Below are positions 1 through 64,000 of a stretch of DNA of 64,000 nt, in pieces; the first letter of the stretch is position 1; each line of letters begins with the position of its first letter. This DNA comes from a virus. Lineage: Duplodnaviria > Caudoviricetes. Where the stretch lies: positions 6,074 to 70,073 of the IMG/VR virus record IMGVR_UViG_3300003320_000653, one strand, 5' to 3'. The position numbers and the translations under genes were made by a program. The notes below the pieces were generated by a model. It was not told the DNA's origin and searched no databases. It saw nothing but the letters and a program-made list of their open reading frames with translations.

Positions 1-932
1 AGCGTCTTCGTAGAAAAGGCCTTGATGACCAGCCGCTTGCGGCGCATGAAGGCGCCTTTGGCCTTGGCCCTGAGGAAGCCCTTGATGTCCTCGTCCTTCA
101 TGCTGGGCCGTTCCATCTTCTCTTCGACGAGGGCCTGGAGGTCGCCATCCCTGTTCTTGGAGAAGCGCGTGACGGCGACCTGACCAGCCCTGCGGCTGAT
201 GGAGAAGAGGCTCTGTAGCATGCGGGCCGCGTAGCGCCGCTCGCTCATCTCCAGCGTCACTATCAGCACGCTCCAGCGCTGTTTGATGGCCTGCTTGGCG
301 CAGTGCGTGAGGAACCAGGACTTGCCTTTGCCTCGCGGTGCCATGAGCATGAACAGCTCCTTGCGCCTGGGGATGATGCCGTTGTCGTCGAGCATGGGGA
401 TCCCCAGCTCGAAGCCCTCCTCTTCGGGTTCGTCGATGATGGCGTCTATGGCCTCAGGGCTGTCGAGGCGCAATCCCGCCTCGAAGGCCACGGCTTGCGT
501 GTTGAGGCTCTTCTGCAGGGCGAGTTCACAGTCATCGATGCGCCCGTCGTTCATGGCCTCGATGGCTTCGGCGAGACCAGACTTCAGGTTTTGCTGCCTG
601 ACGAACTTGTGGAGCTGCTGGACGACATAGGCGCCGTTGACACTGTCCTTGCTGAGGAAGAGATTCTCCAGCAGGCGCCTGTAGGTTGATGCCTTGCGGG
701 CATCGTCTCCGTTGAGGATGGACTCCAGGTGGTCGGGGAGGTGCTCCTTGATGGGCTCACCGTATTGCTCGATGTAGTCCATGGCGTGGCCCGCCACTTC
801 GCGGAACACGGTGCTCTCGAAGAGCTTGGGGCTGACTGTTGCACAGACCAGCTTGCAGAATTTATCGTCGAAGCAGAGCACGGAGAGGATGTTCTCCTGC
901 AGCGTGCCGCTCAGTCTCTCGTCGGCGGCCAT
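1..932 (-). CDS. DnaB-like replicative helicase (3' end truncated by window edge)
   Basis: Manual translation from ATG at 932 (MAADERLSGTLQENIL...) stays open to position 1. Walker A 'LMAPRGKGKSW' is followed by 'VLIVTLEMSERRYAARM', typical of SF4 helicases. Confidence 0.85.
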   Translation of the reverse strand, partial: MAADERLSGTLQENILSVLCFDDKFCKLVCATVSPKLFESTVFREVAGHAMDYIEQYGEPIKEHLPDHLESILNGDDARKASTYRRLLENLFLSKDSVNGAYVVQQLHKFVRQQNLKSGLAEAIEAMNDGRIDDCELALQKSLNTQAVAFEAGLRLDSPEAIDAIIDEPEEEGFELGIPMLDDNGIIPRRKELFMLMAPRGKGKSWFLTHCAKQAIKQRWSVLIVTLEMSERRYAARMLQSLFSISRRAGQVAVTRFSKNRDGDLQALVEEKMERPSMKDEDIKGFLRAKAKGAFMRRKRLVIKAFSTKT

Positions 933-935
933 TGC

Positions 936-1205
936 TTATCGATCTGCGAATGCGTGGAGAACGAGGTGGCCGCCCCGCAGTTGGAGTGTTCCCAGGTATT
1001 GCATCTTGTTGATCTCCTCGGGCAACCATTGGCCGGTCCCAACCAGATGAATGGTGATGTTTTCTTTGACTTCGTCGGTGTCGACGCGGGCCCAGAGCTG
1101 AGGCTCTCCGTGCTGAAGCTGGACGCAGAGTAGATGCGCGTTGACGGGAACCTCGACGATAGTGAAATCGCTGATAGCAAGCGTGTATTTGTGAATGGTC
1201 TTCAT
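936..1205 (-). CDS. small conserved phage protein (MKTIHKY.. family, DUF7352-like)
   Basis: 89 aa; MKTIHKYTL...LCVQLQHGEPQLWARVD...GTG...YLGT pattern recognised from many phages. Confidence 0.7.
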   Translation of the reverse strand: MKTIHKYTLAISDFTIVEVPVNAHLLCVQLQHGEPQLWARVDTDEVKENITIHLVGTGQWLPEEINKMQYLGTLQLRGGHLVLHAFADR

Positions 1206-1450
1206 GGCTTCAGTTCTGCAATGAGTTTGGCTTGGCCGCGCAGGAGCTGGGCCTTGCCCGAGTAATCGGCAACCCGCTGGCGATGGTTGACGGCCTGGAG
1301 CCATCGATTCTTGGCGAGAGCCTCGAAGCTCGCCTGCTCTTGAGCTGCCATCTGGTCGTAGTCCTGGGCGGTTCTGGTTAGGAGCTTGGCGGCTTCGGCA
1401 AGGCCTTGCTTGTAGCCGTCTTGATAGGTATAGCGCGGAGTGCCTGGCAT
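1202..1450 (-). CDS. hypothetical protein
   Basis: 82 aa helical ORF, 4-nt overlap with next gene. Confidence 0.65.
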   Translation of the reverse strand: MPGTPRYTYQDGYKQGLAEAAKLLTRTAQDYDQMAAQEQASFEALAKNRWLQAVNHRQRVADYSGKAQLLRGQAKLIAELKP

Positions 1451-1453
1451 GGG

Positions 1454-2293
1454 TCACCTTGGGAGTAGTTGCTCGAAGGCCGCGAGCATCGCGTTCGTCG
1501 TGTCGATGTCGTAGCGGCCCAAGGATTTATACAGGCGGCGCGGGGTGAAGACCTGGGGATCGTGCTCGGGCAGCCGCTCGTCCCTGGGGAAATCCTTGTG
1601 GGGGAGCTGGATGAGGCGCAGGTTGCGGTCGATGACCTCGCCGTGGCTTGCCCTGTATTGGCGCATGAGGGCGGCATCGCGCAAGGCCTTGCGCGCCGTG
1701 ATGGGGCCGACCTTGGGGATGCCTTCGATGTCATTGTGAGTGCCCGTCAGCGCCGTCGTCAGCATGTATTCAGCCGGCGTCAGGCCCAGCTCCTTGAAAA
1801 GGCGCTTGCCGTTCCATAGCTGCCGTATATCGTTGCCGTAGAGATGGAAGTTCTCGGCGTCAAAGAGCTGGTAGAGGTCGCTGTCGTTGGAAGCCGCGTA
1901 GATGGCGTCGAAGCGATAGCCATAGTAGCGCACGGCATGGCCGACAAGATCGTCGCTCTCGAAGCCCTTGACGCGCCATGAGTTGATGCCGCATTCATAG
2001 AGCACGTCGAGGATCATCTCCATGCTGGTCTTGTGGTTCTCCCGGAGCTTCTCGTCGGCCTTGGCCTTGCGCAGGAGCTTGTAGTCGGGGTACTCGAGAC
2101 TGCGCACGTAGGGCTTGCTGTCCTCACAGATCGCCACATGCGTGGCCCGAGTCTCACGGACGGCAGCGGCGAAAGCCATGAAGAAGCCGTACAGACCTCC
2201 TGTGAAGATGCCGCCGCTGCTGAGCTTCGCGTTGGCCGCGCTGGCCCGATAGCTCTGATAGCTCAGGTCAACGCATAGCAGGATTCTTGCCAT
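1454..2293 (-). CDS. 5'-3' exonuclease / flap endonuclease (Pol I N-terminal-like, RNase H-type)
   Basis: VDLSY, GGLYGF, FESDDLVG, SNDSDLYQL and H3TH motif GTHNDIEGIPKVGPITA. Confidence 0.9.
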   Translation of the reverse strand: MARILLCVDLSYQSYRASAANAKLSSGGIFTGGLYGFFMAFAAAVRETRATHVAICEDSKPYVRSLEYPDYKLLRKAKADEKLRENHKTSMEMILDVLYECGINSWRVKGFESDDLVGHAVRYYGYRFDAIYAASNDSDLYQLFDAENFHLYGNDIRQLWNGKRLFKELGLTPAEYMLTTALTGTHNDIEGIPKVGPITARKALRDAALMRQYRASHGEVIDRNLRLIQLPHKDFPRDERLPEHDPQVFTPRRLYKSLGRYDIDTTNAMLAAFEQLLPR

Positions 2294-2732
2294 AGTTCTT
2301 GGTCTCCGCGCGAAGAATTTGGATGGTCTGAAGATTGCCCAGGCGTTTATAGGGGCGCCGCATGGTTGCGCAGAGCGCCGGCTTGGCTTCGGCAAGCAGC
2401 TCGAAGTAAGCCTTAGGCAAGTAGCTCAAAATGCGCTTGCCCGCGTAGAGTTCGACCCAGGGCTTGGCGCGGATCTGCTCGATGAGAACGGCTCTCTCTT
2501 TGTCAGAGAGATTTGGGAGGTAAACGTCGTACCAATCAATGGGCTCATTGGCTCTTATAAGCCCATGCTTGGCGCTGAGAAAAAGAATCTCCTTGCAGCG
2601 CTGCTGGGCATGTAAAACCATTGCATTGAATGGTGGCCCCCGATAAAGGCTCATAGGCGTCTTTCCATCGGGCCATTTTTGACTCGTGCAGGGGATAATG
2701 CCGACGTCGTAGCAGTCGCTCAGGAAAGGCAC
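2268..2732 (-). CDS. DUF6884/YaaA-like protein
   Basis: IIPCTSQK...SLYRGPPF...FLSAKHGLI...PIDWYDVYL signature. Confidence 0.7.
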   Translation of the reverse strand: MPFLSDCYDVGIIPCTSQKWPDGKTPMSLYRGPPFNAMVLHAQQRCKEILFLSAKHGLIRANEPIDWYDVYLPNLSDKERAVLIEQIRAKPWVELYAGKRILSYLPKAYFELLAEAKPALCATMRRPYKRLGNLQTIQILRAETKNYGKNPAMR

Positions 2733-2968
2733 TTCTCGATCTCCTCGGCAAGGACTCGCATGCTCCGGTTGGCCTTATTGCCGAAGGGCCTGTAGACGAC
2801 GGCGCCCTTGTCGACGGGCCGCTGGGTCTTCACGCACTTCGAGTGCTTGCGGGCCTTGCATTTGATCCAGAGCTGGTTGGCAAAGAATTCGCCGAAGTAC
2901 TTGCAATCGACTTCGAGGATCCCGGCCGTTATGCGCTTGGCTTTGACGATGGCAACGGCGGCGTTCAT
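2720..2968 (-). CDS. hypothetical protein (basic, Cys-containing)
   Basis: 82 aa from MNAAVAIVK, overlapping its neighbours. Confidence 0.6.
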   Translation of the reverse strand: MNAAVAIVKAKRITAGILEVDCKYFGEFFANQLWIKCKARKHSKCVKTQRPVDKGAVVYRPFGNKANRSMRVLAEEIEKCLS

Positions 2969-3333
2969 GCCTGGACTTCCTTGATAGCGCGGGAAGAGTT
3001 TGGCGCCTCGTCTTCCTGCTCGTCGCCGAGATCCTCGCCTTTGATGGGGAGCAGATGAACGGCCCGGAACCCAGGCAAGCAATTGCAGCCTCGCATTTCC
3101 TGGGGAAGCTCTTCGCTTGCGTTGATCCAGAGGATTGGGCGCTCGGTGAAGGTTCCGCGAACCGCCAGGATGGGGCGGCTGGCGGCCTCGAAGGTCCAGT
3201 ATTGGAACCGGCCCTGGCAAGAGGTCCGGTGTTCCACCAGGGTCACCAGTGCGCCGATGTTTTCCTCGAAGCCCCGGTTCTCACCGATGACGATGCAAAC
3301 GGCGCCCGGCTCAAGTTTGCCTGCAGCCATCAC
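2965..3333 (-). CDS. hypothetical protein
   Basis: 122 aa, overlap-coupled to flanking genes. Confidence 0.65.
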   Translation of the reverse strand: MMAAGKLEPGAVCIVIGENRGFEENIGALVTLVEHRTSCQGRFQYWTFEAASRPILAVRGTFTERPILWINASEELPQEMRGCNCLPGFRAVHLLPIKGEDLGDEQEDEAPNSSRAIKEVQA

Positions 3334-3752
3334 GCCACCCCTTTAATTTTCTTATGCCAACGACGCCCCTTCATTACGCGGCCATTAATTCGGGCCTGTT
3401 CAGCCCGCTGGGTGGCTTTGTGGGGGCTGAGCACGTAGAGTGCATGCATACGGTTTTCCCTTCTCGTGACGTATTCCAAATTGCTTGATCTAGTGTTGCC
3501 TTTGACGCCATCTTTGTGGTTGACCTCCTGCCCCGGAGGACAAGGTCCATGGAAAGCCGCAGCCACTACCTGATGCATCATGTTGTAGTCCATGCCGAAG
3601 ACCTGCAGGTAGCCATCTGAGCGTTGGGCGCCCTTGCTAATGCGCCCGATCCATGTCCCAGGTCCAGCGAGGACCCGCCGTAGCAATCCTTCATTGCTCA
3701 CTTCATAGCGGGGGTCTCCCGGAACGGGAAGCCAAAGGGGCTCCCGTTTCAT
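3330..3752 (-). CDS. NUMOD4/HNH homing endonuclease
   Basis: WLPVPGDPRYEVSNEG (NUMOD4) and HQVVAAAFHG...VNHKDGVKGNTRSSNLEY (HNH_3). Confidence 0.9.
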   Translation of the reverse strand: MKREPLWLPVPGDPRYEVSNEGLLRRVLAGPGTWIGRISKGAQRSDGYLQVFGMDYNMMHQVVAAAFHGPCPPGQEVNHKDGVKGNTRSSNLEYVTRRENRMHALYVLSPHKATQRAEQARINGRVMKGRRWHKKIKGVA

Positions 3753-4471
3753 GGCACTTGAATTAGCTTGTGGATCTGCAGGCTGAGGCGATAGCCGTGC
3801 TTGAGGCAGAGATCGCGCGCCAGATCTCGATTGACGGCGTTGAGCACCTCGTCGTAGTCGTCACAGGGCGAGAGCCAAATGGTATTCATCGCCGAGGGTT
3901 CAGGCCTATAGATATGGCTCACGAGGCCCTTGGTTGCGACTTGGGTGCCGTAGTTGGGCAGGCCATCTGTAGCCAGGATCTCGCCGCCCCGAATGATGTA
4001 CTTCCAGTCGTGGCAGCGCTTCTCGATCTCCGGGTGAACACGGGGCGTCTTGGGGCTGCACACGAACTGAATTCTCCAGGGCTCGTCGAGGTCTTCGAGG
4101 CCCGGCTGCCATAGGGTACCAGCGGTCTCCACCTGAATGAGTTCAGTGCCGCCACGAATGAGGGCATCAGCGAGCCAGGACCAGTCTTGCCGCATGGGCT
4201 CGCCACCCGTCATGACGACGAGCTTGCGCTGCTCCACGCTGAAGTCGCGTTCGATGCGTGCCATGATGTCGCCCAGCTTCTCGGGCATATCGGCGCGGCT
4301 CTCGAATTGCGTGTCGCAGAAATGACAGGCGAGATTGCAGCCCGCCAAGCGGATGAAGAGGGCCGGTCGGCCGCCCTGGGGGCCCTCGCCCTGGATGGTG
4401 TAGAAGATATCCTCCACGGCCAAGACCTGAGGGTTTCGCTGGATAGAGCGAATGGGATTTTTTCCGAACAT
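3749..4471 (-). CDS. queE: 7-carboxy-7-deazaguanine synthase (radical SAM)
   Basis: IFYTIQGEG...FIRLAGCNLACHFCDT, TGGEP, ETAGT, CSPK, RLSLQIHK. Confidence 0.95.
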   Translation of the reverse strand: MFGKNPIRSIQRNPQVLAVEDIFYTIQGEGPQGGRPALFIRLAGCNLACHFCDTQFESRADMPEKLGDIMARIERDFSVEQRKLVVMTGGEPMRQDWSWLADALIRGGTELIQVETAGTLWQPGLEDLDEPWRIQFVCSPKTPRVHPEIEKRCHDWKYIIRGGEILATDGLPNYGTQVATKGLVSHIYRPEPSAMNTIWLSPCDDYDEVLNAVNRDLARDLCLKHGYRLSLQIHKLIQVP

Positions 4472-4501
4472 GATTCTCCTTGCGGGTTGGGGTTGCCCGC
4501 A

Positions 4502-4543
4502 ATTATACTGAGCTGCCCGGTCTTTATCAGGACCTTATATAAT
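4502..4543. promoter_or_regulatory. divergent promoter region with degenerate palindromic operator
   Basis: TATAAT on minus (4502-4507) and plus (4538-4543) strands flank GGTCTTTATCAGGACC (4519-4534). Confidence 0.5.
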
Positions 4544-4580
4544 CTTGACGCGTATCAACCCAAGGAAAGGAAACGCAATC

Positions 4581-5021
4581 ATGAGCACCCGCAACGCCAT
4601 CACCACCAAGGCCATCCAGCAGGCTTTCGCCGTCAGCCACATGACCGTGCATGCCTGGCGCAAAGGCACCCCGAGCAAGGACCCGTTGCCCGTCATCGAA
4701 ACCGGCACGCGCGACGTGCTTTTCAAGCCCGCCGACGTCAAGCGCTGGGCCAAGGCGCACAAGATCGACATCGTCGACGCCAAGGCCCTGGATCCGAGTA
4801 ACGTAGACCATGCGAAGCCCGGCCCGAAAGCCAAGGCCAAGGCAGTCGTGAAGGCCGCCACGCAGAGCGGTAAGAAGAGCCTCGCCAAGATCATCGCCGG
4901 GGCCAAGAAGCCGCTGCCGCGACCCGGCGAAAAGGGCTACGTGGCGCCGAAGCGCAAGGCAGTCCGGGCTTCCTCCGTCGACAAGGCGGAAGGCCGTGCA
5001 CGCGGCTACATGGCGATCTAA
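4581..5021 (+). CDS. HTH DNA-binding protein with Lys/Ala/Pro-rich tail
   Basis: RBS AAGGAAAGGA; IQQAFAVSHMTVHAWRKG resembles an HTH; C-terminus is K/A/P-rich. Confidence 0.65.
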   Translation: MSTRNAITTKAIQQAFAVSHMTVHAWRKGTPSKDPLPVIETGTRDVLFKPADVKRWAKAHKIDIVDAKALDPSNVDHAKPGPKAKAKAVVKAATQSGKKSLAKIIAGAKKPLPRPGEKGYVAPKRKAVRASSVDKAEGRARGYMAI

Positions 5022-5032
5022 CGGAGAGCTGC

Positions 5033-5728
5033 GTGAAGAAACCCGTGAGCTTCGCAAGACCTCGTAGAGCTGCCCCCGGCAAGGCTGACGAGAAACCCGC
5101 TACGGGCTCCGGGGTGGGAGGTAGGGGGTGGTCCCCCCTAAAGGGGGAACAACCACCCCCTAACCCTATCCCGCCCTGGCCTCCTGAAAGTGAAATGAAT
5201 GAAGACCAGCGGCTTGCCTACGTGGTCGCGCTGGCTGCATCCCTGAAGCCCGCTAGCCGCAAGAAGCTGCTAGACCAATTAGCCCTCCTTGCCGCCCAAG
5301 ACAAGACCGGGAAGGCAGACCGGGACATCAGCATGTGGGCTACGAGCGTTTATGAGGCCTTCACACGGGCCTTCGGCGCCTCGGCCGGGGCAGGGCAAGG
5401 CCCCCTTGTTTTTCAGCGCGTGCTAGGGGCCTCTACGGCGTGGGCACCCGTGGAGGCTTTCATGCAAGCCAGCGGCCTCGCCCAGCAGGCCGTAGTGAAG
5501 CGGCAGGCCGTCTACAGGCTCCTCGCCCATCTCGTCGTGCAACGCGCTAAGTCCGTGGCCGCCCACACGCGGGCTCCCGTGAGCCTGAAATTCGTGGCGA
5601 ACGTGGCCAGGGAAGTCAACGCCATTTTCGAGGCCGAGTTCCCCGGCTACCTCGCCGCAGGCCTCGCACCCCTTGTTGCCGCCCAGCTCGGCAAGGACGC
5701 CCCCCACGGGCGGGAAGCCCTTCTATAA
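5033..5728 (+). CDS. hypothetical protein
   Basis: 231 aa ORF, GGAGA RBS before GTG, Pro-rich N-terminus, helical core. Confidence 0.7.
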   Translation: MKKPVSFARPRRAAPGKADEKPATGSGVGGRGWSPLKGEQPPPNPIPPWPPESEMNEDQRLAYVVALAASLKPASRKKLLDQLALLAAQDKTGKADRDISMWATSVYEAFTRAFGASAGAGQGPLVFQRVLGASTAWAPVEAFMQASGLAQQAVVKRQAVYRLLAHLVVQRAKSVAAHTRAPVSLKFVANVAREVNAIFEAEFPGYLAAGLAPLVAAQLGKDAPHGREALL

Positions 5729-5803
5729 GGGCGCTGGGACCTGGGGCCCGATGGGCTTCCAGGGCGCCCAGAAAAATATTTTTAATTTTTCCCCACAAAA
5801 GTG

Positions 5804-5833
5804 TTGCACGAGACTTTATAAAGTCTTTAGAAT
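5804..5833 (+). promoter_or_regulatory. sigma70-like early promoter with perfect 16-bp palindrome in spacer
   Basis: TTGCAC-18nt-TAGAAT, AT-rich UP-like tract upstream; AGACTTTATAAAGTCT at 5811-5826. Confidence 0.75.
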
Positions 5834-5884
5834 CGACGCATGGGTTCAGGGCTTCGCCGAAGCCGCCCGAACGGAGATTCCAAG

Positions 5885-6082
5885 ATGAGCCAAATTCGCA
5901 TTCTCTGGATTGAGGGCCCTCAGGCTGGCCAGCGTCAGCACATTGAGGGTTCGGAGCTTCATGAAGTGGGTAGCACATGGTCGAGCGAGGAGGGACGCTA
6001 TGTTGTTGAGAGCGCTCCTTTCCAGCAAACTTTGGTGCCCATGCAAAGCCCAGAGTATCTGCGAAGCATTGGTCTAATTTGA
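5885..6082 (+). CDS. hypothetical protein
   Basis: 65 aa, GGAGA RBS, first gene after promoter. Confidence 0.65.
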   Translation: MSQIRILWIEGPQAGQRQHIEGSELHEVGSTWSSEEGRYVVESAPFQQTLVPMQSPEYLRSIGLI

Positions 6083-6165
6083 GAGCAGCGACCATTAGCC
6101 CTCAGGCGAGGGCCTTGGCCGGAGCTTTCCGGGAGAAACCATCAATCTTTTCTAGGAGCTACCAA

Positions 6166-7185
6166 ATGAACGCAAAGACCACCGCCCTCGAAATCCTGAA
6201 CGCCGCAGCCAAAGGTGAGGCGCCCATCACCCCCGAGGCTTCCGCTGCCGGCCGCAAGGAAGCCGCTGGGATCGTGAAGCGCTCGTCGGCTTTCTACGCT
6301 GACCCGCGTACCATCATGCCCAAGCTCACCGAAGACGGCGAGCGCTTCAACAAGCGCTTCGACTTCGGCGACATCGAGGGCCTGGAGGCGAGCATCAAGG
6401 CCAATGGCTTGCTCATGCCCCTGCGCGTGAAGCGCATCGCCGCCAAGGAAGTCGATGGCCAGGCGAAGAACTTCGAGCTGATCGACGGCGAGCGCCGCCT
6501 CACGGCCATCATGAACATCCTGAAGAAGAACAGCGCGGCCTTCCCCGAGGGCGTGCTGGTCATCATCGTCGACAAGGACCAGAGCGACGTCAAGAGCCTC
6601 ATCCAGATGTACGTGGCGAATGGCGGCAAGGCTTTTACGCCCATCGAGGAAGCCCACGCCTTCAAGGAGATGCGCACCTCGGGCATGAGCATCAAGCAGA
6701 TCTGCGCGGAAACGGGCAAGGCGCACATGCACGTCACGGAGATCCTTGCCCTCCTCGATGGCGACGAGACGCTCGTGAAGGCCGCCACGGATGGCACGAT
6801 CGGCAAGACCATGGCGAAGACCCTGGCGCGCTTTGGCAAGGACAAGCAGAAGCAGGCCGAGCTGACGAAGGCCGCCGTGGATGCGGGCAAGGACAAGAAG
6901 AAGCTGACGGCCGTCAAGAAGGCCATTCAAGATGCGCGTGCCGATAAGGCAGCCAAGAAGGGCCGCACGCTGAAGATCCGCGCCCTCGACGACGCCGCCT
7001 TGAGCGAGCTGGGCCGCAAGCTCGCCGAGGGCATGGCTGCCAAGCTCAAGGACGCAGGCAAGCCCTTGGACTTCGATATGGAGGCCTGGGTCGCCAAGGA
7101 CGAAAGCCTGGCCCTGGCTGCGGCCTTCGGTGCCCTCCAGGCCCTGAAGGCTGCGGCGGGCATGAAGATCGACCTGGACTTCTGA
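6166..7185 (+). CDS. ParB/Spo0J-like N-terminal domain protein
   Basis: IEGLEASIKANGLLMPLRV...FELIDGERRLTA, then HTH-like region; AGGAG RBS. Confidence 0.85.
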   Translation: MNAKTTALEILNAAAKGEAPITPEASAAGRKEAAGIVKRSSAFYADPRTIMPKLTEDGERFNKRFDFGDIEGLEASIKANGLLMPLRVKRIAAKEVDGQAKNFELIDGERRLTAIMNILKKNSAAFPEGVLVIIVDKDQSDVKSLIQMYVANGGKAFTPIEEAHAFKEMRTSGMSIKQICAETGKAHMHVTEILALLDGDETLVKAATDGTIGKTMAKTLARFGKDKQKQAELTKAAVDAGKDKKKLTAVKKAIQDARADKAAKKGRTLKIRALDDAALSELGRKLAEGMAAKLKDAGKPLDFDMEAWVAKDESLALAAAFGALQALKAAAGMKIDLDF

Positions 7186-7412
7186 TGGATTCCAAGGAGG
7201 TTGAGGCGCTCCGCGTGCAATTCGAGCGCCTCGCCAACAAAAACTCTGCGTGGGGGTTGAGGCGATCCCGCAAAGGTAACTACGTTAGCCCAGCAATCTC
7301 TAGAGATTGGAAGTGGTTCCAGCTCGGCGCCATTGCTGAAACAATGAGGAAAGAAAATGAAAGTCCTGATGCACGCCAAGCCCATGAGACGCCACACCTC
7401 GGCGGTTCGTGA
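7185..7412 (+). CDS. hypothetical protein
   Basis: 75 aa, start overlaps ParB stop. Confidence 0.6.
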   Translation: MDSKEVEALRVQFERLANKNSAWGLRRSRKGNYVSPAISRDWKWFQLGAIAETMRKENESPDARQAHETPHLGGS

Positions 7413-7722
7413 GGCAAGCTGCGACACCTACGTGCGCAGCCCTTCGGATTTCGGCTTGGGGCACCCCAACCCCGGCCTCCACTTGGTCTTCACGGTCGAT
7501 GGCGCCGACCAACGCGTTATCTTTGGTGCCGATGCCATCGAGGCCCTGGCCGTTGCCGTGAAGATGGCCCGTACAGCGCTGGAGGTCGTCGATCCCGTAG
7601 ACGCTGAGCCCGCCATTCTCTTGTGTGAGGCGCTCGACTATATCGGCGATGACGCCAAGGGCCGAGAGGCTCGCGTGCGCATCGAGGAGGCTATCTCTCG
7701 CTTGATGTGGAGGGCAGCATGA
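7357..7722 (+). CDS. hypothetical protein
   Basis: 121 aa, GAGGA RBS. Confidence 0.65.
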   Translation: MKVLMHAKPMRRHTSAVREASCDTYVRSPSDFGLGHPNPGLHLVFTVDGADQRVIFGADAIEALAVAVKMARTALEVVDPVDAEPAILLCEALDYIGDDAKGREARVRIEEAISRLMWRAA

Positions 7723-7922
7723 CGCAATGGGATGAAGAGTATTGGCGCCGACTGGCGCTCGAGTCCCAGCGCAAGGCCGAGAACTGCTACGCAGCGGCCA
7801 TGCTCAACCGGGAGTTTGCATCGGCCTCCATTGCCCGCGTTTGGCAAAATGAAGCCTATCAGGCCCACCTCAAAACCCTGGCCCGCCTCGGCTTGGCCGC
7901 TGAAGAAAGAAAGACGTCATGA
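7719..7922 (+). CDS. hypothetical protein
   Basis: 67 aa from MTQWDEE, ATGA overlap. Confidence 0.6.
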   Translation: MTQWDEEYWRRLALESQRKAENCYAAAMLNREFASASIARVWQNEAYQAHLKTLARLGLAAEERKTS

Positions 7923-8140
7923 CCACTATTCAATCTATGCGAAAGTCCAAGGTGCAGCAGGAAGAAGAGCTGCTCTTGCCTCTTGAAGACGCTCTGCGTC
8001 TCAATGAACATTTGGCACGAGCCGTCCGAGATGCCATTGCTAATCCAAAGAGCGAGGTGAAAGTTCATCTAGGCTTGGATGAAGATCGGCAAACTCGTCT
8101 CTTCATTGTCGTTTCCACTAACTTCAAGGCACCATCATGA
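7919..8140 (+). CDS. hypothetical protein
   Basis: 73 aa, ATGA overlaps at both ends. Confidence 0.6.
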   Translation: MTTIQSMRKSKVQQEEELLLPLEDALRLNEHLARAVRDAIANPKSEVKVHLGLDEDRQTRLFIVVSTNFKAPS

Positions 8141-8568
8141 ACTTCCATTACTTTCACACGGCGCGCGGCGCCATCGCCATCCGCAGCCAGGCAGAGCGCC
8201 GCGACTACAGACGCTTGGCGTGGCGAGCCGCTCTCATCGTCTTCGCGTTCCTGGCGTCGGCCTTTTTCATGGCTCCGGCTGCTAAGGCCGAAGTCGTGCA
8301 ATACGATCAGAAGCTCGCCCAGGACCGCATGGTTCTCATCCAGCTCATCTACCGGACAAGCGACTGCATGCACACGGCCGCCAAGGCTGGGCTCGCCGCA
8401 GGCATGAGTCGCCGCGAGCATCTGGAAGCCTTTGCGGCTTCTTCCTGTGGCCCAGCTATCCGTGACTTCATGGTCACCCGTGTGGGCATGACGCCCAGGG
8501 ACTCCGAACGTGCTGTCAATGCCATGGCCGCCGATGCCGTGAAAGACGTGCTGAGCTGGGGCCGCTAG
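8137..8568 (+). CDS. membrane-anchored/exported hypothetical protein
   Basis: Hydrophobic segment LAWRAALIVFAFLASAFFMAPAAKA; two Cys in the soluble part. Confidence 0.7.
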   Translation: MNFHYFHTARGAIAIRSQAERRDYRRLAWRAALIVFAFLASAFFMAPAAKAEVVQYDQKLAQDRMVLIQLIYRTSDCMHTAAKAGLAAGMSRREHLEAFAASSCGPAIRDFMVTRVGMTPRDSERAVNAMAADAVKDVLSWGR

Positions 8569-8587
8569 CCACGCTTCAGCCCAAGGG

Positions 8588-8610
8588 GCCCGCTTCGGCG
8601 GGCTTTTTTT
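8588..8610 (+). terminator. rho-independent terminator
   Basis: GCCCGC-TTCG-GCGGGC followed by T7. Confidence 0.9.
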
Positions 8611-8629
8611 ATTTGGGGCAAAGAAATGC

Positions 8630-8659
8630 TTGCACGAGTCTTTATAAAGTCGTTAGAAT
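8630..8659 (+). promoter_or_regulatory. second copy of the early promoter
   Basis: TTGCAC-18nt-TAGAAT; 8630-8662 matches 5804-5836 at 31 of 33 positions. Confidence 0.75.
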
Positions 8660-8686
8660 CGAGGCATCGCAACAAGGAGCCCTGAA

Positions 8687-8854
8687 ATGAACACCTACCG
8701 CTATACGGCTGAATTCCAGATCCAGACCCGCTTCATCTTCGTGCACTGCGAGACTCCGGGCCAAGGCCTCGCATTCCTTCGCAAGACCTATCCCACCGCA
8801 ACGATCTCCTACGATCAAATCGACCACAGCCACCTGGCTGACTTCCGCCTCTGA
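8687..8854 (+). CDS. small early protein
   Basis: 55 aa (MNTYRYTAEFQ...), AAGGAG RBS, directly after promoter; absent from ORF track, translated manually. Confidence 0.65.
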   Translation: MNTYRYTAEFQIQTRFIFVHCETPGQGLAFLRKTYPTATISYDQIDHSHLADFRL

Positions 8855-8932
8855 GCTGACCCAACCCTCCTAGGCGCTTCCCGCGAGGCGCCTAGTGGGG
8901 CAACGTCGCCCAGATCAACAGAGGAAAATCAA

Positions 8933-9976
8933 ATGCCACATGAACTCACGCTCCGCGCGAATGGCCGCGCCGAAATGGCGTTCGTCGGTGAAACCCCTTG
9001 GCATCGCTTGGGCCAGCGCGTCACGAAGGGCGCAAGCCTGGAAGTTTGGCGCAAGGAAGCCGGCATGGATTGGGAGGCCAAGGCAGGCACGCCCCACGTC
9101 CAGATCGGGAATGAGAAGGATGGCCCCGAGGTGCTGGAATTTGACGAGCACAAGGCTCTCTACCGTAGCGACACCTTGGCGCCGCTCGCCATCGTCGGCG
9201 CTGGCTACCAAGTCGTCCAGCCCCGCGACGTGCTTGAGTTCTTCCGTGACATGACGGAAGCTGGGGGTTGGCATATCCACACGGCTGGAACCCTGCGCGG
9301 GGGTCGCAAGCTCTGGGCTATGGCCAGCAACGGCGAGGGCGCCATGGTGGGCAGCAAAAAGGCCGGCGATGAGGTCATGCAGAACCTGGTTCTCGCCACG
9401 AGCCTGGATGGCAGCATGAAGACGACGGCAGCCCTCACGGCGGTCCGCGTGGTCTGCGCTAACACCCTGGCCATCGCACTCGAGGATCGCAACGCCAAGC
9501 AGGTTCGCATCAGCCATCGCCAGGTCTTCGACGCCGATGCCGTGCGCCGCACCCTGGGCGTCAGCGTGGACAGCTTCAAAGTCTTCATGGCCAGGGCTAA
9601 CGAGATGGCCGAGACGCCGATCAAGCTGGCCGAGGCTCGCGAGATCCTCGGCCGTATCCTCGACCCGCAGCGTGAAGCCAAGAAGGCTGAGATTAGCAGC
9701 CTCGCATGGATGGGCAGCCTGGCCAATCTCGGCAAAGAGATGGAGGCCGAAGACTCGCGCGTCGTCTCGGGCGTGTTGGACCTCTTCCAGGGTGCGGGCC
9801 TCGGCGCGGGCATGAAGACGGCCAAGGGAACCCGCTGGGGCCTCCTGAATGCGATCACGCAATACGTCGACCATGCCATGGGCCGCACCGATGACACGCG
9901 CCTGGACTCGGCCTTCTTCGGCCGAGGCGCTGGGATCAAGCAGCAGGCCATGAAGCTCCTCGCCGCCGAGGCCTAA
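8933..9976 (+). CDS. DUF932 / TIGR03299 phage-plasmid-like protein
   Basis: MAFVGETPWHRLG, AGTLRGGRKLW, LATSLDGS, VRVVCANTL, GTRWGLLNAITQYVDH, FGRGAGIKQQA. Confidence 0.9.
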   Translation: MPHELTLRANGRAEMAFVGETPWHRLGQRVTKGASLEVWRKEAGMDWEAKAGTPHVQIGNEKDGPEVLEFDEHKALYRSDTLAPLAIVGAGYQVVQPRDVLEFFRDMTEAGGWHIHTAGTLRGGRKLWAMASNGEGAMVGSKKAGDEVMQNLVLATSLDGSMKTTAALTAVRVVCANTLAIALEDRNAKQVRISHRQVFDADAVRRTLGVSVDSFKVFMARANEMAETPIKLAEAREILGRILDPQREAKKAEISSLAWMGSLANLGKEMEAEDSRVVSGVLDLFQGAGLGAGMKTAKGTRWGLLNAITQYVDHAMGRTDDTRLDSAFFGRGAGIKQQAMKLLAAEA

Positions 9977-10022
9977 GGTATATCTGACGGGGCGCCCATC
10001 CGGGCGCCCAAAGGAGAACCAA

Positions 10023-10424
10023 TTGCTAAAAATCACCATCGCCGGGGCCAGGGGCTCCGGCAAGTCCTGGGCAAGCATGCTCATCCAGGCGGCGCTTGCC
10101 GAGATCACTGGCGCCCGAGTTACCGTGAGCGGCGAAGACATGGCGGAGCACGCCATTGCCCAGCGCAAGTTTCAGCTCATGGCGGGAGCCATCAAGCAGC
10201 CGCTGATGGGCCAGGATGTGCACATCGAGCAAGTCAGCGAGGCCCGAGACGCCGTCAAGGCGAAGGGCCGCGGTGGCATGGAATCCCAGGCGCGGGCCCT
10301 TGCTGAGCGCCTGGAGGAACTGGAGCGATACCTGCCTCCAGGTCCGCGCCGCGAGGCCTTCGCTGAGGCCTACAGAACTGTCAACGAAACCATCGACCAC
10401 CTTGAAAGAGCTAAGACGCTATGA
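10023..10424 (+). CDS. small protein with N-terminal Walker A-like motif
   Basis: ITIAGARGSGKSW; AGGAGA RBS; stop overlaps queD start. Confidence 0.65.
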   Translation: MLKITIAGARGSGKSWASMLIQAALAEITGARVTVSGEDMAEHAIAQRKFQLMAGAIKQPLMGQDVHIEQVSEARDAVKAKGRGGMESQARALAERLEELERYLPPGPRREAFAEAYRTVNETIDHLERAKTL

Positions 10425-10909
10425 GCTTCCACTACGCCCATGAATCCACGAAGACCTACGGCCACGACGTTGGCCTCTCCGCGGTCTTCCGTCAATGGCG
10501 CGCTGATAGCCATTGCAACAAGCTGCATGGCTATGCGCTTGCCGTCAAGCTCGTGTTCAAGGCGGAGACACTCGACAGCCGCAACTGGGTGGTCGACTTC
10601 GGCGCCCTGAAGCCGGTCAAGGCTTTCCTGCAGCAGAGCTTCGATCACACGGTCCTTATCGCCGCCGACGATCCGCAGCGCCCTGTCTTCGAGGATCTCG
10701 ACCAACGTGGCCTCATCGATCTTCGCGTTCTTCCCGCCGTTGGCTGCGAGGCCTTTGCCTCGTGGATTGCCCAATACGTCAAGGGTTGGCTGCGCACGGA
10801 ATACATGCCGAGCCTTGCCGACAACAAGATCCAGGCCCCCATCGGCCTTCACATCGCCGAGGTCGAGGTGCGCGAGCACGGCGCCAACGGCGCATCCTGG
10901 TTTGCTTAA
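10421..10909 (+). CDS. queD: 6-carboxy-5,6,7,8-tetrahydropterin synthase (PTPS family)
   Basis: FRQWRADSHCNKLHGY, NWVVDFGALK, FDHT, VGCEAFA, VREHGANGA. Confidence 0.9.
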   Translation: MSFHYAHESTKTYGHDVGLSAVFRQWRADSHCNKLHGYALAVKLVFKAETLDSRNWVVDFGALKPVKAFLQQSFDHTVLIAADDPQRPVFEDLDQRGLIDLRVLPAVGCEAFASWIAQYVKGWLRTEYMPSLADNKIQAPIGLHIAEVEVREHGANGASWFA

Positions 10910-10920
10910 AGGAGATCACC

Positions 10921-11595
10921 ATGGGAAAACTCGCATTGGTCATGGAGCGCGCTGACGCTCCGGTCGAACTCAACATGGCGAAGTTTGCCGCCGCCACGCG
11001 CCATCGCGGGGACTACTGGGAGGACGTTGTTACGCGCCTCGTGGATCGCGATATCTGCGAAACCGACGAGAGCACGTTGCAGCTCATTCCCTACGTCATG
11101 CTGGTGAAGGAAGGCAAGCCCAGTGTTGCTCCCGAGGGTGAGGGCCTGGCCGTCGACTTCCCCGCGCCGCGCTTTTTCACCTACAGCCGGGGAACGGGTG
11201 GCGAGGAAGCCCGTCTGCATGGCGCCCTCAGCATCGGTCTTGGCGGCCACATCGACGGGCAGATCCCCGAAGGCATGAAGGCCAAGAATTGGTTCGCCGC
11301 CGAAGCCGTGCGCGAGCTGGAAGAGGAGGTGGGACTTCAGGCAGCCACTTCTCACGAAGTCATCTTCGCCGATGCCCTGCTCTACGACCCCGCAAATCCT
11401 GTGGGCCGCGTTCACGTGGGCATCCTCTGTGCCGTCCGCCTGCTCGACCGTGATTTGGGCAAGCACGAGGCCGAGGTTGTGGAACATGCCCAATGGCTCA
11501 CTCTGGAAGAGCTGATGGACCCCGCGGTCTTCCAGCGACTCGAGCCTTGGAGCCAGGCGGCCGTGAAGTTCATGGACTCCGACAGGCACTCATGA
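10921..11595 (+). CDS. NUDIX-family phosphoesterase (COG4112-like)
   Basis: QLIPYV, SIGLGGHID, AVRELEEEVG Nudix box, VGRVHVG. Confidence 0.85.
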   Translation: MGKLALVMERADAPVELNMAKFAAATRHRGDYWEDVVTRLVDRDICETDESTLQLIPYVMLVKEGKPSVAPEGEGLAVDFPAPRFFTYSRGTGGEEARLHGALSIGLGGHIDGQIPEGMKAKNWFAAEAVRELEEEVGLQAATSHEVIFADALLYDPANPVGRVHVGILCAVRLLDRDLGKHEAEVVEHAQWLTLEELMDPAVFQRLEPWSQAAVKFMDSDRHS

Positions 11596-12293
11596 GCGAC
11601 GAGCAGCCGCTTTTCGACAACACGCGCAAGGCCTTGGCTTTTGCCCTCAACGCGGCCGACGTTCGCATGCCCAAGCCCAGCATGAGCGTTTCCATGACGG
11701 AGGGCATCGCCAAAAAGATGCCCAAGGGCAAGAAGGCCAGGGCGGCTTGGTTCGCCAAGATCGCCGAACAGCGCGACGTAGAGCGAGACCAGCTCGTGCG
11801 CCAGGCCTTCAGGCGCCGCGCTGAGCCCCTCACGGGGGAGGATCGCGCCGCCCAGGCGGGCTTCATCCTGCAGGAGTTCCAGAAGCTCGATGAAGCCCAC
11901 AAGATCGTCCTCACGGGCCTTCTGACGCGTTCCCACAGCCCTTGCGCATGCCGTAGGCCTTGCTGCTCGGGCTGGGCGCGGAATCTCGCCTGGGACAAGG
12001 CGGTTCTTGATGCCTGCCTTTTGCTGAAGGAGACCGGCGATGTTCTCCGGCAGCCGGGCAAGCGTGGCTTGAGCACGCAGCCTCATCTACGCAAAGCCGT
12101 CGTGGAGGAATTCTTCACGAAGCGGCCCATAACCCTCGTCGAGCTGGCGGGGCTAGCACATTGCAGCACGATGACGGCGGCCAAGCATAAGGCCTGGATC
12201 GTCGAATATCTGCAGCAAGTGGAGGTCGAAGCCTGGGAGCAGGTTTCGGCTCTTTTCGACCGCGTCGGGATTACCGGCGCATTTCTTGACTAA
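11592..12293 (+). CDS. putative antitermination Q-like / late transcription regulator
   Basis: ALAFA...AAQAGFI...PCACRRPCCSG Zn-finger-like motif and C-terminal HTH-like segment; resembles betaproteobacterial prophage Q-like regulators as recalled, not searched. Confidence 0.55.
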   Translation: MSDEQPLFDNTRKALAFALNAADVRMPKPSMSVSMTEGIAKKMPKGKKARAAWFAKIAEQRDVERDQLVRQAFRRRAEPLTGEDRAAQAGFILQEFQKLDEAHKIVLTGLLTRSHSPCACRRPCCSGWARNLAWDKAVLDACLLLKETGDVLRQPGKRGLSTQPHLRKAVVEEFFTKRPITLVELAGLAHCSTMTAAKHKAWIVEYLQQVEVEAWEQVSALFDRVGITGAFLD

Positions 12294-12305
12294 GGAGAGA
12301 CTGAC

Positions 12306-12533
12306 ATGGTTAAGCCAATCGATGTCGCGCGCCGCACGCTGGAACGCCTGCAGGAGCAGCGAAGGGAATACGTGAGAGCTGGGCTGAAAGTTCCGGCCTT
12401 CATCACGGCCGAGATCAAGGACCTGGAGGCCTTGCTGATGGCCCAGGCCAACTACGCCGAGAGGCGCAACTGGTGGCTCTATGGCGCCGGCGTTCTTGTC
12501 GTGGCTACGGCCATCATCTACTTCTGCTTCTGA
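12306..12533 (+). CDS. small protein with C-terminal TM helix
   Basis: 75 aa, WWLYGAGVLVVATAIIYFCF; AAGGAG RBS. Confidence 0.7.
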   Translation: MVKPIDVARRTLERLQEQRREYVRAGLKVPAFITAEIKDLEALLMAQANYAERRNWWLYGAGVLVVATAIIYFCF

Positions 12534-12540
12534 GGCCGCC

Positions 12541-12957
12541 ATGACCACGATGCAAATACTGGGGGTGGCCGCCATTATTGGCCTCATCTTGGCGACTCTG
12601 GTCTACATGGGTCTGGAAGAACGTCGCAAGCGTAAGACCACGAAGCCGATGAGTCTCATCGAAGAACTCGAAGCCCTTGCTGAGGCTGCAGAGCGTGAGC
12701 GCATCAGCCACGAAGGTGAGGCCGAATACCACGAGTTCCAAGGCAACTATTGGGAGCAGCGTCGCGCCCGTCTGGTGCGGGAAGCCGAGCTGCAGCGTCA
12801 GCGCGAAGCCGATGGGGGCACCTTCACGGTGACGCCCAGAACGATGACGGTCATTGTTGAAGGCCGTGGAGGAGGCGGTGGTGGGAGCGTAGGCACGTTC
12901 TTCCCTCATGGCGGTGGTTACAGTGGTGGCGGTGGCGTTTCGGGGAGCCAGGCATGA
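12541..12957 (+). CDS. N-terminal TM protein with coiled coil and Gly-rich tail
   Basis: ILGVAAIIGLILATLVYMG, then charged helix, ending GGGGG... Confidence 0.65.
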   Translation: MTTMQILGVAAIIGLILATLVYMGLEERRKRKTTKPMSLIEELEALAEAAERERISHEGEAEYHEFQGNYWEQRRARLVREAELQRQREADGGTFTVTPRTMTVIVEGRGGGGGGSVGTFFPHGGGYSGGGGVSGSQA

Positions 12958-13661
12958 GCACGATTACAGACGCAATGGTGGAGGCCGCCACGATGGCCCT
13001 CCTGGGCAAGACCAAGGACCCGCTACCTGGAATCGATTGGTGGGCCAGCAGGCAATGGCGCGTCAACAAGGTTCGCGCTAAGATGCGCAAGGCCCTGGAA
13101 ACCGCCTTCGCCGCCCCGGCTGCGGCACAGGGGGCGGAAGAGATGTGGCCGACCAACAGCTACTTGCTGAACTACCTCTGCAAGCGCATCGGCATCGAGC
13201 TGGGGAAGGACAACATCGCGACCGCCATCAAGAAGGCGAATGCCGCTCTCGCAGCACCCCTAGCCCCCGAGGGAGCGCCCTGCAGGACTTGCGGTTCGAA
13301 TGAACCATTCACTGGTAGCTGCGGCACGAGCGATGACGACTCTCGGGCGCTGTGCAAGCGTGCCCCCGAGGCAGCGCCGAGCGCAGACGTTGCCAAGGCC
13401 TTGGGCGATGGCAAGGAGCTACTGAGCAAATACGAGCAGCATGCCATTCTCGAAGACCCGGGCGCCATCATCCGTTTGGTGAACCATCACGATGCCCACG
13501 AAGCCATGGCAGAAGCATCCGATATGCCCGAGAGCGCGACTCACCACATGAAGCGCGCCCATGAACTCCTCACAATCGGCCGCATGGTCATCCTCAGGGA
13601 TCCTGATCTCTGGGACGCCGCCCTCAAGGCTGAATTTGCGCCCAGGGCAAGAGAGGCCTGA
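12954..13661 (+). CDS. mosaic hypothetical protein (Ala/Pro linkers, CxxC...C...C module)
   Basis: 235 aa; CRTCGSNEPFTGSCG...LC lies between AAP-rich linkers. Confidence 0.7.
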   Translation: MSTITDAMVEAATMALLGKTKDPLPGIDWWASRQWRVNKVRAKMRKALETAFAAPAAAQGAEEMWPTNSYLLNYLCKRIGIELGKDNIATAIKKANAALAAPLAPEGAPCRTCGSNEPFTGSCGTSDDDSRALCKRAPEAAPSADVAKALGDGKELLSKYEQHAILEDPGAIIRLVNHHDAHEAMAEASDMPESATHHMKRAHELLTIGRMVILRDPDLWDAALKAEFAPRAREA

Positions 13662-13663
13662 CC

Positions 13664-13789
13664 ATGTTGCGCCTACTCAAGATCCTGGGCCTTTTGTTGG
13701 TTTCTCCTCTTCTGCTTATGAGCCTTGCCCCGTTCCTGCTTTTGGCGGCCGTCTTCAACTGGACTGAGAACAGGTCGCCCAGGGAATGA
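13664..13789 (+). CDS. 41-aa hydrophobic membrane peptide
   Basis: MLRLLKILGLLLVSPLLLMSLAPFLLLAAVFNWTENRSPRE; GAGAGG RBS; translated manually. Confidence 0.55.
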   Translation: MLRLLKILGLLLVSPLLLMSLAPFLLLAAVFNWTENRSPRE

Positions 13790-13807
13790 CGTGTTTTTGC
13801 CAAAAGT

Positions 13808-13836
13808 TTGTTGGCTTGGCGAAAACCAGCTAATAT
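13808..13836 (+). promoter_or_regulatory. possible sigma70-like promoter
   Basis: TTGTTG-17nt-TAATAT in intergenic DNA. Confidence 0.35.
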
Positions 13837-13880
13837 GCGCAGCAATTTGCTAGTGGTGGGATTGCCGCCACCGCAACGAG

Positions 13881-13904
13881 AAGCCCGCCAAAAGCGGGCT
13901 TTTT
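13881..13904 (+). terminator. rho-independent terminator
   Basis: AAGCCCGC-CAAAA-GCGGGCTT-TTT. Confidence 0.8.
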
Positions 13905-14298
13905 CATTGGGGGATCGCGCGGCAGCGGGGCGCCGCCGAGAGGCAAAAGAGGGCAGGGCGGGGCGGCCGTTGGTCTCCCGGAGCCCGGCCACGATGGCGT
14001 CAGCCAGGGCCCTCCTACCTCGGGAAGGGCTGCCCTCTTCAGTCTTTGAGCCCGGCTCCCCGGAGCCCAGCCGAGCCAAGTGGCTCCGGGGATCTTTTCG
14101 CGCGTATAGCTAGACACGACCTCGCCGAGCACGCACGGCGCCCCAGGGCGGGGCAAAAGATGCGGCGACAACCTGGAGGCCATATGTAGAGACGAATCTC
14201 CGTGATGCTTGAAGGCTGAGGGGCCCCTTTGGACGAGGGGCCCTTCTACCATGAGGCCTAGCGAAAGCTCTTGCTGAGTGCTTCCCCTAGGGTTCAGG

Positions 14299-14847
14299 AT
14301 GGCTAAGAAAAAACATCATTGGACGGAGGCCAGCCTGACGCGGGCCCTCGTCCACAACTTCTTTCAGCGTTCAGTGCTTGCCGTGCCTTGCTGTGGCTGG
14401 ACGGGCCACGAGGCCGACCTTCTCGTCATCACCAAGGATCTGCGGCTCATCGACGTCGAGATGAAGATCAGCCGCGCCGACCTGAAGGCGGACGCCAAGA
14501 AGGACAAGTGGTGGCAGACCCGGACGTGGGCAAGGAGCAGGCCTGCCGAGCCCTTGCGCCGCGATTGGCCGCCGAAGATCTGGAAGCACTACTATCTCAT
14601 GCCCCAGGAGATCTGGACGCCTGAGCTAGCCGAGTTGCTTCCCGAGGCCTCGGGCATCTTGACGGCCTACGGGGCTAACTGCATCAGGGTCGAGCGCAAG
14701 GCCACGCCCCAGCGCGATGCCGAGCGCCTGGGTAGTCACGAAGTCATTGACCTCGCCCGCCTGGCTGGGCTGAGGCTCTGGGATGCCCTGGAGCGTATAG
14801 ATAGGCTCCAACCGCATCTAGGAGCCAAAAGTGAAGGTAACGATTGA
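14299..14847 (+). CDS. PD-(D/E)XK nuclease-like protein (MmcB-like)
   Basis: HEADLLVIT...IDVEMKISRADLKADAKKDKW...KHYYLMP. Confidence 0.75.
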   Translation: MAKKKHHWTEASLTRALVHNFFQRSVLAVPCCGWTGHEADLLVITKDLRLIDVEMKISRADLKADAKKDKWWQTRTWARSRPAEPLRRDWPPKIWKHYYLMPQEIWTPELAELLPEASGILTAYGANCIRVERKATPQRDAERLGSHEVIDLARLAGLRLWDALERIDRLQPHLGAKSEGND

Positions 14848-15310
14848 AGCCACGGAGTTCCCCGTCTACGCCATCGACGCAGCGGGCCGCAGCATCTACA
14901 TCCCCCAGGGATCCATCGGCAGCTTCTATGCCGAGGCCCACGTCTCGGTGAAGCGCGTCGAGCCCATCGAGAACGCCAAGGTCACGCAGCCCATGCCGCC
15001 CGAGCCGCCAGCCATCGATTACATGCGCATCGTCGGCGCCCCACTCAATCTCGGCGTCAACATCGTGGCGGATGGCAGAAAGCGGCGAGCTGTGCTCACT
15101 GTCATCAGAGACTTCGAGCAGAAGGGCTGCATGGGCATGGCCTTCGAGCCCAAGGGCAAGTGGCCCAGGCTCAAGACTGCCGATATCGTGAAGGCCACGA
15201 TGACTTTCATGGGACTCGAAGACGGCTACAAATGCTTCTCCTTCGACCTCTGGGGACAAGGCCAGCCCAAAGGCCTTAGGGCATTTCAACTCAACGACCT
15301 GGAGAACTAA
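14831..15310 (+). CDS. hypothetical protein
   Basis: 159 aa, AGGAG RBS before GTG. Confidence 0.7.
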   Translation: MKVTIEATEFPVYAIDAAGRSIYIPQGSIGSFYAEAHVSVKRVEPIENAKVTQPMPPEPPAIDYMRIVGAPLNLGVNIVADGRKRRAVLTVIRDFEQKGCMGMAFEPKGKWPRLKTADIVKATMTFMGLEDGYKCFSFDLWGQGQPKGLRAFQLNDLEN

Positions 15311-15637
15311 ATGGCAACGCGTGACGAAAAGATGGCCCTGCTCGACATCATGAAGACCTTGTCGGACGCCCAAGAGGCAGCCCGCTGGCTCGACGAAGAG
15401 CAAACGGCCAAGGCAAACGTGGCCCAGAGGCCTCGACGCCTGATCCAGGCCTTTGTTGGCGGGCTCTGGGTCAATGCCCAAGCCCAGGAGCTGGCCCCCG
15501 GCCTGCTCATCCGTATGTTCGAGCCAGACGGCACCGAAGTCCTGTGGATGGGCAAGAACACGGCCAAGGTCGAGAGCGTCGAGCCCATGGCTGAAGACGG
15601 CACCTCGGGGATCTTCATCCTCGTCGAGCAACCATGA
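15311..15637 (+). CDS. hypothetical protein
   Basis: 108 aa, GGAGA RBS. Confidence 0.7.
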   Translation: MATRDEKMALLDIMKTLSDAQEAARWLDEEQTAKANVAQRPRRLIQAFVGGLWVNAQAQELAPGLLIRMFEPDGTEVLWMGKNTAKVESVEPMAEDGTSGIFILVEQP

Positions 15638-16128
15638 ACTACGTGCCGCTGAGCCCCATCCAGCTCGACGCCGCACAGGCGCTCTGGGTGAAGGCCAACA
15701 ACGCGCCCCTGCAACGGGCTTCCTACGGGCGCCTGATCGCCAGGGTTCAGGAGCTGGTGCATGCTATCCAGACGGCGCCAATCGCTATCAGGGCCACACC
15801 GCTGGAGATGCAGGCCATCAACGAGCGCCTTGTCGCGGTCGTGGAGCGCTGGAGAGAACAGGAGCCGAGCTTCTATCCAGTCTTTGTCGTGGATGCCTCG
15901 AAGGCCGTGCCACGACTGGACTTCAGGCTCACGGCGGTCTTCAAGGCCGAAGACCCCCAGGCCGTTGAGATCCAAGCCAGCGAAGACTTGCAGGCGCTCT
16001 GTGAAGGCCGCCTGGACTTCGTGATGCACGCGGTGACGAGCCCCGTCTTTGTTGACGAGGCCATGCGCAAGCGCGTGTCTCCGATGACGCTCTGGCGGCA
16101 GCGCTACGGCAGCGAAGCCGCTATTTAG
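15634..16128 (+). CDS. hypothetical protein
   Basis: 164 aa, ATGA overlap. Confidence 0.7.
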   Translation: MNYVPLSPIQLDAAQALWVKANNAPLQRASYGRLIARVQELVHAIQTAPIAIRATPLEMQAINERLVAVVERWREQEPSFYPVFVVDASKAVPRLDFRLTAVFKAEDPQAVEIQASEDLQALCEGRLDFVMHAVTSPVFVDEAMRKRVSPMTLWRQRYGSEAAI

Positions 16129-16137
16129 GAGAGCCCA

Positions 16138-16443
16138 ATGACTGCAGAAGAAAAGATGAAGGCCATTGCCGAGGCCACGAGAGACGTTGAATTACTCGAG
16201 GCCGCCATCGAAAGCCGACGCCAGCTTCTCGTGAAGCAGTTGGGCGAAGACGAGGCACGGCGCGAACTGCTAGTCCTTGATCGGCGAAGCCTTGGCAAGG
16301 CCCTCAATCGGGCCCTCTTTAGCTTGAGCGCCATGGCAGCCGACCATCCCCGTCGTGGACTCCTCGCCCTGCAGGTCAACGCCATGGAGACCTACGACAA
16401 CGCGCTGGGCTACCGCATCAATGCCGAGGCTCAGCATGGCTAA
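16138..16443 (+). CDS. hypothetical coiled-coil protein
   Basis: 101 aa, AGGAG RBS. Confidence 0.7.
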   Translation: MTAEEKMKAIAEATRDVELLEAAIESRRQLLVKQLGEDEARRELLVLDRRSLGKALNRALFSLSAMAADHPRRGLLALQVNAMETYDNALGYRINAEAQHG

Positions 16444-16708
16444 CGTGCAACTCGAGATCCTGGGCCTGGATGGCAACAAGAGCGTGGAGGTCGCCCGGCT
16501 CCTCGTGGCTGCCAAGCGGACTCTGGTGGTCTACGTAGACGGCGTGCCCTTCGTCGTCGATACCGTGGAAGCCCATTGTGGGCCGTCCAGGGGCCGCATT
16601 GCCCTGGTGCTGCAAGACCCTCACGAAGCCCTGAGCCAACAGGCAAAGGGCAAGCAGAACCTCGACGTAGCCTATGGTGGCGTGGCCTATTTCTCTAGTG
16701 AGGGCTGA
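16436..16708 (+). CDS. hypothetical protein
   Basis: 90 aa from MANVQLEIL. Confidence 0.6.
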   Translation: MANVQLEILGLDGNKSVEVARLLVAAKRTLVVYVDGVPFVVDTVEAHCGPSRGRIALVLQDPHEALSQQAKGKQNLDVAYGGVAYFSSEG

Positions 16709-16710
16709 AG

Positions 16711-16896
16711 ATGAAGTCGACGACGGTCACCAGACTCAGGCAATGCAAGGACCTGGGGCGGCGTAGGCGCTGCTACTTCTTCTACGTAGGCTGCCTTGGA
16801 GTTGGCACGATCTGGGCGGCAAGTGATGAAGACGCCCTGGAAATCGCCTACCAGCGTTGGCCGGACGTCTCCCTGACCTTTCGCGTTTTGGAGTGA
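16711..16896 (+). CDS. hypothetical protein
   Basis: 61 aa, GAGG RBS. Confidence 0.55.
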   Translation: MKSTTVTRLRQCKDLGRRRRCYFFYVGCLGVGTIWAASDEDALEIAYQRWPDVSLTFRVLE

Positions 16897-16899
16897 GAA

Positions 16900-17157
16900 A
16901 TGACCAAGTCTTTGCTAACGGCTGGCCTGCGCACGGACTTCTCAGCCGAGGAGATACGCGCCAACCACGTGGACCTCACGCAGCTAGTGGTCGAGCACGT
17001 GCGCCTTAGGCGTGAAGCCGAACGCCAGCGCTTCTTTGTGTTCAAGGCCCTCGACGACGTGGGCCTCACCACGGAGGAGCGCCTCTATCTCTGCGGCGAC
17101 GCGGTCTACGATAACAGTTGGCGCGATATGTGGCACGGCCTCATGCGGGCCACGTAG
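16900..17157 (+). CDS. hypothetical protein
   Basis: 85 aa, GGAG RBS. Confidence 0.65.
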   Translation: MTKSLLTAGLRTDFSAEEIRANHVDLTQLVVEHVRLRREAERQRFFVFKALDDVGLTTEERLYLCGDAVYDNSWRDMWHGLMRAT

Positions 17158-17322
17158 AGCATAGACAGGGGAGCACCTCGGCTCCCTGAATTCCCAGGCC
17201 TGCGGGATTTCGCCATTTCTACGCAGCGCCGACGGGAGAAGCTGGGCATGGGAACCCATCTGCGGATGGAATTTGCCGGCGCGAGGCATGGGGTGGGAAT
17301 CCCCTTCACTTAGCCAGTAGAG

Positions 17323-17360
17323 AGCCTACGTAAGACCTTAGTGGCTTACGTAGGCTTTTT
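17323..17360 (+). terminator. intrinsic terminator / 12-bp perfect inverted repeat upstream of terminase
   Basis: AGCCTACGTAAG-10nt-CTTACGTAGGCT-TTTT. Confidence 0.7.
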
Positions 17361-17398
17361 GTCGTCAGCCGCTAGTTAGACCGTGGAGATTAACAATT

Positions 17399-17797
17399 AT
17401 GGAAAAACCAGCTGAGAAGAAAGGCAAGCCGGGCCGCCCCGTGGGTTCGATGAACAAGCTCGCCGCCGACAGTATCGAGCAAGCCCGCCTCAAGGGCCTG
17501 CTGCCACACGAACTCCTGCTCATGGTAGCCCGCGGTGAGCCCATGCACCGCCTCGTAGTTAAGCGCGGCCTCATCATAGAAGAGCCGGAGGCCTACGACT
17601 TCCAGACGCGCATAGACGCGATGAAAGCAGCGGCGCCCTACTACGCGCCGAAGATCAGCACCGTGGAAGTCATAGCCGGAGTAAGTGATGAGCAGCTCGA
17701 TGAACTCATTGCGCGCGCTGCCGCCGAAGCAGGCATTGGCCTTGCTGCTGGCGGAGAAGGTACGCAGACAGAAGACCAGGGTAGCACTGACGCCTGA
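17399..17797 (+). CDS. terminase small subunit
   Basis: KKGKPGRPVGSMNK N-terminus, RIDAMKAAAPYYAPKI motif, immediately upstream of terL. Confidence 0.75.
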   Translation: MEKPAEKKGKPGRPVGSMNKLAADSIEQARLKGLLPHELLLMVARGEPMHRLVVKRGLIIEEPEAYDFQTRIDAMKAAAPYYAPKISTVEVIAGVSDEQLDELIARAAAEAGIGLAAGGEGTQTEDQGSTDA

Positions 17798-19172
17798 TCC
17801 CAGCGAGTACGTAGAGGCCAGGCCCGTACTCACGGAAGGCCAGTCACTGGTCCTCGACCGCGCGCATCCGCTCAGCGACCTCTACTACAAGAAGGCCCGC
17901 AACAAGGTCTACTGGGGAGGCCGGGGCTCTGCGAAGTCCTGGGGCATTGCCGAGGCCCTCATACGTCTCGCCGCCGCCCTTCCCGTGCGCGTGCTCTGCA
18001 CACGGGAATTCCAGATCAGCATCAAGGACTCGAGCCACCGCTTGCTGAAGGATACGATCTCCCGGCTGGGCCTCGACTCCTGGTTTGTGTGCACCGACCA
18101 GAGCATCAAGAGCAAGGCTACGGGCGCCGAGTTCATATTCAAGGGCCTCCACAACAACGAGAATGGCATCCGCTCCGTAGAAGGCGTGGATATCGTCTGG
18201 GTGGAGGAAGCTCAGACTGTGACGGCCTTGAGTTGGCAGAGCCTGACGCCTACCATGCGTAAGCCAGGCAGTGAGGTCTGGGTGAGCTTCAACCTGATCG
18301 ACGAGAACGATGCCACGTATAAGCGCTTCGTGAAGTCGCCACCCAAGGCAGGAGAGACGCTCTGCGAGCCAGCGCGTCATGATTCCATCGTCCACAAGAT
18401 CAACTACGACAGCAACCCTTTCTTCGGGGATCCCCTGCTATCGGAGATGCTGGACGACAAGGCCCTGGACTACGAACTCTACGAGCACATCTGGCTGGGC
18501 ATGCCGCGCAAGCGCAGCAAGGCCATCGTGCTCAACGGCAAGTACCGCGAGTACGAGTTCGAGGACGACCTCTGGAAGTCGGCCCCGCGCTTGCTCTACG
18601 GCGCCGACTTTGGCTTTGCCGAAGACCCGAGCACGCTGAGCCGCATGTTTGTCTTGCCGGCAAGCGTAAGGGAGCCCGGAGCCAGGGGAGATGACCTCTA
18701 TATCAGCCACGAGGCCTACGGGACTGGCATCGAGTACGACGACTACGAGCAGTTCTACGGCAGCGTGCCCGACAGCAAGTCCTGGCCGATCCGTGCCGAT
18801 AATGCCCGGCCTGAGACCATCTCGGCGATCCGCCGCCGTGGCTTCAGTATCAAGGGCGCTGAGAAGTGGCCGGGCAGCGTAGAGGATGGCATCACGTACT
18901 TGAGGAGCTTCAACCAGATCCTCATCCACCCGCGGTGCAAGCATCACCTGCGCGAGGCCTTCCTGTGGCGCTACAAGGTCGACCCCAAGATCGTCGACGA
19001 GCATGGCCAGCCCCAGGTGCTGCCGGTCCTCGTGGACAAGCACAACCACACCTGGGACGGCGTGCGCTACGGCCACGATGGCCTCATTCAGCGCGGGGGC
19101 GCCATCGGCATGTGGGGGCGCCTCGGCCAAGAGATGCCGGGCCTCCCCGGAACGGGCCTTGCGCCCAGATGA
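17685..19172 (+). CDS. terL: terminase large subunit (PBSX family)
   Basis: WGGRGSAKS Walker A, CTREFQISIKDS, WVEEAQ Walker B, GADFGFAEDP, DKHNHTWDGVRY. Confidence 0.95.
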   Translation: MMSSSMNSLRALPPKQALALLLAEKVRRQKTRVALTPDPSEYVEARPVLTEGQSLVLDRAHPLSDLYYKKARNKVYWGGRGSAKSWGIAEALIRLAAALPVRVLCTREFQISIKDSSHRLLKDTISRLGLDSWFVCTDQSIKSKATGAEFIFKGLHNNENGIRSVEGVDIVWVEEAQTVTALSWQSLTPTMRKPGSEVWVSFNLIDENDATYKRFVKSPPKAGETLCEPARHDSIVHKINYDSNPFFGDPLLSEMLDDKALDYELYEHIWLGMPRKRSKAIVLNGKYREYEFEDDLWKSAPRLLYGADFGFAEDPSTLSRMFVLPASVREPGARGDDLYISHEAYGTGIEYDDYEQFYGSVPDSKSWPIRADNARPETISAIRRRGFSIKGAEKWPGSVEDGITYLRSFNQILIHPRCKHHLREAFLWRYKVDPKIVDEHGQPQVLPVLVDKHNHTWDGVRYGHDGLIQRGGAIGMWGRLGQEMPGLPGTGLAPR

Positions 19173-19196
19173 CTCAACACCAGAAAGGAGCCTGAT

Positions 19197-19568
19197 ATGG
19201 CAACCAGCAAGACGAAGGCACAGCAACGCGAAGACGCGGCCAAGGCAGCGGAGCCCTACGAGGCTCCCAAAGCGGCGCAGCAAGCCACCGAGGCGGGCCA
19301 GGAAGAGGCAGTCAGCCAGGCTGAGCCCCATCCCCCCACGGAGCCCCGCAAGACGGCTCCCCAGGCGCCTCGCGTAACCAGCGGCGACAGCCCTGTGCGC
19401 GTGACGCAGATCCGCGAGCTGTTGGCCGAGGCCCTCTACAGCCGCCACCCCGAGGCCATCCAGGCGGGTATCGAGAAGATTGCCGCCGTGCCCACGATGA
19501 AGAGCCACCCCCAGGTGGCGATCTACAAGGCGGAGGTCCTCGACCACCTGCGGAGCAAGATCTCGTGA
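19197..19568 (+). CDS. hypothetical protein (head module)
   Basis: 123 aa, AAGGAG RBS, Ala/Glu/Pro-rich N-terminal half. Confidence 0.7.
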   Translation: MATSKTKAQQREDAAKAAEPYEAPKAAQQATEAGQEEAVSQAEPHPPTEPRKTAPQAPRVTSGDSPVRVTQIRELLAEALYSRHPEAIQAGIEKIAAVPTMKSHPQVAIYKAEVLDHLRSKIS

Positions 19569-20158
19569 AGCCCGCTGTCTTGCATCTGGCGAATGGCGCC
19601 CGCCTACGCTTCGCCGATGCCCCAGGCAACCGGCGAGGCCTCTTGGCCTTCACGGGCCGCACGGGCTACGAGCAGATCGGCGACCGCATGGCCTCCGTGC
19701 TGGAGCATGGCAGCAAGGAGAAGGCCCAGCCGCTCTACGCAGCCTATCCTCTCACGCAGATCAGCGCCGACGCCCTCGCCGGCTGGGCGGCAACCTGGGG
19801 CATCCCCCTGGTCATGGATCCCCACGTCACGGTGGCCTACTCCAAGGCGCCTGTCATGAAGTCCAAGGTGCCGCCTACGAGCGCGGGGCTCATCGTGCCC
19901 CCAGGCCAGCGGACCGTGGAGCGCTTCGGCGATGCCATCGTCCTATGCCTGGACTGTCCGGAGCTGCAGAAGCGCCACGCCGAGTATCTGGGCGCCGGTG
20001 CGAGCTGGGATCACCCCAGCTATCGGCCGCACATCACGCTGGCCTACGACGACGGCTTCATGGGGCCGACCGACGAGACCCTCATTTCGGCTTTCGACGA
20101 GCCCATCACCCTCGACGCGGAGTTCCAACAGGACCTCATGCTCACCGAGGCCTACTAG
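19565..20158 (+). CDS. 2H phosphodiesterase, Acb1 / T4 gp57B-like anti-CBASS nuclease
   Basis: Two HxT motifs (PHVTVAYS, RPHITLAY); flanking LYAAY..L..ISADAL, IVLCLDCPEL..RH..GA and PITLDAEF match recalled gp57B segments. Confidence 0.75.
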   Translation: MKPAVLHLANGARLRFADAPGNRRGLLAFTGRTGYEQIGDRMASVLEHGSKEKAQPLYAAYPLTQISADALAGWAATWGIPLVMDPHVTVAYSKAPVMKSKVPPTSAGLIVPPGQRTVERFGDAIVLCLDCPELQKRHAEYLGAGASWDHPSYRPHITLAYDDGFMGPTDETLISAFDEPITLDAEFQQDLMLTEAY

Positions 20159-20167
20159 GAGGACGCC

Positions 20168-20542
20168 ATGAGCAAGCATGGAAGCCTGGGCATCCGCAGG
20201 TGGCGCAACAAGGACACGGGTCAGGAGGGCATCACCTTCTGGTGCCCAGGCTGCAAGTGCGCCCATAGCGTGGCAGTCCAGGGTGGTGACCCCGGCCGCA
20301 ACTGGCATTTCAACGGGGACTACGACAAGCCAGTGCTGAGCCCGAGCATCCGAGTCATCACGCCAGCGCATGAGTACGAGGGCAAGACCTATCCCGAGGT
20401 CACCCTCTGCCATTGCTTCGTGGGGACCAGCGGCGCCCAACCGGGTCAGATCATCTTCCTCGACGACAGCAGCGCCCACCAACTGCGGGGCGTCCACAAC
20501 TTGGAGCCCTGGCCGGATCACTACGGCTACGCGGGCGAATAA
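20168..20542 (+). CDS. DUF6527-like Cys/His metal-binding protein
   Basis: FWCPGCKCAH...WHFNGD..KP..SPSI...CHCFV...GQI.FL.D. Confidence 0.65.
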   Translation: MSKHGSLGIRRWRNKDTGQEGITFWCPGCKCAHSVAVQGGDPGRNWHFNGDYDKPVLSPSIRVITPAHEYEGKTYPEVTLCHCFVGTSGAQPGQIIFLDDSSAHQLRGVHNLEPWPDHYGYAGE

Positions 20543-20551
20543 GGAGAATCC

Positions 20552-22159
20552 ATGGCTGCAAAGCTATCTGTCCGCGCAGCCGTGCGCGATGCCAAGCGCG
20601 AAGACGTGGCGGCCCGCAAGGCCTTGGCGCGACCTGGCTACACGACGCCCGAGACCGGCAAGAAGCTCGTGGGAGCCGCCACCTTCGACAGCTTCGTGAA
20701 CTTCGCACACAAGCTGGGCGTCGGCGCCGATAACGCGCTGACGTCGGGAAGCTATGGCTTCAACCCCATCACGCGCAACCGCCAGCTCCTCGAGTGGATC
20801 CACCGCGGCTCCTGGCTGGGTGGTGTCGCCATCGACATCATCGCCGATGACATGACGCGTGCCGGCGTGGACTTCATCACGGAGATGGACGCCAGTGACC
20901 AAGAGGACCTGGAGCACGAGGTCACCAACCTTGGCATCTGGGAAAGCCTCAACGAGTGCATTGCCTGGGGGCGCCTCTACGGGGGCGCCATCGCCGTGGC
21001 TCTCGTGGATGGCCAGGATCCCAAGACGCCGCTGCGTCTGGAGTCTGTGGGCCCCGACCAGTTCAAGGGTCTCTGCGTGCTGGACCGCTGGATGATCGAG
21101 CCTAGCCTCGAAGACCTCGTGACGGAATACGGCCCCCATATGGGTCTGCCGAAGTACTACAAGGTTCAGAGCAACGCTCCCGCCCTCCGCGGCCAGGTCA
21201 TCCACCACAGCCGGGTGGTCCTGCGGCACGTCGGCATCAAGCTCCCCTACCAGCAGGCCATGACGGAGAACCTCTGGGGGATCTCGGTGCTGGAACGCCT
21301 CTACGATCGCCTCATCGCCTTCGACAGCGCAAGCACGGGAGCTGCCCAGCTCGTCTTCAAGGCCCACTTGCGCACGCTGAAGATCCCAGGCCTGCGAGAG
21401 ATCATCGCAGCCGGTGGCGTCACCATGAATGGCTTGGTGGCCTACGCGGAGATGATGCGGCGCTTCCAGGGCATCGAAGGCATTACGATGATCGACGGCG
21501 AGGACGAGTTCGAGGTACAAACCTCGTCTGCCTTTACTGGCGTGGATTCTGTCATCACGCAACTGGCTTCCCAGGTCAGCGGCGCCCTGCAGATCCCCAT
21601 GACCCGGCTCTTCGGCCAGGCTCCCGGAGGCTTCAGCACGGATGACGAGAGTGGCATGCGCAACTACCACGACAGTATCCAGCAGAAGCAGCGCAAGGAG
21701 ATGCACGGCGGCGTGATGGTCTGCTACAAGCTCACGGCAGCCAGTCGGGCCATCACGCTTCCCGCGAACTTCGGCCTGGACTTCGCGAGCCTCCAGCAGC
21801 TCAACGACGAGAAGAAGGCCGAGGTGGCGGGCAAGGTCACGGATGCCGTGGTGAAGGCCCTTGACGCAGGCCTTGTTACTCAGCAGACGGGCATGCAGGA
21901 ACTCCGCACGAGCAGCCGCACGACGGGCATCTTCGGCAAGATCACCAGCGAAGCCATCGAGGCCGCTGATGACGAAGTCCAGCCACCCATCAGCGAACTC
22001 GACCAACAGTTGATGCTGACGGAGGCCCAGGGCAAGGCCAAGGCCGAGCAAGGTGACAACTCACTCCCAGGAGATGAAGACAATGGCAAGACTGGACCGA
22101 ACAGGCAAGCGAAGCCAGTGGGAGGTGGCCAGCGGCGCCGAACGCTCCTACCAGAGTAG
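20552..22159 (+). CDS. portal protein (DUF1073)
   Basis: WGRLYGGA, LCVLDRW, HHSRVV, WGISVLERLYD, SGALQIPMTRLFGQAPGG, NYHD. Confidence 0.9.
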   Translation: MAAKLSVRAAVRDAKREDVAARKALARPGYTTPETGKKLVGAATFDSFVNFAHKLGVGADNALTSGSYGFNPITRNRQLLEWIHRGSWLGGVAIDIIADDMTRAGVDFITEMDASDQEDLEHEVTNLGIWESLNECIAWGRLYGGAIAVALVDGQDPKTPLRLESVGPDQFKGLCVLDRWMIEPSLEDLVTEYGPHMGLPKYYKVQSNAPALRGQVIHHSRVVLRHVGIKLPYQQAMTENLWGISVLERLYDRLIAFDSASTGAAQLVFKAHLRTLKIPGLREIIAAGGVTMNGLVAYAEMMRRFQGIEGITMIDGEDEFEVQTSSAFTGVDSVITQLASQVSGALQIPMTRLFGQAPGGFSTDDESGMRNYHDSIQQKQRKEMHGGVMVCYKLTAASRAITLPANFGLDFASLQQLNDEKKAEVAGKVTDAVVKALDAGLVTQQTGMQELRTSSRTTGIFGKITSEAIEAADDEVQPPISELDQQLMLTEAQGKAKAEQGDNSLPGDEDNGKTGPNRQAKPVGGGQRRRTLLPE

Positions 22160-22832
22160 GCTGGTTGGCCTCGCCAAGCAGGTGGGGGCCATGGTCAACG
22201 GCATGGCCCCCAATGGTATCGTCACGGACCTGGGCGCCCTCCTCGACATGCTCAACCGCTACAGCGCGCTCATCGCGCCTTGGGCGACGAGCGTAGCCAA
22301 TGCTATGGTCGCCGACGTGGCGCGGCGCAATGAGACCATCTGGAAGCGCATCGGCCGAGAGATGGGTCGCGAGATCCGCAGGGAGATCGCCAACACGCCG
22401 CAGGGCGCCGTCTACCGTGACATGATGGCCGAGAACGTGGAACTCATTAAGAGCATCCCGCTCAAGGCCGGTGAGCGCGTGCATAAGCTGACCACGGAAG
22501 CCCTCTCCACGGGGCGCCGCGCGGAAAGCATTGCCCGAGAGATCCAGGCCACGACCCGCGTGACGACAAGCCGAGCCAGGCTTATCGCACGCACGGAAGT
22601 CGCCCGGACCTCGGCAGTTTTCCATCAGGCCCGCGCCATGGCCGCAGGCAGTGAGGGCTATATCTGGCGCACGAGTGAAGACAGCGACGTGCGCGAGACC
22701 CACAAGAAGCAGAACGGCAAGTACATCCGCTGGGACTCGCCGCCCAAGACCGACGAGGGCATCGAGCCCTACCACGCTGGCTGCGGCCCCAACTGCCGCT
22801 GCTATGCCGAACCCGTTTTCCCCGAACTCTAA
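22083..22832 (+). CDS. head morphogenesis protein (SPP1 gp7 / Mu F-like)
   Basis: NVELIKSIP, RARLIARTEV, YIWRTSEDSDVRETH, HAGCGPNCRCYAEP. Confidence 0.9.
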   Translation: MARLDRTGKRSQWEVASGAERSYQSRLVGLAKQVGAMVNGMAPNGIVTDLGALLDMLNRYSALIAPWATSVANAMVADVARRNETIWKRIGREMGREIRREIANTPQGAVYRDMMAENVELIKSIPLKAGERVHKLTTEALSTGRRAESIAREIQATTRVTTSRARLIARTEVARTSAVFHQARAMAAGSEGYIWRTSEDSDVRETHKKQNGKYIRWDSPPKTDEGIEPYHAGCGPNCRCYAEPVFPEL

Positions 22833-22844
22833 AGGAGTGCATCA

Positions 22845-23264
22845 ATGGCAAATCTTTCAAGCGCGCCGTTCTTACGCGAGGCCATACTCAACGGCTTCGT
22901 GCGCTACGACCCGAGCACGGGGTTCTTCGTGCTCCCCGATGGTGGCAGCCTCGTGGATCGTCAGCTCTCCAGTCCCGCATCCGGGGCGACAGCGCAGATG
23001 ACGAACAACAACAAGGATGGCATCCTGCTGCTGACGCCTGCGGGCACGATTGCCGCGCTGACGGTCAATCTCCCCGATGACGCAGTCTCGCGCATCGGCC
23101 AAGTCCGCCGCATCTTCACGAGCCAAAACATCACGGCGCTCACGCTTCAGGGCTTTCCCGGAAACGCGGCACAGACCATCTTCAACAACATCACCACCAT
23201 GGCCGCCGGTGATGCCGTTGCCTTCGTCAAGGTGGCCGCCAACATGTGGGCACGCCAAAAATGA
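22845..23264 (+). CDS. putative virion structural protein
   Basis: 139 aa beta-rich (LLLTPAGTIAALTVNLP...), located in head module. Confidence 0.65.
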   Translation: MANLSSAPFLREAILNGFVRYDPSTGFFVLPDGGSLVDRQLSSPASGATAQMTNNNKDGILLLTPAGTIAALTVNLPDDAVSRIGQVRRIFTSQNITALTLQGFPGNAAQTIFNNITTMAAGDAVAFVKVAANMWARQK

Positions 23265-24439
23265 GAGCCGTCATCCTCTGCATCCTCCTTTCTCTCGTTG
23301 CCGTTGGCACCATCCTCTTGGGCCGCGGTAGCCTCTCAACGGCCGCAGCAGCGGCGTTCCTGGGCTTGCTTTTTGCGGCCAAGCCCGTGCATGCCGACGC
23401 CTATTTCGTGGCCGTCGAGCAACGCAACAGCACGGACACAGGCTGGATCACGCGCCAGCTCACGAACCCGGACCTCGGTGCCGATGGCATCATGTTTTTC
23501 AACGGCACCACGAAGCTGCCCGGCTACCTCGTACTGGGCGCTGGGCTCACCATCTCCTCGGGTGTGCTGGCGGCGAACGTGCCTGGACAGGTGAATGCCG
23601 ACTGGAATGCGACCTCAGGGGTGGCGCGCATCCTCAACAAGCCAAGCCTCGCGGCCGTGGCGACCAGCGGAGCGTATGCCGATCTCTCAGGCCGACCAGC
23701 TTTGGCGACAGTAGCAACAACGGGCGCCTATGCCGACCTCACGGGAAAGCCAAGCATTCCGGCCGCCCAGGTCAACGCGGACTGGCTAGCTTCCTCCGGC
23801 GTCGCCCAGGTGCTGAACAAGCCCAGCCTTGCCACCGTTGCCACGACGGGAGCTTACGCAGACCTGAGCGGAAGGCCAACGATCCCCGCAGCGCAGGTCA
23901 ACAGTGACTGGAATGCAGCGACTGGCGTGGCTCAGATCCTCAATCGGCCAACGCTGGCGGCGGTTGCCACAAGCGGTGCCTATGCGGACTTAAGTGGGCG
24001 CCCTGCCCTAGCGGCGGTGGCTACGTCCGGGGCATATGCGGATCTCACAGGCAAGCCATCGATTCCCACGGGCTTCTACGGCTCGCCGACGACGAGAAGT
24101 CTGAACCTGGCCACGGCCTACCAATGCACGACCCCTGCGCTCAGCTGTGCCGTGACCATCACGCTGCAGAGCCAGTCTTCAATCAGCTTGAGCGGCGCCA
24201 GCAACAACGAGGGGGCTATCACCATCGGCAGCACGAATGCCGTGGCCTCGGGAACCGGCACCAACGTCGCCACCTACAAGAACAACCTGGGCGGCACGCT
24301 GGTCGTCGGCCTCAACCTGACCAGTCAACAGGCCAACACCTACTCGGTCTTCCTGCCGCCCAACTGGTATCTCGCCATCCGCCAGACCGCGGGCACGGGC
24401 TTGCAGGTCGTTTCCGCTTTCGATCAGACCATCAACTAG
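23261..24439 (+). CDS. fibre-like protein with internal repeats and hydrophobic N-terminus
   Basis: 3x QVN(A/S)DW and 5x VAT(S/T)GAYADL(S/T)G(R/K)P; beta-rich C-terminal domain. Confidence 0.75.
   Translation: MRAVILCILLSLVAVGTILLGRGSLSTAAAAAFLGLLFAAKPVHADAYFVAVEQRNSTDTGWITRQLTNPDLGADGIMFFNGTTKLPGYLVLGAGLTISSGVLAANVPGQVNADWNATSGVARILNKPSLAAVATSGAYADLSGRPALATVATTGAYADLTGKPSIPAAQVNADWLASSGVAQVLNKPSLATVATTGAYADLSGRPTIPAAQVNSDWNAATGVAQILNRPTLAAVATSGAYADLSGRPALAAVATSGAYADLTGKPSIPTGFYGSPTTRSLNLATAYQCTTPALSCAVTITLQSQSSISLSGASNNEGAITIGSTNAVASGTGTNVATYKNNLGGTLVVGLNLTSQQANTYSVFLPPNWYLAIRQTAGTGLQVVSAFDQTIN
23588..24067 (+). repeat. intragenic peptide repeat array (60+42+58 aa modules)
   Basis: Repeats are read directly in the translation; the DNA copies are synonymously diverged. 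Confidence 0.85.
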
Positions 24440-24448
24440 GAGGTAGCC

Positions 24449-25867
24449 ATGCAAAGTCATCGCACGGCCGACCGTGGTCCTCCCGACCACGAAAAGGTCA
24501 TGGCCGTTCATACGGTCCACCAGATCGGCCCCAATCGCAAGATCCTGCCCAACGGCAATCTCTTGTGCACCGACGTCCCGATTGCCCGCAGCGGCTGGCT
24601 TCTCTATGGTCCCGGTGAGGTGCCCGTGAAGCCTGGCGCCAATGGCATCGTCTATATCGAGCGCAAGACGGCCGATCTCTTCAACCCCGTCACGATGGCG
24701 AGCTTCAATGCCGCCGCCGTGACCAACGATCATCCCGAGGATGACGTCACGCCCGTGAACTGGAACAACCTCGCTGGTGGCTTTGCCATCAACGTGCGCC
24801 AGGGCACGGGCGACGACGCGGACGTCCTGTTGGCCGATCTCATGATTACCAACAAGGACCTCATCGCAGCCATTCAGGCGGGCAAGGTGGAAGTCAGCGC
24901 GGGCTACGACGCCGACTACATCGACCTCGGCGACGGCTTCGGCAGGCAGTCCAACATCATCGGCAACCATGTCGCGCTGGTCGATAAAGGTCGCTGCGGC
25001 CCGCGATGTGCAATCGGCGACCAAGCCTATTTCGTTCCACCAACGCTCTCAAAGGAAACACCCATGAGCACCCGCACTCCCCTGCGCCAAGCGCGCGTTC
25101 AACTCAACGACGGCAAAGCCGAGAAGCTGGAAGCCGCTCGCCAGAAGGCGCGCGATGCCCAGGCAGAACTCGAGGCCCTCGAAGAGGAAGGCCAAGACGA
25201 AGGTGCCGCTGCCGGCGCTACGCACATCCACGTGCACAACTACGGCCCCGACTCGGCCAACGAGGGCAAAGCTGCCAAGACGATCGATGCAGCCGTCGAA
25301 GAGCGCTTCGCCAAGATCGAGGGCTCCGTCGAGGAGATCAAGACCCTCATCAAGGGCATCAAGACCGGCGACGGCGGCAAGGCCGACGACGAAGACGACG
25401 AGATGGAGGACGACGGCAAGGGCGGCAAGCGCAAGAAGATGAAGGCAGGCACCGGCGACAGCGTGGCCCTCGCCACCAGCTACAGCACGCTCGCCAGCCA
25501 GGCCGAGATCCTCCAGCCTGGCTTCAAGGTGCCGACCTTCGATGCCTCCATCACGCGCGCCGCCACGGTCGACCGCATGTGCAACGTGCGCCGCAAGGTC
25601 CTCGACGGCTTCGGTGCCACGCCGGAAGGCGCGGCCATGCTGCTCGCGGCCAACGGCGGTCAGCCCGTGGACCTGCTGAGCATGGACTGCGCGGGTTGCG
25701 CGACTCTCTTCACGAGCGTTGCCGGCATGAAGGCCGCCGCCAACAACGCGATGGCAACGCGCGACAGTGCGGCCATGGCGCGCGTCGACCCCACGGCTTC
25801 GGCGCCGAAGATCCCCGGCCCGGCCGACTTCAACAAGGCTGCCGCCGATTTCTGGAAGGGCCAATAA
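24449..25867 (+). CDS. head maturation protease / scaffold (DUF2213)
   Basis: DVPIARSG, VTNDHP, EVSAGYDA, NHVALVDKGRCGPRCAIGD; acidic coiled C-terminal half. Confidence 0.9.
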   Translation: MQSHRTADRGPPDHEKVMAVHTVHQIGPNRKILPNGNLLCTDVPIARSGWLLYGPGEVPVKPGANGIVYIERKTADLFNPVTMASFNAAAVTNDHPEDDVTPVNWNNLAGGFAINVRQGTGDDADVLLADLMITNKDLIAAIQAGKVEVSAGYDADYIDLGDGFGRQSNIIGNHVALVDKGRCGPRCAIGDQAYFVPPTLSKETPMSTRTPLRQARVQLNDGKAEKLEAARQKARDAQAELEALEEEGQDEGAAAGATHIHVHNYGPDSANEGKAAKTIDAAVEERFAKIEGSVEEIKTLIKGIKTGDGGKADDEDDEMEDDGKGGKRKKMKAGTGDSVALATSYSTLASQAEILQPGFKVPTFDASITRAATVDRMCNVRRKVLDGFGATPEGAAMLLAANGGQPVDLLSMDCAGCATLFTSVAGMKAAANNAMATRDSAAMARVDPTASAPKIPGPADFNKAAADFWKGQ

Positions 25868-25927
25868 CGAAAAGCCCTCCCCTCTTCAACCAAGTCCCTT
25901 CCACTAACTCCTAGACAGGATTACGAA

Positions 25928-26530
25928 ATGAAAAAGACTCTCATCGCTTACGCGATCGCAGCCCTGGGCGCTGCCGGTGCCGTGCGTGCCACCACCCGCG
26001 ACGTGGCCTACAACCTGCGCATGCCTGCCGGCTTCCCCGGCGATCCGAACCGCACGCATCCCTTCTCGGTGCTGCCGGGCCTCAGCCAGCCCACCAACCC
26101 GCCGCGCCTCTACGGTGACCCGGTCGTCATCGACACGGCCACCAACAGCTACCGTGCTCTCCTCGCCGGTGACACTGCACTGACGAAGATCGATGGCGTG
26201 CTGGTCCGCCCCTTCCCCACGCAGCAGCGCACGGGCGGCGACAGTTCGCCGCTGGGCGCGGCTCCCGGTCCGCTGGGCGGCCAGGTGATCGACGTCCTCA
26301 ACGAGGGCTTCATCATCGCGCGCTGCAACAACTTCGCGACCCAGCAGCCCACCAAGGGCGGCGCCGTCTACATCTGGGTGGCGGCATCGAGTGGTGCCCA
26401 TGTCCAGGGCGGCTTCGAGAGCGCGGCCTCGGCGGGCAACACCGCGGGCCCGATCACCAACGCCAAGTGGAACGGCCCCACCGACAGCAACGGCATCACC
26501 GAGATCCAGGTCGCCGCCCCGCTGGCCTAA
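25928..26530 (+). CDS. head decoration/cement protein
   Basis: RMPAGFPGD, DGVLVRPFP; lies between protease and capsid. Confidence 0.8.
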   Translation: MKKTLIAYAIAALGAAGAVRATTRDVAYNLRMPAGFPGDPNRTHPFSVLPGLSQPTNPPRLYGDPVVIDTATNSYRALLAGDTALTKIDGVLVRPFPTQQRTGGDSSPLGAAPGPLGGQVIDVLNEGFIIARCNNFATQQPTKGGAVYIWVAASSGAHVQGGFESAASAGNTAGPITNAKWNGPTDSNGITEIQVAAPLA

Positions 26531-26584
26531 GGCCTGGCAACTGCAAGCCAACCCCTCATTCAACAGATTCAAGGAATCGACAAC

Positions 26585-27775
26585 ATGAAACGCCTCTACA
26601 CCAACGCAGTCGCAGCCGCTTCTCTGGCTGCCCTGGGCGCCGCGCCGGCCATCATCACGCGCAGCCGCACCCGCGATACCGCGCTGACGTTCGACAACGC
26701 CATGCTCCCCATGTCGCCGCTCGACGGCTACGGCAACATGCGCGGCAAGACCCTCGACTACGCCGTGAAAACCTGGGACGGCAAGCGCACCGTGGACAGC
26801 ACGGGCGCCTTCCTGATCGGCGAACTCGAGCGCCTCGACCAGACCATCAACACGCCGCTGGCTGCCGTCACCTGGAGCCGCGACATCGAGCTGCGCGAGG
26901 ACGTCACCATCGCCGACGAGGTGTCGAGCTTCACGCTCACGAGCTTCGGCTCGGCGGGCAGCCTGGGCACCGGCAACGGCGTGCGCAACGGCAAGGCCTG
27001 GATCGGTAAGGCAACCGACCAGATCGGTGGCGTCGGCGTGGACACGGGCAAGATCCCGAACCCGCTGACCCCGTGGGGCCTGGAGATCAAGTACTCCATC
27101 CTCGAACTCGAGTCGGCCGCCAAGATGGGCCGCCCCATCGATGCCCAGAAGTACGAGGCCCTGCAGCTCAAGCTCCAGATGGATACCGACGAGCAGGTCT
27201 ACGTGGGCGACGCCACGATCCTGGTCAACGGCAACCCGGCAGGCGGACTCGTCAACCATCCGCTGGTGACCAACATCGCCAACGTGGCGAATGGTGCCGG
27301 TGGCTCGCCGCTGTGGAGCAACAAGACCCCGCAGGAGATCCTCGCCGACATCAACGAGATCATCTTCTCGGCCTGGCAAGCCTCGGCTTTCGCAGTGCTC
27401 CCCAACCGCCTGCTGCTGCCGCCGCTGAAGTTCGGCTACATCAACGCGACTCCGGTGACCAGCGCGGGTACCGGCTCCATCCTGAAGTTCGTGATGGAGA
27501 ACAACCTGCTGGTCGCCCAGCAGCTCGGCAACCTGGTGATCGCTCCTGCCAAGTGGCTGGTGGGCGCTGGCGTCGGTGGCAACATCGGCGTGAGCGGTGC
27601 CGACCGCATGGTGGCGTATCGCAAGGACAAGAAGTACGTGCGTTTCCCCATGACGCCCGTGCAGCGCACTCCGATCCAGTACGACAGCATCTACCACAAG
27701 TCGACGTACTTCTGCCGCCTCGGCGTGGTCGAAGTCGTCTACCCCGAGACGATCGCCTACCGCGACGGCTTCTAA
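26585..27775 (+). CDS. major capsid protein (DUF2184)
   Basis: GAFLIGELERLD, YSILELESA..GRPIDAQK, YVGD, GLVNHP, PNRLLLPP, VVYPET..YRDG. Confidence 0.92.
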   Translation: MKRLYTNAVAAASLAALGAAPAIITRSRTRDTALTFDNAMLPMSPLDGYGNMRGKTLDYAVKTWDGKRTVDSTGAFLIGELERLDQTINTPLAAVTWSRDIELREDVTIADEVSSFTLTSFGSAGSLGTGNGVRNGKAWIGKATDQIGGVGVDTGKIPNPLTPWGLEIKYSILELESAAKMGRPIDAQKYEALQLKLQMDTDEQVYVGDATILVNGNPAGGLVNHPLVTNIANVANGAGGSPLWSNKTPQEILADINEIIFSAWQASAFAVLPNRLLLPPLKFGYINATPVTSAGTGSILKFVMENNLLVAQQLGNLVIAPAKWLVGAGVGGNIGVSGADRMVAYRKDKKYVRFPMTPVQRTPIQYDSIYHKSTYFCRLGVVEVVYPETIAYRDGF

Positions 27776-27811
27776 GCCGCTGGGCCGCAAGGCCTTTGAG
27801 TGAGGAAACGC

Positions 27812-27837
27812 GGCCCTGGGCACTGCCCAGGGCCTTT
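27812..27837 (+). terminator. hairpin/terminator after capsid gene
   Basis: GGCCCTGGGC-ACT-GCCCAGGGCC-TTT. Confidence 0.6.
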
Positions 27838-27862
27838 GTCCCTTTTCTTTGGAGAATCCATC

Positions 27863-28303
27863 ATGGCAGCAGCCAAGAAAACCGCCGCAGCGAAGAAGCC
27901 CGGCGAAGCCAAGAAGACCCGCACCCCTCTTGCCGATGTCAAGGCCCCCGTGGTCGGCGTCGATCCCCGCGACTCGAGCCACGTGCCCGCTGACGAGGAC
28001 CTGGCGAACCGCGGCCCGACTGAAGCCCAGGCAGCAGAAGCCGAGGCCGAGCTTGCCAAGGCCAACGATGCCCCTGGTGTGGGTGGCCTGGCCAACACGA
28101 AGGCCGACCCGCCTCCGGGCCCGCGCAAGCGTGCCAAGCTGGCCAGCGAGGAAGAAGTCGAGGTCGAGCCCACGGTCAAGCATTTCCAGATGCTCGACGA
28201 CAACCAGCAGATGCACGTCTACCCGGTCGGCACCACCAAGATGCTCAAGGAGCATGCCGAGCACTGGTACGCGGAAGCCCACGGCGTCCAGATCAAGAAG
28301 TGA
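27863..28303 (+). CDS. hypothetical virion-associated protein
   Basis: GGAGA RBS; low-complexity N-terminus, C-terminal HVYPVG...AEHWY motif typical of post-capsid genes. Confidence 0.7.
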   Translation: MAAAKKTAAAKKPGEAKKTRTPLADVKAPVVGVDPRDSSHVPADEDLANRGPTEAQAAEAEAELAKANDAPGVGGLANTKADPPPGPRKRAKLASEEEVEVEPTVKHFQMLDDNQQMHVYPVGTTKMLKEHAEHWYAEAHGVQIKK

Positions 28304-28327
28304 TCGTCAACCCCTAAGGAGGCCAGC

Positions 28328-28804
28328 ATGGCCATCGAACTCCCCATCACGCCGGCCTCCTTTCGGGAGGCTTTCCCGGTCTTCGCGGATGCCACCAAGT
28401 ACCCGGACCCCGAGATCCAGTTCTGGATTGACCTCGGTAACCTCCTCGTAGCCAACGCGGCGCGCTGGGGAGATCTCCAGGGCTACGGCATCATGCTGTT
28501 CGTGGCCCACAACCTCGCACTCGAGGCCATGAGCGCGGGAAGTGGTGGCGGTGGCACCCCCGGCGCCGTAGTTGGCCCTCTCAGCTCGGCGGCCGTTGAC
28601 AAGGTGAGCTACAGCCGCAATCCTGCGGCGGCCATGGATCCCAAGAACGGCCATTGGAATCTCACGACGTATGGGCTCCGCTACATCCGTCTCGTGAACA
28701 TGGTTGGCGCCGGTCCCCTGCAGCTTGGCGTGCCTGAGGGTGGGAGCAATTACACGCCTGGGCTTGCCTGGCCCGGAGTGGTCTTTCCCCAGCCTGTGCA
28801 GTAG
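28328..28804 (+). CDS. head-tail connector (DUF4054)
   Basis: FREAFPVFAD..KYPD, LFVAHNL, VDKVSYS, WNLTTYG. Confidence 0.85.
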   Translation: MAIELPITPASFREAFPVFADATKYPDPEIQFWIDLGNLLVANAARWGDLQGYGIMLFVAHNLALEAMSAGSGGGGTPGAVVGPLSSAAVDKVSYSRNPAAAMDPKNGHWNLTTYGLRYIRLVNMVGAGPLQLGVPEGGSNYTPGLAWPGVVFPQPVQ

Positions 28805-28807
28805 GCC

Positions 28808-29443
28808 ATGGCAACGCGTCCCAGCGTCGCCGCTAAGAACGGCGTAAAGATCCTCAAGCACAAAGGCGCGCTGGAGGATCTCGTAGAAGCCCTGGGTGCC
28901 CTCACGGAGACCCAGGTGCTTGTGGGCTTCCCCGACGACACCAGCGACCGCGAGGCCAGTGGCGTCGAGGACAAGGACCTCACTAATGCTCAGCTCGGCT
29001 ACATCCATGACAACGGGGCGCCGGAGGCGCGTATCCCCCAACGGGAATTCATGCGCCCAGGTATCGAGGCAGTGCAAGATGACATTGCCAACCTCTTGGG
29101 CAAGACGGCGCAAGCCACGCTCAGGGGCGGCGGCTTGGCGGCCGTCAACGCTGGGCTCACCCAGGTGGGCTTCAAGGCCGCCAACAGCATCAAGCGAACG
29201 ATCAACGCAGGCGTGCCCCCTCCCCTGTCGGAGCGCACGTTGCGCGAGCGCCTCAAGAAGGGCCGCAAGAACGGCGGCGGCGCCCGCAAAGGCGCAGCTC
29301 AGGAACTGGACCGGCGCTGGGATGGCCAGCTTCCAAGCGTCGAGTTCGCCAAGCCCCTCGTAGACACGGGGCAGATGCGCAACGCCGTGACCTTCGTCCT
29401 CAGGGACCGCAAGGGTAAAGACAAGAGTAAAGCCAAGGAGTAG
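28808..29443 (+). CDS. neck / tail completion protein
   Basis: VLVGFP, GYIHDNG...IPQREFMRP, KPLVDTGQMRNAVT. Confidence 0.85.
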   Translation: MATRPSVAAKNGVKILKHKGALEDLVEALGALTETQVLVGFPDDTSDREASGVEDKDLTNAQLGYIHDNGAPEARIPQREFMRPGIEAVQDDIANLLGKTAQATLRGGGLAAVNAGLTQVGFKAANSIKRTINAGVPPPLSERTLRERLKKGRKNGGGARKGAAQELDRRWDGQLPSVEFAKPLVDTGQMRNAVTFVLRDRKGKDKSKAKE

Positions 29444-29445
29444 AC

Positions 29446-29877
29446 ATGCCAACCCTTGACGTTTCCTTCGTGGTGGAGGACCCCGCGTTTGCCGACCGCT
29501 TCAACCTCATGCGCAGGCAGGATGTGGTGGGGGCCAATGGCCGCACGAGCATCGTCGTCACGGACACTCTGCTGGCGGTTGTCGGCACCATCACGCAGCA
29601 GGATCCCGCCACGCTGATGCGCCAGGATTCCGAGCAGCACGTGCCGCGCCGGATCTTCCTCGCCAGTAAAACGGCCTTTCGTCCGGCCTCACGGAGCCCG
29701 GATGGCCTCACCCAATATCAGCCCGACCAGATCCTCTGGCCGGTCAACAACGATGGCACGCCGGCCGATGGGGCAACCCTCTACACGGTGGAGCAGGTCT
29801 TCCCCTACAAGCGCTTTGGCGGCGGCCTCTACGAATGCGTGGCGACGTCGATGAACGCCATGGACGTGCCGCAGTAA
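29446..29877 (+). CDS. head closure / head-tail adaptor
   Basis: Synteny, size, PDQILW and Y.VEQV.PY..FG.G motifs. Confidence 0.7.
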   Translation: MPTLDVSFVVEDPAFADRFNLMRRQDVVGANGRTSIVVTDTLLAVVGTITQQDPATLMRQDSEQHVPRRIFLASKTAFRPASRSPDGLTQYQPDQILWPVNNDGTPADGATLYTVEQVFPYKRFGGGLYECVATSMNAMDVPQ

Positions 29878-29887
29878 AGGAGGACGC

Positions 29888-30457
29888 ATGGCAACTTTCA
29901 TCCGCCCCGAGGCAGTCCCCACGCCTCTCGAAGACAACGCGCTCATCGACGCCATGCAAGCGACCGTAGTTGGCTGTACGGGCCTCCCCGGAGAGCTGGT
30001 GCGACCACGCGATCAACCAGAGCCCCCCAACCTCCCAGATTTCTCGCTGAACTGGGCAAGCCTGGGATTGAGCGTCACGGACAGTGATGTCTTCGCCTAC
30101 ATCCGCCAGATCGACGATGAGAACATCGAGCTGGAGCACGACCAGGAGATCACCCTCCTCGCCATCTTTTACGGCACCCAGGCGCAGAGCTATGTGGGCC
30201 TTCTCAGGGATGGCCTGCAGATCGAGCAGAACCGCTTCCCGCTGGGAGCCCTTGGCGTGAAGCTCGTGAGCACTGGTAGGGAGCGCCACATCCCTGCCCT
30301 GCTGAAAGAGATCTGGCAGCAGCGCTACGACCTGCCAGTGGTCTGGCGCCGCCGAGTGCGCCGCGTTTACAAGAGTGCTTCGGTGATCGGTGCCAACATT
30401 GGCCTCGATAACGAGTACTACATCACACCCATCATCGTTCGCCCTCCCACTCCCTAA
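29888..30457 (+). CDS. tail terminator / neck protein
   Basis: GLPGELVRPR.Q..PP, QQRYDL; position before sheath. Confidence 0.7.
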   Translation: MATFIRPEAVPTPLEDNALIDAMQATVVGCTGLPGELVRPRDQPEPPNLPDFSLNWASLGLSVTDSDVFAYIRQIDDENIELEHDQEITLLAIFYGTQAQSYVGLLRDGLQIEQNRFPLGALGVKLVSTGRERHIPALLKEIWQQRYDLPVVWRRRVRRVYKSASVIGANIGLDNEYYITPIIVRPPTP

Positions 30458-30466
30458 GGAAATCAA

Positions 30467-31951
30467 ATGAAGCCAAGTCTTTCTGTATCGCGCGTCGTCG
30501 CCGTTAGCGTCTTCCTGACGCAAGCCGGTGCACAGGCGCAGAGTCTTTCCAACATGCTGGTCATGGGCACGTCGACGATCATCGACCCCGTGGAGCGCTA
30601 TCGCAGCTACACGGACCTGACCGACGTTGCCAACGACTTCGGCTTGCTTGCCGAGGAGTACAAGGCCGCCCAGCGCTGGTTTAGCCAGGCCCCGCAGCCC
30701 ACCGAGATGCTCATCGCTCGCTGGGTGAAGACGCCCTCCTCGGGCGGCATCCGCGGTGCGACGCTGCCGGCCTCCAGTCAGCTCATGGCAACCTGGAATG
30801 CCATCACCGCCGGCAGCTTCAAGGTCGCCAAAGATGGCGCCGCCGCAGCCGATGTCACGGGCCTCAACTTCTCGGCGGCTGCCAACCTCAACGCCGTGGC
30901 AGGCATCATCCAGACGGCGCTCGCCGGAACGACGGTCATCTGGAACGCCAACTACCAGCGCTTCGAGATCACCAGCAACACAGTGGGTGCGGCCTCGGCG
31001 ATCAGCTTCCTGCAGCCTGCTGCCACGGGCACCGACATCTCCTCGCTGCTGGGCATGACGGCGGCCTCGAGTGGTGCCTACCTCTTCACGGGCCAGATCG
31101 CCGAGTCCGCGGTCGCTGCTGTGCAGCTCATGGACGCCATGCTCGGTCAGAAGTGGTATGGCGTGGGCGTTCCTAGCGCTGTAGATGCCGATCACCTGGC
31201 CATCGCTGGCTTCATCGAGGGCACGGCCACGAAGCACACCTACTGGCTGACGACTGCTGAAGCCGGCGTTCTTTCCACGGTGTCGACGACGGACATCGCC
31301 TACCTGCTCCAACAGCTCCGCTATCGCCGGACCTTCACGCAGTATTCGTCGAGTGACGCCTATGCCGCCTTCTCGGCGGCCGGGCGCATCCTCACGACGG
31401 ACTTCGACGGCAACAACACGGTCATCACCCTGAAGTTCAAGCAGGAGCCCGGCGTCGTGGCCGAGTCGCTGAACAACAACCAAGCCAATGCCGCCGAGGC
31501 AAAGAATGCCAACATCTTCGTCAACTACAACAACGACACGGCGATCATCGAGCAAGGCGTCATGGCCGATGGCACTTTCGTCGACATCGTCACCGGCACC
31601 GACTGGCTGGCGGTGGAGCTGCAACAGCGCGTCTACAACCTGCTCTATACCTCGCCGACGAAGATCCCGCAGACCAATCCGGGCATGGCTCTGCTGACGA
31701 CTACTTGCGAGGCGGTCTGCGCTCAGGGCGTGACCAATGGCCTTCTGGCTCCCGGCGTTTGGAACAGCAACGGCTTCGGGCTCCTGAACCAGGGCGACTA
31801 CCTGGAGAAGGGCTACTACGTCTACGCGCCGAACGTCGATACGCAAGATCCCGCCGACCGCGCGGCGCGTCTTGCCGTCCCCATCCAGATTGCCGCCAAG
31901 CTCGCCGGTGCCATCCACCACGTCGACATCGCTGTCACGGTCAACCAGTAA
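30467..31951 (+). CDS. tail sheath protein (DUF3383)
   Basis: RYRSY..L..VA.DFG...EYKAA..WFSQAPQP, TLKFKQEPGV, KIPQT..G, AGAIH.V. Confidence 0.92.
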   Translation: MKPSLSVSRVVAVSVFLTQAGAQAQSLSNMLVMGTSTIIDPVERYRSYTDLTDVANDFGLLAEEYKAAQRWFSQAPQPTEMLIARWVKTPSSGGIRGATLPASSQLMATWNAITAGSFKVAKDGAAAADVTGLNFSAAANLNAVAGIIQTALAGTTVIWNANYQRFEITSNTVGAASAISFLQPAATGTDISSLLGMTAASSGAYLFTGQIAESAVAAVQLMDAMLGQKWYGVGVPSAVDADHLAIAGFIEGTATKHTYWLTTAEAGVLSTVSTTDIAYLLQQLRYRRTFTQYSSSDAYAAFSAAGRILTTDFDGNNTVITLKFKQEPGVVAESLNNNQANAAEAKNANIFVNYNNDTAIIEQGVMADGTFVDIVTGTDWLAVELQQRVYNLLYTSPTKIPQTNPGMALLTTTCEAVCAQGVTNGLLAPGVWNSNGFGLLNQGDYLEKGYYVYAPNVDTQDPADRAARLAVPIQIAAKLAGAIHHVDIAVTVNQ

Positions 31952-31977
31952 GCCAACAATCAACCAGGAGTTAAAAC

Positions 31978-32418
31978 ATGAGCAAGACCTACAGCTTCCT
32001 CGACGTGAGCTGCTCGCTGAGCGGCCCAGGCGGCATCATCGCCCTCGGCGCCGGCGCCGCGGTCGCCGAGGAAGGCATCACCTTCACCCCGACGGGGCCG
32101 ATGAACGGCATGACGATCGGTGCCGATGGCGAGGGCATGCACAGCCTCTTCGCGGATCGCTCGGCCAAGGCCACGGTCCGCCTGCTGAAGACCTCGCCGA
32201 CGAACGCCCTCCTCTCACAGATGGTGGCCTTCCAGCGAGCCAGCGGGGCCACCCACGGCCAAAACACGTTGGCGCTTAACGATGCCAGTCGCAACGACAG
32301 CATCACCGGGCGCCAGGTGGCTTTCGCCAAGATCCCCGATCTGACCTTTGCCAAGGAGGGGGGCCTCGTCGAGTGGGAGTTCGACATCGTGCGCATGGAT
32401 ATGCGCCTGGGCACCTAA
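31978..32418 (+). CDS. tail tube protein (DUF3277)
   Basis: YSFLDV..SL.GPGG, AEEGIT, GADGEGMHS, LLKTSPTN. Confidence 0.9.
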   Translation: MSKTYSFLDVSCSLSGPGGIIALGAGAAVAEEGITFTPTGPMNGMTIGADGEGMHSLFADRSAKATVRLLKTSPTNALLSQMVAFQRASGATHGQNTLALNDASRNDSITGRQVAFAKIPDLTFAKEGGLVEWEFDIVRMDMRLGT

Positions 32419-32442
32419 GGCCTTTGCTGACAGGAGACCAAC

Positions 32443-32901
32443 ATGAAAGAAGTAACAGTCCAAGGCCACGTCTATCGAATCGGCAAGCTATCGGCGATGG
32501 AGCAATTCCACGTGGGGCGGCGCATCGCGCCGCTGGTGGCGACCTACGGAATGACGATGGATCTCGACGTCATTTTTGGCCAGAAGGCCATCGATGTCGA
32601 GCAGCTCGTCGGCAGTCTAGGGCCCATCTCCCACGTGCTGGCTGCCATGAATGACGAGACTACCGACTACATCATCGCCACCTGCCTGAAAGCAGTCCAG
32701 CGCCGCGAGGATGGCGGCCAGCAGGCAGCCTGGGCCAACGTGTCGAATGGTGCTCAGATCATGTACGCCGACATCGAGCTGCTCGGTATGGTGCGACTTG
32801 TCGTCGCCGTCCTGCGTGAGAACCTCGGGGATTTTATGCGGGAGCTGATCGAAGGCGCGGCTTTGAAAAGCTCCTCTCCTCAGGAGAAAGCTACGGCGTG
32901 A
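32443..32901 (+). CDS. tail assembly chaperone
   Basis: YRIGKLSAMEQFHVGRRIAP...ENLGDF; between tube and tape measure. Confidence 0.8.
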   Translation: MKEVTVQGHVYRIGKLSAMEQFHVGRRIAPLVATYGMTMDLDVIFGQKAIDVEQLVGSLGPISHVLAAMNDETTDYIIATCLKAVQRREDGGQQAAWANVSNGAQIMYADIELLGMVRLVVAVLRENLGDFMRELIEGAALKSSSPQEKATA

Positions 32902-33122
32902 AGATGCTCGGGATGATGGAGGGGGAAGACCTCCTCTATCGTCCCGTTCTTCGTGGCATCCTCGATCCGCGCGCTCTTGATGACGGCTCGATCTCCTTGG
33001 GCCGCATCATGCTGCTCAACGAGGCCATCGACGTCGAGGATGAGAACAAGCACCGCTTTGCTATTGCCATTGCTGAGAAGCAGAAGCGCGAGGCGGCCCA
33101 AAACAGGACCAGGAGGTATTAG
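32898..33122 (+). CDS. tail chaperone C-terminal ORF (T-like)
   Basis: EDLLYRPV...L.DGSISL..I.LLNEA.DV. Confidence 0.7.
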   Translation: MKMLGMMEGEDLLYRPVLRGILDPRALDDGSISLGRIMLLNEAIDVEDENKHRFAIAIAEKQKREAAQNRTRRY

Positions 33123-33125
33123 CCC

Positions 33126-34787
33126 ATGGCAGACGCGTCAACAATTCTCAGGGAGTACTTGGTCCGCGTTGGCTTCGCCGTCGACCAGACCGAAGGCAAG
33201 AAGTTCGAGCGCAGCCTCGCCAACTGGGACAAACGGGCGAATTTCCTGACCAAAGCTCTCTTCAGCGCGGCCTCGGCTTCCGCTGCTATGGTGGCGGCGT
33301 TTACCTACAACATGGAAAAGCTCTACTACGCGAGTCGGCGGATTGACTCGACGGTGGGCAATATCCAGGCCCTCGATTACGCCAGCCGCAAGGTCGGCGT
33401 TCAGAACATTACGCAGAGCATGGAAAGCCTAGCGCGTAACCTGCGCAGCAATCCAGGTCTTGTTGGCTTGCTGCAGAGCCTTGGAGTCTCTGTCAAGGGC
33501 CGCGACAAGGCCGATGTCATGATGGATCTTGTGACGCAGCTCAAGAAGATGCCCTTTTTCGTAGCTGAGCGTTATGCCAATCTTTTCGGCATCGACCCCG
33601 ACACCCTCTTCATGCTGCAGGATGGCCTGGATAAGTGGAAGGCCGCCAACGAGGAGCGCAAACAGTGGGCTGCTGAGATGGGCATCGACCTCGATGCCGC
33701 CGCCAAGGCTTCCGTGGACTTCAATAATCAGTGGCGTGAGGTCGTGGAACGTGCTGGGCTCTTCCGCGATGCCCTGGTCATTGCCATTCTGCCGAAGATG
33801 CTGGAGATGGGTGACGTAACCAAGGAGGTCCTAAAAGATTGGACTGCCATCGTGCAGCAAGGCGACGTCTTTGCCCGCATCATGGAGGGCCTTGGCATCA
33901 AGGGCACTGGCGGCGGCGTTGAGCTGAGCCAGGAAAGCAAGCAGCGCCTTGGCATTGCGGAGGGCGAGCAGACCTCAGCCAAAACGGGCTTTACTGGTTG
34001 GTTGCGTGGCAAGTACGAGAGCTTCATGACGGCCACGGGTGCCAAGCGCTTTAAGGCCCCGATTGCTGATGAGGCCAGCGTGGACACAGCCCAGGACAAG
34101 ACGGCTTTTCAGCGCGGCGGTACGGGGCTGCCCGCCCCCCGCGCTCCCAGCGTGGCGGCTAGTCCTTCCGCAACGATCGTGCCTCCGAAAGGATCCGGGA
34201 CTCTTGCCGATGGCGGCCCGATGCCCAGTCCTAAAGCTGGGAAATCAGAGGCGCAGCGCCAGGTGGATGCCGCCAATCAAGCGGCTCCCCTCTTCGCTAC
34301 TTTGGAGAAGAAGTATGACCTCCCTCCTGGGCTTCTGGGCAGGGTTTGGGCGCGGGAATCCAATCGCGGCGGCAACATGCTTTCGAGTGCCGGCGCCAAA
34401 GGACATTTCCAGTTCATGGATGCCACGGCGAAGCAGTATGGTCTGCAGGACCCCTATGACTTGACGCAAAGCGCTACCGCCGCCGCGCAGATGTATTCCA
34501 ACCTGCTGAAGAAATACGACGGCGACGTCAACAAAGCGGCGGCAGCTTACAACTGGGGAGAAGGCAAGGTGGACCGCTATGGCCTGGGCAAAGCTCCTGC
34601 GGAGACTCGAGGCTACATGGCTGCGATTGCCGGGAATGGTCAGCAACAGGGACCTACGATCGTGCAGAACACCAACATCACGATCAATGGCGCTACGGAT
34701 GCCAAAGACACGGCGGCAAAGGTCGAGGGCGCCCTCACCCAGGCTAACGCCGACATAACCCGCAACTTTAAAGCGAGGGTTCAGTAA
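33126..34787 (+). CDS. tape measure protein with C-terminal lytic transglycosylase (SLT) domain
   Basis: EYLVRVGF start; ARES...SSAGAKGHFQFM.ATA..YG..DPYD...AAYNWGEG. Confidence 0.88.
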   Translation: MADASTILREYLVRVGFAVDQTEGKKFERSLANWDKRANFLTKALFSAASASAAMVAAFTYNMEKLYYASRRIDSTVGNIQALDYASRKVGVQNITQSMESLARNLRSNPGLVGLLQSLGVSVKGRDKADVMMDLVTQLKKMPFFVAERYANLFGIDPDTLFMLQDGLDKWKAANEERKQWAAEMGIDLDAAAKASVDFNNQWREVVERAGLFRDALVIAILPKMLEMGDVTKEVLKDWTAIVQQGDVFARIMEGLGIKGTGGGVELSQESKQRLGIAEGEQTSAKTGFTGWLRGKYESFMTATGAKRFKAPIADEASVDTAQDKTAFQRGGTGLPAPRAPSVAASPSATIVPPKGSGTLADGGPMPSPKAGKSEAQRQVDAANQAAPLFATLEKKYDLPPGLLGRVWARESNRGGNMLSSAGAKGHFQFMDATAKQYGLQDPYDLTQSATAAAQMYSNLLKKYDGDVNKAAAAYNWGEGKVDRYGLGKAPAETRGYMAAIAGNGQQQGPTIVQNTNITINGATDAKDTAAKVEGALTQANADITRNFKARVQ

Positions 34788-35453
34788 ATGATTGGCTTTG
34801 TCGACCCGAGTCTCGACGCTGGCGACCAGGTAGTGCAAGTCACGCCGGCTCGCAGCATCGGACCTTTCACGGCACAGGTCACGATCGAAGAGCGCCACAG
34901 CGATGAGATGGTCATCACGGATCATCCCGTCGAGAGTGGCGCCGTCATCAGTGACCATGCCTATATGCTGCCCAGCGTCGTGGTTATCCGCGGTGGCTGG
35001 AGTGACAGCCCTTCGCAAGGCGGAGGCATCGGAGATCTTCTCACGGATGTCGGGCTAGGCGGCCTTTCTGGTCTGACGTCGATGACCAGCGGCGAAGGCG
35101 TGGGCTCCGTTCGCGAGATGTACCAAAACATGCTGGAGCTCCAGCGCTCGCGGATTCCTTTCGAGGTGCAGACGGGGAAGAGGCTCTACCAGAACATGCT
35201 CATCCGCCGCCTGGACACGACAACAGACAAGGAGAATGAAAACTCCACGGTAATGACGATCGAGTGCCGAGAGATCCTCGTCGTCAAGACCCAGGTTGTC
35301 AGCGTTGGCGCTCCCCCTGAAGACCAGGAGAACCCGGAGAGCACGCAGCCGACGAGTGAGAAGGGTACGAAGCAACTCACGGATGCACCTACCTACAACT
35401 CCACCGCGGGAACCGCTAGTGCTGCCGCCAGCGCAACAGGGGCAACGCAATGA
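34788..35453 (+). CDS. baseplate/tail tube initiator protein
   Basis: ERHSDE..ITDHPVESGA..SDHA, FEVQTGKRLY.NMLI. Confidence 0.8.
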   Translation: MIGFVDPSLDAGDQVVQVTPARSIGPFTAQVTIEERHSDEMVITDHPVESGAVISDHAYMLPSVVVIRGGWSDSPSQGGGIGDLLTDVGLGGLSGLTSMTSGEGVGSVREMYQNMLELQRSRIPFEVQTGKRLYQNMLIRRLDTTTDKENENSTVMTIECREILVVKTQVVSVGAPPEDQENPESTQPTSEKGTKQLTDAPTYNSTAGTASAAASATGATQ

Positions 35454-35761
35454 CCGCCTATGAGATCCCACTTACTCCTGAGCCCCAGGTCTTCAATATC
35501 CAGCTTGCTGGCGTTATCTACTACCTGACCCTGCGATGGAATGAGGAGGCGCAGGCCTGGAACCTCGACATTGCCGACGAGGACCGCAACGCCCTCATCA
35601 ACGGCCTTGTCGTAGTGACGGGCCTCGATCTCCTGGGTCAATACGCGTACCTGGGTTTTGGCGGCATGCTCATCGTCCAAACCGATGGTGATTCCGACGC
35701 CGTGCCCACCTTCGCCAACCTCGGCACGGAGGGTCGAATCTTCTTCGTCGTCAAGGATTAG
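35450..35761 (+). CDS. baseplate plug protein
   Basis: YEIPL.P.PQ.F.I.L.G..Y...LRWN, G..VVTG.DLLGQY.YLG. Confidence 0.75.
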   Translation: MTAYEIPLTPEPQVFNIQLAGVIYYLTLRWNEEAQAWNLDIADEDRNALINGLVVVTGLDLLGQYAYLGFGGMLIVQTDGDSDAVPTFANLGTEGRIFFVVKD

Positions 35762-35763
35762 CC

Positions 35764-36720
35764 ATGGCAAATGATGTCCAGTTTCTGCGCAAGGCCTCGC
35801 TCCTTGTCGTCGAGGGCGAGAAAGCCCTCGATCTTAGCGAGATGCATTTCACCTTCGAGACCAAACAGGCAGACGAGGAGAGTCCGAACAACTGCGCCAT
35901 CCGCATCTTCAATTTGAGCGCAGACACGGTCAAGCGTATCAAGGGCGAGTACAGCAAGGTAGTCCTACAGGCGGGATACGTCGGCGCAGCCTTTGGCGTG
36001 ATCTTCGAGGGGACTATCAAGCAATTCCGTGAGGGCAAGGATCCTGACGGCGCCAACTCCTTCCTCGACATTCTTGCCGCTGATGGCGACATCGCCTACA
36101 ACTTCGCTTTGGTCAACACAAGCCTGGCGGCTGGATCCTCGGCTGAGCAGCGAGTCCAAGCTGCTATTGGTGCCATGAAGACTCACGGCGTGGAAAGTGG
36201 CAAGGTCATCATTCCAGGCACCGGTGGCGTCCTGCCTAGGGGAAAGGTCCTCTTTGGTCTGGCTCGCGCCGCTCTGCGTCAGGAGACCGCGGCGCAGGGG
36301 ACGACGTGGAATATCAACAATGGGCAGGTCAACGTCATTCCCCTGGATGGATACCTGCCTAGCGAAGCCGTCGTACTGACTTCGGCAACGGGACTTATCG
36401 GTCGCATCGAGCAGACAGAGCAGGGCATGAACTGTCGGGCGCTCATCAATCCCAAGCTCATCATCGGTGGCCTCGTGAAGATCGACAACAAGAGCATCAA
36501 CACGACCAGCCAGGCGCCCAACGCTCAACTCGAGGGGGGCTCTCAGGTGCCCTACAACAAATGGGCAGGCATCCAGCAATTCGCCAGTCTCAGTGAGGAC
36601 GGTCTCTACCGCATCTATGTGGCGGAGTTCGTTGGCGACACCCGCGGTCCTAACTGGTATGTCGATCTCATCTGCCTGAGCGTCGATCCCGTAACCAAGA
36701 AGGTGGATCCCTATGGATAG
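35764..36720 (+). CDS. baseplate hub protein
   Basis: IRIFNLS, LQAGY, IFEG.IKQ, D...AADGD, TGLIGR.EQT..G. Confidence 0.8.
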   Translation: MANDVQFLRKASLLVVEGEKALDLSEMHFTFETKQADEESPNNCAIRIFNLSADTVKRIKGEYSKVVLQAGYVGAAFGVIFEGTIKQFREGKDPDGANSFLDILAADGDIAYNFALVNTSLAAGSSAEQRVQAAIGAMKTHGVESGKVIIPGTGGVLPRGKVLFGLARAALRQETAAQGTTWNINNGQVNVIPLDGYLPSEAVVLTSATGLIGRIEQTEQGMNCRALINPKLIIGGLVKIDNKSINTTSQAPNAQLEGGSQVPYNKWAGIQQFASLSEDGLYRIYVAEFVGDTRGPNWYVDLICLSVDPVTKKVDPYG

Positions 36721-37570
36721 AAGAGAAAGAGCGGGTGACCCCCAGGCCGCCCTCCTCGCAGCCTTCAAGGGCATGCAAAGCGAGATCTACACGGCATTGC
36801 CTTGTCTCATCCAGAGCTTCGATCCGGCTAAGCGAACGGTAACGGCTCAGCCGACGATCCAAGCCCAGGCACAGAACCCTGATGGGAGTTTCAAGTGGGT
36901 TAGCTTGCCCATCCTTCCAGATGTGCCAGTCTACTTTCCTGAAGGGGGCGGCGTCACGCTGACCTTTCCCATCAAGAAAGGAGATGAGGCTCTGGTCGTC
37001 ATTGCGAACAGATGCATCGACGCATGGTGGCAGAGTGGCGGTATCCAGGTGCAGGCCGATATCCGCATGCATGATCTCAGCGATGGCTTTGCATTCGTGG
37101 GTATCTCTTCTGTGCCCCGCGTCATCTCGGCAATCAGCACAACGAGGGCCCAGCTCCGCAGCAACGATGGCCAGGCCTTTGTGGAGCTGGATCCTTCCTC
37201 GCACTTCATCAGGGCGCGGACGACTGGAGGCATCACGCTTGACGCTGATAGTGACATCCTCATCAAGTCGGGAACGCGTATCGATCTGCAGGCGCCGACC
37301 GTTCAGAATACGGCCACGGTCGCCTTCGGAGCCACGGCGCCCATCATCACTTTCTTCGGTAACATGAGCTGGTTTGGCGTGGGTGGCGGCGCGGGCACCG
37401 TGGGCGTCAACAACATGACGGTGAATTGGAGCAACTCGCTCCTCAACCTCAGCAACACGAGCATTGCTGCCACGGGTGGCTCGATCGTCCATAACAGCAA
37501 GAACATCGGCAGTACGCACACGCATAGCGGAGTCACGACCGGCGGTGGCACCAGCGGACCGCCGACTTAA
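36713..37570 (+). CDS. baseplate spike (Gp138-like)
   Basis: LP.LPDVPV.FP.GGG...TFPIK.GDE, RCIDAWWQSG, RMHDLSDG, HTHSGV..GG..SG apex. Confidence 0.85.
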   Translation: MDRRERAGDPQAALLAAFKGMQSEIYTALPCLIQSFDPAKRTVTAQPTIQAQAQNPDGSFKWVSLPILPDVPVYFPEGGGVTLTFPIKKGDEALVVIANRCIDAWWQSGGIQVQADIRMHDLSDGFAFVGISSVPRVISAISTTRAQLRSNDGQAFVELDPSSHFIRARTTGGITLDADSDILIKSGTRIDLQAPTVQNTATVAFGATAPIITFFGNMSWFGVGGGAGTVGVNNMTVNWSNSLLNLSNTSIAATGGSIVHNSKNIGSTHTHSGVTTGGGTSGPPT

Positions 37571-37583
37571 AGGAGCAGCTCCA

Positions 37584-37949
37584 ATGAGATACAGAGCCTT
37601 GGACGCGAACGGCGACTACCAGTTCATGGGAACGTCGCCTTTCCTTATCAATACGCCGGAAGCCGTGGCGCAGGCGGTCCTCACTCGCCTGCGTCTGATG
37701 ACCAACGAGTGGTTTCTCAACAGCAAGGAAGGCCTTGCTAAGGAGCGGATCCTCGGCTACGGCACGGCAATGACCAGAGACCTCGCTATAAAGCGCCGCA
37801 TCCTTGATACCGCGGCCCCCGACGGTACGGCCTTGGTGACCCGGCTGCGCAAGTATTACAGCACCGTGGAGAACCGGAACTTTAAGGTGGTGGCGAGCAT
37901 CGACACCATCTACGGCCCCGCCAACATCAACCTCAATGAGATCTTGTAG
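37584..37949 (+). CDS. baseplate wedge subunit
   Basis: MRYRALD.NGDY, AVAQAV.TRL.L...EWFL, IDTIYG. Confidence 0.8.
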   Translation: MRYRALDANGDYQFMGTSPFLINTPEAVAQAVLTRLRLMTNEWFLNSKEGLAKERILGYGTAMTRDLAIKRRILDTAAPDGTALVTRLRKYYSTVENRNFKVVASIDTIYGPANINLNEIL

Positions 37950-37951
37950 CC

Positions 37952-39139
37952 ATGCCCACCTATCCGCTGCCAACACTTGCGGCGACGGTCGATGCTAACG
38001 GCATCAGCGCGCCGCCCTTCTCCGACATCTACCAGAGCCTTCAAGCCAGCGTACAGGCAATTTATGGCGCCGACACCTACATTGCACCAGACAGCCAGGA
38101 CGGACAGCTCCTCGCTGTCTTCGGTCAGGCCATCAGCGACTGTAATGATGCAGGCAAGAACATCTATCGGAGCTTTTCGCCTTCGACGGCCCAGACGGAT
38201 GCTCTGAGCAGCAATGTCAAGATCAATGGCATAGCCCGCGCCGTGGCAACCTACAGCTCGGCAACGGTCCGCGTGGTCGGCGTCATCGGCACGACGATCA
38301 CCAACGGCATCGTGGCCGACACGTTGCAGCGCCGTTGGTTGCTTCCCGCCAGCGTGGTGATCCCGCCCGCAGGTTACATCGACGTCACGGCTCAGGCTGA
38401 GAATCCGGGTAACCTCACGGCAGACATTGGCAGCATCAACCAGATCGTGACCAACACTCTGGGCTGGCAAGCCGTGACCAACACGACGACGGCTAGCCCC
38501 GGCGCTCCCATTGAGACGGATGCCGCCCTCCGCAGACGCCAGACCTATTCAACGGCGCTGCCATCGCGTACCGTCATTGATGGCATCACCGGAGCCATCG
38601 CCGCAATCTCGGGCGTCACCCAGGTCGTTGTTTACGAAAATGACACGGACGTGGTTGACGCGAACGGACAGCCAGCCCACAGCATCGCCGCCGTCGTCAT
38701 TGGTGGCGATGCCACAGCGATTGCCACGGCCTTGGCGGTCAAGAAGACGCCGGGAGCCTACACGCATGGCTCGACAGCGGTGACCATCACGGGGGCCAAT
38801 GGGCTGCCCTCCATCATTCGCTTTGCCTATGCGACGGCAACGCCTCTTTCCATCAACATCACCGTGAAGGCTTTGCCAGGCTATACGACGAGCGTCGGCG
38901 ATCAGATCAAAGCAGCCCTGGTGACATACATCAACAACCTCGGCATCGGCAAGCGGAGCGATATCGGCAAGCTTTATCTACCCGCGCAGTTCTACGGAGG
39001 TCCACCCAGTGACAAGTTTGAGGTTGATGTGCTCCAGCAAGCCATCAAGCCAGCGGTTCCTAGCGCCGCTGACCTCATCATTCCCTACAACGCTTGGGCC
39101 ACGCTGACGACGGCCGACATTAACCTAACGGTGACCTGA
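37952..39139 (+). CDS. baseplate J-like protein
   Basis: IYG.D.YI.PDSQDGQ, FSP.TA, NGI.R, ETDA.LR.RQ, ENDT...D.NG.P.HSI..VV.GG. Confidence 0.9.
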   Translation: MPTYPLPTLAATVDANGISAPPFSDIYQSLQASVQAIYGADTYIAPDSQDGQLLAVFGQAISDCNDAGKNIYRSFSPSTAQTDALSSNVKINGIARAVATYSSATVRVVGVIGTTITNGIVADTLQRRWLLPASVVIPPAGYIDVTAQAENPGNLTADIGSINQIVTNTLGWQAVTNTTTASPGAPIETDAALRRRQTYSTALPSRTVIDGITGAIAAISGVTQVVVYENDTDVVDANGQPAHSIAAVVIGGDATAIATALAVKKTPGAYTHGSTAVTITGANGLPSIIRFAYATATPLSINITVKALPGYTTSVGDQIKAALVTYINNLGIGKRSDIGKLYLPAQFYGGPPSDKFEVDVLQQAIKPAVPSAADLIIPYNAWATLTTADINLTVT

Positions 39140-39810
39140 TGAAAACGATTGATGACTACCTGGCGCTAATCACGGATGAGCACAGGGATAAGCCGCTCTT
39201 CATGGCTATGGTGACGCTGCTCATTCAGCCGCTTATTGATATCGCCAATCAATATCGGCAGCTTGTCTTGGACTTCGACCTCGATGATGCTGTGGGAGTT
39301 CAGCTCGACGCCGTCGGAGAGTGGGTTGGGCTCAGTCGGATCCTTGCCATTCCCCTCACCGGGATCTACTTCAGTTGGGACGACACGGCTTTGACGGGTT
39401 GGGACTCTGGATCATGGCAGGGAGATTTTGACCCCACAACAGGCTTGACCTCTCTTCCCGACGACGAGTATCGGCGCCTCCTCAAAGCCAAGATCGCTGC
39501 CAACCATTGGGACGGCTCCATGGAAGGAGCGCAGGCCATCTGGAATCAAGTCTTTGCCGGGCAGCAGACCATCATCGTTCAGGACAACCAGGACATGACG
39601 ATGACTATCGGGTTCGTCGGCGCCCCGCTAACGGCCATTCAACAGGCGCTCTTGACTGGAGGCTATTTCCCGCTCAAGCCTGGCGGCGTTCGTATCCGTT
39701 ACTACGCAGTGCCGGTCAATCCTGGGCCTCTCTTCGCCTGGGATGCCAACAGCCCCCAACTTCAGGGCTGGGACACAGGGTCCTGGTCGCAAGAAATCGT
39801 TCCCTCATAA
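39139..39810 (+). CDS. baseplate wedge protein (DUF2612)
   Basis: FDLD.AVG.QLD.VG.WVG.SR, L.DD.YR..LKAKI..NHWDGS, DNQDMTM, PLKP.GV. Confidence 0.88.
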   Translation: MKTIDDYLALITDEHRDKPLFMAMVTLLIQPLIDIANQYRQLVLDFDLDDAVGVQLDAVGEWVGLSRILAIPLTGIYFSWDDTALTGWDSGSWQGDFDPTTGLTSLPDDEYRRLLKAKIAANHWDGSMEGAQAIWNQVFAGQQTIIVQDNQDMTMTIGFVGAPLTAIQQALLTGGYFPLKPGGVRIRYYAVPVNPGPLFAWDANSPQLQGWDTGSWSQEIVPS

Positions 39811-39823
39811 GGAGAATTTGAAA

Positions 39824-40750
39824 GTGGCAACTACCTCTATCCTGCAGTTCTCGCCGAATGATATCGGCACGAATCTGCTCACCGATGCCGCCTACCTGGC
39901 GGCCAGTGATCGAAGCAACGGCAACCAGCCTGGCGTAGCTTCTGCCAAGCTCAACAACAAGGCACTGCGCCAGGCGACGCTGATGGCGGCCGGCCTGGCG
40001 CAGTATCTCGCTGACCAGCAGGCGACCAATGTGGTGGACACTCTTACGCCGGCGCAGATCTCGGCCATGCTCAAGGCTGGCATCAAGGGCGTCTTGTTGA
40101 ACATCCAGACCTTCGCCTCAGGCGCCACCGTCTACACGCCGACGGCGGGCACGCGGATGATCGAGGTCGAAATGGTTGGCGGCGGCGCGGCCGGTGCCGG
40201 CACTCCAGCTGTCGCCGGTGGCTCGTCAATTGCCTTCGGCGGCGGTGGATCGGCAGGCTCCTACGCGCGAGGGCTTTTCTTCTCGGGATTCTCGGGCGTT
40301 ACTGTCACCGTCGGTACGGGCGGCGTTGGCGTTGCCAACAGCGCAGGCGGGGCCGGGGGCACCAGCTCCCTGGGCGCACTGATGACGGCTCCTGGGGGCG
40401 TTATCGGAACGGTTGCCCCAGTGCTGACTCCAGGCACTACGCCAACCTTCAGTGGAGGCACCGGGGCACCGGGCGTCCCAACGGGCGCGAATCTCATTGC
40501 TTCTCGCGGCGGCTACGGAACCTATGGCATTTTCCTCTCAGGACCAACTAGCTACGCAACGGGCCCCGGTGGCTCCTCGGCTTTCGGCGCCGGCGCTCCC
40601 CCAGTTGTCGGCGGCGGAGGCCCCACACCAGGCCTTGCCGCACAATCACCTGGAGCCGGGGGCAGCGGCGCCCTTACAACTGGTGGCGGCACTGCCCAAG
40701 CGGGCGGTAACGGCGCCAATGGACTCGTCATCATTCGGGAGTACGCATGA
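39824..40750 (+). CDS. tail fibre with glycine-rich domain
   Basis: GVAS.KLNNKALRQAT..AA.LAQ baseplate-binding N-terminus; YTP..GT..IEVEMVGGG...GGGG.AG.Y Gly-rich domain. Confidence 0.8.
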   Translation: MATTSILQFSPNDIGTNLLTDAAYLAASDRSNGNQPGVASAKLNNKALRQATLMAAGLAQYLADQQATNVVDTLTPAQISAMLKAGIKGVLLNIQTFASGATVYTPTAGTRMIEVEMVGGGAAGAGTPAVAGGSSIAFGGGGSAGSYARGLFFSGFSGVTVTVGTGGVGVANSAGGAGGTSSLGALMTAPGGVIGTVAPVLTPGTTPTFSGGTGAPGVPTGANLIASRGGYGTYGIFLSGPTSYATGPGGSSAFGAGAPPVVGGGGPTPGLAAQSPGAGGSGALTTGGGTAQAGGNGANGLVIIREYA

Positions 40751-41274
40751 AAACTTACGCACGCCTTGACGCCAATGTCGTCGTCGAAATCATCCCTCCT
40801 TTTGCGACCACAGAAGAAATGCGGCCGCCTGCTCCTCAGCCGCTTCCCGAGGACGCCAGCGAAGAAGATCGCCAGCGCTTCGCAGAGCAACAAGAGGCGC
40901 ATGATTCTTTTTACGTGGGCGAGGTCCCGATTTCCGAAAGGTTTCACCCGGATTTCGTGGCAACGCTCGTGGAGATCCCAGCCGGGGTCGAAGTGCAGGA
41001 GGGTTACGTCTACGATAACGGGCAATTCTCGGCACCGCCTCCGTATGTGCCGCCGCCCATGTCCGCTGCGGAAGTCAAAGCCCTGCGTAATGCGCTGCTG
41101 ACGACTGCCAATCTTCGCAAGGGGGCACTGCAAGACGCTGTGGATATTGGCGAGGCCACGCCGGAGGAAGAAGCACTCCTCGTCAAGTACAAGCAGTACA
41201 CGACCAAGCTCACCCGCATCGAACAGCAACCCGGCTTTCCAGCGAGCATTGACTGGCCCGTCGCACCGGAGTAA
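40747..41274 (+). CDS. tail fibre assembly chaperone (Tfa-like)
   Basis: YARL...VVVEII; C-terminal LQDAVD.GEAT.EE..LL..YK.Y...L.R...IDWPVAPE. Confidence 0.85.
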   Translation: MKTYARLDANVVVEIIPPFATTEEMRPPAPQPLPEDASEEDRQRFAEQQEAHDSFYVGEVPISERFHPDFVATLVEIPAGVEVQEGYVYDNGQFSAPPPYVPPPMSAAEVKALRNALLTTANLRKGALQDAVDIGEATPEEEALLVKYKQYTTKLTRIEQQPGFPASIDWPVAPE

Positions 41275-41279
41275 ACGCC

Positions 41280-41819
41280 ATGACCATCCATCCTTCTCGT
41301 CTGGTGGAGCTTCTTGGCACCAGCAAAGCGGCGCGTTTGGGCGATGATAAGGTGGAGGTTCGCAGCCTCTCCTTCATCGTCTTTGCACTCTTCTTCTACC
41401 AGCTCGCTGAGCCTGGGTTTTATGTGGCTTTCATCCCCGACAGCCTCTTCTATCGAGTGGCCGCCATCGGCCATCTCAACGCCCTCATTGGTGCCGCGTT
41501 CTTCCTGGTGGCTGCGCTTATCCTGCCGCACCTCGTGGCGCTGATCTTCTTTCCGCAGAAACTGGCGAAGAAGCTACCACGTAAGCTGGCGGCCTGCGCG
41601 GCTATAGGAGGTGCGTTCATCTGGGGGTTTCTGGGCTATAGAGCCTGGCCCTTGGACTACGATTGGCTGAGCGCGCTGTGCCTCTGCAGAGCATTCTTCG
41701 ACCTGTGGTTAGGAGTGCAGCTAGGCATTAGCGTCAACGCCCAGCAGGCGCGCGAGGCCTACGAGGCGGCGCAAGCCAAGGCAAGACAAGAGGTGGAATT
41801 GGAAGGGGGACCGGCATGA
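41280..41819 (+). CDS. multi-TM membrane protein of lysis cassette (holin/antiholin candidate)
   Basis: About 4 hydrophobic helices; upstream of endolysin. Confidence 0.6.
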   Translation: MTIHPSRLVELLGTSKAARLGDDKVEVRSLSFIVFALFFYQLAEPGFYVAFIPDSLFYRVAAIGHLNALIGAAFFLVAALILPHLVALIFFPQKLAKKLPRKLAACAAIGGAFIWGFLGYRAWPLDYDWLSALCLCRAFFDLWLGVQLGISVNAQQAREAYEAAQAKARQEVELEGGPA

Positions 41820-42325
41820 AAGGCTTTTTCGTAACGCCTAAGATGGCAAGGCGCATGCTGTTTGCCTGGGTGGCTTGCTTCACCTTGCTGGTCAGGGCCT
41901 ATGCGGCTCCGGCAACGCTGAGCGAGCAGCTCCAGGTCTACGACTATAGCAGCGTGATGTGGGCGGCCGTGTTTGGTCTCATGGGGGGCATCGGCCGCAG
42001 CATCATCGGCTTGCTTAGTGAGAACGGAGTCGTGCTCTTCGTCTGGAAGGCGCTCATCCGCGATCTCGTCTTTGCCCTTATCGGAGGCGCTTTCATCTAC
42101 ATTGTCTTCCTATGGCTTCAGGTCCTGTCACCTAGCATCTTTGTCAACGAGCTGCGCATCATCGTCATCTTCGTTGTGGGGGCATCGCGTGGCAAGTGGT
42201 ATGACGCCGTAGCGGATCTGACCGTCGTGGTGTTCAAGCGCTGGAAGGCCAAGTTCACCGGGGAGCCGGAACCCGAGGTGCCGCCAGCCCCGACGACGGT
42301 GGCGGCGAACCTCGACAAGCAGTAA
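41816..42325 (+). CDS. holin candidate
   Basis: 3-4 TM helices, charged C-terminal tail, immediately upstream of endolysin. Confidence 0.6.
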   Translation: MKGFFVTPKMARRMLFAWVACFTLLVRAYAAPATLSEQLQVYDYSSVMWAAVFGLMGGIGRSIIGLLSENGVVLFVWKALIRDLVFALIGGAFIYIVFLWLQVLSPSIFVNELRIIVIFVVGASRGKWYDAVADLTVVVFKRWKAKFTGEPEPEVPPAPTTVAANLDKQ

Positions 42326-42334
42326 GGAGTCATC

Positions 42335-42976
42335 ATGCATTTCCCGAAGACCACTCAGGACTGGGAGGCCGTCTTGCGCGCCGCCGGTGTTCGCATCACC
42401 ACAGCCGCAGTATGGGCTCCGATTTTCATGGCAACTGTCACGGAGAAGTCCTTCAGCAAGGGCGCCGAAGAGCTGCCCGATTTCCTCAGCACTATCCTCC
42501 ACGAGTGCGGTATGCTGGAGCGCCTCAAGGAGAGCGGCATGTACAGCGCCGCGCGTATCCGCGAGATCGGCAACAGCCAACCCGTGGGCTCGCGCTGGCG
42601 CTCGTTAGTGCCGCGTGCCGACAGCCTCGCCTACAACGAGGCCGCTTTTTTCGAGGCGGTCTACGGCGGCAGGCTTGGCAACGATCAGCCCGGTGACGGC
42701 GCCAAGTATCCGGGGCGCGGCCTCATCATGCTCACGGGCAAGGACAGCTACATCTGGCAGGGCAATCGCAGCGGCCAGGATCTCGTGGGCGTTCCAGATC
42801 TCGCCGCCCAGCCCTACTTCGCCCTGGGCTTCGCCATCGACTATTGGGAGGGCCGCGTGCCCGATGCCATCATTGGCGAGGCCCGCGCCATCCGCAAGGT
42901 CATCAACGGCGGCCTCATCGGCCTCGATGATGTCGTGACCATCAAGGCGCGCGTAACGCGGGCTTTGGGGGCCTAG
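42335..42976 (+). CDS. endolysin, glycoside hydrolase family 19
   Basis: LHECG.L..L.ES, YGGRLGN..PGDG.KY.GRGLI.LTGK..Y, INGG..GL. Confidence 0.9.
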   Translation: MHFPKTTQDWEAVLRAAGVRITTAAVWAPIFMATVTEKSFSKGAEELPDFLSTILHECGMLERLKESGMYSAARIREIGNSQPVGSRWRSLVPRADSLAYNEAAFFEAVYGGRLGNDQPGDGAKYPGRGLIMLTGKDSYIWQGNRSGQDLVGVPDLAAQPYFALGFAIDYWEGRVPDAIIGEARAIRKVINGGLIGLDDVVTIKARVTRALGA

Positions 42977-42977
42977 C

Positions 42978-43502
42978 ATGCCCAGCCTCAGCCTGTTCAA
43001 TCCCTGGGTGCTCTTGGGCGCCCTGGTGGCCGCTGTGGGCATCTTCTTCGCCGGCGATCGCCATGGCCTCAGCGCTGGCCACCTGGAGATCCAGGCCAAG
43101 TGGGATGCCGCTGAGAAGCAGCGCGCCTGGGAAAGCCAGCGCAACGTCGAGCGGGTGCGGGAGGCCGAGGGCGGCCTGCAGGATCGCGCCAATCAGGAAA
43201 GGAAAGCCAATGAAAGCCTTGTCGCTAGTCTCAATGCTCGCGTTGAGCAGCTTACTGGCGAGCTGCGCAAGCGGCCCAGCCGTCCCGCCCAGCCGGCAAC
43301 TAGTGGTGCCCAGGCTCCCGGATCTGGAGCCGAAGGTAGCACCGGACTGGGACTCTATCGGGAGGATGGATTGTTTCTTGTCGGGGAAGCTGCCACCGGG
43401 AAGCGAATCCAGTTGCAGCGAGACGCCTGCTATCGCGCCTACGAAGCCGCCCAGGCCGAACTAGCTAGACTGGGCGCTTCTCTTGCGCCTTCCGCACCCT
43501 GA
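42978..43502 (+). CDS. i-spanin (Rz-like)
   Basis: N-terminal TM followed by coiled coil; after endolysin. Confidence 0.8.
   Translation: MPSLSLFNPWVLLGALVAAVGIFFAGDRHGLSAGHLEIQAKWDAAEKQRAWESQRNVERVREAEGGLQDRANQERKANESLVASLNARVEQLTGELRKRPSRPAQPATSGAQAPGSGAEGSTGLGLYREDGLFLVGEAATGKRIQLQRDACYRAYEAAQAELARLGASLAPSAP
43210..43464 (+). CDS. o-spanin lipoprotein (Rz1-like), embedded in i-spanin
   Basis: MKALSLVSMLALSSLLASC lipobox, Pro-rich mature part, alternate frame inside Rz. Confidence 0.8.
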   Translation: MKALSLVSMLALSSLLASCASGPAVPPSRQLVVPRLPDLEPKVAPDWDSIGRMDCFLSGKLPPGSESSCSETPAIAPTKPPRPN

Positions 43503-43695
43503 GGCGCTGGTAATAGGCTTCCCGCATGCCTTCGGCTTCATCCGTGTTGTTGAGGCGGAAGGCGTGCTCATGGGCCTTCGTGATGCGGTCCCGGTCTGCC
43601 TGGCGGATGTAACGCCATGGGATGGCCTCGCGCTGGACGCGCCAAAAGCCGTCCTTGAAATAGATCAAGGGCTTGAAGAGCGCAGCCTTGGTCAT
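43465..43695 (-). CDS. hypothetical protein
   Basis: 76 aa from MTKAALFK, coupled to upstream ORF. Confidence 0.6.
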   Translation of the reverse strand: MTKAALFKPLIYFKDGFWRVQREAIPWRYIRQADRDRITKAHEHAFRLNNTDEAEGMREAYYQRLRVRKAQEKRPV

Positions 43696-43892
43696 GGCTT
43701 TTCCTTGCAAGAAATTCGCCTGCTTTCAGTCCTCTCCCGCAAGTTCTTGTTCCATCCAGGGTAAAGCCGCTCCATGTGGGCACTTACCTCACGAACGCTG
43801 TCGCGCATATGCTTGCGGTCAAGCCAGTGCCACCACCAGATGATTCCGCCGAAGACTGCAGCCGTGATAAGCACGATAAGCCAGCCAGTCAT
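43692..43892 (-). CDS. small N-terminal TM protein
   Basis: WLIVLITAAVFGGIIWWWHW. Confidence 0.6.
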   Translation of the reverse strand: MTGWLIVLITAAVFGGIIWWWHWLDRKHMRDSVREVSAHMERLYPGWNKNLRERTESRRISCKEKP

Positions 43893-44359
43893 TCCAGAAC
43901 CTCGCGAAAGCGTTTGCGGCCGAGGGCGAGGAACGCCTCAGCTCCAGGGACGACGTACGAGTAGCCCAGAGGCCAAGGCTTGACGAGGCCCCGAAAGAGG
44001 GTCTGCGGGCCATGCGTCTCGTGAGTGCCAAGGAACTTCAATCCGCCTTCTGGTCGGCGCTCATACCAGAAGCCGCCGCCCGTGACGGGGTCATCGCTGC
44101 GCTCGAACCACAGGCGCTGATATTCGTCCGTGTTTAGGATGCGCGTATCCCACCAGCCAGTGCAAGGCGGGCACTTGTTGAGGAACCACTCTGTATAGCC
44201 GACGGCCGCCTCCTCGGGGTCGTCGACTTGCTCTCTTTGCACCAAGCGGATCCTTCCGCGTCGTGCTCGGCCAACAGCCTCGCTCTTCGGAGCCGCAGGG
44301 CTGTCCTCGGCCAAAGCCACCCGCGCTCTGCGGATTGGCAACTCCATCTGTTCGCTCAT
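43889..44359 (-). CDS. hypothetical protein
   Basis: 156 aa, AGGAAG RBS. Confidence 0.7.
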   Translation of the reverse strand: MSEQMELPIRRARVALAEDSPAAPKSEAVGRARRGRIRLVQREQVDDPEEAAVGYTEWFLNKCPPCTGWWDTRILNTDEYQRLWFERSDDPVTGGGFWYERRPEGGLKFLGTHETHGPQTLFRGLVKPWPLGYSYVVPGAEAFLALGRKRFREVLE

Positions 44360-44386
44360 GGTCTTCCTTTCTGGTTAAGCGCCTAT

Positions 44387-46255
44387 CTATACCTTGCTCT
44401 GCCTGATGCGCGAGCCGCTTGGGGCCTTGACGATCGTCGTTGTTCCCGCGAAGCCGCCGAACTCATAGCTTCTGTGGTCCACGATCCAGATCTGGCGGCC
44501 TTCGGCCTTGGCGCGGCTAGCCAGGCATTCGAGGAGGTCTGCCACGCCTTTGGGGCTCAGGCCCTGCGTGGGCTCATCCCAGACCTCCAGGTTGATCGTT
44601 GTTCCCGTGCGGGCCCGGATGAGGTCGGCAAGGCCCATATTAGCGGCTAGGCGAAGCCTCTGGCTCTCTCCCCCACTCCAGGCCTCCCAGGGCACTGGAC
44701 GCTCGTTATGGGGGCTCAGAACCGTGACGTTGAAGCCGCGCTGTAGAGTCCCCTTGGCGGTCTCCCGGTCCACGGTGAAGCGCAGCTCCCAGTCGATGAG
44801 GCCCAGCGCGGAGACGGCGCTATTCACTTCGATCTCCAGCTCCGTTAGGGCCTCTGAGATCTGCTGCAGGCGGATCTCCTTGAAGCCCCGCACCCAGTAG
44901 GCATAGACGCTCTGCTGAAAGCGGGCATCGTCGAGAGCCCGCCGCGTGGCCTTAAGGTCGGCTTTGAGATCTACTTCCTGGCGATCGCCAGCCGCCATGA
45001 GGTCGGCGTAGGGGCTGATGGCTTTCTCCAGGCGCTCGGCTTCATCTTCTAGGGCGTCGAGCTGCTTGGTCTCCAAGAGCTTGTTGCGGCGCGCATCGGC
45101 CGCCGCATCTTCGGCCTTGCGCAGGAGCCGCCTGAGGGACTCTGTGGAGTCACAAGCCAGGCGCAGCGCCGCCTGCAGCGCTTTGACCTTCTCCTTCTGT
45201 TCCCCGTATTGGTCAAGGAGCTTGGACTCAAGTGCTACGGCCTTGGCACTGGTAGCCTCGGCCTCGGCGAGATGCTTCTCTCTGGACTTCGCGCTGAGAC
45301 GTGCCCCGCACTGGGAGCAGGCTTCGTTCTCCTCGACAGCCACCAGGTGATTTTCAGCGTGCCGCGCCGCTTCTTCGGCCTTGGCGAGATCCCGGTCGAT
45401 CTCCCCGAGTTCTCGCTCTGCCTGGCGGCAATCCTCGCGGCGTTCCTCTTCTACGTTCAGGGCGGTGCGGAGGTCTTGCCTTGCCCTGGTCTCGGCGGCT
45501 TCTGCCGCCTTCAGATCTTCCCCAGTCGTAGAGTAGTTCTCGTGGCTTGCCCATTCAGCGTTGATCTCGTCCAGCCGCTTGTCGCGGGCCCTCAGCCATT
45601 CTTTGTGCGCAGCCGAATAGTCGCGCTTCTCCAGCGTCTGAAGGCTTCCCAGCAGCTCGGCCTCACGGCGCTCGAGTCGGCGGACTTCCATGTCCTCGGC
45701 GCTCGCCAGCTTGGAGGCCTTGGCCGAGGCATCGAGCCAGGAGTCCAGGCCCATGACTTCGGAGAACAGTGACGCCTTGGCCTCGGCCTTGAGATCCAAA
45801 AACATGGGCTGGTTCTGGGCCATGACGATCGCGTGAAGCCACGGCGTGAACTCCAGGCCCAGGGCGTCGAGGAAGGCATTGCGAGGGGCCTTGTCGAGAT
45901 CCACAAACTCCTCAGGCGTTGCCGTCGGATAGAGGCGCCAATGGTTGGGCTTCCAATTGCGGGCAAGCGTGTAGTCGAGGCCCCACATGTCGATGAAGTC
46001 GAACTCCACGCGGGAATCCTTTTCGGCTTCCCAGTTGCCAACGTCGCCTGCCTTCAGACCACGGCTGGTCTTGCCATAGACCAGCCACGTGAGGGCCTCC
46101 CAGATCGTAGACTTGCCGGCGCCATTTCCTTCGAGCTGGGGTTCGGCCTCGTTGAGACCCTGCATGAAGTAAAGGCCGGGAGCCTCGGGGAACTTGAACT
46201 CCTGGGTCTTGCGGAAGCTGCGGAAATTCGTGATGCGAAGGGCAACGGGGATCAT
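44387..46255 (-). CDS. SbcC/Rad50-like ATPase (T4 gp46-like)
   Basis: LRITNFRSF, NGAGKST, coiled coil with CSQCG zinc hook, WSGGESQR signature, VWDEP. Confidence 0.92.
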   Translation of the reverse strand: MIPVALRITNFRSFRKTQEFKFPEAPGLYFMQGLNEAEPQLEGNGAGKSTIWEALTWLVYGKTSRGLKAGDVGNWEAEKDSRVEFDFIDMWGLDYTLARNWKPNHWRLYPTATPEEFVDLDKAPRNAFLDALGLEFTPWLHAIVMAQNQPMFLDLKAEAKASLFSEVMGLDSWLDASAKASKLASAEDMEVRRLERREAELLGSLQTLEKRDYSAAHKEWLRARDKRLDEINAEWASHENYSTTGEDLKAAEAAETRARQDLRTALNVEEERREDCRQAERELGEIDRDLAKAEEAARHAENHLVAVEENEACSQCGARLSAKSREKHLAEAEATSAKAVALESKLLDQYGEQKEKVKALQAALRLACDSTESLRRLLRKAEDAAADARRNKLLETKQLDALEDEAERLEKAISPYADLMAAGDRQEVDLKADLKATRRALDDARFQQSVYAYWVRGFKEIRLQQISEALTELEIEVNSAVSALGLIDWELRFTVDRETAKGTLQRGFNVTVLSPHNERPVPWEAWSGGESQRLRLAANMGLADLIRARTGTTINLEVWDEPTQGLSPKGVADLLECLASRAKAEGRQIWIVDHRSYEFGGFAGTTTIVKAPSGSRIRQSKV

Positions 46256-46485
46256 TCGAGGCTCACTCTCTTTCGGGGTTGTCCTGCGGCGAGGGCCGCG
46301 CGCATGGCGGCCTCGGGGGTGGCGCCTTGACCGTGATGGTGGCTGTTGGCAAGCCTGGCGCACCACCAGGAGCCATCAGCCTTCCAGCGGAAGACAGCCG
46401 CCATCTTGGAGAGAAGATCCTCGGCTTTGGGTTCCAAGGCCTTGAGGACTTCGGCCTCGTCATCAAAGATGAGCTTCTGTCTCAT
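46252..46485 (-). CDS. hypothetical protein
   Basis: 77 aa, overlap-coupled. Confidence 0.6.
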   Translation of the reverse strand: MRQKLIFDDEAEVLKALEPKAEDLLSKMAAVFRWKADGSWWCARLANSHHHGQGATPEAAMRAALAAGQPRKRVSLE

Positions 46486-47309
46486 AGATTGCACCAAGAA
46501 CAACCGCCCGCGTTGTCTTCTTGCTGATCCCGCCAACCGAAAGGGTCCAGATCATCTTTTCCGCTGAGGATGGCGTCAACATCATGTTCCCAAAAAACCG
46601 TAAGATCTCGATCCGGCCACGCCCACTTGATAAGGCTTACGGCATCGCCGAGCATAGCTAGATTTTGACGTCCAACGGGGTCTCTGGCCGTCATCTTCAT
46701 CGTTGCCTTTCCAGCAAGAACGCACGGGAAGCAGCCGACCCGCCTGTATCCCATCTTGTAGAGTGGGTTGAGCTTATCGCCCCGCTTTCGGGCAAACTCG
46801 AAAACGGCTGGCGTGCTCATCGTGACGATGGGAAGCTGAGCTGCTACGTGCGCGCAACTCTTGGGGCACTCCCCGCTGATATCCGCCATCTCGTAAAGAT
46901 CGTCGTCTTCGAGGTGGCCGTAGTTCTTGCGGCGATCATTGCTTTCCGCTGCCCGCATCCCCAAGTAGATCAGTAGTTGATCCAGGTCTTCCTGTTCGCG
47001 CAGCCAGCGAAACCAGGGCCCCGTCTTGAGCTGTTTCGTACATGCTCGTGCCTGCCGGCTTGGGATGATGACTTCGCGCATCATCACATCGGGGACGTCC
47101 TCGTATTTTTCACTCTTGATATCGATGATGGGAGCGCCGTAGCGCTCCCGCATGTAGTCCATGTGCTCGTAAGTCAGAGGATGGTCGAAGCCCGTGTTCT
47201 GGTGCACGCCTAGAACGCGTGAAGCGCCATAGCGGTCGACAGCCAAGGCAAGGCAGACTTGGCTGTCTTTGCCGCCGCTAACTGGGACGATGATGCGAGA
47301 GTAGTTCAT
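46482..47309 (-). CDS. PAPS reductase-like (PP-loop, DndC-related) protein
   Basis: VSGGKDSQ, NTGFDHP, CT..LK, GMRAAES..R, RVGCFPC, terminal GGCSWC. Confidence 0.88.
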   Translation of the reverse strand: MNYSRIIVPVSGGKDSQVCLALAVDRYGASRVLGVHQNTGFDHPLTYEHMDYMRERYGAPIIDIKSEKYEDVPDVMMREVIIPSRQARACTKQLKTGPWFRWLREQEDLDQLLIYLGMRAAESNDRRKNYGHLEDDDLYEMADISGECPKSCAHVAAQLPIVTMSTPAVFEFARKRGDKLNPLYKMGYRRVGCFPCVLAGKATMKMTARDPVGRQNLAMLGDAVSLIKWAWPDRDLTVFWEHDVDAILSGKDDLDPFGWRDQQEDNAGGCSWCNL

Positions 47310-47515
47310 AGCTGGAAGGCTGGATGGTTGACGGCCTCGGCGATAGCTTTCATGACAGCATCTTTGAGGGCCGCTTGTTCGGTGACGTCGGTGCGCGGGT
47401 GGAGATCCACCTGAATGGCGAAGCGCAGCACGCCCACGAGCTGCGGGGCGTCGACGATCACCGTGCGAAAGCGGCCTAGGCCTTGTACGTCGATGCTGAG
47501 GGTCTTGATGGTCAT
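47306..47515 (-). CDS. hypothetical protein
   Basis: 69 aa, ATGA overlap. Confidence 0.55.
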   Translation of the reverse strand: MTIKTLSIDVQGLGRFRTVIVDAPQLVGVLRFAIQVDLHPRTDVTEQAALKDAVMKAIAEAVNHPAFQL

Positions 47516-47859
47516 AGTGTTCCGTCCGATTGGATGATGTACTCGAAGCCCTTGACTCGCAAATAGTCGAAGGCGTAGCCTGTATGGCCGTCGATCTCGT
47601 AGGCACCGATGTCGCGCCACGCCAGCTCACAGCCCCATTGCCAGGCTTCCCAGGCGTAGAGTTCCTGGGCCTCCCAGCGCATGAGGAGGGCGATGGTGGC
47701 CTGGACGCAGAGCTTGAAGTGCTCGAAGGCCGTGTGCTCACTGCGCAAGCGGTCGATGCTCACGCCTGGGCCTTTCATGCGCTGCCACCAGACGCGCCAG
47801 ACCTCGCCTACCCAATAGACTCGGTCGGGATTGCGAACGAAGAATTTAGGGCCGATCAT
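47512..47859 (-). CDS. hypothetical protein (Trp-rich)
   Basis: 115 aa, overlap-coupled. Confidence 0.6.
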   Translation of the reverse strand: MIGPKFFVRNPDRVYWVGEVWRVWWQRMKGPGVSIDRLRSEHTAFEHFKLCVQATIALLMRWEAQELYAWEAWQWGCELAWRDIGAYEIDGHTGYAFDYLRVKGFEYIIQSDGTL

Positions 47860-48872
47860 GATTCCAGGGTTTTCAGTCCAAGTTCAAGGGCAGTGGCTCC
47901 CAGCTCCTCGGCCTCGACAAAGGCCTGCAAGGTCTGGGCTCTGTTCTGCGGGTTGAAGCGCGGCGACAAGGGCTCGCCAAGGCGGCGCTCTGACTTCTCG
48001 ACTTCGAGTTCGATGGCCGCCACGACGATGCCGTGCTCCTTGAGCATCGCCGCCGCCTCCCGCCGCACTCGAGCCCAGCCGTGCTTATCGGCTTCGCCCA
48101 TGGTGATCTTGAGCTTGATCTGGTCGCCTTCCCGGAGCTTGGCGCGATCCATATCTCCCTGTGTGAGCCGGTCGGCCACCTTCAGGCTGACTCGCTGGAT
48201 TGTCTTGAAGTAGAGGTTGACTGGCCGGCCACCCTTCTCCAGCAGCACGCATCGCGGCGTGAAGGCATCGCCGAAGTGCACGTGGTACGGGCTCCCCACG
48301 TATTCGACGCCGCCGATGACCTGGGGCACATGAATGTCGCCGCTGTAGACCTTCCCCGCGTCGAGAGCCGGCAGATCCTCGCCTTCCATTGTCTCCCCGT
48401 TGCTGGAGCGCGCACCTTTCACGGTCTGGTGCATGAAGAGGAATTCGTAGTGGCTGAAGTCCATGCCCTGCCAATCCTTGGCGGGTTGCTTGCTGTAGGG
48501 CAAGAAGAAAGCCGAGGGGCCTTTGACGTCAGGGTCTTCGTAGGGCGACGTGATGAACTTCACGCGGCCCCCGTCCAGCCGGTCGAGGAAGCGAAAGTAC
48601 TCCTGGCCGTTGAGCAGCCAATCATGGTTGCCTGTGAGGATCTTGATGTCCTCGACGACCTGGCTGAGCTTCCAGAGGTTTTGCACGACCTGATTGACGA
48701 GGTCAGCGTTATGGTTGTCCTTGGCGTCGGTGAGGTCGCCGAGGATGTAGAGGCTCTTCACGCGCTCGGCCTTGCACTCTTCGATGAGCCAAGGGAAGAG
48801 CGTCCATCTATAGGAGGTGGACGCGCTCGCGACGAGGTGCAGATCGGCCAGCAGTAGGCAGGGATATTGCAT
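47856..48872 (-). CDS. SbcD/Mre11-like nuclease (T4 gp47-like)
   Basis: ADLH, LGDLTD, GNHD, FMHQ, YSGDIH, YVGSPY...FGD metallophosphoesterase motifs. Confidence 0.92.
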   Translation of the reverse strand: MQYPCLLLADLHLVASASTSYRWTLFPWLIEECKAERVKSLYILGDLTDAKDNHNADLVNQVVQNLWKLSQVVEDIKILTGNHDWLLNGQEYFRFLDRLDGGRVKFITSPYEDPDVKGPSAFFLPYSKQPAKDWQGMDFSHYEFLFMHQTVKGARSSNGETMEGEDLPALDAGKVYSGDIHVPQVIGGVEYVGSPYHVHFGDAFTPRCVLLEKGGRPVNLYFKTIQRVSLKVADRLTQGDMDRAKLREGDQIKLKITMGEADKHGWARVRREAAAMLKEHGIVVAAIELEVEKSERRLGEPLSPRFNPQNRAQTLQAFVEAEELGATALELGLKTLES

Positions 48873-49341
48873 GGTTGTAATGCTCGTTATAGTAGAGGGC
48901 CACGGCGAGGGCAGGCCAGGCATGGCTGCTGACCCCAAAGAGCGGTCCCGGTTGCTTCTTCGTTCCCACCTGGGGAACGGCGCCCCCGCCATTGCGGGGG
49001 AAAAGATCTAGGATAGCCTGGCGCACGTTGGGATCCTTGGCCTTTGGAGAGCCGCAGAGGAAGAGCTTGACGGGCTGGCGGCCGATGCGCACTGTTGGCC
49101 GCTGGCTGGCTTGGATAAAGCGGCCGATCCAAACGCAGGTCTCAAAGACCTCGGCACCGACTGGCATGCCATAGCTTGCGATCATCTCCAACGCAACGCG
49201 GTCGACTTCCATGGAATCCTTCTTCAGCCAGTCAAGCACCACCTCGTTTTCGGAGACGCCGCCACCAACAAAGGCTGGGCCATCCATGACCGCCCAGCCT
49301 GTTTTTATGGGGCCTGGGTCCAGGCCCAGGATGCGCGACAT
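48808..49341 (-). CDS. RuvC-like Holliday junction resolvase
   Basis: ILGLDPGP..TG, ALEMIASYGMPVG.EVFETC.WIGRF, AKD.NVRQA. Confidence 0.8.
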   Translation of the reverse strand: MSRILGLDPGPIKTGWAVMDGPAFVGGGVSENEVVLDWLKKDSMEVDRVALEMIASYGMPVGAEVFETCVWIGRFIQASQRPTVRIGRQPVKLFLCGSPKAKDPNVRQAILDLFPRNGGGAVPQVGTKKQPGPLFGVSSHAWPALAVALYYNEHYNHAISLPTAGRSAPRRERVHLL

Positions 49342-49997
49342 TAGGAGCCCTCCGGCCATTTGGCTGCGAAGTGGCTGGCTGGGATGGCTCCGCCAGAATC
49401 CATCTCCACCCAGACGCCGACATTGGTTTTTGGTTGAGGCATATCGAAGCCGTATTCGTCGAGGATCTCCCCGGCCGTGTCGATGCGCTTGACCATCTCC
49501 TCGCATTTTTCGATGGCTTCGCGAAGCTGGCTCATATGCTGATCTAGCGCCGCCTTCAAGAAGTCTGTTGACGTGCCTTTGAAGCGCAACCGGTTGGCGC
49601 GGCGCTGAACCCTGCCCAGCGCTTGCCTGTGCTCGTTGAGGGCTGCGTAGTGCTGGTTCTTGTGCTCCATCAGCATCCGACGCGTATCCTCGACGAGATC
49701 GATGCCTTCGGGGGCTTGCTTGATAACGGCCATGAAGACCTGGAGCAGGAACTCGCGGGCCTTGGTGAAACCCTCGTCCCCGTAGAAGCCCTCCAGGCCC
49801 TCGTCATAGGCTTTGCGCAGCTCCGGGTCACCCAGCACACGATAGGCCTCGTTAACGCGCGTCTGGGCCTCATGGGAGCCCCCTTCGCGGTCGGGGTGCG
49901 CCTTGCTGTTGGCTTGCCGCCATGCGGCCTTGATTTCGGCCTGGGTGGCGTCCTCTTTGATGCCAAGGACTTCGTAGTGATCTTGGAGGCCTTGCAT
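49341..49997 (-). CDS. J-domain (DnaJ N-terminal) protein
   Basis: DHYEVLGI...AT..EIK.A......HPDR.GG......VNEAY.VL.D. Confidence 0.9.
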   Translation of the reverse strand: MQGLQDHYEVLGIKEDATQAEIKAAWRQANSKAHPDREGGSHEAQTRVNEAYRVLGDPELRKAYDEGLEGFYGDEGFTKAREFLLQVFMAVIKQAPEGIDLVEDTRRMLMEHKNQHYAALNEHRQALGRVQRRANRLRFKGTSTDFLKAALDQHMSQLREAIEKCEEMVKRIDTAGEILDEYGFDMPQPKTNVGVWVEMDSGGAIPASHFAAKWPEGS

Positions 49998-50293
49998 CAG
50001 AGGTCTCCCAACTTGGGCTTGGGACCGGGGCCGACTTCCTTGAGGGTCTTCGAGGCGATGAGATCCGCCAAGAGTGTGGGGTTTGGATAGGCTCGAAAGC
50101 AGTGGGCAAGGGCTTCGACTCCACGCCGCGCATCGGTCTTGTCCCTGAAGCCCTGAGTGATCTGGGCGACCTGAAGGCCGTTGGCGGCCTTGATGCGGAC
50201 ATTGACGACGGCCACGGCTTTCATGGCAGGGCCGATGACGTTCGTCCAGTAGTATTCGATGGTTGGCAGGTTCTTGGGGCTCTTGGCAGGCAT
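49997..50293 (-). CDS. DUF1508/YegP-like small protein
   Basis: RIKAANG..VA...QGF..K.DARRG. Confidence 0.55.
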   Translation of the reverse strand: MPAKSPKNLPTIEYYWTNVIGPAMKAVAVVNVRIKAANGLQVAQITQGFRDKTDARRGVEALAHCFRAYPNPTLLADLIASKTLKEVGPGPKPKLGDL

Positions 50294-50309
50294 GATTTCT
50301 CCAGAAATG

Positions 50310-50329
50310 AAAAAAGGGGCCGAAGCCCC
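50310..50329 (-). terminator. rho-independent terminator
   Basis: Minus strand GGGGC-TTCG-GCCCC-TTTTTT. Confidence 0.88.
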
Positions 50330-50353
50330 CAAATATACGGACGCGCTGGGCCA

Positions 50354-50980
50354 TCAGCCCCCGGCTTGCCAGGGCTGCGGACGCGCAGCCGGAACGGCGA
50401 CCACGGGGCGGCCTTCGATGCTCGCGCTGGCGCGCTTCTGGTCGGCTTCGCGATCCTTGGCCCATTGCGGGCGCAGACGCTCCGGGCAGCGCCAGGCCTT
50501 GATGGCTTGGCCGCGGTCGCGGGCATCAGCTTCGATCATGTCGGCTTCGTCTTCCGTTGCCGCCGCCGAGTTCGGATCCTGGCAATGCGTCGCATTGATC
50601 CAGGCCTGGGAGCGGCCCGTGTACTTGCCATTGAGAGCGCGGGCACGCACGTCGCAGGCCACCTGCATCGGGCCGCCCTTGCTCGCGGCGGCGCCGAAAA
50701 CCTTGGCCTGGACGCTGAGGGCGTCGCCGGCCTCGTTGCAGGTATCGTTGGCCGGAGCATTGACGCCCACGAAAGCCGCCGAGCTGACAGGCAGCCCGCT
50801 GTGCGTGACCTTGTTCTCCGTGTAGGGGAGCTGGGGCGCGCTGTTCACGTTAACGGTCGGGTTGCCGATGTTCTGGGGGCTGGCTTGAGCCACGCTGCCC
50901 GCCGAGGATTCGCTGGTGGAATCCGCAAAGGCCGAGAAGGAAGCCGCAATGAGAGCGGCGAGGATGAGTTGCTTTTTCAT
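50354..50980 (-). CDS. secreted protein with Sec signal peptide and 4 Cys
   Basis: MKKQLILAALIAASFSAFA|D; DTC...S.Q...FG....G.....C..R motif. Confidence 0.8.
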   Translation of the reverse strand: MKKQLILAALIAASFSAFADSTSESSAGSVAQASPQNIGNPTVNVNSAPQLPYTENKVTHSGLPVSSAAFVGVNAPANDTCNEAGDALSVQAKVFGAAASKGGPMQVACDVRARALNGKYTGRSQAWINATHCQDPNSAAATEDEADMIEADARDRGQAIKAWRCPERLRPQWAKDREADQKRASASIEGRPVVAVPAARPQPWQAGG

Positions 50981-51045
50981 GGTGGATCTCCGAATGAGGG
51001 CCGAAGGCGGGAAGCCTTGCGGCCTCCCGGACTGCGAGTCGAGGT

Positions 51046-51735
51046 TTAGTTCGACGTGCTGGTGATGCTGCCCACCTTGGCTTGGCCGAAAGCGTTGGCA
51101 GCGGCCTCGGTCTGGAGCTGAACGGTGCCCGTGCCGAGCGTGACCTGAGCTGCCGGCAGCGTCAGCGCCGAGGTGATGCCATGGCTTGCCACGTCGGTTT
51201 GCTGGAAGGGACCGACCTTGATCTGCGATGCCGAGGCACCGGCATCGAAGCCGCTCACCGCCGAGCCGCCAGTCATGGCCAGGCCATTGGTGCCGCTTGC
51301 CGCGCTCGTGCCGACGATGGCCTCGGCATTGCCCGTGACGTTGGCTTGCGGGCCACCGGCCACCGTGTGAGCTTCACCGGTGCCCACGATCGAAGCCGTG
51401 CTCACGCCCGAGGCTTGCGCCGAGCCCGAGGCATTGCCCACGCTCAGATTGCCGGCGATCGCGCCGCCGCTGGTTGCCGCGTTGCCCGTGATGCCCACAC
51501 TCGCCGCCTTCAGGGGGCCGATGCCCACGCCCAGACCAGTCGTCGTGCCGCTCGTGGTGGCCGATTGCTGGTTGGCAGCGCCCGAGATGCTCAGGCCGCC
51601 GCCATTGCCCGCGTAAGAGCTGACCTGGCTGGTCGAGATGGCCGCTGTGGCCGGGGTCAAAGATTGCGAGGAACCATGCGCCAGAGCAGCTCCGGCCAGG
51701 ATGAAAGCGGCCACGGCCGCGAAAAACTTCTTCAT
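51046..51735 (-). CDS. secreted Ala/Gly/Ser/Thr-rich low-complexity protein
   Basis: MKKFFAAVAAFILAGAALA|HG; mature part almost uncharged with alternating small/hydrophobic residues; GGAG RBS. Confidence 0.8.
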   Translation of the reverse strand: MKKFFAAVAAFILAGAALAHGSSQSLTPATAAISTSQVSSYAGNGGGLSISGAANQQSATTSGTTTGLGVGIGPLKAASVGITGNAATSGGAIAGNLSVGNASGSAQASGVSTASIVGTGEAHTVAGGPQANVTGNAEAIVGTSAASGTNGLAMTGGSAVSGFDAGASASQIKVGPFQQTDVASHGITSALTLPAAQVTLGTGTVQLQTEAAANAFGQAKVGSITSTSN

Positions 51736-51809
51736 TTCACTTCTCCAGGTTGATGACAAGCGGGATTGCTCGCCGGAGAGCCCAGCACGCCGGGCTCTGC
51801 GCTGAGCAC

Positions 51810-52007
51810 TCAGCGGAAAAGCAGGGGATGGTAGGCGTAAAAGATCTTGAAGGCGAAGAAAGCCACAAGCGTCATAGCCACGGAAGCCAAGAGGATCCGG
51901 GCCACAAGCCAGGCCACAGAGCCCTGAGGCTTCCGTAGCGCTGGGCTTACGTAGCGGAAAGGCGGATCCTCCCCGAATCCCGTGTGCTTGAATTGCCGAT
52001 GCGTCAT
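51810..52007 (-). CDS. small TM protein
   Basis: 65 aa with C-terminal hydrophobic helix; GGAGA RBS. Confidence 0.6.
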   Translation of the reverse strand: MTHRQFKHTGFGEDPPFRYVSPALRKPQGSVAWLVARILLASVAMTLVAFFAFKIFYAYHPLLFR

Positions 52008-52038
52008 TCTCCAGGCCCTCGTTAAATTGCGATGGCCT

Positions 52039-52070
52039 GATTATATAAAGATTTTAAGACGCGCAAGCAA
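52039..52070 (-). promoter_or_regulatory. AT-rich promoter-like element with degenerate operator copy
   Basis: TATAAT (52040-52045, minus strand); TTGCGC/TTGCTT upstream at non-ideal 15/19 spacing; ATCTTTATATAATC matches the core palindrome at 10 of 14 positions. Confidence 0.45.
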
Positions 52071-52105
52071 ATATTTCAGGGGCTGGGAGGGAGCCCCTGA
52101 GGCGC

Positions 52106-53224
52106 TCAATATTTCTTGGCCTTGGGCAGGAACTCGGTCTCGATGCGCGACCATTCGCGCTTCAGGACCTTGTTGAGGGTCGCCCTGACCTCGCGGATCT
52201 CCGGGCCCCCCTTGCTGCGCAGGCCCTCGATGCGGCGCTTGTATCCAGCCTTGCTCATATCCAGCTCGGCTTCCAGCACGTCGGCAAGACCCACGCTGAG
52301 CAACCACTCGACGCCAGCCGTAAGGTCGTCGATGCCGTAGCCGAAGATCACCGGGTAATCGGCGCTGCGGAAAGGTAGGCCGACCTTGTTCTTCTTCACG
52401 CGCATCTCGACGTCCATGCCCACGCTGCGCTCGACTCCCTTAATGGTCTTCTTGATCTTGCCCTTCTCGCGCAGCCAGAGGATGTGTGAGGCGTAGTAGT
52501 CGAGAGCCTTGCCCCCGCTTCGCGTCTTGGTCTCGCCGAAGGTCACGCCAATCTTGTCGCGGAGCTGACTGACGACGATGAGAAGGCACTGTTGGCTTTC
52601 GATCTTCTCCACGAGCTTGCGGAAGAGTTCACCGAGCTTCTTGGCCTTCTGCGTGCCGAAGGTATTGGTTTCGTCAATGCCCCGCGCCATCTCGGCGTCG
52701 TCGCTGAGCGCATCGAGGCTGTCAAGGACATAGATGCTGGGACGTTCCTTGTTGCGGTCAAGGAAGGCGTCCATGTCCTTGTACCAGTCCTCGATGGTTC
52801 GCAGCGGCCGACCCTTCTCGTTGAAGTCCACGCGATCCAGGGGCAAGCCCAGGGCTTCGGCGTAGTTCTCATCGAAAGCCGACTCACTCTCCGCATAGCG
52901 ACTGGCGCCATCCTCGTACTTCATGCAGAAGTTAGTGATAGCTTCGATGGCGAGGAGGGTCTTGCCAGCGCTGCGGTCGCCGACGATGTTCACGACGCGT
53001 CCGCTGGCATAGCCACCACCCAGAGCACAGTCGATAAGCTGGGCGCCGCTGCTGACGAACTCGAGGCCCTCCTTGTCCATGCTCGCGAAGTAGTTGGGGG
53101 GCGTCGGCGGCAGATCCTCGCCTTCCACTTCCACGCGCTCACGCTTGCGTTGGGGCTCAGCCTTAAGCGCCTGCCGGGTCTTGGCAGACGCTTTGGCCGT
53201 AGCTTTCTTTGCTGCTACGGCCAT
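52106..53224 (-). CDS. recA: RecA/UvsX-like recombinase
   Basis: VSSG..LID.ALGGG...GRVVNI.GD.SAGKT, VLDSLDAL, VVSQLRDKIGV.FGE..T.SGGKALDYYAS, KKNKV..PFR. Confidence 0.93.
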   Translation of the reverse strand: MAVAAKKATAKASAKTRQALKAEPQRKRERVEVEGEDLPPTPPNYFASMDKEGLEFVSSGAQLIDCALGGGYASGRVVNIVGDRSAGKTLLAIEAITNFCMKYEDGASRYAESESAFDENYAEALGLPLDRVDFNEKGRPLRTIEDWYKDMDAFLDRNKERPSIYVLDSLDALSDDAEMARGIDETNTFGTQKAKKLGELFRKLVEKIESQQCLLIVVSQLRDKIGVTFGETKTRSGGKALDYYASHILWLREKGKIKKTIKGVERSVGMDVEMRVKKNKVGLPFRSADYPVIFGYGIDDLTAGVEWLLSVGLADVLEAELDMSKAGYKRRIEGLRSKGGPEIREVRATLNKVLKREWSRIETEFLPKAKKY

Positions 53225-53227
53225 GGC

Positions 53228-54607
53228 TTAGTCCTCCCGACGGCGACGACGGGGCTCATCGTCTTCGCTGCTGCGGCGCCTGCGGCTGCCGTCATCGTCG
53301 GCATCGCGGCTTGTGCGGCGCTCACGCATTTCGGCGAGACGATCGTCGTCCTCGTCGCTTGCCCGTCGGCGGCGTCCACCGTCTTCGGGGTCTTCCTTCA
53401 CGCGCTCGCGGCGCTCGCTCTTCGTGAGCTTCATCTCCTCGCAGATCCAGTCGGCCAGGTCTTCCGTGTCCTTGGCGTCCTTGGGATTGATGTCGAGTTC
53501 CTTCTCGTCGATGAGATCCTCGAGTTCGGACTTCGTCATCTCGTGGACGCTCTCCCAGGTCGGCTCGTCGGGGTCGGCATTGCGCCCACGATCGCTGCCG
53601 CGCCGCGATTCGCTGCGGCTGCCGCGGTCGTCATCGTCGCGCTCCGGGCGGCGGCTGGGACGGTCGTCGTCGCGATCCCTGCTGCGGCTACCGCGGTCAT
53701 CGTCGCGGTCATCACGGTCCCGGTCGCGGCTACTGCGTTGCGAGCCCTGGGCGCCGAAGGCCTTGGCGATTTCGTCGTAGCTGTAGAAGACGAGCTGATC
53801 GGGCAACGGATGGTCGACAGCGTAGTCGAGCCACTCATCCTTGCCCAGGCTTGAAGAGCGCCGCGAGACTGTCACGCCCTCGTAGCGGGTCTTCAGGCCT
53901 TGGCCGTTCTTCTCAAACTCGACGTCGTAGCCCTCTTCAGGGTGATCGATCTCCAGCACCTGCCCGCTCTGCTTGTCCTGGCTGACCTTGATGATGTCGT
54001 TGTCGATGGTGTAGCTCATCGGCCACGCCTGGACGCCATCCTTGGCGTGATCGCGGTCGACCACGTAGACGAGGGTGCGGCGCTTGACGTCGAGTTCCTT
54101 GGCGTATTCGTCGTCGCCGTCATCGCGGGCCCGCTGCCGTTCCTCGCAGATGGGGCAAGGGTCACCATTGTGCTTGTTCGGGCACAGATAGCTCTGGCGA
54201 TCGGGGCCAACGCCGTAATGCACATAGAGGTCGATGCCGTAGTGGTCGGCGCCCTTCCACCCAGGAGGAAGGATGCGAACGCGGTTGTCGCCGTCGTTGA
54301 CCTTCCACAACTTGATCTCGGGCTTCAGGAACTTGTCGAAGTCCTTACTGCCGCGCTGACCACGGCGCTTGGTGGCGTCGGGATCGCGGCTTTCGTAGCG
54401 ATAACCGCTGGAGGACTCAGAGCGGCGGCTACCGCGGTCGTCATCGTCGTCATCGCGGCTACGCCTGGATCCCCGGTCATCGTCGTCACGTCCCCGCGAG
54501 CGGCGGCCACGGTCATCGTCTTCGTCACGGCTGCGGCGGCTGCCGCGGTCATCGTCCTCACGCCGGCGCGATCCCCGGTCATCGTCGCGTTCGCTGTAGC
54601 GGCTCAT
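53228..54607 (-). CDS. phage single-stranded DNA-binding protein (gp32-like) with long Arg/Asp/Ser-rich termini
   Basis: Core NRVRILPP, HYG, YLCP.K...D.CPICE, DIDHPEEGYDV...K.G.G..T.Y; located in recA-uvsY context. Confidence 0.75.
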   Translation of the reverse strand: MSRYSERDDDRGSRRREDDDRGSRRSRDEDDDRGRRSRGRDDDDRGSRRSRDDDDDDRGSRRSESSSGYRYESRDPDATKRRGQRGSKDFDKFLKPEIKLWKVNDGDNRVRILPPGWKGADHYGIDLYVHYGVGPDRQSYLCPNKHNGDPCPICEERQRARDDGDDEYAKELDVKRRTLVYVVDRDHAKDGVQAWPMSYTIDNDIIKVSQDKQSGQVLEIDHPEEGYDVEFEKNGQGLKTRYEGVTVSRRSSSLGKDEWLDYAVDHPLPDQLVFYSYDEIAKAFGAQGSQRSSRDRDRDDRDDDRGSRSRDRDDDRPSRRPERDDDDRGSRSESRRGSDRGRNADPDEPTWESVHEMTKSELEDLIDEKELDINPKDAKDTEDLADWICEEMKLTKSERRERVKEDPEDGGRRRRASDEDDDRLAEMRERRTSRDADDDGSRRRRSSEDDEPRRRRRED

Positions 54608-54741
54608 TGCTGTTTCCTTTTCATTCGGGTTTCGTATTCGTGCTTCGAGAGAAAATAGGCGGCGGTGCACAGGCGCACGCCTAGGTAGAGCGCTCCGAGG
54701 CCGACGGCCCCGTAGGCGCAGAACTGGATGAAGGCCTCCAT
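54604..54741 (-). CDS. 45-aa TM peptide
   Basis: MEAFIQFCAYGAVGLGALYLGVRLCTAAYF..., overlap-coupled at both ends; translated manually. Confidence 0.55.
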   Translation of the reverse strand: MEAFIQFCAYGAVGLGALYLGVRLCTAAYFLSKHEYETRMKRKQQ

Positions 54742-55286
54742 TAGTCCTCCGCGCGGCGCCGTGCTCGCGGCGCAATGTGTGATGGCTTGCTCTCATCTAC
54801 GGATTGACGGAAGCGCTGGGCAATGCGTTCGTCGCGCATCTCGCGCTTGGCGTCTTCGCGGGTCATCCGCTCTTGCGGCGACTCACGCGTCCCAGCGGAG
54901 CGCAGGCTGAAGTACTGGCGCCCATAGAGATCAGCGAGAGTGCTGATGCTGTAGCCTCGCTTCTCCCAGGCCTTGAGCAGGCCTTCCCAGAGTTCCAGCT
55001 CCTGCCGGGCCTCCTGAAACGTTCTCCAGGCCCTGACGCGCTCTTCATGCCTGGAGATGCGGGCGCGGATCTGGGCCTCGGTCTGCTTGTCACCGTCGTC
55101 CTTGAGATCCAAGAAAAGGCGGGATTCGATCTTGCCGAGGTCGTCCTTGGCCTGAAGCATGCTCGAGTTCAGCGCCACGACCTCGGCGCTGATGCGCTCT
55201 TGGATCTCGGCCTGGACTTCGAGTTCGTCGTCGAGGCGATGCTTATTGACTGGCAGCATCGCTCGGTATTTCTGCAGCGTTGCCAT
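54741..55286 (-). CDS. UvsY-like recombination mediator
   Basis: Coiled coil with L..EL..QA, TEAQI.A.I, L.A.EKRG..I..LA.LY...YF. Confidence 0.65.
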   Translation of the reverse strand: MATLQKYRAMLPVNKHRLDDELEVQAEIQERISAEVVALNSSMLQAKDDLGKIESRLFLDLKDDGDKQTEAQIRARISRHEERVRAWRTFQEARQELELWEGLLKAWEKRGYSISTLADLYGRQYFSLRSAGTRESPQERMTREDAKREMRDERIAQRFRQSVDESKPSHIAPRARRRAED

Positions 55287-55314
55287 TGGGGTTCCTTTCG
55301 GCTTAGCTATACGC

Positions 55315-56289
55315 CTAGTCGTAGATCAGCTTGCCGCAGGCCAAGAAGATAGGCGCCATCTTGTCGGATGGGTTGCAGGGCTTGCTGAAGACCTGGAGGA
55401 TGTCGAGGAGCCTGGGCACGTCCTTCTCGTTCTTGGGCTTGGCCAGGACTGCGGCGACGTAGAGCGTGACCATGATGCGGATGCTTTCGGGCTGGGCGTC
55501 TTCGACGGCTCCCAGGAGTTTCGTGACCTCGCCCCAGGTCGGCCGACCCCAGCACAGGAGCTTGCACAGCTCGAAGATCTCGGGGCTGTCCATGGCCGTC
55601 TGCAGCAGCGCTGCAGCCTCGCGCTCGTCATCGCAGGAATGAACCTTGGCGAGCATGGTGAGGGCGCCGCGCATGCTCCCCTCGCAGGCGTCGGCGATGA
55701 GCCCAAGGATCTTGCCGCTAGTTCCGTAGCCTTCTTCGTCGCAGACATGCTCCAGAACATCGAGGATCGTGTCACGTTTCAATGGCAGCAGGGAGTAGAC
55801 CGAGCAGCGCGTTGCGATGGCCTTGGGCACCTTGCCTGGATCCGTCGTGCAGAAGAAAAAGAAGACGTGGGGCGGTGGCTCTTCGGTGATCTTGAGCAAC
55901 GCATCCCAGGCGTTCTTACTCAGGCGATGGCACTCGTCGATGATGACGGCCTTGCTGGGATTGGCACCGAAGCCGTTATATCGCAGGCTCGCCGTGAGGC
56001 CGCGTACGTCATCGACGCCGCTTTCACTGGCGGCATCGACTTCGATGAGGTTCGAGGCGTCGCAGCCGCATTCCGTGGCGATGATGCGGGCAAGGGTTGT
56101 CTTGCCAGTGCCAGCGCCTCCAGAGAAGAGATAGGCGTGCGGGCGAGCCTTGGCCTTTAAGGCAGCTGTGATGCTCTTCACGACGGCCGCCTGCCCGACG
56201 ACCTCGCTGAGGCGGCGCGGCCGATACTTCGTGTGGATGGCCTCGGTCGTGATGGCCTCGGCTTCAGGTTCTAATCGCTGTCTTGACAT
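55315..56289 (-). CDS. clamp loader AAA+ ATPase (DnaX gamma/tau-like)
   Basis: HTKYRP..L.EVVGQ, YLFSG..GTGKTTLARI, EVDAAS..GVDDVR, IIDECH.LS..AW.ALLK..EEPP, GSMR.A. Confidence 0.92.
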   Translation of the reverse strand: MSRQRLEPEAEAITTEAIHTKYRPRRLSEVVGQAAVVKSITAALKAKARPHAYLFSGGAGTGKTTLARIIATECGCDASNLIEVDAASESGVDDVRGLTASLRYNGFGANPSKAVIIDECHRLSKNAWDALLKITEEPPPHVFFFFCTTDPGKVPKAIATRCSVYSLLPLKRDTILDVLEHVCDEEGYGTSGKILGLIADACEGSMRGALTMLAKVHSCDDEREAAALLQTAMDSPEIFELCKLLCWGRPTWGEVTKLLGAVEDAQPESIRIMVTLYVAAVLAKPKNEKDVPRLLDILQVFSKPCNPSDKMAPIFLACGKLIYD

Positions 56290-56494
56290 CTCTCTTCCTT
56301 TGCGCCCTGACGTGGGCATTGTGGTTGCTGGTGATAGTTCGGCAGTGCTTGAGCATTTGGTCCGAGCGGTCCACCGAAAGCAGCACGACCTTGCGGCTTG
56401 TCTTCTCGACGATAGGGATGGCTGTCGAGCATTTGGCGATGAGATCCCAGTCTTTGCGCAGAGGGACTTCCCAGAGGGCAAGCTGCTTAGGCAT
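56264..56494 (-). CDS. hypothetical protein
   Basis: 76 aa between pol and clamp loader, AGGAGG RBS. Confidence 0.6.
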   Translation of the reverse strand: MPKQLALWEVPLRKDWDLIAKCSTAIPIVEKTSRKVVLLSVDRSDQMLKHCRTITSNHNAHVRAQRKRDVKTAIRT

Positions 56495-56502
56495 GGGCCC
56501 TC

Positions 56503-59136
56503 CTATCGTTTCTGGCGTTTGTCATGCTTTTCCTCGTAGGGATTGCGGATGTTGAAGAGGACGTCGCTGCGGTAGACCTTGATCTCTTCGAGCTGATGCC
56601 AGCGCGGGCCGGTCGAGGCTTCGACCACCAGCGGGACATTGATGTAATCGAACCTGGGCTTGCACATCTCCTTGGCAATGGCGTCGATGCGCTGCAGGTG
56701 GTCGTGCTGGGGAAGGATGAAGGTCAGGTCGTCGTGGACGTTCAGCTCAGGGCGCCCGTAGGGGTCATCGTTGGCGATTGCTTGCTCCGTAAGGGCCACC
56801 ATGCCCTCGCCCACGATATCGAAGGCCGTTCCTTGGATAGGATGGTTGATGATCTGGTTGCGGGTCATCGGACCCCGGCGCTTGCGACCGCCAAGGGTTT
56901 CGACGTAGAGCGTCTTGGCATAGCGTTCCATGAGGCGGTCCTGCCATTTCTTGACGACCTTAAACTCGTCCCAGAATTCGGCGGCGAGATCCTCGGCAAC
57001 GTCTTCCGGCAGGTGAAGCTGTTCGGCGCAAGACCTGACAGAAGACCCGAAGAGCTGGGGAAACACCCATCCGTTCTTGGCTTCCTGGCGCAGCGTTTTG
57101 AGGCCCTTCTCATCCCAGTCCACGGCAAAGGCCTCGACGATGTAGTCCTTGATCTCGGGGTAGAGATCCACCATGCGCTGGGCCCAGAACTTGTGGACGT
57201 CATAGCCGGTCCAGCAGGCCTTCACGAGAGCCGGGTCCTCGCTGGCCATGCCGACGACGCGGAACTCGATCTGCCCATAGTCCAAGGCCGCCATGATGTG
57301 ATTCGTCGGCGCGTAGATCATGCCGCGAATCTCGCGATGCTTGCGCTTGGGGAAGTTCTGGACATTGGGGTCCTCACTCGCCAGGCGTCCGGTTTCCGCG
57401 ACCATGCTGCTGTATTTGCTGCGGATCTTGCCATCCGGGCATACGATGCGCCGCTCCAGTACGGGCTCGACGTAGGTGCTCTTGAGCTTCGAGGCCCCGC
57501 GGTGCTCAAGAATGAGAGCGGCGCTAGGCACCTCCTGGGCGGGCATCTTGCCCAGGGCTTCTTCATCCGTTGTCAGGCGATAGCCGTCCCGGCCGCGCTC
57601 CTCGACCCGGACCTCGGGGCGCTCAAGGATCTTGTCCATGAGGTAGAGAACGTGGTCGGTGTTGCTCGCCTGGAAAGTCCCCTTGCGCTCCATGAAGCGC
57701 CGGACCTCTGGGGTTCGCCGCAGCTTGGCCTCGATCTTGTCCAGATTATCTTCGAGCTGGTCCGCCATGGCTTCGGCATACTTGAAGTCGACGGGCAGGC
57801 CCTTCTCTTCCATGGCGATGAGCACGGGAGCGAGGCGGATCTTGCGGTCATACTCGTAGCGGTTCTCGGCGTCGACCATGGGCTCCAAATGCAGGCGCAG
57901 CCGATCCGTCCACTTCGTGTCCAGGCCGTTGTAGCGCAGCGTCTGCTTGATGGGGTACTCGAGAATGCGCTTGACATCGATGTTGCTGAGCTTCTTCACA
58001 TCAAAGCCAAAATGCATGAGCGTCTGGTGACCCAGGCTCTTCGTGCCCGCGCGCTCGTCGAGCGTGTGAGCCATCGCCATCGTGTCATCCCACTCCGTCC
58101 ACCAGAGGATCTTCTCCCCGTAGAAGTGGTAGAGCCACTCGAGTTCCATGGCGAGGTTATGGGCGGCTTTGCGCCCGCTCTCCATGATGTATTCGCCGAA
58201 GAGCTGCCTGACCTTGCGGCGCCTGGCGTCAGTGCCCCAGCCCTCGGGGTGATCGATGGCAAAGGCGATGGTTCGCTCGAAGGTCCCGACCGCGGCCATC
58301 CAGATCAGCGGCTTCTTCTGGAAGCCCACGCGAAGCCCGTTGGTTTCCAAGTCAAGGGCCGAGCGCGGAGCCGAGGCGAGATCCGCGAGGGCTCGCTCCA
58401 GCCGTCCCATGTCGCCGTTCTCGGCACCGGTGATGATCTCGATTCCTTCGTCGTAGGGCGGCCGATAGACTCGGGGAGGCTTTGCCATCCCGGACTCCAG
58501 CCTCTCGGCAAGAGCCTTGGCCTTGGCAACGTCGAACTCGAGCGCGAGTTCGTATTCGCTCTTGCCGTAGCCCTTTTTCTTGAAGACGAAATTGGGATAG
58601 AGCAGAGGCACGCAATAGCAAACGTGCTTCCCCACCTGGACCTGGAACACGGAGCCGCGATGCGGCATGACGGTCGAGGTGCTTCCGGTGACCCAGCGGA
58701 ATGGCTCGTCGCCGATCGTCACGATAACCAGGGGCTTGCTTGCCTCGATATCGGCGACGATGCGCGGTCGGCAGCACTCGATCTCTTTGACGGTCTGCTC
58801 GCCCCGGCATTGCGTGATGAAGTTCGAGCGCGCGTCCTTGCGCATGAACTTGGCGCCGAACTTCCCGTAGATCATGTCACCGGCCTTATCGGTCCAGTGG
58901 TTGTTGTCCTCGTCTTCCTCTTTGCTGGGTGCTGAGCCCAGCAAGTAGATCAGCGGGTGACTGGCGCCGCTGGGCTCCATCTTCGGAGACATGAGATCGG
59001 GGTTGTCGTTGTGCTGGCAAACCGAGCAGCCAAGCTGCTGAAGGCTGGCGATCGGGATGACGGCCGAAGCCCTCCTCCCGCCACCAGCCTTCGGCTTTTT
59101 GGGTGTTGCCTTCGTCTCGTTATAGAAGAAGCTCAT
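56503..59136 (-). CDS. family A DNA polymerase with N-terminal UDG-like domain and 3'-5' exonuclease
   Basis: UDG4-like CxxC...GSAP...EIECC; exonuclease LDLETNG; TGRL.S.DPNVQNFP, DYGQIEFR, RQ.AK...F, NHPIQGTA, VHDDL. Confidence 0.93.
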   Translation of the reverse strand: MSFFYNETKATPKKPKAGGGRRASAVIPIASLQQLGCSVCQHNDNPDLMSPKMEPSGASHPLIYLLGSAPSKEEDEDNNHWTDKAGDMIYGKFGAKFMRKDARSNFITQCRGEQTVKEIECCRPRIVADIEASKPLVIVTIGDEPFRWVTGSTSTVMPHRGSVFQVQVGKHVCYCVPLLYPNFVFKKKGYGKSEYELALEFDVAKAKALAERLESGMAKPPRVYRPPYDEGIEIITGAENGDMGRLERALADLASAPRSALDLETNGLRVGFQKKPLIWMAAVGTFERTIAFAIDHPEGWGTDARRRKVRQLFGEYIMESGRKAAHNLAMELEWLYHFYGEKILWWTEWDDTMAMAHTLDERAGTKSLGHQTLMHFGFDVKKLSNIDVKRILEYPIKQTLRYNGLDTKWTDRLRLHLEPMVDAENRYEYDRKIRLAPVLIAMEEKGLPVDFKYAEAMADQLEDNLDKIEAKLRRTPEVRRFMERKGTFQASNTDHVLYLMDKILERPEVRVEERGRDGYRLTTDEEALGKMPAQEVPSAALILEHRGASKLKSTYVEPVLERRIVCPDGKIRSKYSSMVAETGRLASEDPNVQNFPKRKHREIRGMIYAPTNHIMAALDYGQIEFRVVGMASEDPALVKACWTGYDVHKFWAQRMVDLYPEIKDYIVEAFAVDWDEKGLKTLRQEAKNGWVFPQLFGSSVRSCAEQLHLPEDVAEDLAAEFWDEFKVVKKWQDRLMERYAKTLYVETLGGRKRRGPMTRNQIINHPIQGTAFDIVGEGMVALTEQAIANDDPYGRPELNVHDDLTFILPQHDHLQRIDAIAKEMCKPRFDYINVPLVVEASTGPRWHQLEEIKVYRSDVLFNIRNPYEEKHDKRQKR

Positions 59137-59140
59137 GGCC

Positions 59141-60232
59141 TCACTTGCTGCAGTGCGCGATGATGTGGACGAAATTCAGATCCTTGTCGGCGAGGATGAC
59201 GACGCGCTCTGTGAAGCCCAGCAACGCGCAAGACTTCGAGGCGCGCATCACCAGCGCCGGATCGACGTGGAAAGCCTCTTCGGGGTCGTCCTGGTGGGCT
59301 TTGTAGTCCATCTCGTCATCAGCCTCGCCCATAGCCGATGTGGAGAGGAGCCGTAGGTTGCCGTCGCCGATGGTGACCTTGACGGCCTTGTCGTCCTCGG
59401 CGCCGAGAACCAGCATGGCGCGGGTGAAGGCCTGCTCCCATTCATTGGGGATGGCGGCGAGGCGATCCTTGAGGCCCTTGGCGCGCACGTGCTTGCCCAT
59501 CATGGAGGGGAAGTCCAGGGGCTCCAGATCCACGGGGGTCTTGCTGAAGACCTCGGCGGCCTCGCCGAAGCATGCGAGCAGCGCGCCGCCCAACAGATAC
59601 AGCTTGATCTTCTCGTCGGGGAACGCTCGGCTCAGCGCCACGAGCTGCTCACAGAAGAAGCGCGGGAGGATCACTGGCGTGTCGCCCGGCAGCTCCACTT
59701 CGGTCTTGGTCTGAAAACGGCTGATCGTGAAGTTGTCCGTGCTGAAGAGCAGCGCATTGCCGTCGTCATCGCAGTCCAGGGTCACGCCCATCTGAGCGGG
59801 ATGCGTGGGGTCAGTGTTGACGCTCATCAGGCAGCGCTCGATGCCCTTGAGGATGGCGGCGTCGATTGCGATGGGCTTGTCGGCCTTCGTGATCTCCGGG
59901 GGCTGGAAAGGGAAAGCCTTGAGTTCGAGAGTCGGGAGCTTCACCTTGGCGCTTCGACCGCTGGAGAGCACGACCTCCTTGCCCTCGCCGGACTGGAGGT
60001 TGATCTCGTCGCCGCCGAAGCTCTGCAGGCCCCGGATGAGGAGGTCGCCTGGAACGCAGCGCTTGAGGTCGGCCTTGCATTGCACGGAGATGGCTGAGAT
60101 GTCGTTGTAGGCCGTCGCATATTCGCCGTCGAAGCAGATGTGCGTCAGCGCTGGGATATAGGCGGCCGAGGCCAGGGCCGGGCGCACGAGGCCCGCGGTC
60201 TTGAGGAGGAGTTCGCGTTTGATGGCAGGCAT
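59141..60232 (-). CDS. DNA sliding clamp (DnaN beta-like)
   Basis: 363 aa; P.LTHICF......AYND, L.SG.S..KLP.L....FP, FSTDNF.IS, F..A.TRA; adjacent to pol and clamp loader. Confidence 0.8.
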   Translation of the reverse strand: MPAIKRELLLKTAGLVRPALASAAYIPALTHICFDGEYATAYNDISAISVQCKADLKRCVPGDLLIRGLQSFGGDEINLQSGEGKEVVLSSGRSAKVKLPTLELKAFPFQPPEITKADKPIAIDAAILKGIERCLMSVNTDPTHPAQMGVTLDCDDDGNALLFSTDNFTISRFQTKTEVELPGDTPVILPRFFCEQLVALSRAFPDEKIKLYLLGGALLACFGEAAEVFSKTPVDLEPLDFPSMMGKHVRAKGLKDRLAAIPNEWEQAFTRAMLVLGAEDDKAVKVTIGDGNLRLLSTSAMGEADDEMDYKAHQDDPEEAFHVDPALVMRASKSCALLGFTERVVILADKDLNFVHIIAHCSK

Positions 60233-60242
60233 GGCAGGGCTT

Positions 60243-60653
60243 TCAGTTGTAGGCGGCTTCGAGATAGCGGAGGGCGGGGTCCAGGCCATCGACGATGACC
60301 GTGGCGTGGTATTGCAGCCAGAGGCTGAGTTCTTCGCGCGGCTGCATGCTGGCGTTGACGACCACGATAGGCTTGTGCTGCTCCCAGGCAAAGAGGATCT
60401 CCATGCTGGTCCCAACGCTGGGCAGCGCGTAGTAGACGAGGAGCGCCGAGGCCTCCAAGATGTCCGCCTTGTCGGCTTCCACGATGGCCTTGGCGATGCC
60501 TTCCTCGTGCATGCGGGGGCGAGCATCGCGGCGCATCGGGTCGAGGACGGCGTCGTGGCCCCAGACCTTCGCCACGTATTGGCGCCAGTTGTTGCACTCG
60601 GCATCCGTGCGGCCGTGGATGGGCCCGCAGAGGTAGAGCTTATGCTTGTTCAC
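60243..60653 (-). CDS. nucleoside 2-deoxyribosyltransferase / dNMP N-glycosidase-like
   Basis: KLYLCGPI, DP.RR, D..DI......LV.....SVGTSMEI.FA....KPIVV. Confidence 0.85.
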   Translation of the reverse strand: MNKHKLYLCGPIHGRTDAECNNWRQYVAKVWGHDAVLDPMRRDARPRMHEEGIAKAIVEADKADILEASALLVYYALPSVGTSMEILFAWEQHKPIVVVNASMQPREELSLWLQYHATVIVDGLDPALRYLEAAYN

Positions 60654-60835
60654 TTGATTTCCTTCTTTGCTGGTGGTGGAAGAATGCTTTGAGGACTTGC
60701 CCTCGCATGGCTATGGGGATCGACGTAGAAAAAGAAGCTGACGAGGACGTGGGGAAAGACTTTGGAGCCCAGCGTATAGCCGTTCGTCTTGCTGGCCAGA
60801 TGACTGGCGTCCAGACCGGCAAGATAGACCCTCAT
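60650..60835 (-). CDS. small DpdA-N-terminus-like module C
   Basis: MRVYLAG...NGY...HVLVSFFFY; overlap-coupled at both ends. Confidence 0.65.
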   Translation of the reverse strand: MRVYLAGLDASHLASKTNGYTLGSKVFPHVLVSFFFYVDPHSHARASPQSILPPPAKKEIK

Positions 60836-61137
60836 ACAAGCTGAACCCTTGTCTTCGGCGCCTGGACTTCGGCCTGGCTATCGCCTTCATCGAAGATCTC
60901 TTCAGCGTGAGAAGCGAGGAGTGGCGTGAAGGCCTGGGCAAGCTCCTTGGGGTTGGCCTTGCCCTGTGAGGGCACATAGGGATTAGGCATCCCCGAGACG
61001 GCAAGCTGCTGGTCCGGGTTCTTGGTGAACTCGACGAAGCTCACCAGAAGCCTGTTGGCATCACCCGCCAAGAGGCTGGCTCCGTAGCCCGTTGCCATCC
61101 AGTTCTTTGCCGTCGAGCACACGAGGAAGATTCGCAT
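60832..61137 (-). CDS. small DpdA-N-terminus-like module B
   Basis: MRIFLVC...TGY...NRLLVSFVEF; stop overlaps start of module C. Confidence 0.6.
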   Translation of the reverse strand: MRIFLVCSTAKNWMATGYGASLLAGDANRLLVSFVEFTKNPDQQLAVSGMPNPYVPSQGKANPKELAQAFTPLLASHAEEIFDEGDSQAEVQAPKTRVQLV

Positions 61138-61276
61138 AGATTGGGAGGCGCAATTGGCCTTCGAGGAAGTGAAAGCTGTAGAGGGTGAGGCGAAAGTCAG
61201 TGGCGCGCAAGGCATTCACGTAGCCGTCATTGGGACTGGCATAGTTGGCCTTGGCATGCGCCAAATAGACTTTCAC
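61061..61276 (-). CDS. small DpdA-N-terminus-like module A
   Basis: (V)KVYLAH...DGY...RLTLYSFHF; GTG start overlaps upstream TGA. Confidence 0.65.
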   Translation of the reverse strand: MKVYLAHAKANYASPNDGYVNALRATDFRLTLYSFHFLEGQLRLPIYANLPRVLDGKELDGNGLRSQPLGG

Positions 61277-61704
61277 GCCGGGCGCCCGTGCTTGATGATG
61301 AGGCGCTGGATGGCAGCCTTGAGCCTGGCTCGGCGGCCTTGGCTCGGCTCCTTGGCAAGGGCTTCCTTTAGCAGCCGCACGTGCTCAGCCGCAGCTCGGG
61401 GCCAGTTCGCGTATCCCTGACGGGCTCGCTCCTCGTCATCGAGGATCTTTGTCGCGCAGGAGTTCTTGGGAATCGTGACGCTCACCTTGATGGCGACAGG
61501 AACCTGATGGCCGGCAATGACCTTCTTGGAGGCTTCGTCGAACTCGGCTTCTATGCGGACCACCTCAGCGTCAAAGGCATCCCAGTAGGCGCGAGCTTGC
61601 CAGCTCTTGTCCCGGACTTCTCTCGGGAATGGGTGGTTGCGCGGCCCTCGGTTCTTGGCCCCGGCTTTGCCGAGGGCCTCGTAATCAGCTTTTGTCTTTG
61701 CCAT
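61273..61704 (-). CDS. hypothetical basic helical protein in dpd operon
   Basis: 143 aa, GGAG RBS, starts 4 nt after dpdA stop. Confidence 0.7.
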   Translation of the reverse strand: MAKTKADYEALGKAGAKNRGPRNHPFPREVRDKSWQARAYWDAFDAEVVRIEAEFDEASKKVIAGHQVPVAIKVSVTIPKNSCATKILDDEERARQGYANWPRAAAEHVRLLKEALAKEPSQGRRARLKAAIQRLIIKHGRPA

Positions 61705-61707
61705 GGT

Positions 61708-62511
61708 TTAACTCCAGAGTGATTGTTTGCGGACTCCGTCGGGTCTGAAAGGCGCGGCGGCCTTGGCTTCGCTGACGGCCTTGAAGAAAGTCACGTTGCA
61801 TACGGCACGGTGGTAGTAGTGCTCGGCGACTTCCGCGTAGGTCTTCCCGCAGACGGCCAGCCAGCGGTCGACGATAGCGCGCATGGCTGGGCTCAGCTCC
61901 GTGGCGCCGCGCTGGTTGCTGACGGCCACCGTCATCGGCGTTTCGTCGAAGACGAACTCCCCGCCGCGCATGGCAGGCAGGAGAATGCCGCCATTGGCCG
62001 TTGCCTGGATCCACGACGTCGAGTCGACGCTATACCAGGGATAGCGGAAGATCAGGGAGACCGACGTCATGCCGAAACCATGCGTCTTGACCAAAGGCTT
62101 GCCATCGGCGTCTGTGATGCGCTTGAAGAGGCGGTCGAGCCAGAACTTGCGCATGGCACCGGGCACGCCTACAAGGCCCCCAATGCCGATGTAGTCGCAG
62201 CCGTAGTCGAGCATGCGCTGCAGGAAAGCAAAGTCCTCGCCGTAGTGGTAGACGGGCAGCGGGTCGAGGCCCTCGGCCTTCATATAGAGATAGTTCTGCC
62301 ATGTGGCTTCGGCGGCCTCCTGGCGCTGGCGCTCGGTGGCTGCCTTGCCTGGAGACCCTGGGATCACGTCCAGGCAGGCGTAGACTTCGATGTGCTCGAT
62401 GTTGGCCTTGATGAAGGCGCAATACTCATCGATGTCGATGGCCGTGCCCCGACTCCAAGCCGAGTAGGCCCCGCTATCGAGGAAAAAACTGAACTCGCTT
62501 GGGTCGATCAC
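61708..62511 (-). CDS. dpdA: phage DNA 7-deazaguanine transglycosylase (TGT-like), N-terminally truncated
   Basis: FLDSGAYSAW..G..IDIDEY, LDVIPG, PVYHYGE, IGIGGLV, HGFG.T, PWYSVDSTSW. Confidence 0.9.
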   Translation of the reverse strand: MIDPSEFSFFLDSGAYSAWSRGTAIDIDEYCAFIKANIEHIEVYACLDVIPGSPGKAATERQRQEAAEATWQNYLYMKAEGLDPLPVYHYGEDFAFLQRMLDYGCDYIGIGGLVGVPGAMRKFWLDRLFKRITDADGKPLVKTHGFGMTSVSLIFRYPWYSVDSTSWIQATANGGILLPAMRGGEFVFDETPMTVAVSNQRGATELSPAMRAIVDRWLAVCGKTYAEVAEHYYHRAVCNVTFFKAVSEAKAAAPFRPDGVRKQSLWS

Positions 62512-62514
62512 AAT

Positions 62515-63132
62515 TCAGCCCTTTCCCGTGACGTAAGCCAAGAACTCGGCTCTGGCGGCTGGTTGGTCCTTGATGGCGCCGCGAAGCGCCGAGGTGATCG
62601 TCGAGGATCCCTGTTTCTTGATGCCACGCGAGCACATGCAAAAGTGCTTGGCTTCGATCATGACGCCCACGCCGATGGGGTTGAGGTGTTCGACGAGGGC
62701 ATCGGCGATCTGATTCGTGATGCGCTCTTGCACCTGGAGGCGAAGGGCGAAGACATCGGCGAGCCTGGCGAGCTTCGAGAGGCCCACGATGCGCCCATTC
62801 GGGATGTAGGCGATGTGAGCCACGCCGAAGAAGGGCGCCAGATGATGCTCACAATGACTGTAGATCTCGATATCCTTTTGCACGACCATCTCGTCCACGC
62901 CTTCAGCGCCGTCCTCGAAAGTCTTGAGGACTTCGGCGGGATCCTGCGAGTAGCCTGCCGTCCATTCGGCCCATGCCTTGGAAACGCGCATAGGCGTTTC
63001 CAGTAGGCCTGGGCGTCGGTGATCCTCGCCGATGGCAACGAGGAGTTGCTTGATGGCCCCGGCCGCAACGCTCAGGGCTGCGCCCTCCATGACTGGGGCA
63101 AAGCGCTTGTAGGCGCCAACTTCTTTCACCAT
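62515..63132 (-). CDS. folE: GTP cyclohydrolase I
   Basis: R.GLLETP.RV, SHCEHHLAPF.G.AHIAY.P, GLSKLARL, RLQVQE, H.CM.SRG. Confidence 0.95.
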   Translation of the reverse strand: MVKEVGAYKRFAPVMEGAALSVAAGAIKQLLVAIGEDHRRPGLLETPMRVSKAWAEWTAGYSQDPAEVLKTFEDGAEGVDEMVVQKDIEIYSHCEHHLAPFFGVAHIAYIPNGRIVGLSKLARLADVFALRLQVQERITNQIADALVEHLNPIGVGVMIEAKHFCMCSRGIKKQGSSTITSALRGAIKDQPAARAEFLAYVTGKG

Positions 63133-63145
63133 GTCTTGCTTTCCT

Positions 63146-64000
63146 TTAGCCTTGCGGCAGGGCTTCGAGGAGGCCGATACGGCGCAGGGTCTCGGCTTGG
63201 TTGCGGATGGCATCGACCAGGGGCACGCGTGCCCCTGCGCCGATGTAGTCGCGGCGGAAACCATTGTAGTTGCTCGTCGCTGGGAGCTGCTCTTCGCTGA
63301 GCGCGCCTTCGAGATATGCGCGGATCACAAGCGGGTCCGGGAGCGATGTCTGCGAAAAGCCATAGGCGCGCAGCACGCTGGCGTGATCCTTGCCGGTCGG
63401 CGGGTACTGGCCGTCGTAGGCCGTGTGGCTGAAGGCCAGCCAGGCGAGCTTGTCCACGCCCAGCCGCAGGAGCTGTTGGATGCTCTCGGCCTTGCTGAGG
63501 TTCATGAGGGGCGTGAGAAGGCTGATGAAGCGCACGTCGGCAAAGTCGTAGCCCATGGCCTCGTTGATGGTCTTCTCCTGGGCTTGGATGAACTCGAGGC
63601 GGCAGTCCGGGTAGTTGGCGTTGTCGGCCTGACAGACGCCCGTCATCATCATCGTGGCGCCCATTGCCGCTGCCCGGTTGGCGGCCAGCGTGAGGAAGAG
63701 CGCATTGCGCATCGGCACGAAAGTCTTCTCCACACGGTCGCCGATCGTAGCCTCCATGCTCGCGTGATCGGCGTAGGTCTCCAGCTCCTCGCCCGGATTG
63801 GTCAGCGGGCTCATGCCGGCCAGGGCGGGCACTTGGCAGACCTCGAAGCCATTGGTGCCAGCCAGAGCCGCCACCATTTTCGCGCTCTGGATCTCACGGC
63901 TGTGGCGCTGGTTGTAGTCGAAGCAGATGGCATGCACTTCGTCGCAGACGCCGCGCGAGCGCATGTCCGTGGCGATGGCAAGGCAGGTCGTGGAATCCTG
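63146..64000 (-). CDS. queC: 7-cyano-7-deazaguanine synthase (5' end beyond window)
   Basis: QDSTTCL, FDYNQRH..E, TFVP.RNALFL, GV...D...YPDCR.EFI, TPLM.LSKA. Confidence 0.92.
   Translation of the reverse strand, partial: QDSTTCLAIATDMRSRGVCDEVHAICFDYNQRHSREIQSAKMVAALAGTNGFEVCQVPALAGMSPLTNPGEELETYADHASMEATIGDRVEKTFVPMRNALFLTLAANRAAAMGATMMMTGVCQADNANYPDCRLEFIQAQEKTINEAMGYDFADVRFISLLTPLMNLSKAESIQQLLRLGVDKLAWLAFSHTAYDGQYPPTGKDHASVLRAYGFSQTSLPDPLVIRAYLEGALSEEQLPATSNYNGFRRDYIGAGARVPLVDAIRNQAETLRRIGLLEALPQG

Follow-up and report, generated by a model that had tools for sequence, protein, structure and literature searches.

Introduction

DpdA swaps guanine for 7-deazaguanine in DNA and is the signature enzyme of phage 7-deazaguanine DNA modification. 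To our knowledge, it has so far been treated as a single protein. In the canonical phage DpdA1 (Escherichia phages CAjan and 9g; Queuovirinae JG054, yong3 and HD01) beta1-alpha1-beta2 lies within one chain of ~306 aa, and in such canonical relatives, e.g. CAjan, ~60 residues precede the DSGA motif. The main DpdA papers and a full-text literature search yielded no reference to a DpdA that is split, truncated or permuted.

The window analyzed here is a stretch of 64,000 nucleotides of phage DNA, the end of which is also the end of the virus record. Its dpdA core belongs to the same superfamily as DpdA1, is 35-39% identical to it from the DSGA strand onward, and has the same operon context (folE, queC/D/E, clamp and polymerase). 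In contrast to the canonical chain, beta1-alpha1-beta2 appears here to be encoded three times, as small genes downstream. We consider it likely that the window encodes a two-part DpdA in which the core is joined by a constant partner, mini-protein B, while mini-proteins A and C serve as alternative subunits.

Gene organization of the operon

The following genes were used in the analysis, the N-terminal segment of each mini-protein being referred to as its unit.

63146..64000, minus strand: queC (PF06508, E 4.5e-38), truncated where the virus record ends
62515..63132, minus strand: folE, GTP cyclohydrolase I (PF01227, E 3.4e-71), abutting the dpdA start
61708..62511, minus strand: dpdA core, DNA-guanine transglycosylase without beta1-alpha1-beta2; 267 aa, GTG start
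61273..61704, minus strand: orf143, inserted between the dpdA core and the units; without Pfam or PHROG family
61061..61276, minus strand: mini-protein A, 71 aa, GTG start; type A unit at residues 1 to ~42
60832..61137, minus strand: mini-protein B, 101 aa from MRIFLVC; type B unit at residues 1-45, followed by an acidic tail
60650..60835, minus strand: mini-protein C, 61 aa, ATG start; type C unit
60243..60653, minus strand: nucleoside 2-deoxyribosyltransferase-like (NDT-like) gene (PF05014, E 4.9e-9, profile positions 1-102 of 117)

The dpdA start region reads ...GGC TGA ATT GTG ATC GAC..., with the folE stop in frame two codons upstream. The motif FLDSGAYS starts at residue 10 and is preceded by 9 residues. 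Both features agreed with the original prediction. Downstream, the GTG start of A overlaps the orf143 stop as GTGA, the ATG of C overlaps the B stop as ATGA, and the NDT-like gene has a GTG start that overlaps the C stop. The window operon showed no dpdB, and a search of the window for units beyond A, B and C found none.

The start of B lies 76 nt inside the A ORF in the +1 frame, without a Shine-Dalgarno sequence; the B frame stays open as far as 61215, and the tail of A is the start region of B read out of frame. A programmed frameshift from A to B was considered and is disfavoured. A and B share a frame in one related locus (L015), but a +1 offset separates them in the window, L003 and L039. 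Because the A tail is unconserved as protein, the overlap more likely reflects independent initiation of B, as judged from sequence. The units were also considered as N-terminal pieces of the NDT-like protein, since both start with M-K-[IL]-Y-L-x-G. This was rejected because the NDT-like gene is complete by its Pfam match and relatives have such units fused to DpdA cores; the NDT-like gene coupled to C is a neighbour outside the split enzyme.

The dpdA core

The core matched PHROG 887 (E 3e-50) at profile positions 57-274 only, with positions 1-56 unmatched, and PHROG 7068 (E 1.4e-18). By tblastn it matched 240 phage records, and it was 92% identical to a protein of Edwardsiella phage ZHS named 'queuine tRNA-ribosyltransferase'. 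The Pfam search with the core gave no match and the PDB sequence search found nothing. Invariant positions were D12 (DSGA), D48, H144-G145 and D163 (YSVDS). D12 and D163, which were invariant in 66 sequences, sit at the first and last core strands, and by motif and strand position would be equivalent to Asp95 and Asp256 of the DpdA structure 7UI4 (PMC10164549).

AlphaFold2 (AF2) models of relatives gave a core with pLDDT of 86-97 and six barrel strands. Using models of close relatives, the best Foldseek match was DpdA 7ui4 (E 4.2e-4), and VIA-align of such models gave Z 14.5 to TGTs, with an rmsd of 4.1 over 237 aligned residues to QTRT1. By sequence match and TGT-like TIM-barrel fold, the core is a member of the DpdA/TGT superfamily. 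A full (beta/alpha)8 barrel in one polypeptide was not found, the modelled core having six strands, and the structural Zn site CxCxxC...H, which defines bacterial DpdA and TGT, is absent from the 267-aa core sequence. The start of the PHROG 887 match at position 57 and the six modelled strands confirmed an earlier suggestion that beta1-alpha1-beta2 is missing from the core.

Relationship of the mini-proteins

Searches of Pfam and PHROGs with A, B and C gave no family at E up to 1. The three proteins share motifs at similar positions, V3-Y4-L5, G18-Y19 and L32-Y-S-F35 in A, I3-F4-L5, G17-Y18 and L31-V-S-F34 in B, and V3-Y4-L5, G19-Y20 and L31-V-S-F34 in C. In hhalign comparisons with profiles made from other genomes' units only, A, B and C matched their own type at 98.8-99.8% (A 98.8%, C 99.8%), and the values between types were 82-97%. 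With the window sequences left out, the values were 96.8% for A and B, 96.4% for B and C, 94.7% for B and U, 84% for A and U, and 82% for C and U, where U is the type fused in frame to the N-terminus of close DpdA homologues. On these profile comparisons the resemblance of A, B and C exceeds chance, and the three belong to the same family as the fused units. An earlier proposal that the three mini-ORFs are paralogous and share motifs was borne out by both the motif positions and hhalign.

An HMM made from type U units alone scored A, B and C at 8.6, 1.1 and 3.1 bits, respectively. The link from U to A, B and C became clear only after iteration over related loci and profile-profile comparison. 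With an HMM of canonical DpdA N-termini, C, B and A ranked 3rd, 5th and 6th of 1344 window pieces at non-significant E values of 1.7-14, and hhalign of A, B and C against these distant N-termini gave a probability of <5%, likewise not significant by itself. The CAjan N-terminus contains TNGY and PHILESYHYV, resembling the TNGY and PHVLVSFFFYV of C.

A profile of B found 73 representative clusters, of which 67 were stand-alone proteins, 54-114 aa long, in which the unit occupies residues 1-45. In these clusters the strands are conserved and the loop at residues 7-16 is hypervariable. The units of related loci fall into five types (U, A, B, C and D), of which type C is the most conserved.

Related loci and distant clades

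Of the closest DpdA homologues, 120 in number, 65 begin in the same way as the window core and 38 have one in-frame N-terminal unit of type U; two or three such units are carried by P0009, P0013 and P0040, and overall ~40% of the 120 carry 1-3 in-frame type U units. The U-fused forms keep M, sometimes V or L, at the core start, and ATG or GTG was present at that position in 15 of 15 loci examined.

Units were encoded around the core in all ~16 closely related loci, at 1-5 per locus in the 13 with both flanks on the contig. Type B was present in every related locus and was the sole unit in L012, L042 and L049 and in most of the distant clades. The A/B/C layout of the window recurs in L003 and L039, and type C orthologues were found in ZHS, L003, L010, L016 and L039. 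The inserted orf143 was found in ZHS, L003 and L005-L008 and was lacking in L009-L012 and L016, where type B directly follows the core. Frameshifted or partial unit copies were seen in L007 (type U) and L016 (at 4660).

Distant clades with short cores have one or two downstream mini-ORFs with the canonical pattern M-x-[IL]-Y-F-A-G...L-x-S-[FY]. In L061 and L063 the unit is fused at the core C-terminus, a circular permutation. A 'fragmented circular permutation' had been raised in the original prediction, and the distant relatives agree with it, many having a single downstream mini-ORF and these two having the C-terminal fusion. The survey of related phages proposed at the same time found the split to be widespread and the number of units to vary. 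By tblastn against 50,697 isolate phage records, mini-ORFs of distant clades (L057, L067) gave no match, and B and C of the window matched only Edwardsiella phage ZHS. The split arrangement is common to many uncultivated phages. The role of B as universal partner, the occurrence of type U upstream of the core, the fifth type D and the wide distribution of the split had all been missed in the earlier reading.

Selection on the units

Among the closest orthologues, dN/dS was 0.05-0.11 for C and 0.04-0.26 for B; it was 0.07-0.16 for the dpdA core and 0.25 for A over residues 1-40, all of these values being rough because dS is saturated (~1-2). These ratios indicate that B and C are under purifying selection. 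Module exchange between genomes was also evident.

The exchange of modules, the varying copy number and position of the units, and the frameshifted or partial copies in L007 and L016 would be expected were the units functionless remnants, in decay after duplication and recombination had repeatedly affected the dpdA 5' end. We regard this as very improbable, since frames, start codons and motifs are intact though synonymous sites are saturated, dN/dS of B and C is far below 1, and 67 stand-alone clusters exist in public data.

Structure models of the core and units

In complex models of the core with B residues 1-45, ipSAE was 0.88, 0.91 and 0.88, while the best of 3 controls reached 0.01. Of 80 solved complexes, 58 attained the ipSAE mark, as did 2 of 110 mismatched pairs; these counts apply only roughly here, because custom alignments were used. 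At least 94% of contacts agreed between runs, and partner pLDDT was at least 76. The modelled strand order was the last core strand (161-163), B 3-5, B 29-34 and the first core strand (8-11), with B strand 29-34 placed on core 8-11 and B strand 3-5 on core 161-163. In the models, B thus occupies the beta1-alpha1-beta2 position, closing the barrel between the last and first core strands. This shows a fit as the missing piece, short of binding, and may reflect the model's memory of whole TGT or DpdA barrels. The original prediction had the barrel completed in trans by one of three peptides; the part of it supported by the models is the closing of the barrel by B.

In an AF2 model of a ZHS-type fusion of U and core, the U unit had pLDDT of 42-57 and no confident placement, so this model says nothing on docking in cis. 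A consensus-like fusion (P0111) gave U a pLDDT of 71-83; its VIA-align rows begin at model residue 35-44, and the TGT alignments thus leave out the U unit and do not confirm that it superposes on TGT strands 1-2.

AF2 folds the core confidently without a unit, and all catalytic residues are in the core. A six-stranded core might therefore be active alone, e.g. as a dimer shielding the open edge, with the mini-proteins acting elsewhere, e.g. on TGT or Dpd of the host or on a different phage protein. This appears improbable, given that the units always adjoin the core, across clades that share only 35-44% identity, that they are fused to the core at either end in some lineages, and that the modelled fit is specific (0.88 against 0.01).

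Proposed mechanism

In the two-part enzyme that we favour, the 267-aa core holds all catalytic residues and six barrel strands out of eight. Among these residues are the DSGA Asp, as general acid/base, and, on the last strand, the YSVDS Asp. The absent beta1-alpha1-beta2 would be supplied in trans by the ~40-residue unit heading a downstream small protein, a placement that would amount to a circular permutation of gene order, with type B as the constant partner. A and C are paralogues of B that keep the two strands, G-Y and L-x-S-F but diverge in the loop between beta1 and alpha1 and in the tail that follows beta2. This loop and the segment after beta2 lie, in TIM barrels, on the catalytic side, here the side facing DNA. 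Variation on that side makes A and C most likely alternative subunits, giving holoenzymes with different DNA-facing surfaces. We infer that core and unit bind inside the cell, with A and C docking as B does, and that enzyme action depends on which alternative is bound.

B alone is universal, A evolves faster (dN/dS 0.25), and the U unit in cis is poorly placed by AF2. These points would suit a less likely arrangement in which only B is a structural partner and A and C (U and D in relatives) have been repurposed, either as competitive, non-productive plugs timing or limiting DpdA or as chaperones of core assembly. C, however, is as constrained as the core (dN/dS 0.05-0.11) and retains the residues of the strands as well as the G-Y and S-F motifs, which B employs in its modelled contact with the core; an inhibitor and an alternative subunit would look the same in sequence.

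An extension of the two-part reading, possible but doubtful, is a combinatorial DNA transglycosylase, one core being completed by any of the alternative subunits (A, B and C in this phage, U and D in other genomes). Hypervariable loops on the active-site face and acidic, basic or Cys-rich tails would then reprogram the DNA motif or the 7-deazaguanine base, and the modules would be swapped between phages as cassettes against restriction and DNA-glycosylase defences.

If many phage DpdAs depend on a barrel quarter encoded apart from the core, an annotated 'dpdA' expressed alone will fail, and genome annotation will overlook the small partner genes. The multiple paralogous partners would form a natural system in which a swappable 40-residue module may set sequence specificity. 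It would also provide a natural example of circular permutation and of complementation between TIM-barrel fragments, with all stages present (N-fused, split, C-fused and multi-copy). The arrangement is present in a cultured phage, Edwardsiella phage vB_EpM_ZHS, which has a fused U together with B and C, and the idea is therefore directly testable.

Comparison with known systems

A precedent for a divided TGT gene is the split archaeosine TGT of some archaea, in which the split parts the catalytic domain from the C-terminal domains and is not known to cut the barrel. Engineered split or permuted TIM barrels, e.g. HisF halves, are laboratory precedents for fragment complementation. We know of no archaeal split TGT or HisF-type construct with several alternative fragments.

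The eukaryotic TGT QTRT1/QTRT2 (7owz and 6h42 among the fold matches) resembles the proposed enzyme in being a hetero-oligomer of the TGT family. Each of its subunits is a whole barrel, whereas in the window the barrel itself would be divided between two chains.

The DpdA of Salmonella Montevideo (PDB 7UI4; PMC10164549) is, like the window core, a TIM-barrel DNA transglycosylase, strand 3 bearing the general acid Asp and strand 8 the nucleophile Asp. In the crystal structure of this bacterial DpdA, the active-site face carries family-specific insertions in the form of the beta1/alpha1 and beta2/alpha2 loops (PMC10164549). Unlike the window enzyme, it consists of one 413-aa chain that contains a Zn site and a large Ins8, and it requires DpdB, an ATPase (PMC10164549).

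Operon organization and the truncated core

The dpdA gene encodes a 267-residue core whose GTG start codon lies nine residues ahead of FLDSGAYS, with an in-frame folE stop two codons further upstream; both were read in the sequence, as the original prediction had it, and the stop blocks any N-terminal extension. The match of the PHROG 887 profile to this protein begins at profile position 57, so that about 56 N-terminal profile positions are without a counterpart in the core. D12 and D163 are invariant, as are D48 and H144-G145; D12 and D163 were equated, from their positions, with Asp95 and Asp256 in bacterial DpdA 7UI4. The gene belongs to a tightly packed operon.

Operon on the minus strand of the window
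63146 to window end, minus: queC
62515-63132, minus: folE
61708-62511, minus: dpdA (core)
61273-61704, minus: 143-residue gene of no family, between core and units
61061-61276, minus: small ORF A
60832-61137, minus: small ORF B
60650-60835, minus: small ORF C
60243-60653, minus: nucleoside 2-deoxyribosyltransferase-like (NDT-like) gene (PF05014, E 4.9e-9)
Beyond the NDT-like gene, minus: sliding clamp, then DNA polymerase A

An IMG/VR virus record that has 70,073 nt and is rated complete contains the window as its final 64 kb; the record ends within queC (window 63146-64000). No queD or queE was found in the examined part of the record, and both may lie in its first 6 kb. The closest cultured relative is Edwardsiella phage vB_EpM_ZHS (ZHS; DpdA identity 92%), whose annotation lists the mini-ORFs as hypothetical proteins. 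The 143-residue gene occurs in ZHS and at the related viral loci L003 and L005-L008, and is missing from L009-L012 and L016; it could belong to the system as an accessory or be an insertion with no relation to it. The NDT-like gene is translationally coupled to C, is kept in ZHS at 84% identity, and neighbours a base-exchange enzyme.

A, B and C share one motif, placed as predicted: [VI]-[YF]-L at residues 3-5, G-Y at 17-20 and L-x-S-F at 31-35. Two points go beyond the prediction: B starts 76 nt into the ORF of A in the +1 frame (142 nt within it, also +1, in L039), and an ATGA overlap links C with B while a GTGA overlap links it with the NDT-like gene. The A/B overlap sites are window 60832-61276, L003:6363-6783 and L039:4386-4815. 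No Shine-Dalgarno sequence precedes the overlapping B, the upstream sequence being GCGCCTCCC in the window and L003; in L015, where A and B share a reading frame, B is preceded by an AGGAG of its own.

Units in close relatives

Of the 120 DpdA homologues nearest to the window's protein (62-92% identity), 65 start with M-I-x-P-x-x-F-x-F-F-L-D-S-G, as the window's DpdA does, and 38 carry one additional N-terminal unit of about 38 residues (M-x-x-W-L-x-G ... L-x-S-F). Two N-terminal units were found in homologues P0009 and P0013 and three in P0040, each unit beginning with M. The core start position keeps M, with V or L now and then, and its codon was ATG or GTG at all 15 readable loci; this conservation suggests that the core could still be initiated alone, even where unit and core frames are fused.

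Iterative HMM searches of related viral contigs recovered units, segments of about 40 residues corresponding to beta1-alpha1-beta2 of the barrel, at every close locus. Five types were distinguished. Type U immediately precedes the core. It shares the core's reading frame in ZHS, L005, L009-L011 and L016; in L003 it forms a separate 41-residue ORF, and in L007 it is frameshifted. Type A occurs in the window, L003, L015 and L039; type B at all close loci; type C in the window, ZHS, L003, L010, L016 and L039; and type D in L005 and L008. The number per locus, whose variation the original prediction had proposed surveying together with the split, is lowest, at one, in L012, L042 and L049, which have B only, and highest, at five, in L016. 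The window holds A, B and C and has lost U, since folE abuts the core; its layout and A/B overlap recur in L003 and L039.

The tail that follows the unit in type B is acidic in the window (60832-61000), L005, L006 and L039, and R/K-rich in L007-L009, L011, L012 and L042. In L010:5822-6157, L015:1096-1452 and L049:3822-4091 it has four cysteines arranged as CxxxC...CxxxC, which may form a Zn site. L014 carries tandem full-length DpdA paralogues (2038-2916 and about 2900-3900, the latter equal to L051), each with a fused N-terminal unit.

Relationship of the units to DpdA N-termini

With the window's sequences excluded, hhalign gave 96.8% for A and B, 96.4% for B and C, 94.7% for B and U, 84% for A and U, and 82% for C and U, the matches among these types spanning nearly all 40 residues. 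Because many homologues have U as the physical N-terminus of their core, A, B and C are thereby tied to the DpdA N-terminus. The predicted kinship thus holds through U, but direct comparison of A, B and C with the N-termini of distant canonical DpdAs was not significant at such short length. The pattern M-x-[IL]-Y-F-A-G ... [IL]-L-x-S-[YF]-x-Y is visible in both sets, and the single-chain DpdA of Escherichia phage CAjan has TNGY and PHILESYHYV in common with C. Upstream of the match at about 3001 in the distant canonical DpdAs L094, L098 and L099 there are two to three same-frame beta1-like repeats (MNIFLAG / MDIFLAG / MNIHLAG), which is another sign that the dpdA 5' end is prone to duplication.

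The type B profile, run against 1.84 billion proteins, matched 73 representative clusters; in 67 of them the protein stands alone, is 54-114 residues long and has the unit at residues 1-45, and none is DpdA-sized. Both strands, G17-Y18, L31, S33 and F34 are nearly invariant in this family, while loop 7-16 and everything beyond residue 37 vary freely.

Structure models

AF2 models of two natural U-core fusions gave a confident core (pLDDT 86-97) with six barrel strands, DSGA on the first and YSVDS on the last, whose fold matches 7UI4 and TGTs. The cis U unit was poorly placed in the ZHS-type fusion (pLDDT 42-57) and moderately placed, as strand-helix-strand, in a consensus-like fusion (71-83); structural alignment gave no confirmation that the latter superposes on TGT strands 1-2.

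For the window core with B residues 1-45, ipSAE was 0.88, 0.91 and 0.88 (best control 0.01), at least 94% of contacts agreed between runs, and partner pLDDT was at least 76. In calibration, 58 of 80 solved complexes passed the ipSAE mark, as did 2 of 110 mismatched pairs, counts that are only rough here since our own alignments were supplied. B 29-34 (RLLVSF) packs on core 8-11, the strand preceding DSGA, B 3-5 on core 161-163 of the YSVD strand, and the B helix on the C-terminal helices 232-251. These contacts line the strands up as 8, 1, 2, 3, the arrangement in a closed (beta/alpha)8 barrel and the closure that had been anticipated for DpdA with a peptide. Since the PDB contains complete barrels of TGTs and DpdA, the pass may reflect memory of the fold; what the model shows is a fit of B into the gap, which differs from binding in the cell.

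Selection and exchange

Between genomes with saturated synonymous sites (dS about 1-2), dN/dS was 0.05-0.11 for C, 0.04-0.26 for B between closest orthologues, 0.25 for the first 40 codons of A, and 0.07-0.16 for the core. B of the window is 65% identical to that of L005 (6244-6501) and 36-39% to those of L003 (6502-6780) and L004, whereas core identity runs the opposite way (79% and 91%, respectively). This reversal indicates, from sequence comparison, that modules move between phage genomes.

Split and permuted forms in distant clades

Among DpdAs 35-44% identical to the window's, many cores also begin 3-12 residues ahead of the DSGA strand. Downstream of nearly every such core come one or two ORFs of 48-95 residues with the canonical N-terminal pattern (two apiece in L054 and L066).

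Downstream mini-ORFs at three distant loci
L057: MKLYFAGGSKSGY...WLSSFHG
L064: MKIYFAGT...HLESYFAF
L067: MIIFFAGNFE...NRLSSFFF

In L061 (2992-4113) and L063 (2902-4101) the unit stands in frame at the core C-terminus, which makes these single-chain natural circular permutants and, with the downstream mini-ORFs, gives substance to the fragmented circular permutation that had been offered as an alternative. The L061 chain ends in a long K/R-rich tail. On sequence grounds the split is older and wider than the window's own clade. One barrel is thus found in nature in N-fused, split, C-fused and multi-copy forms.

Two other explanations bear on these data. A core active alone, with the mini-proteins acting elsewhere, is very unlikely, and that the units are relics is scarcely credible; against each stand the constant adjacency of units and core across distant clades, the fusions at either end of the core, the selection on B and C, and the specific complex model.

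Proposed mechanism and comparison with known systems

The core holds the catalytic residues, and we propose that a mini-protein would supply strands 1 and 2, between the two catalytic strands, plus the loops after them. The loops that follow these strands in bacterial DpdA (Ins1, Ins2) are insertions that are family-specific and lie on the active-site face (PMC10164549). Completion of the barrel in trans by at least one unit is probable. B would be the partner common to all. In A and C the strand residues are retained, as are the G-Y and S-F motifs, and the differences fall exactly in loop and tail; the two are therefore proposed as alternative subunits, which would give the enzyme different DNA-facing surfaces. 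It is rather unlikely that B is instead the sole true subunit, the other units regulating or blocking the core. With A and C as alternative subunits, a change of motif or base preference is a tentative suggestion.

A literature search found no description of a split, permuted or multi-subunit DpdA. A change of motif preference by the units would fit reported differences in target motif among phage DpdAs: CAjan DpdA is reported to have two target motifs (PMC7544227) and iggy DpdA one, GA (PMC10484667).
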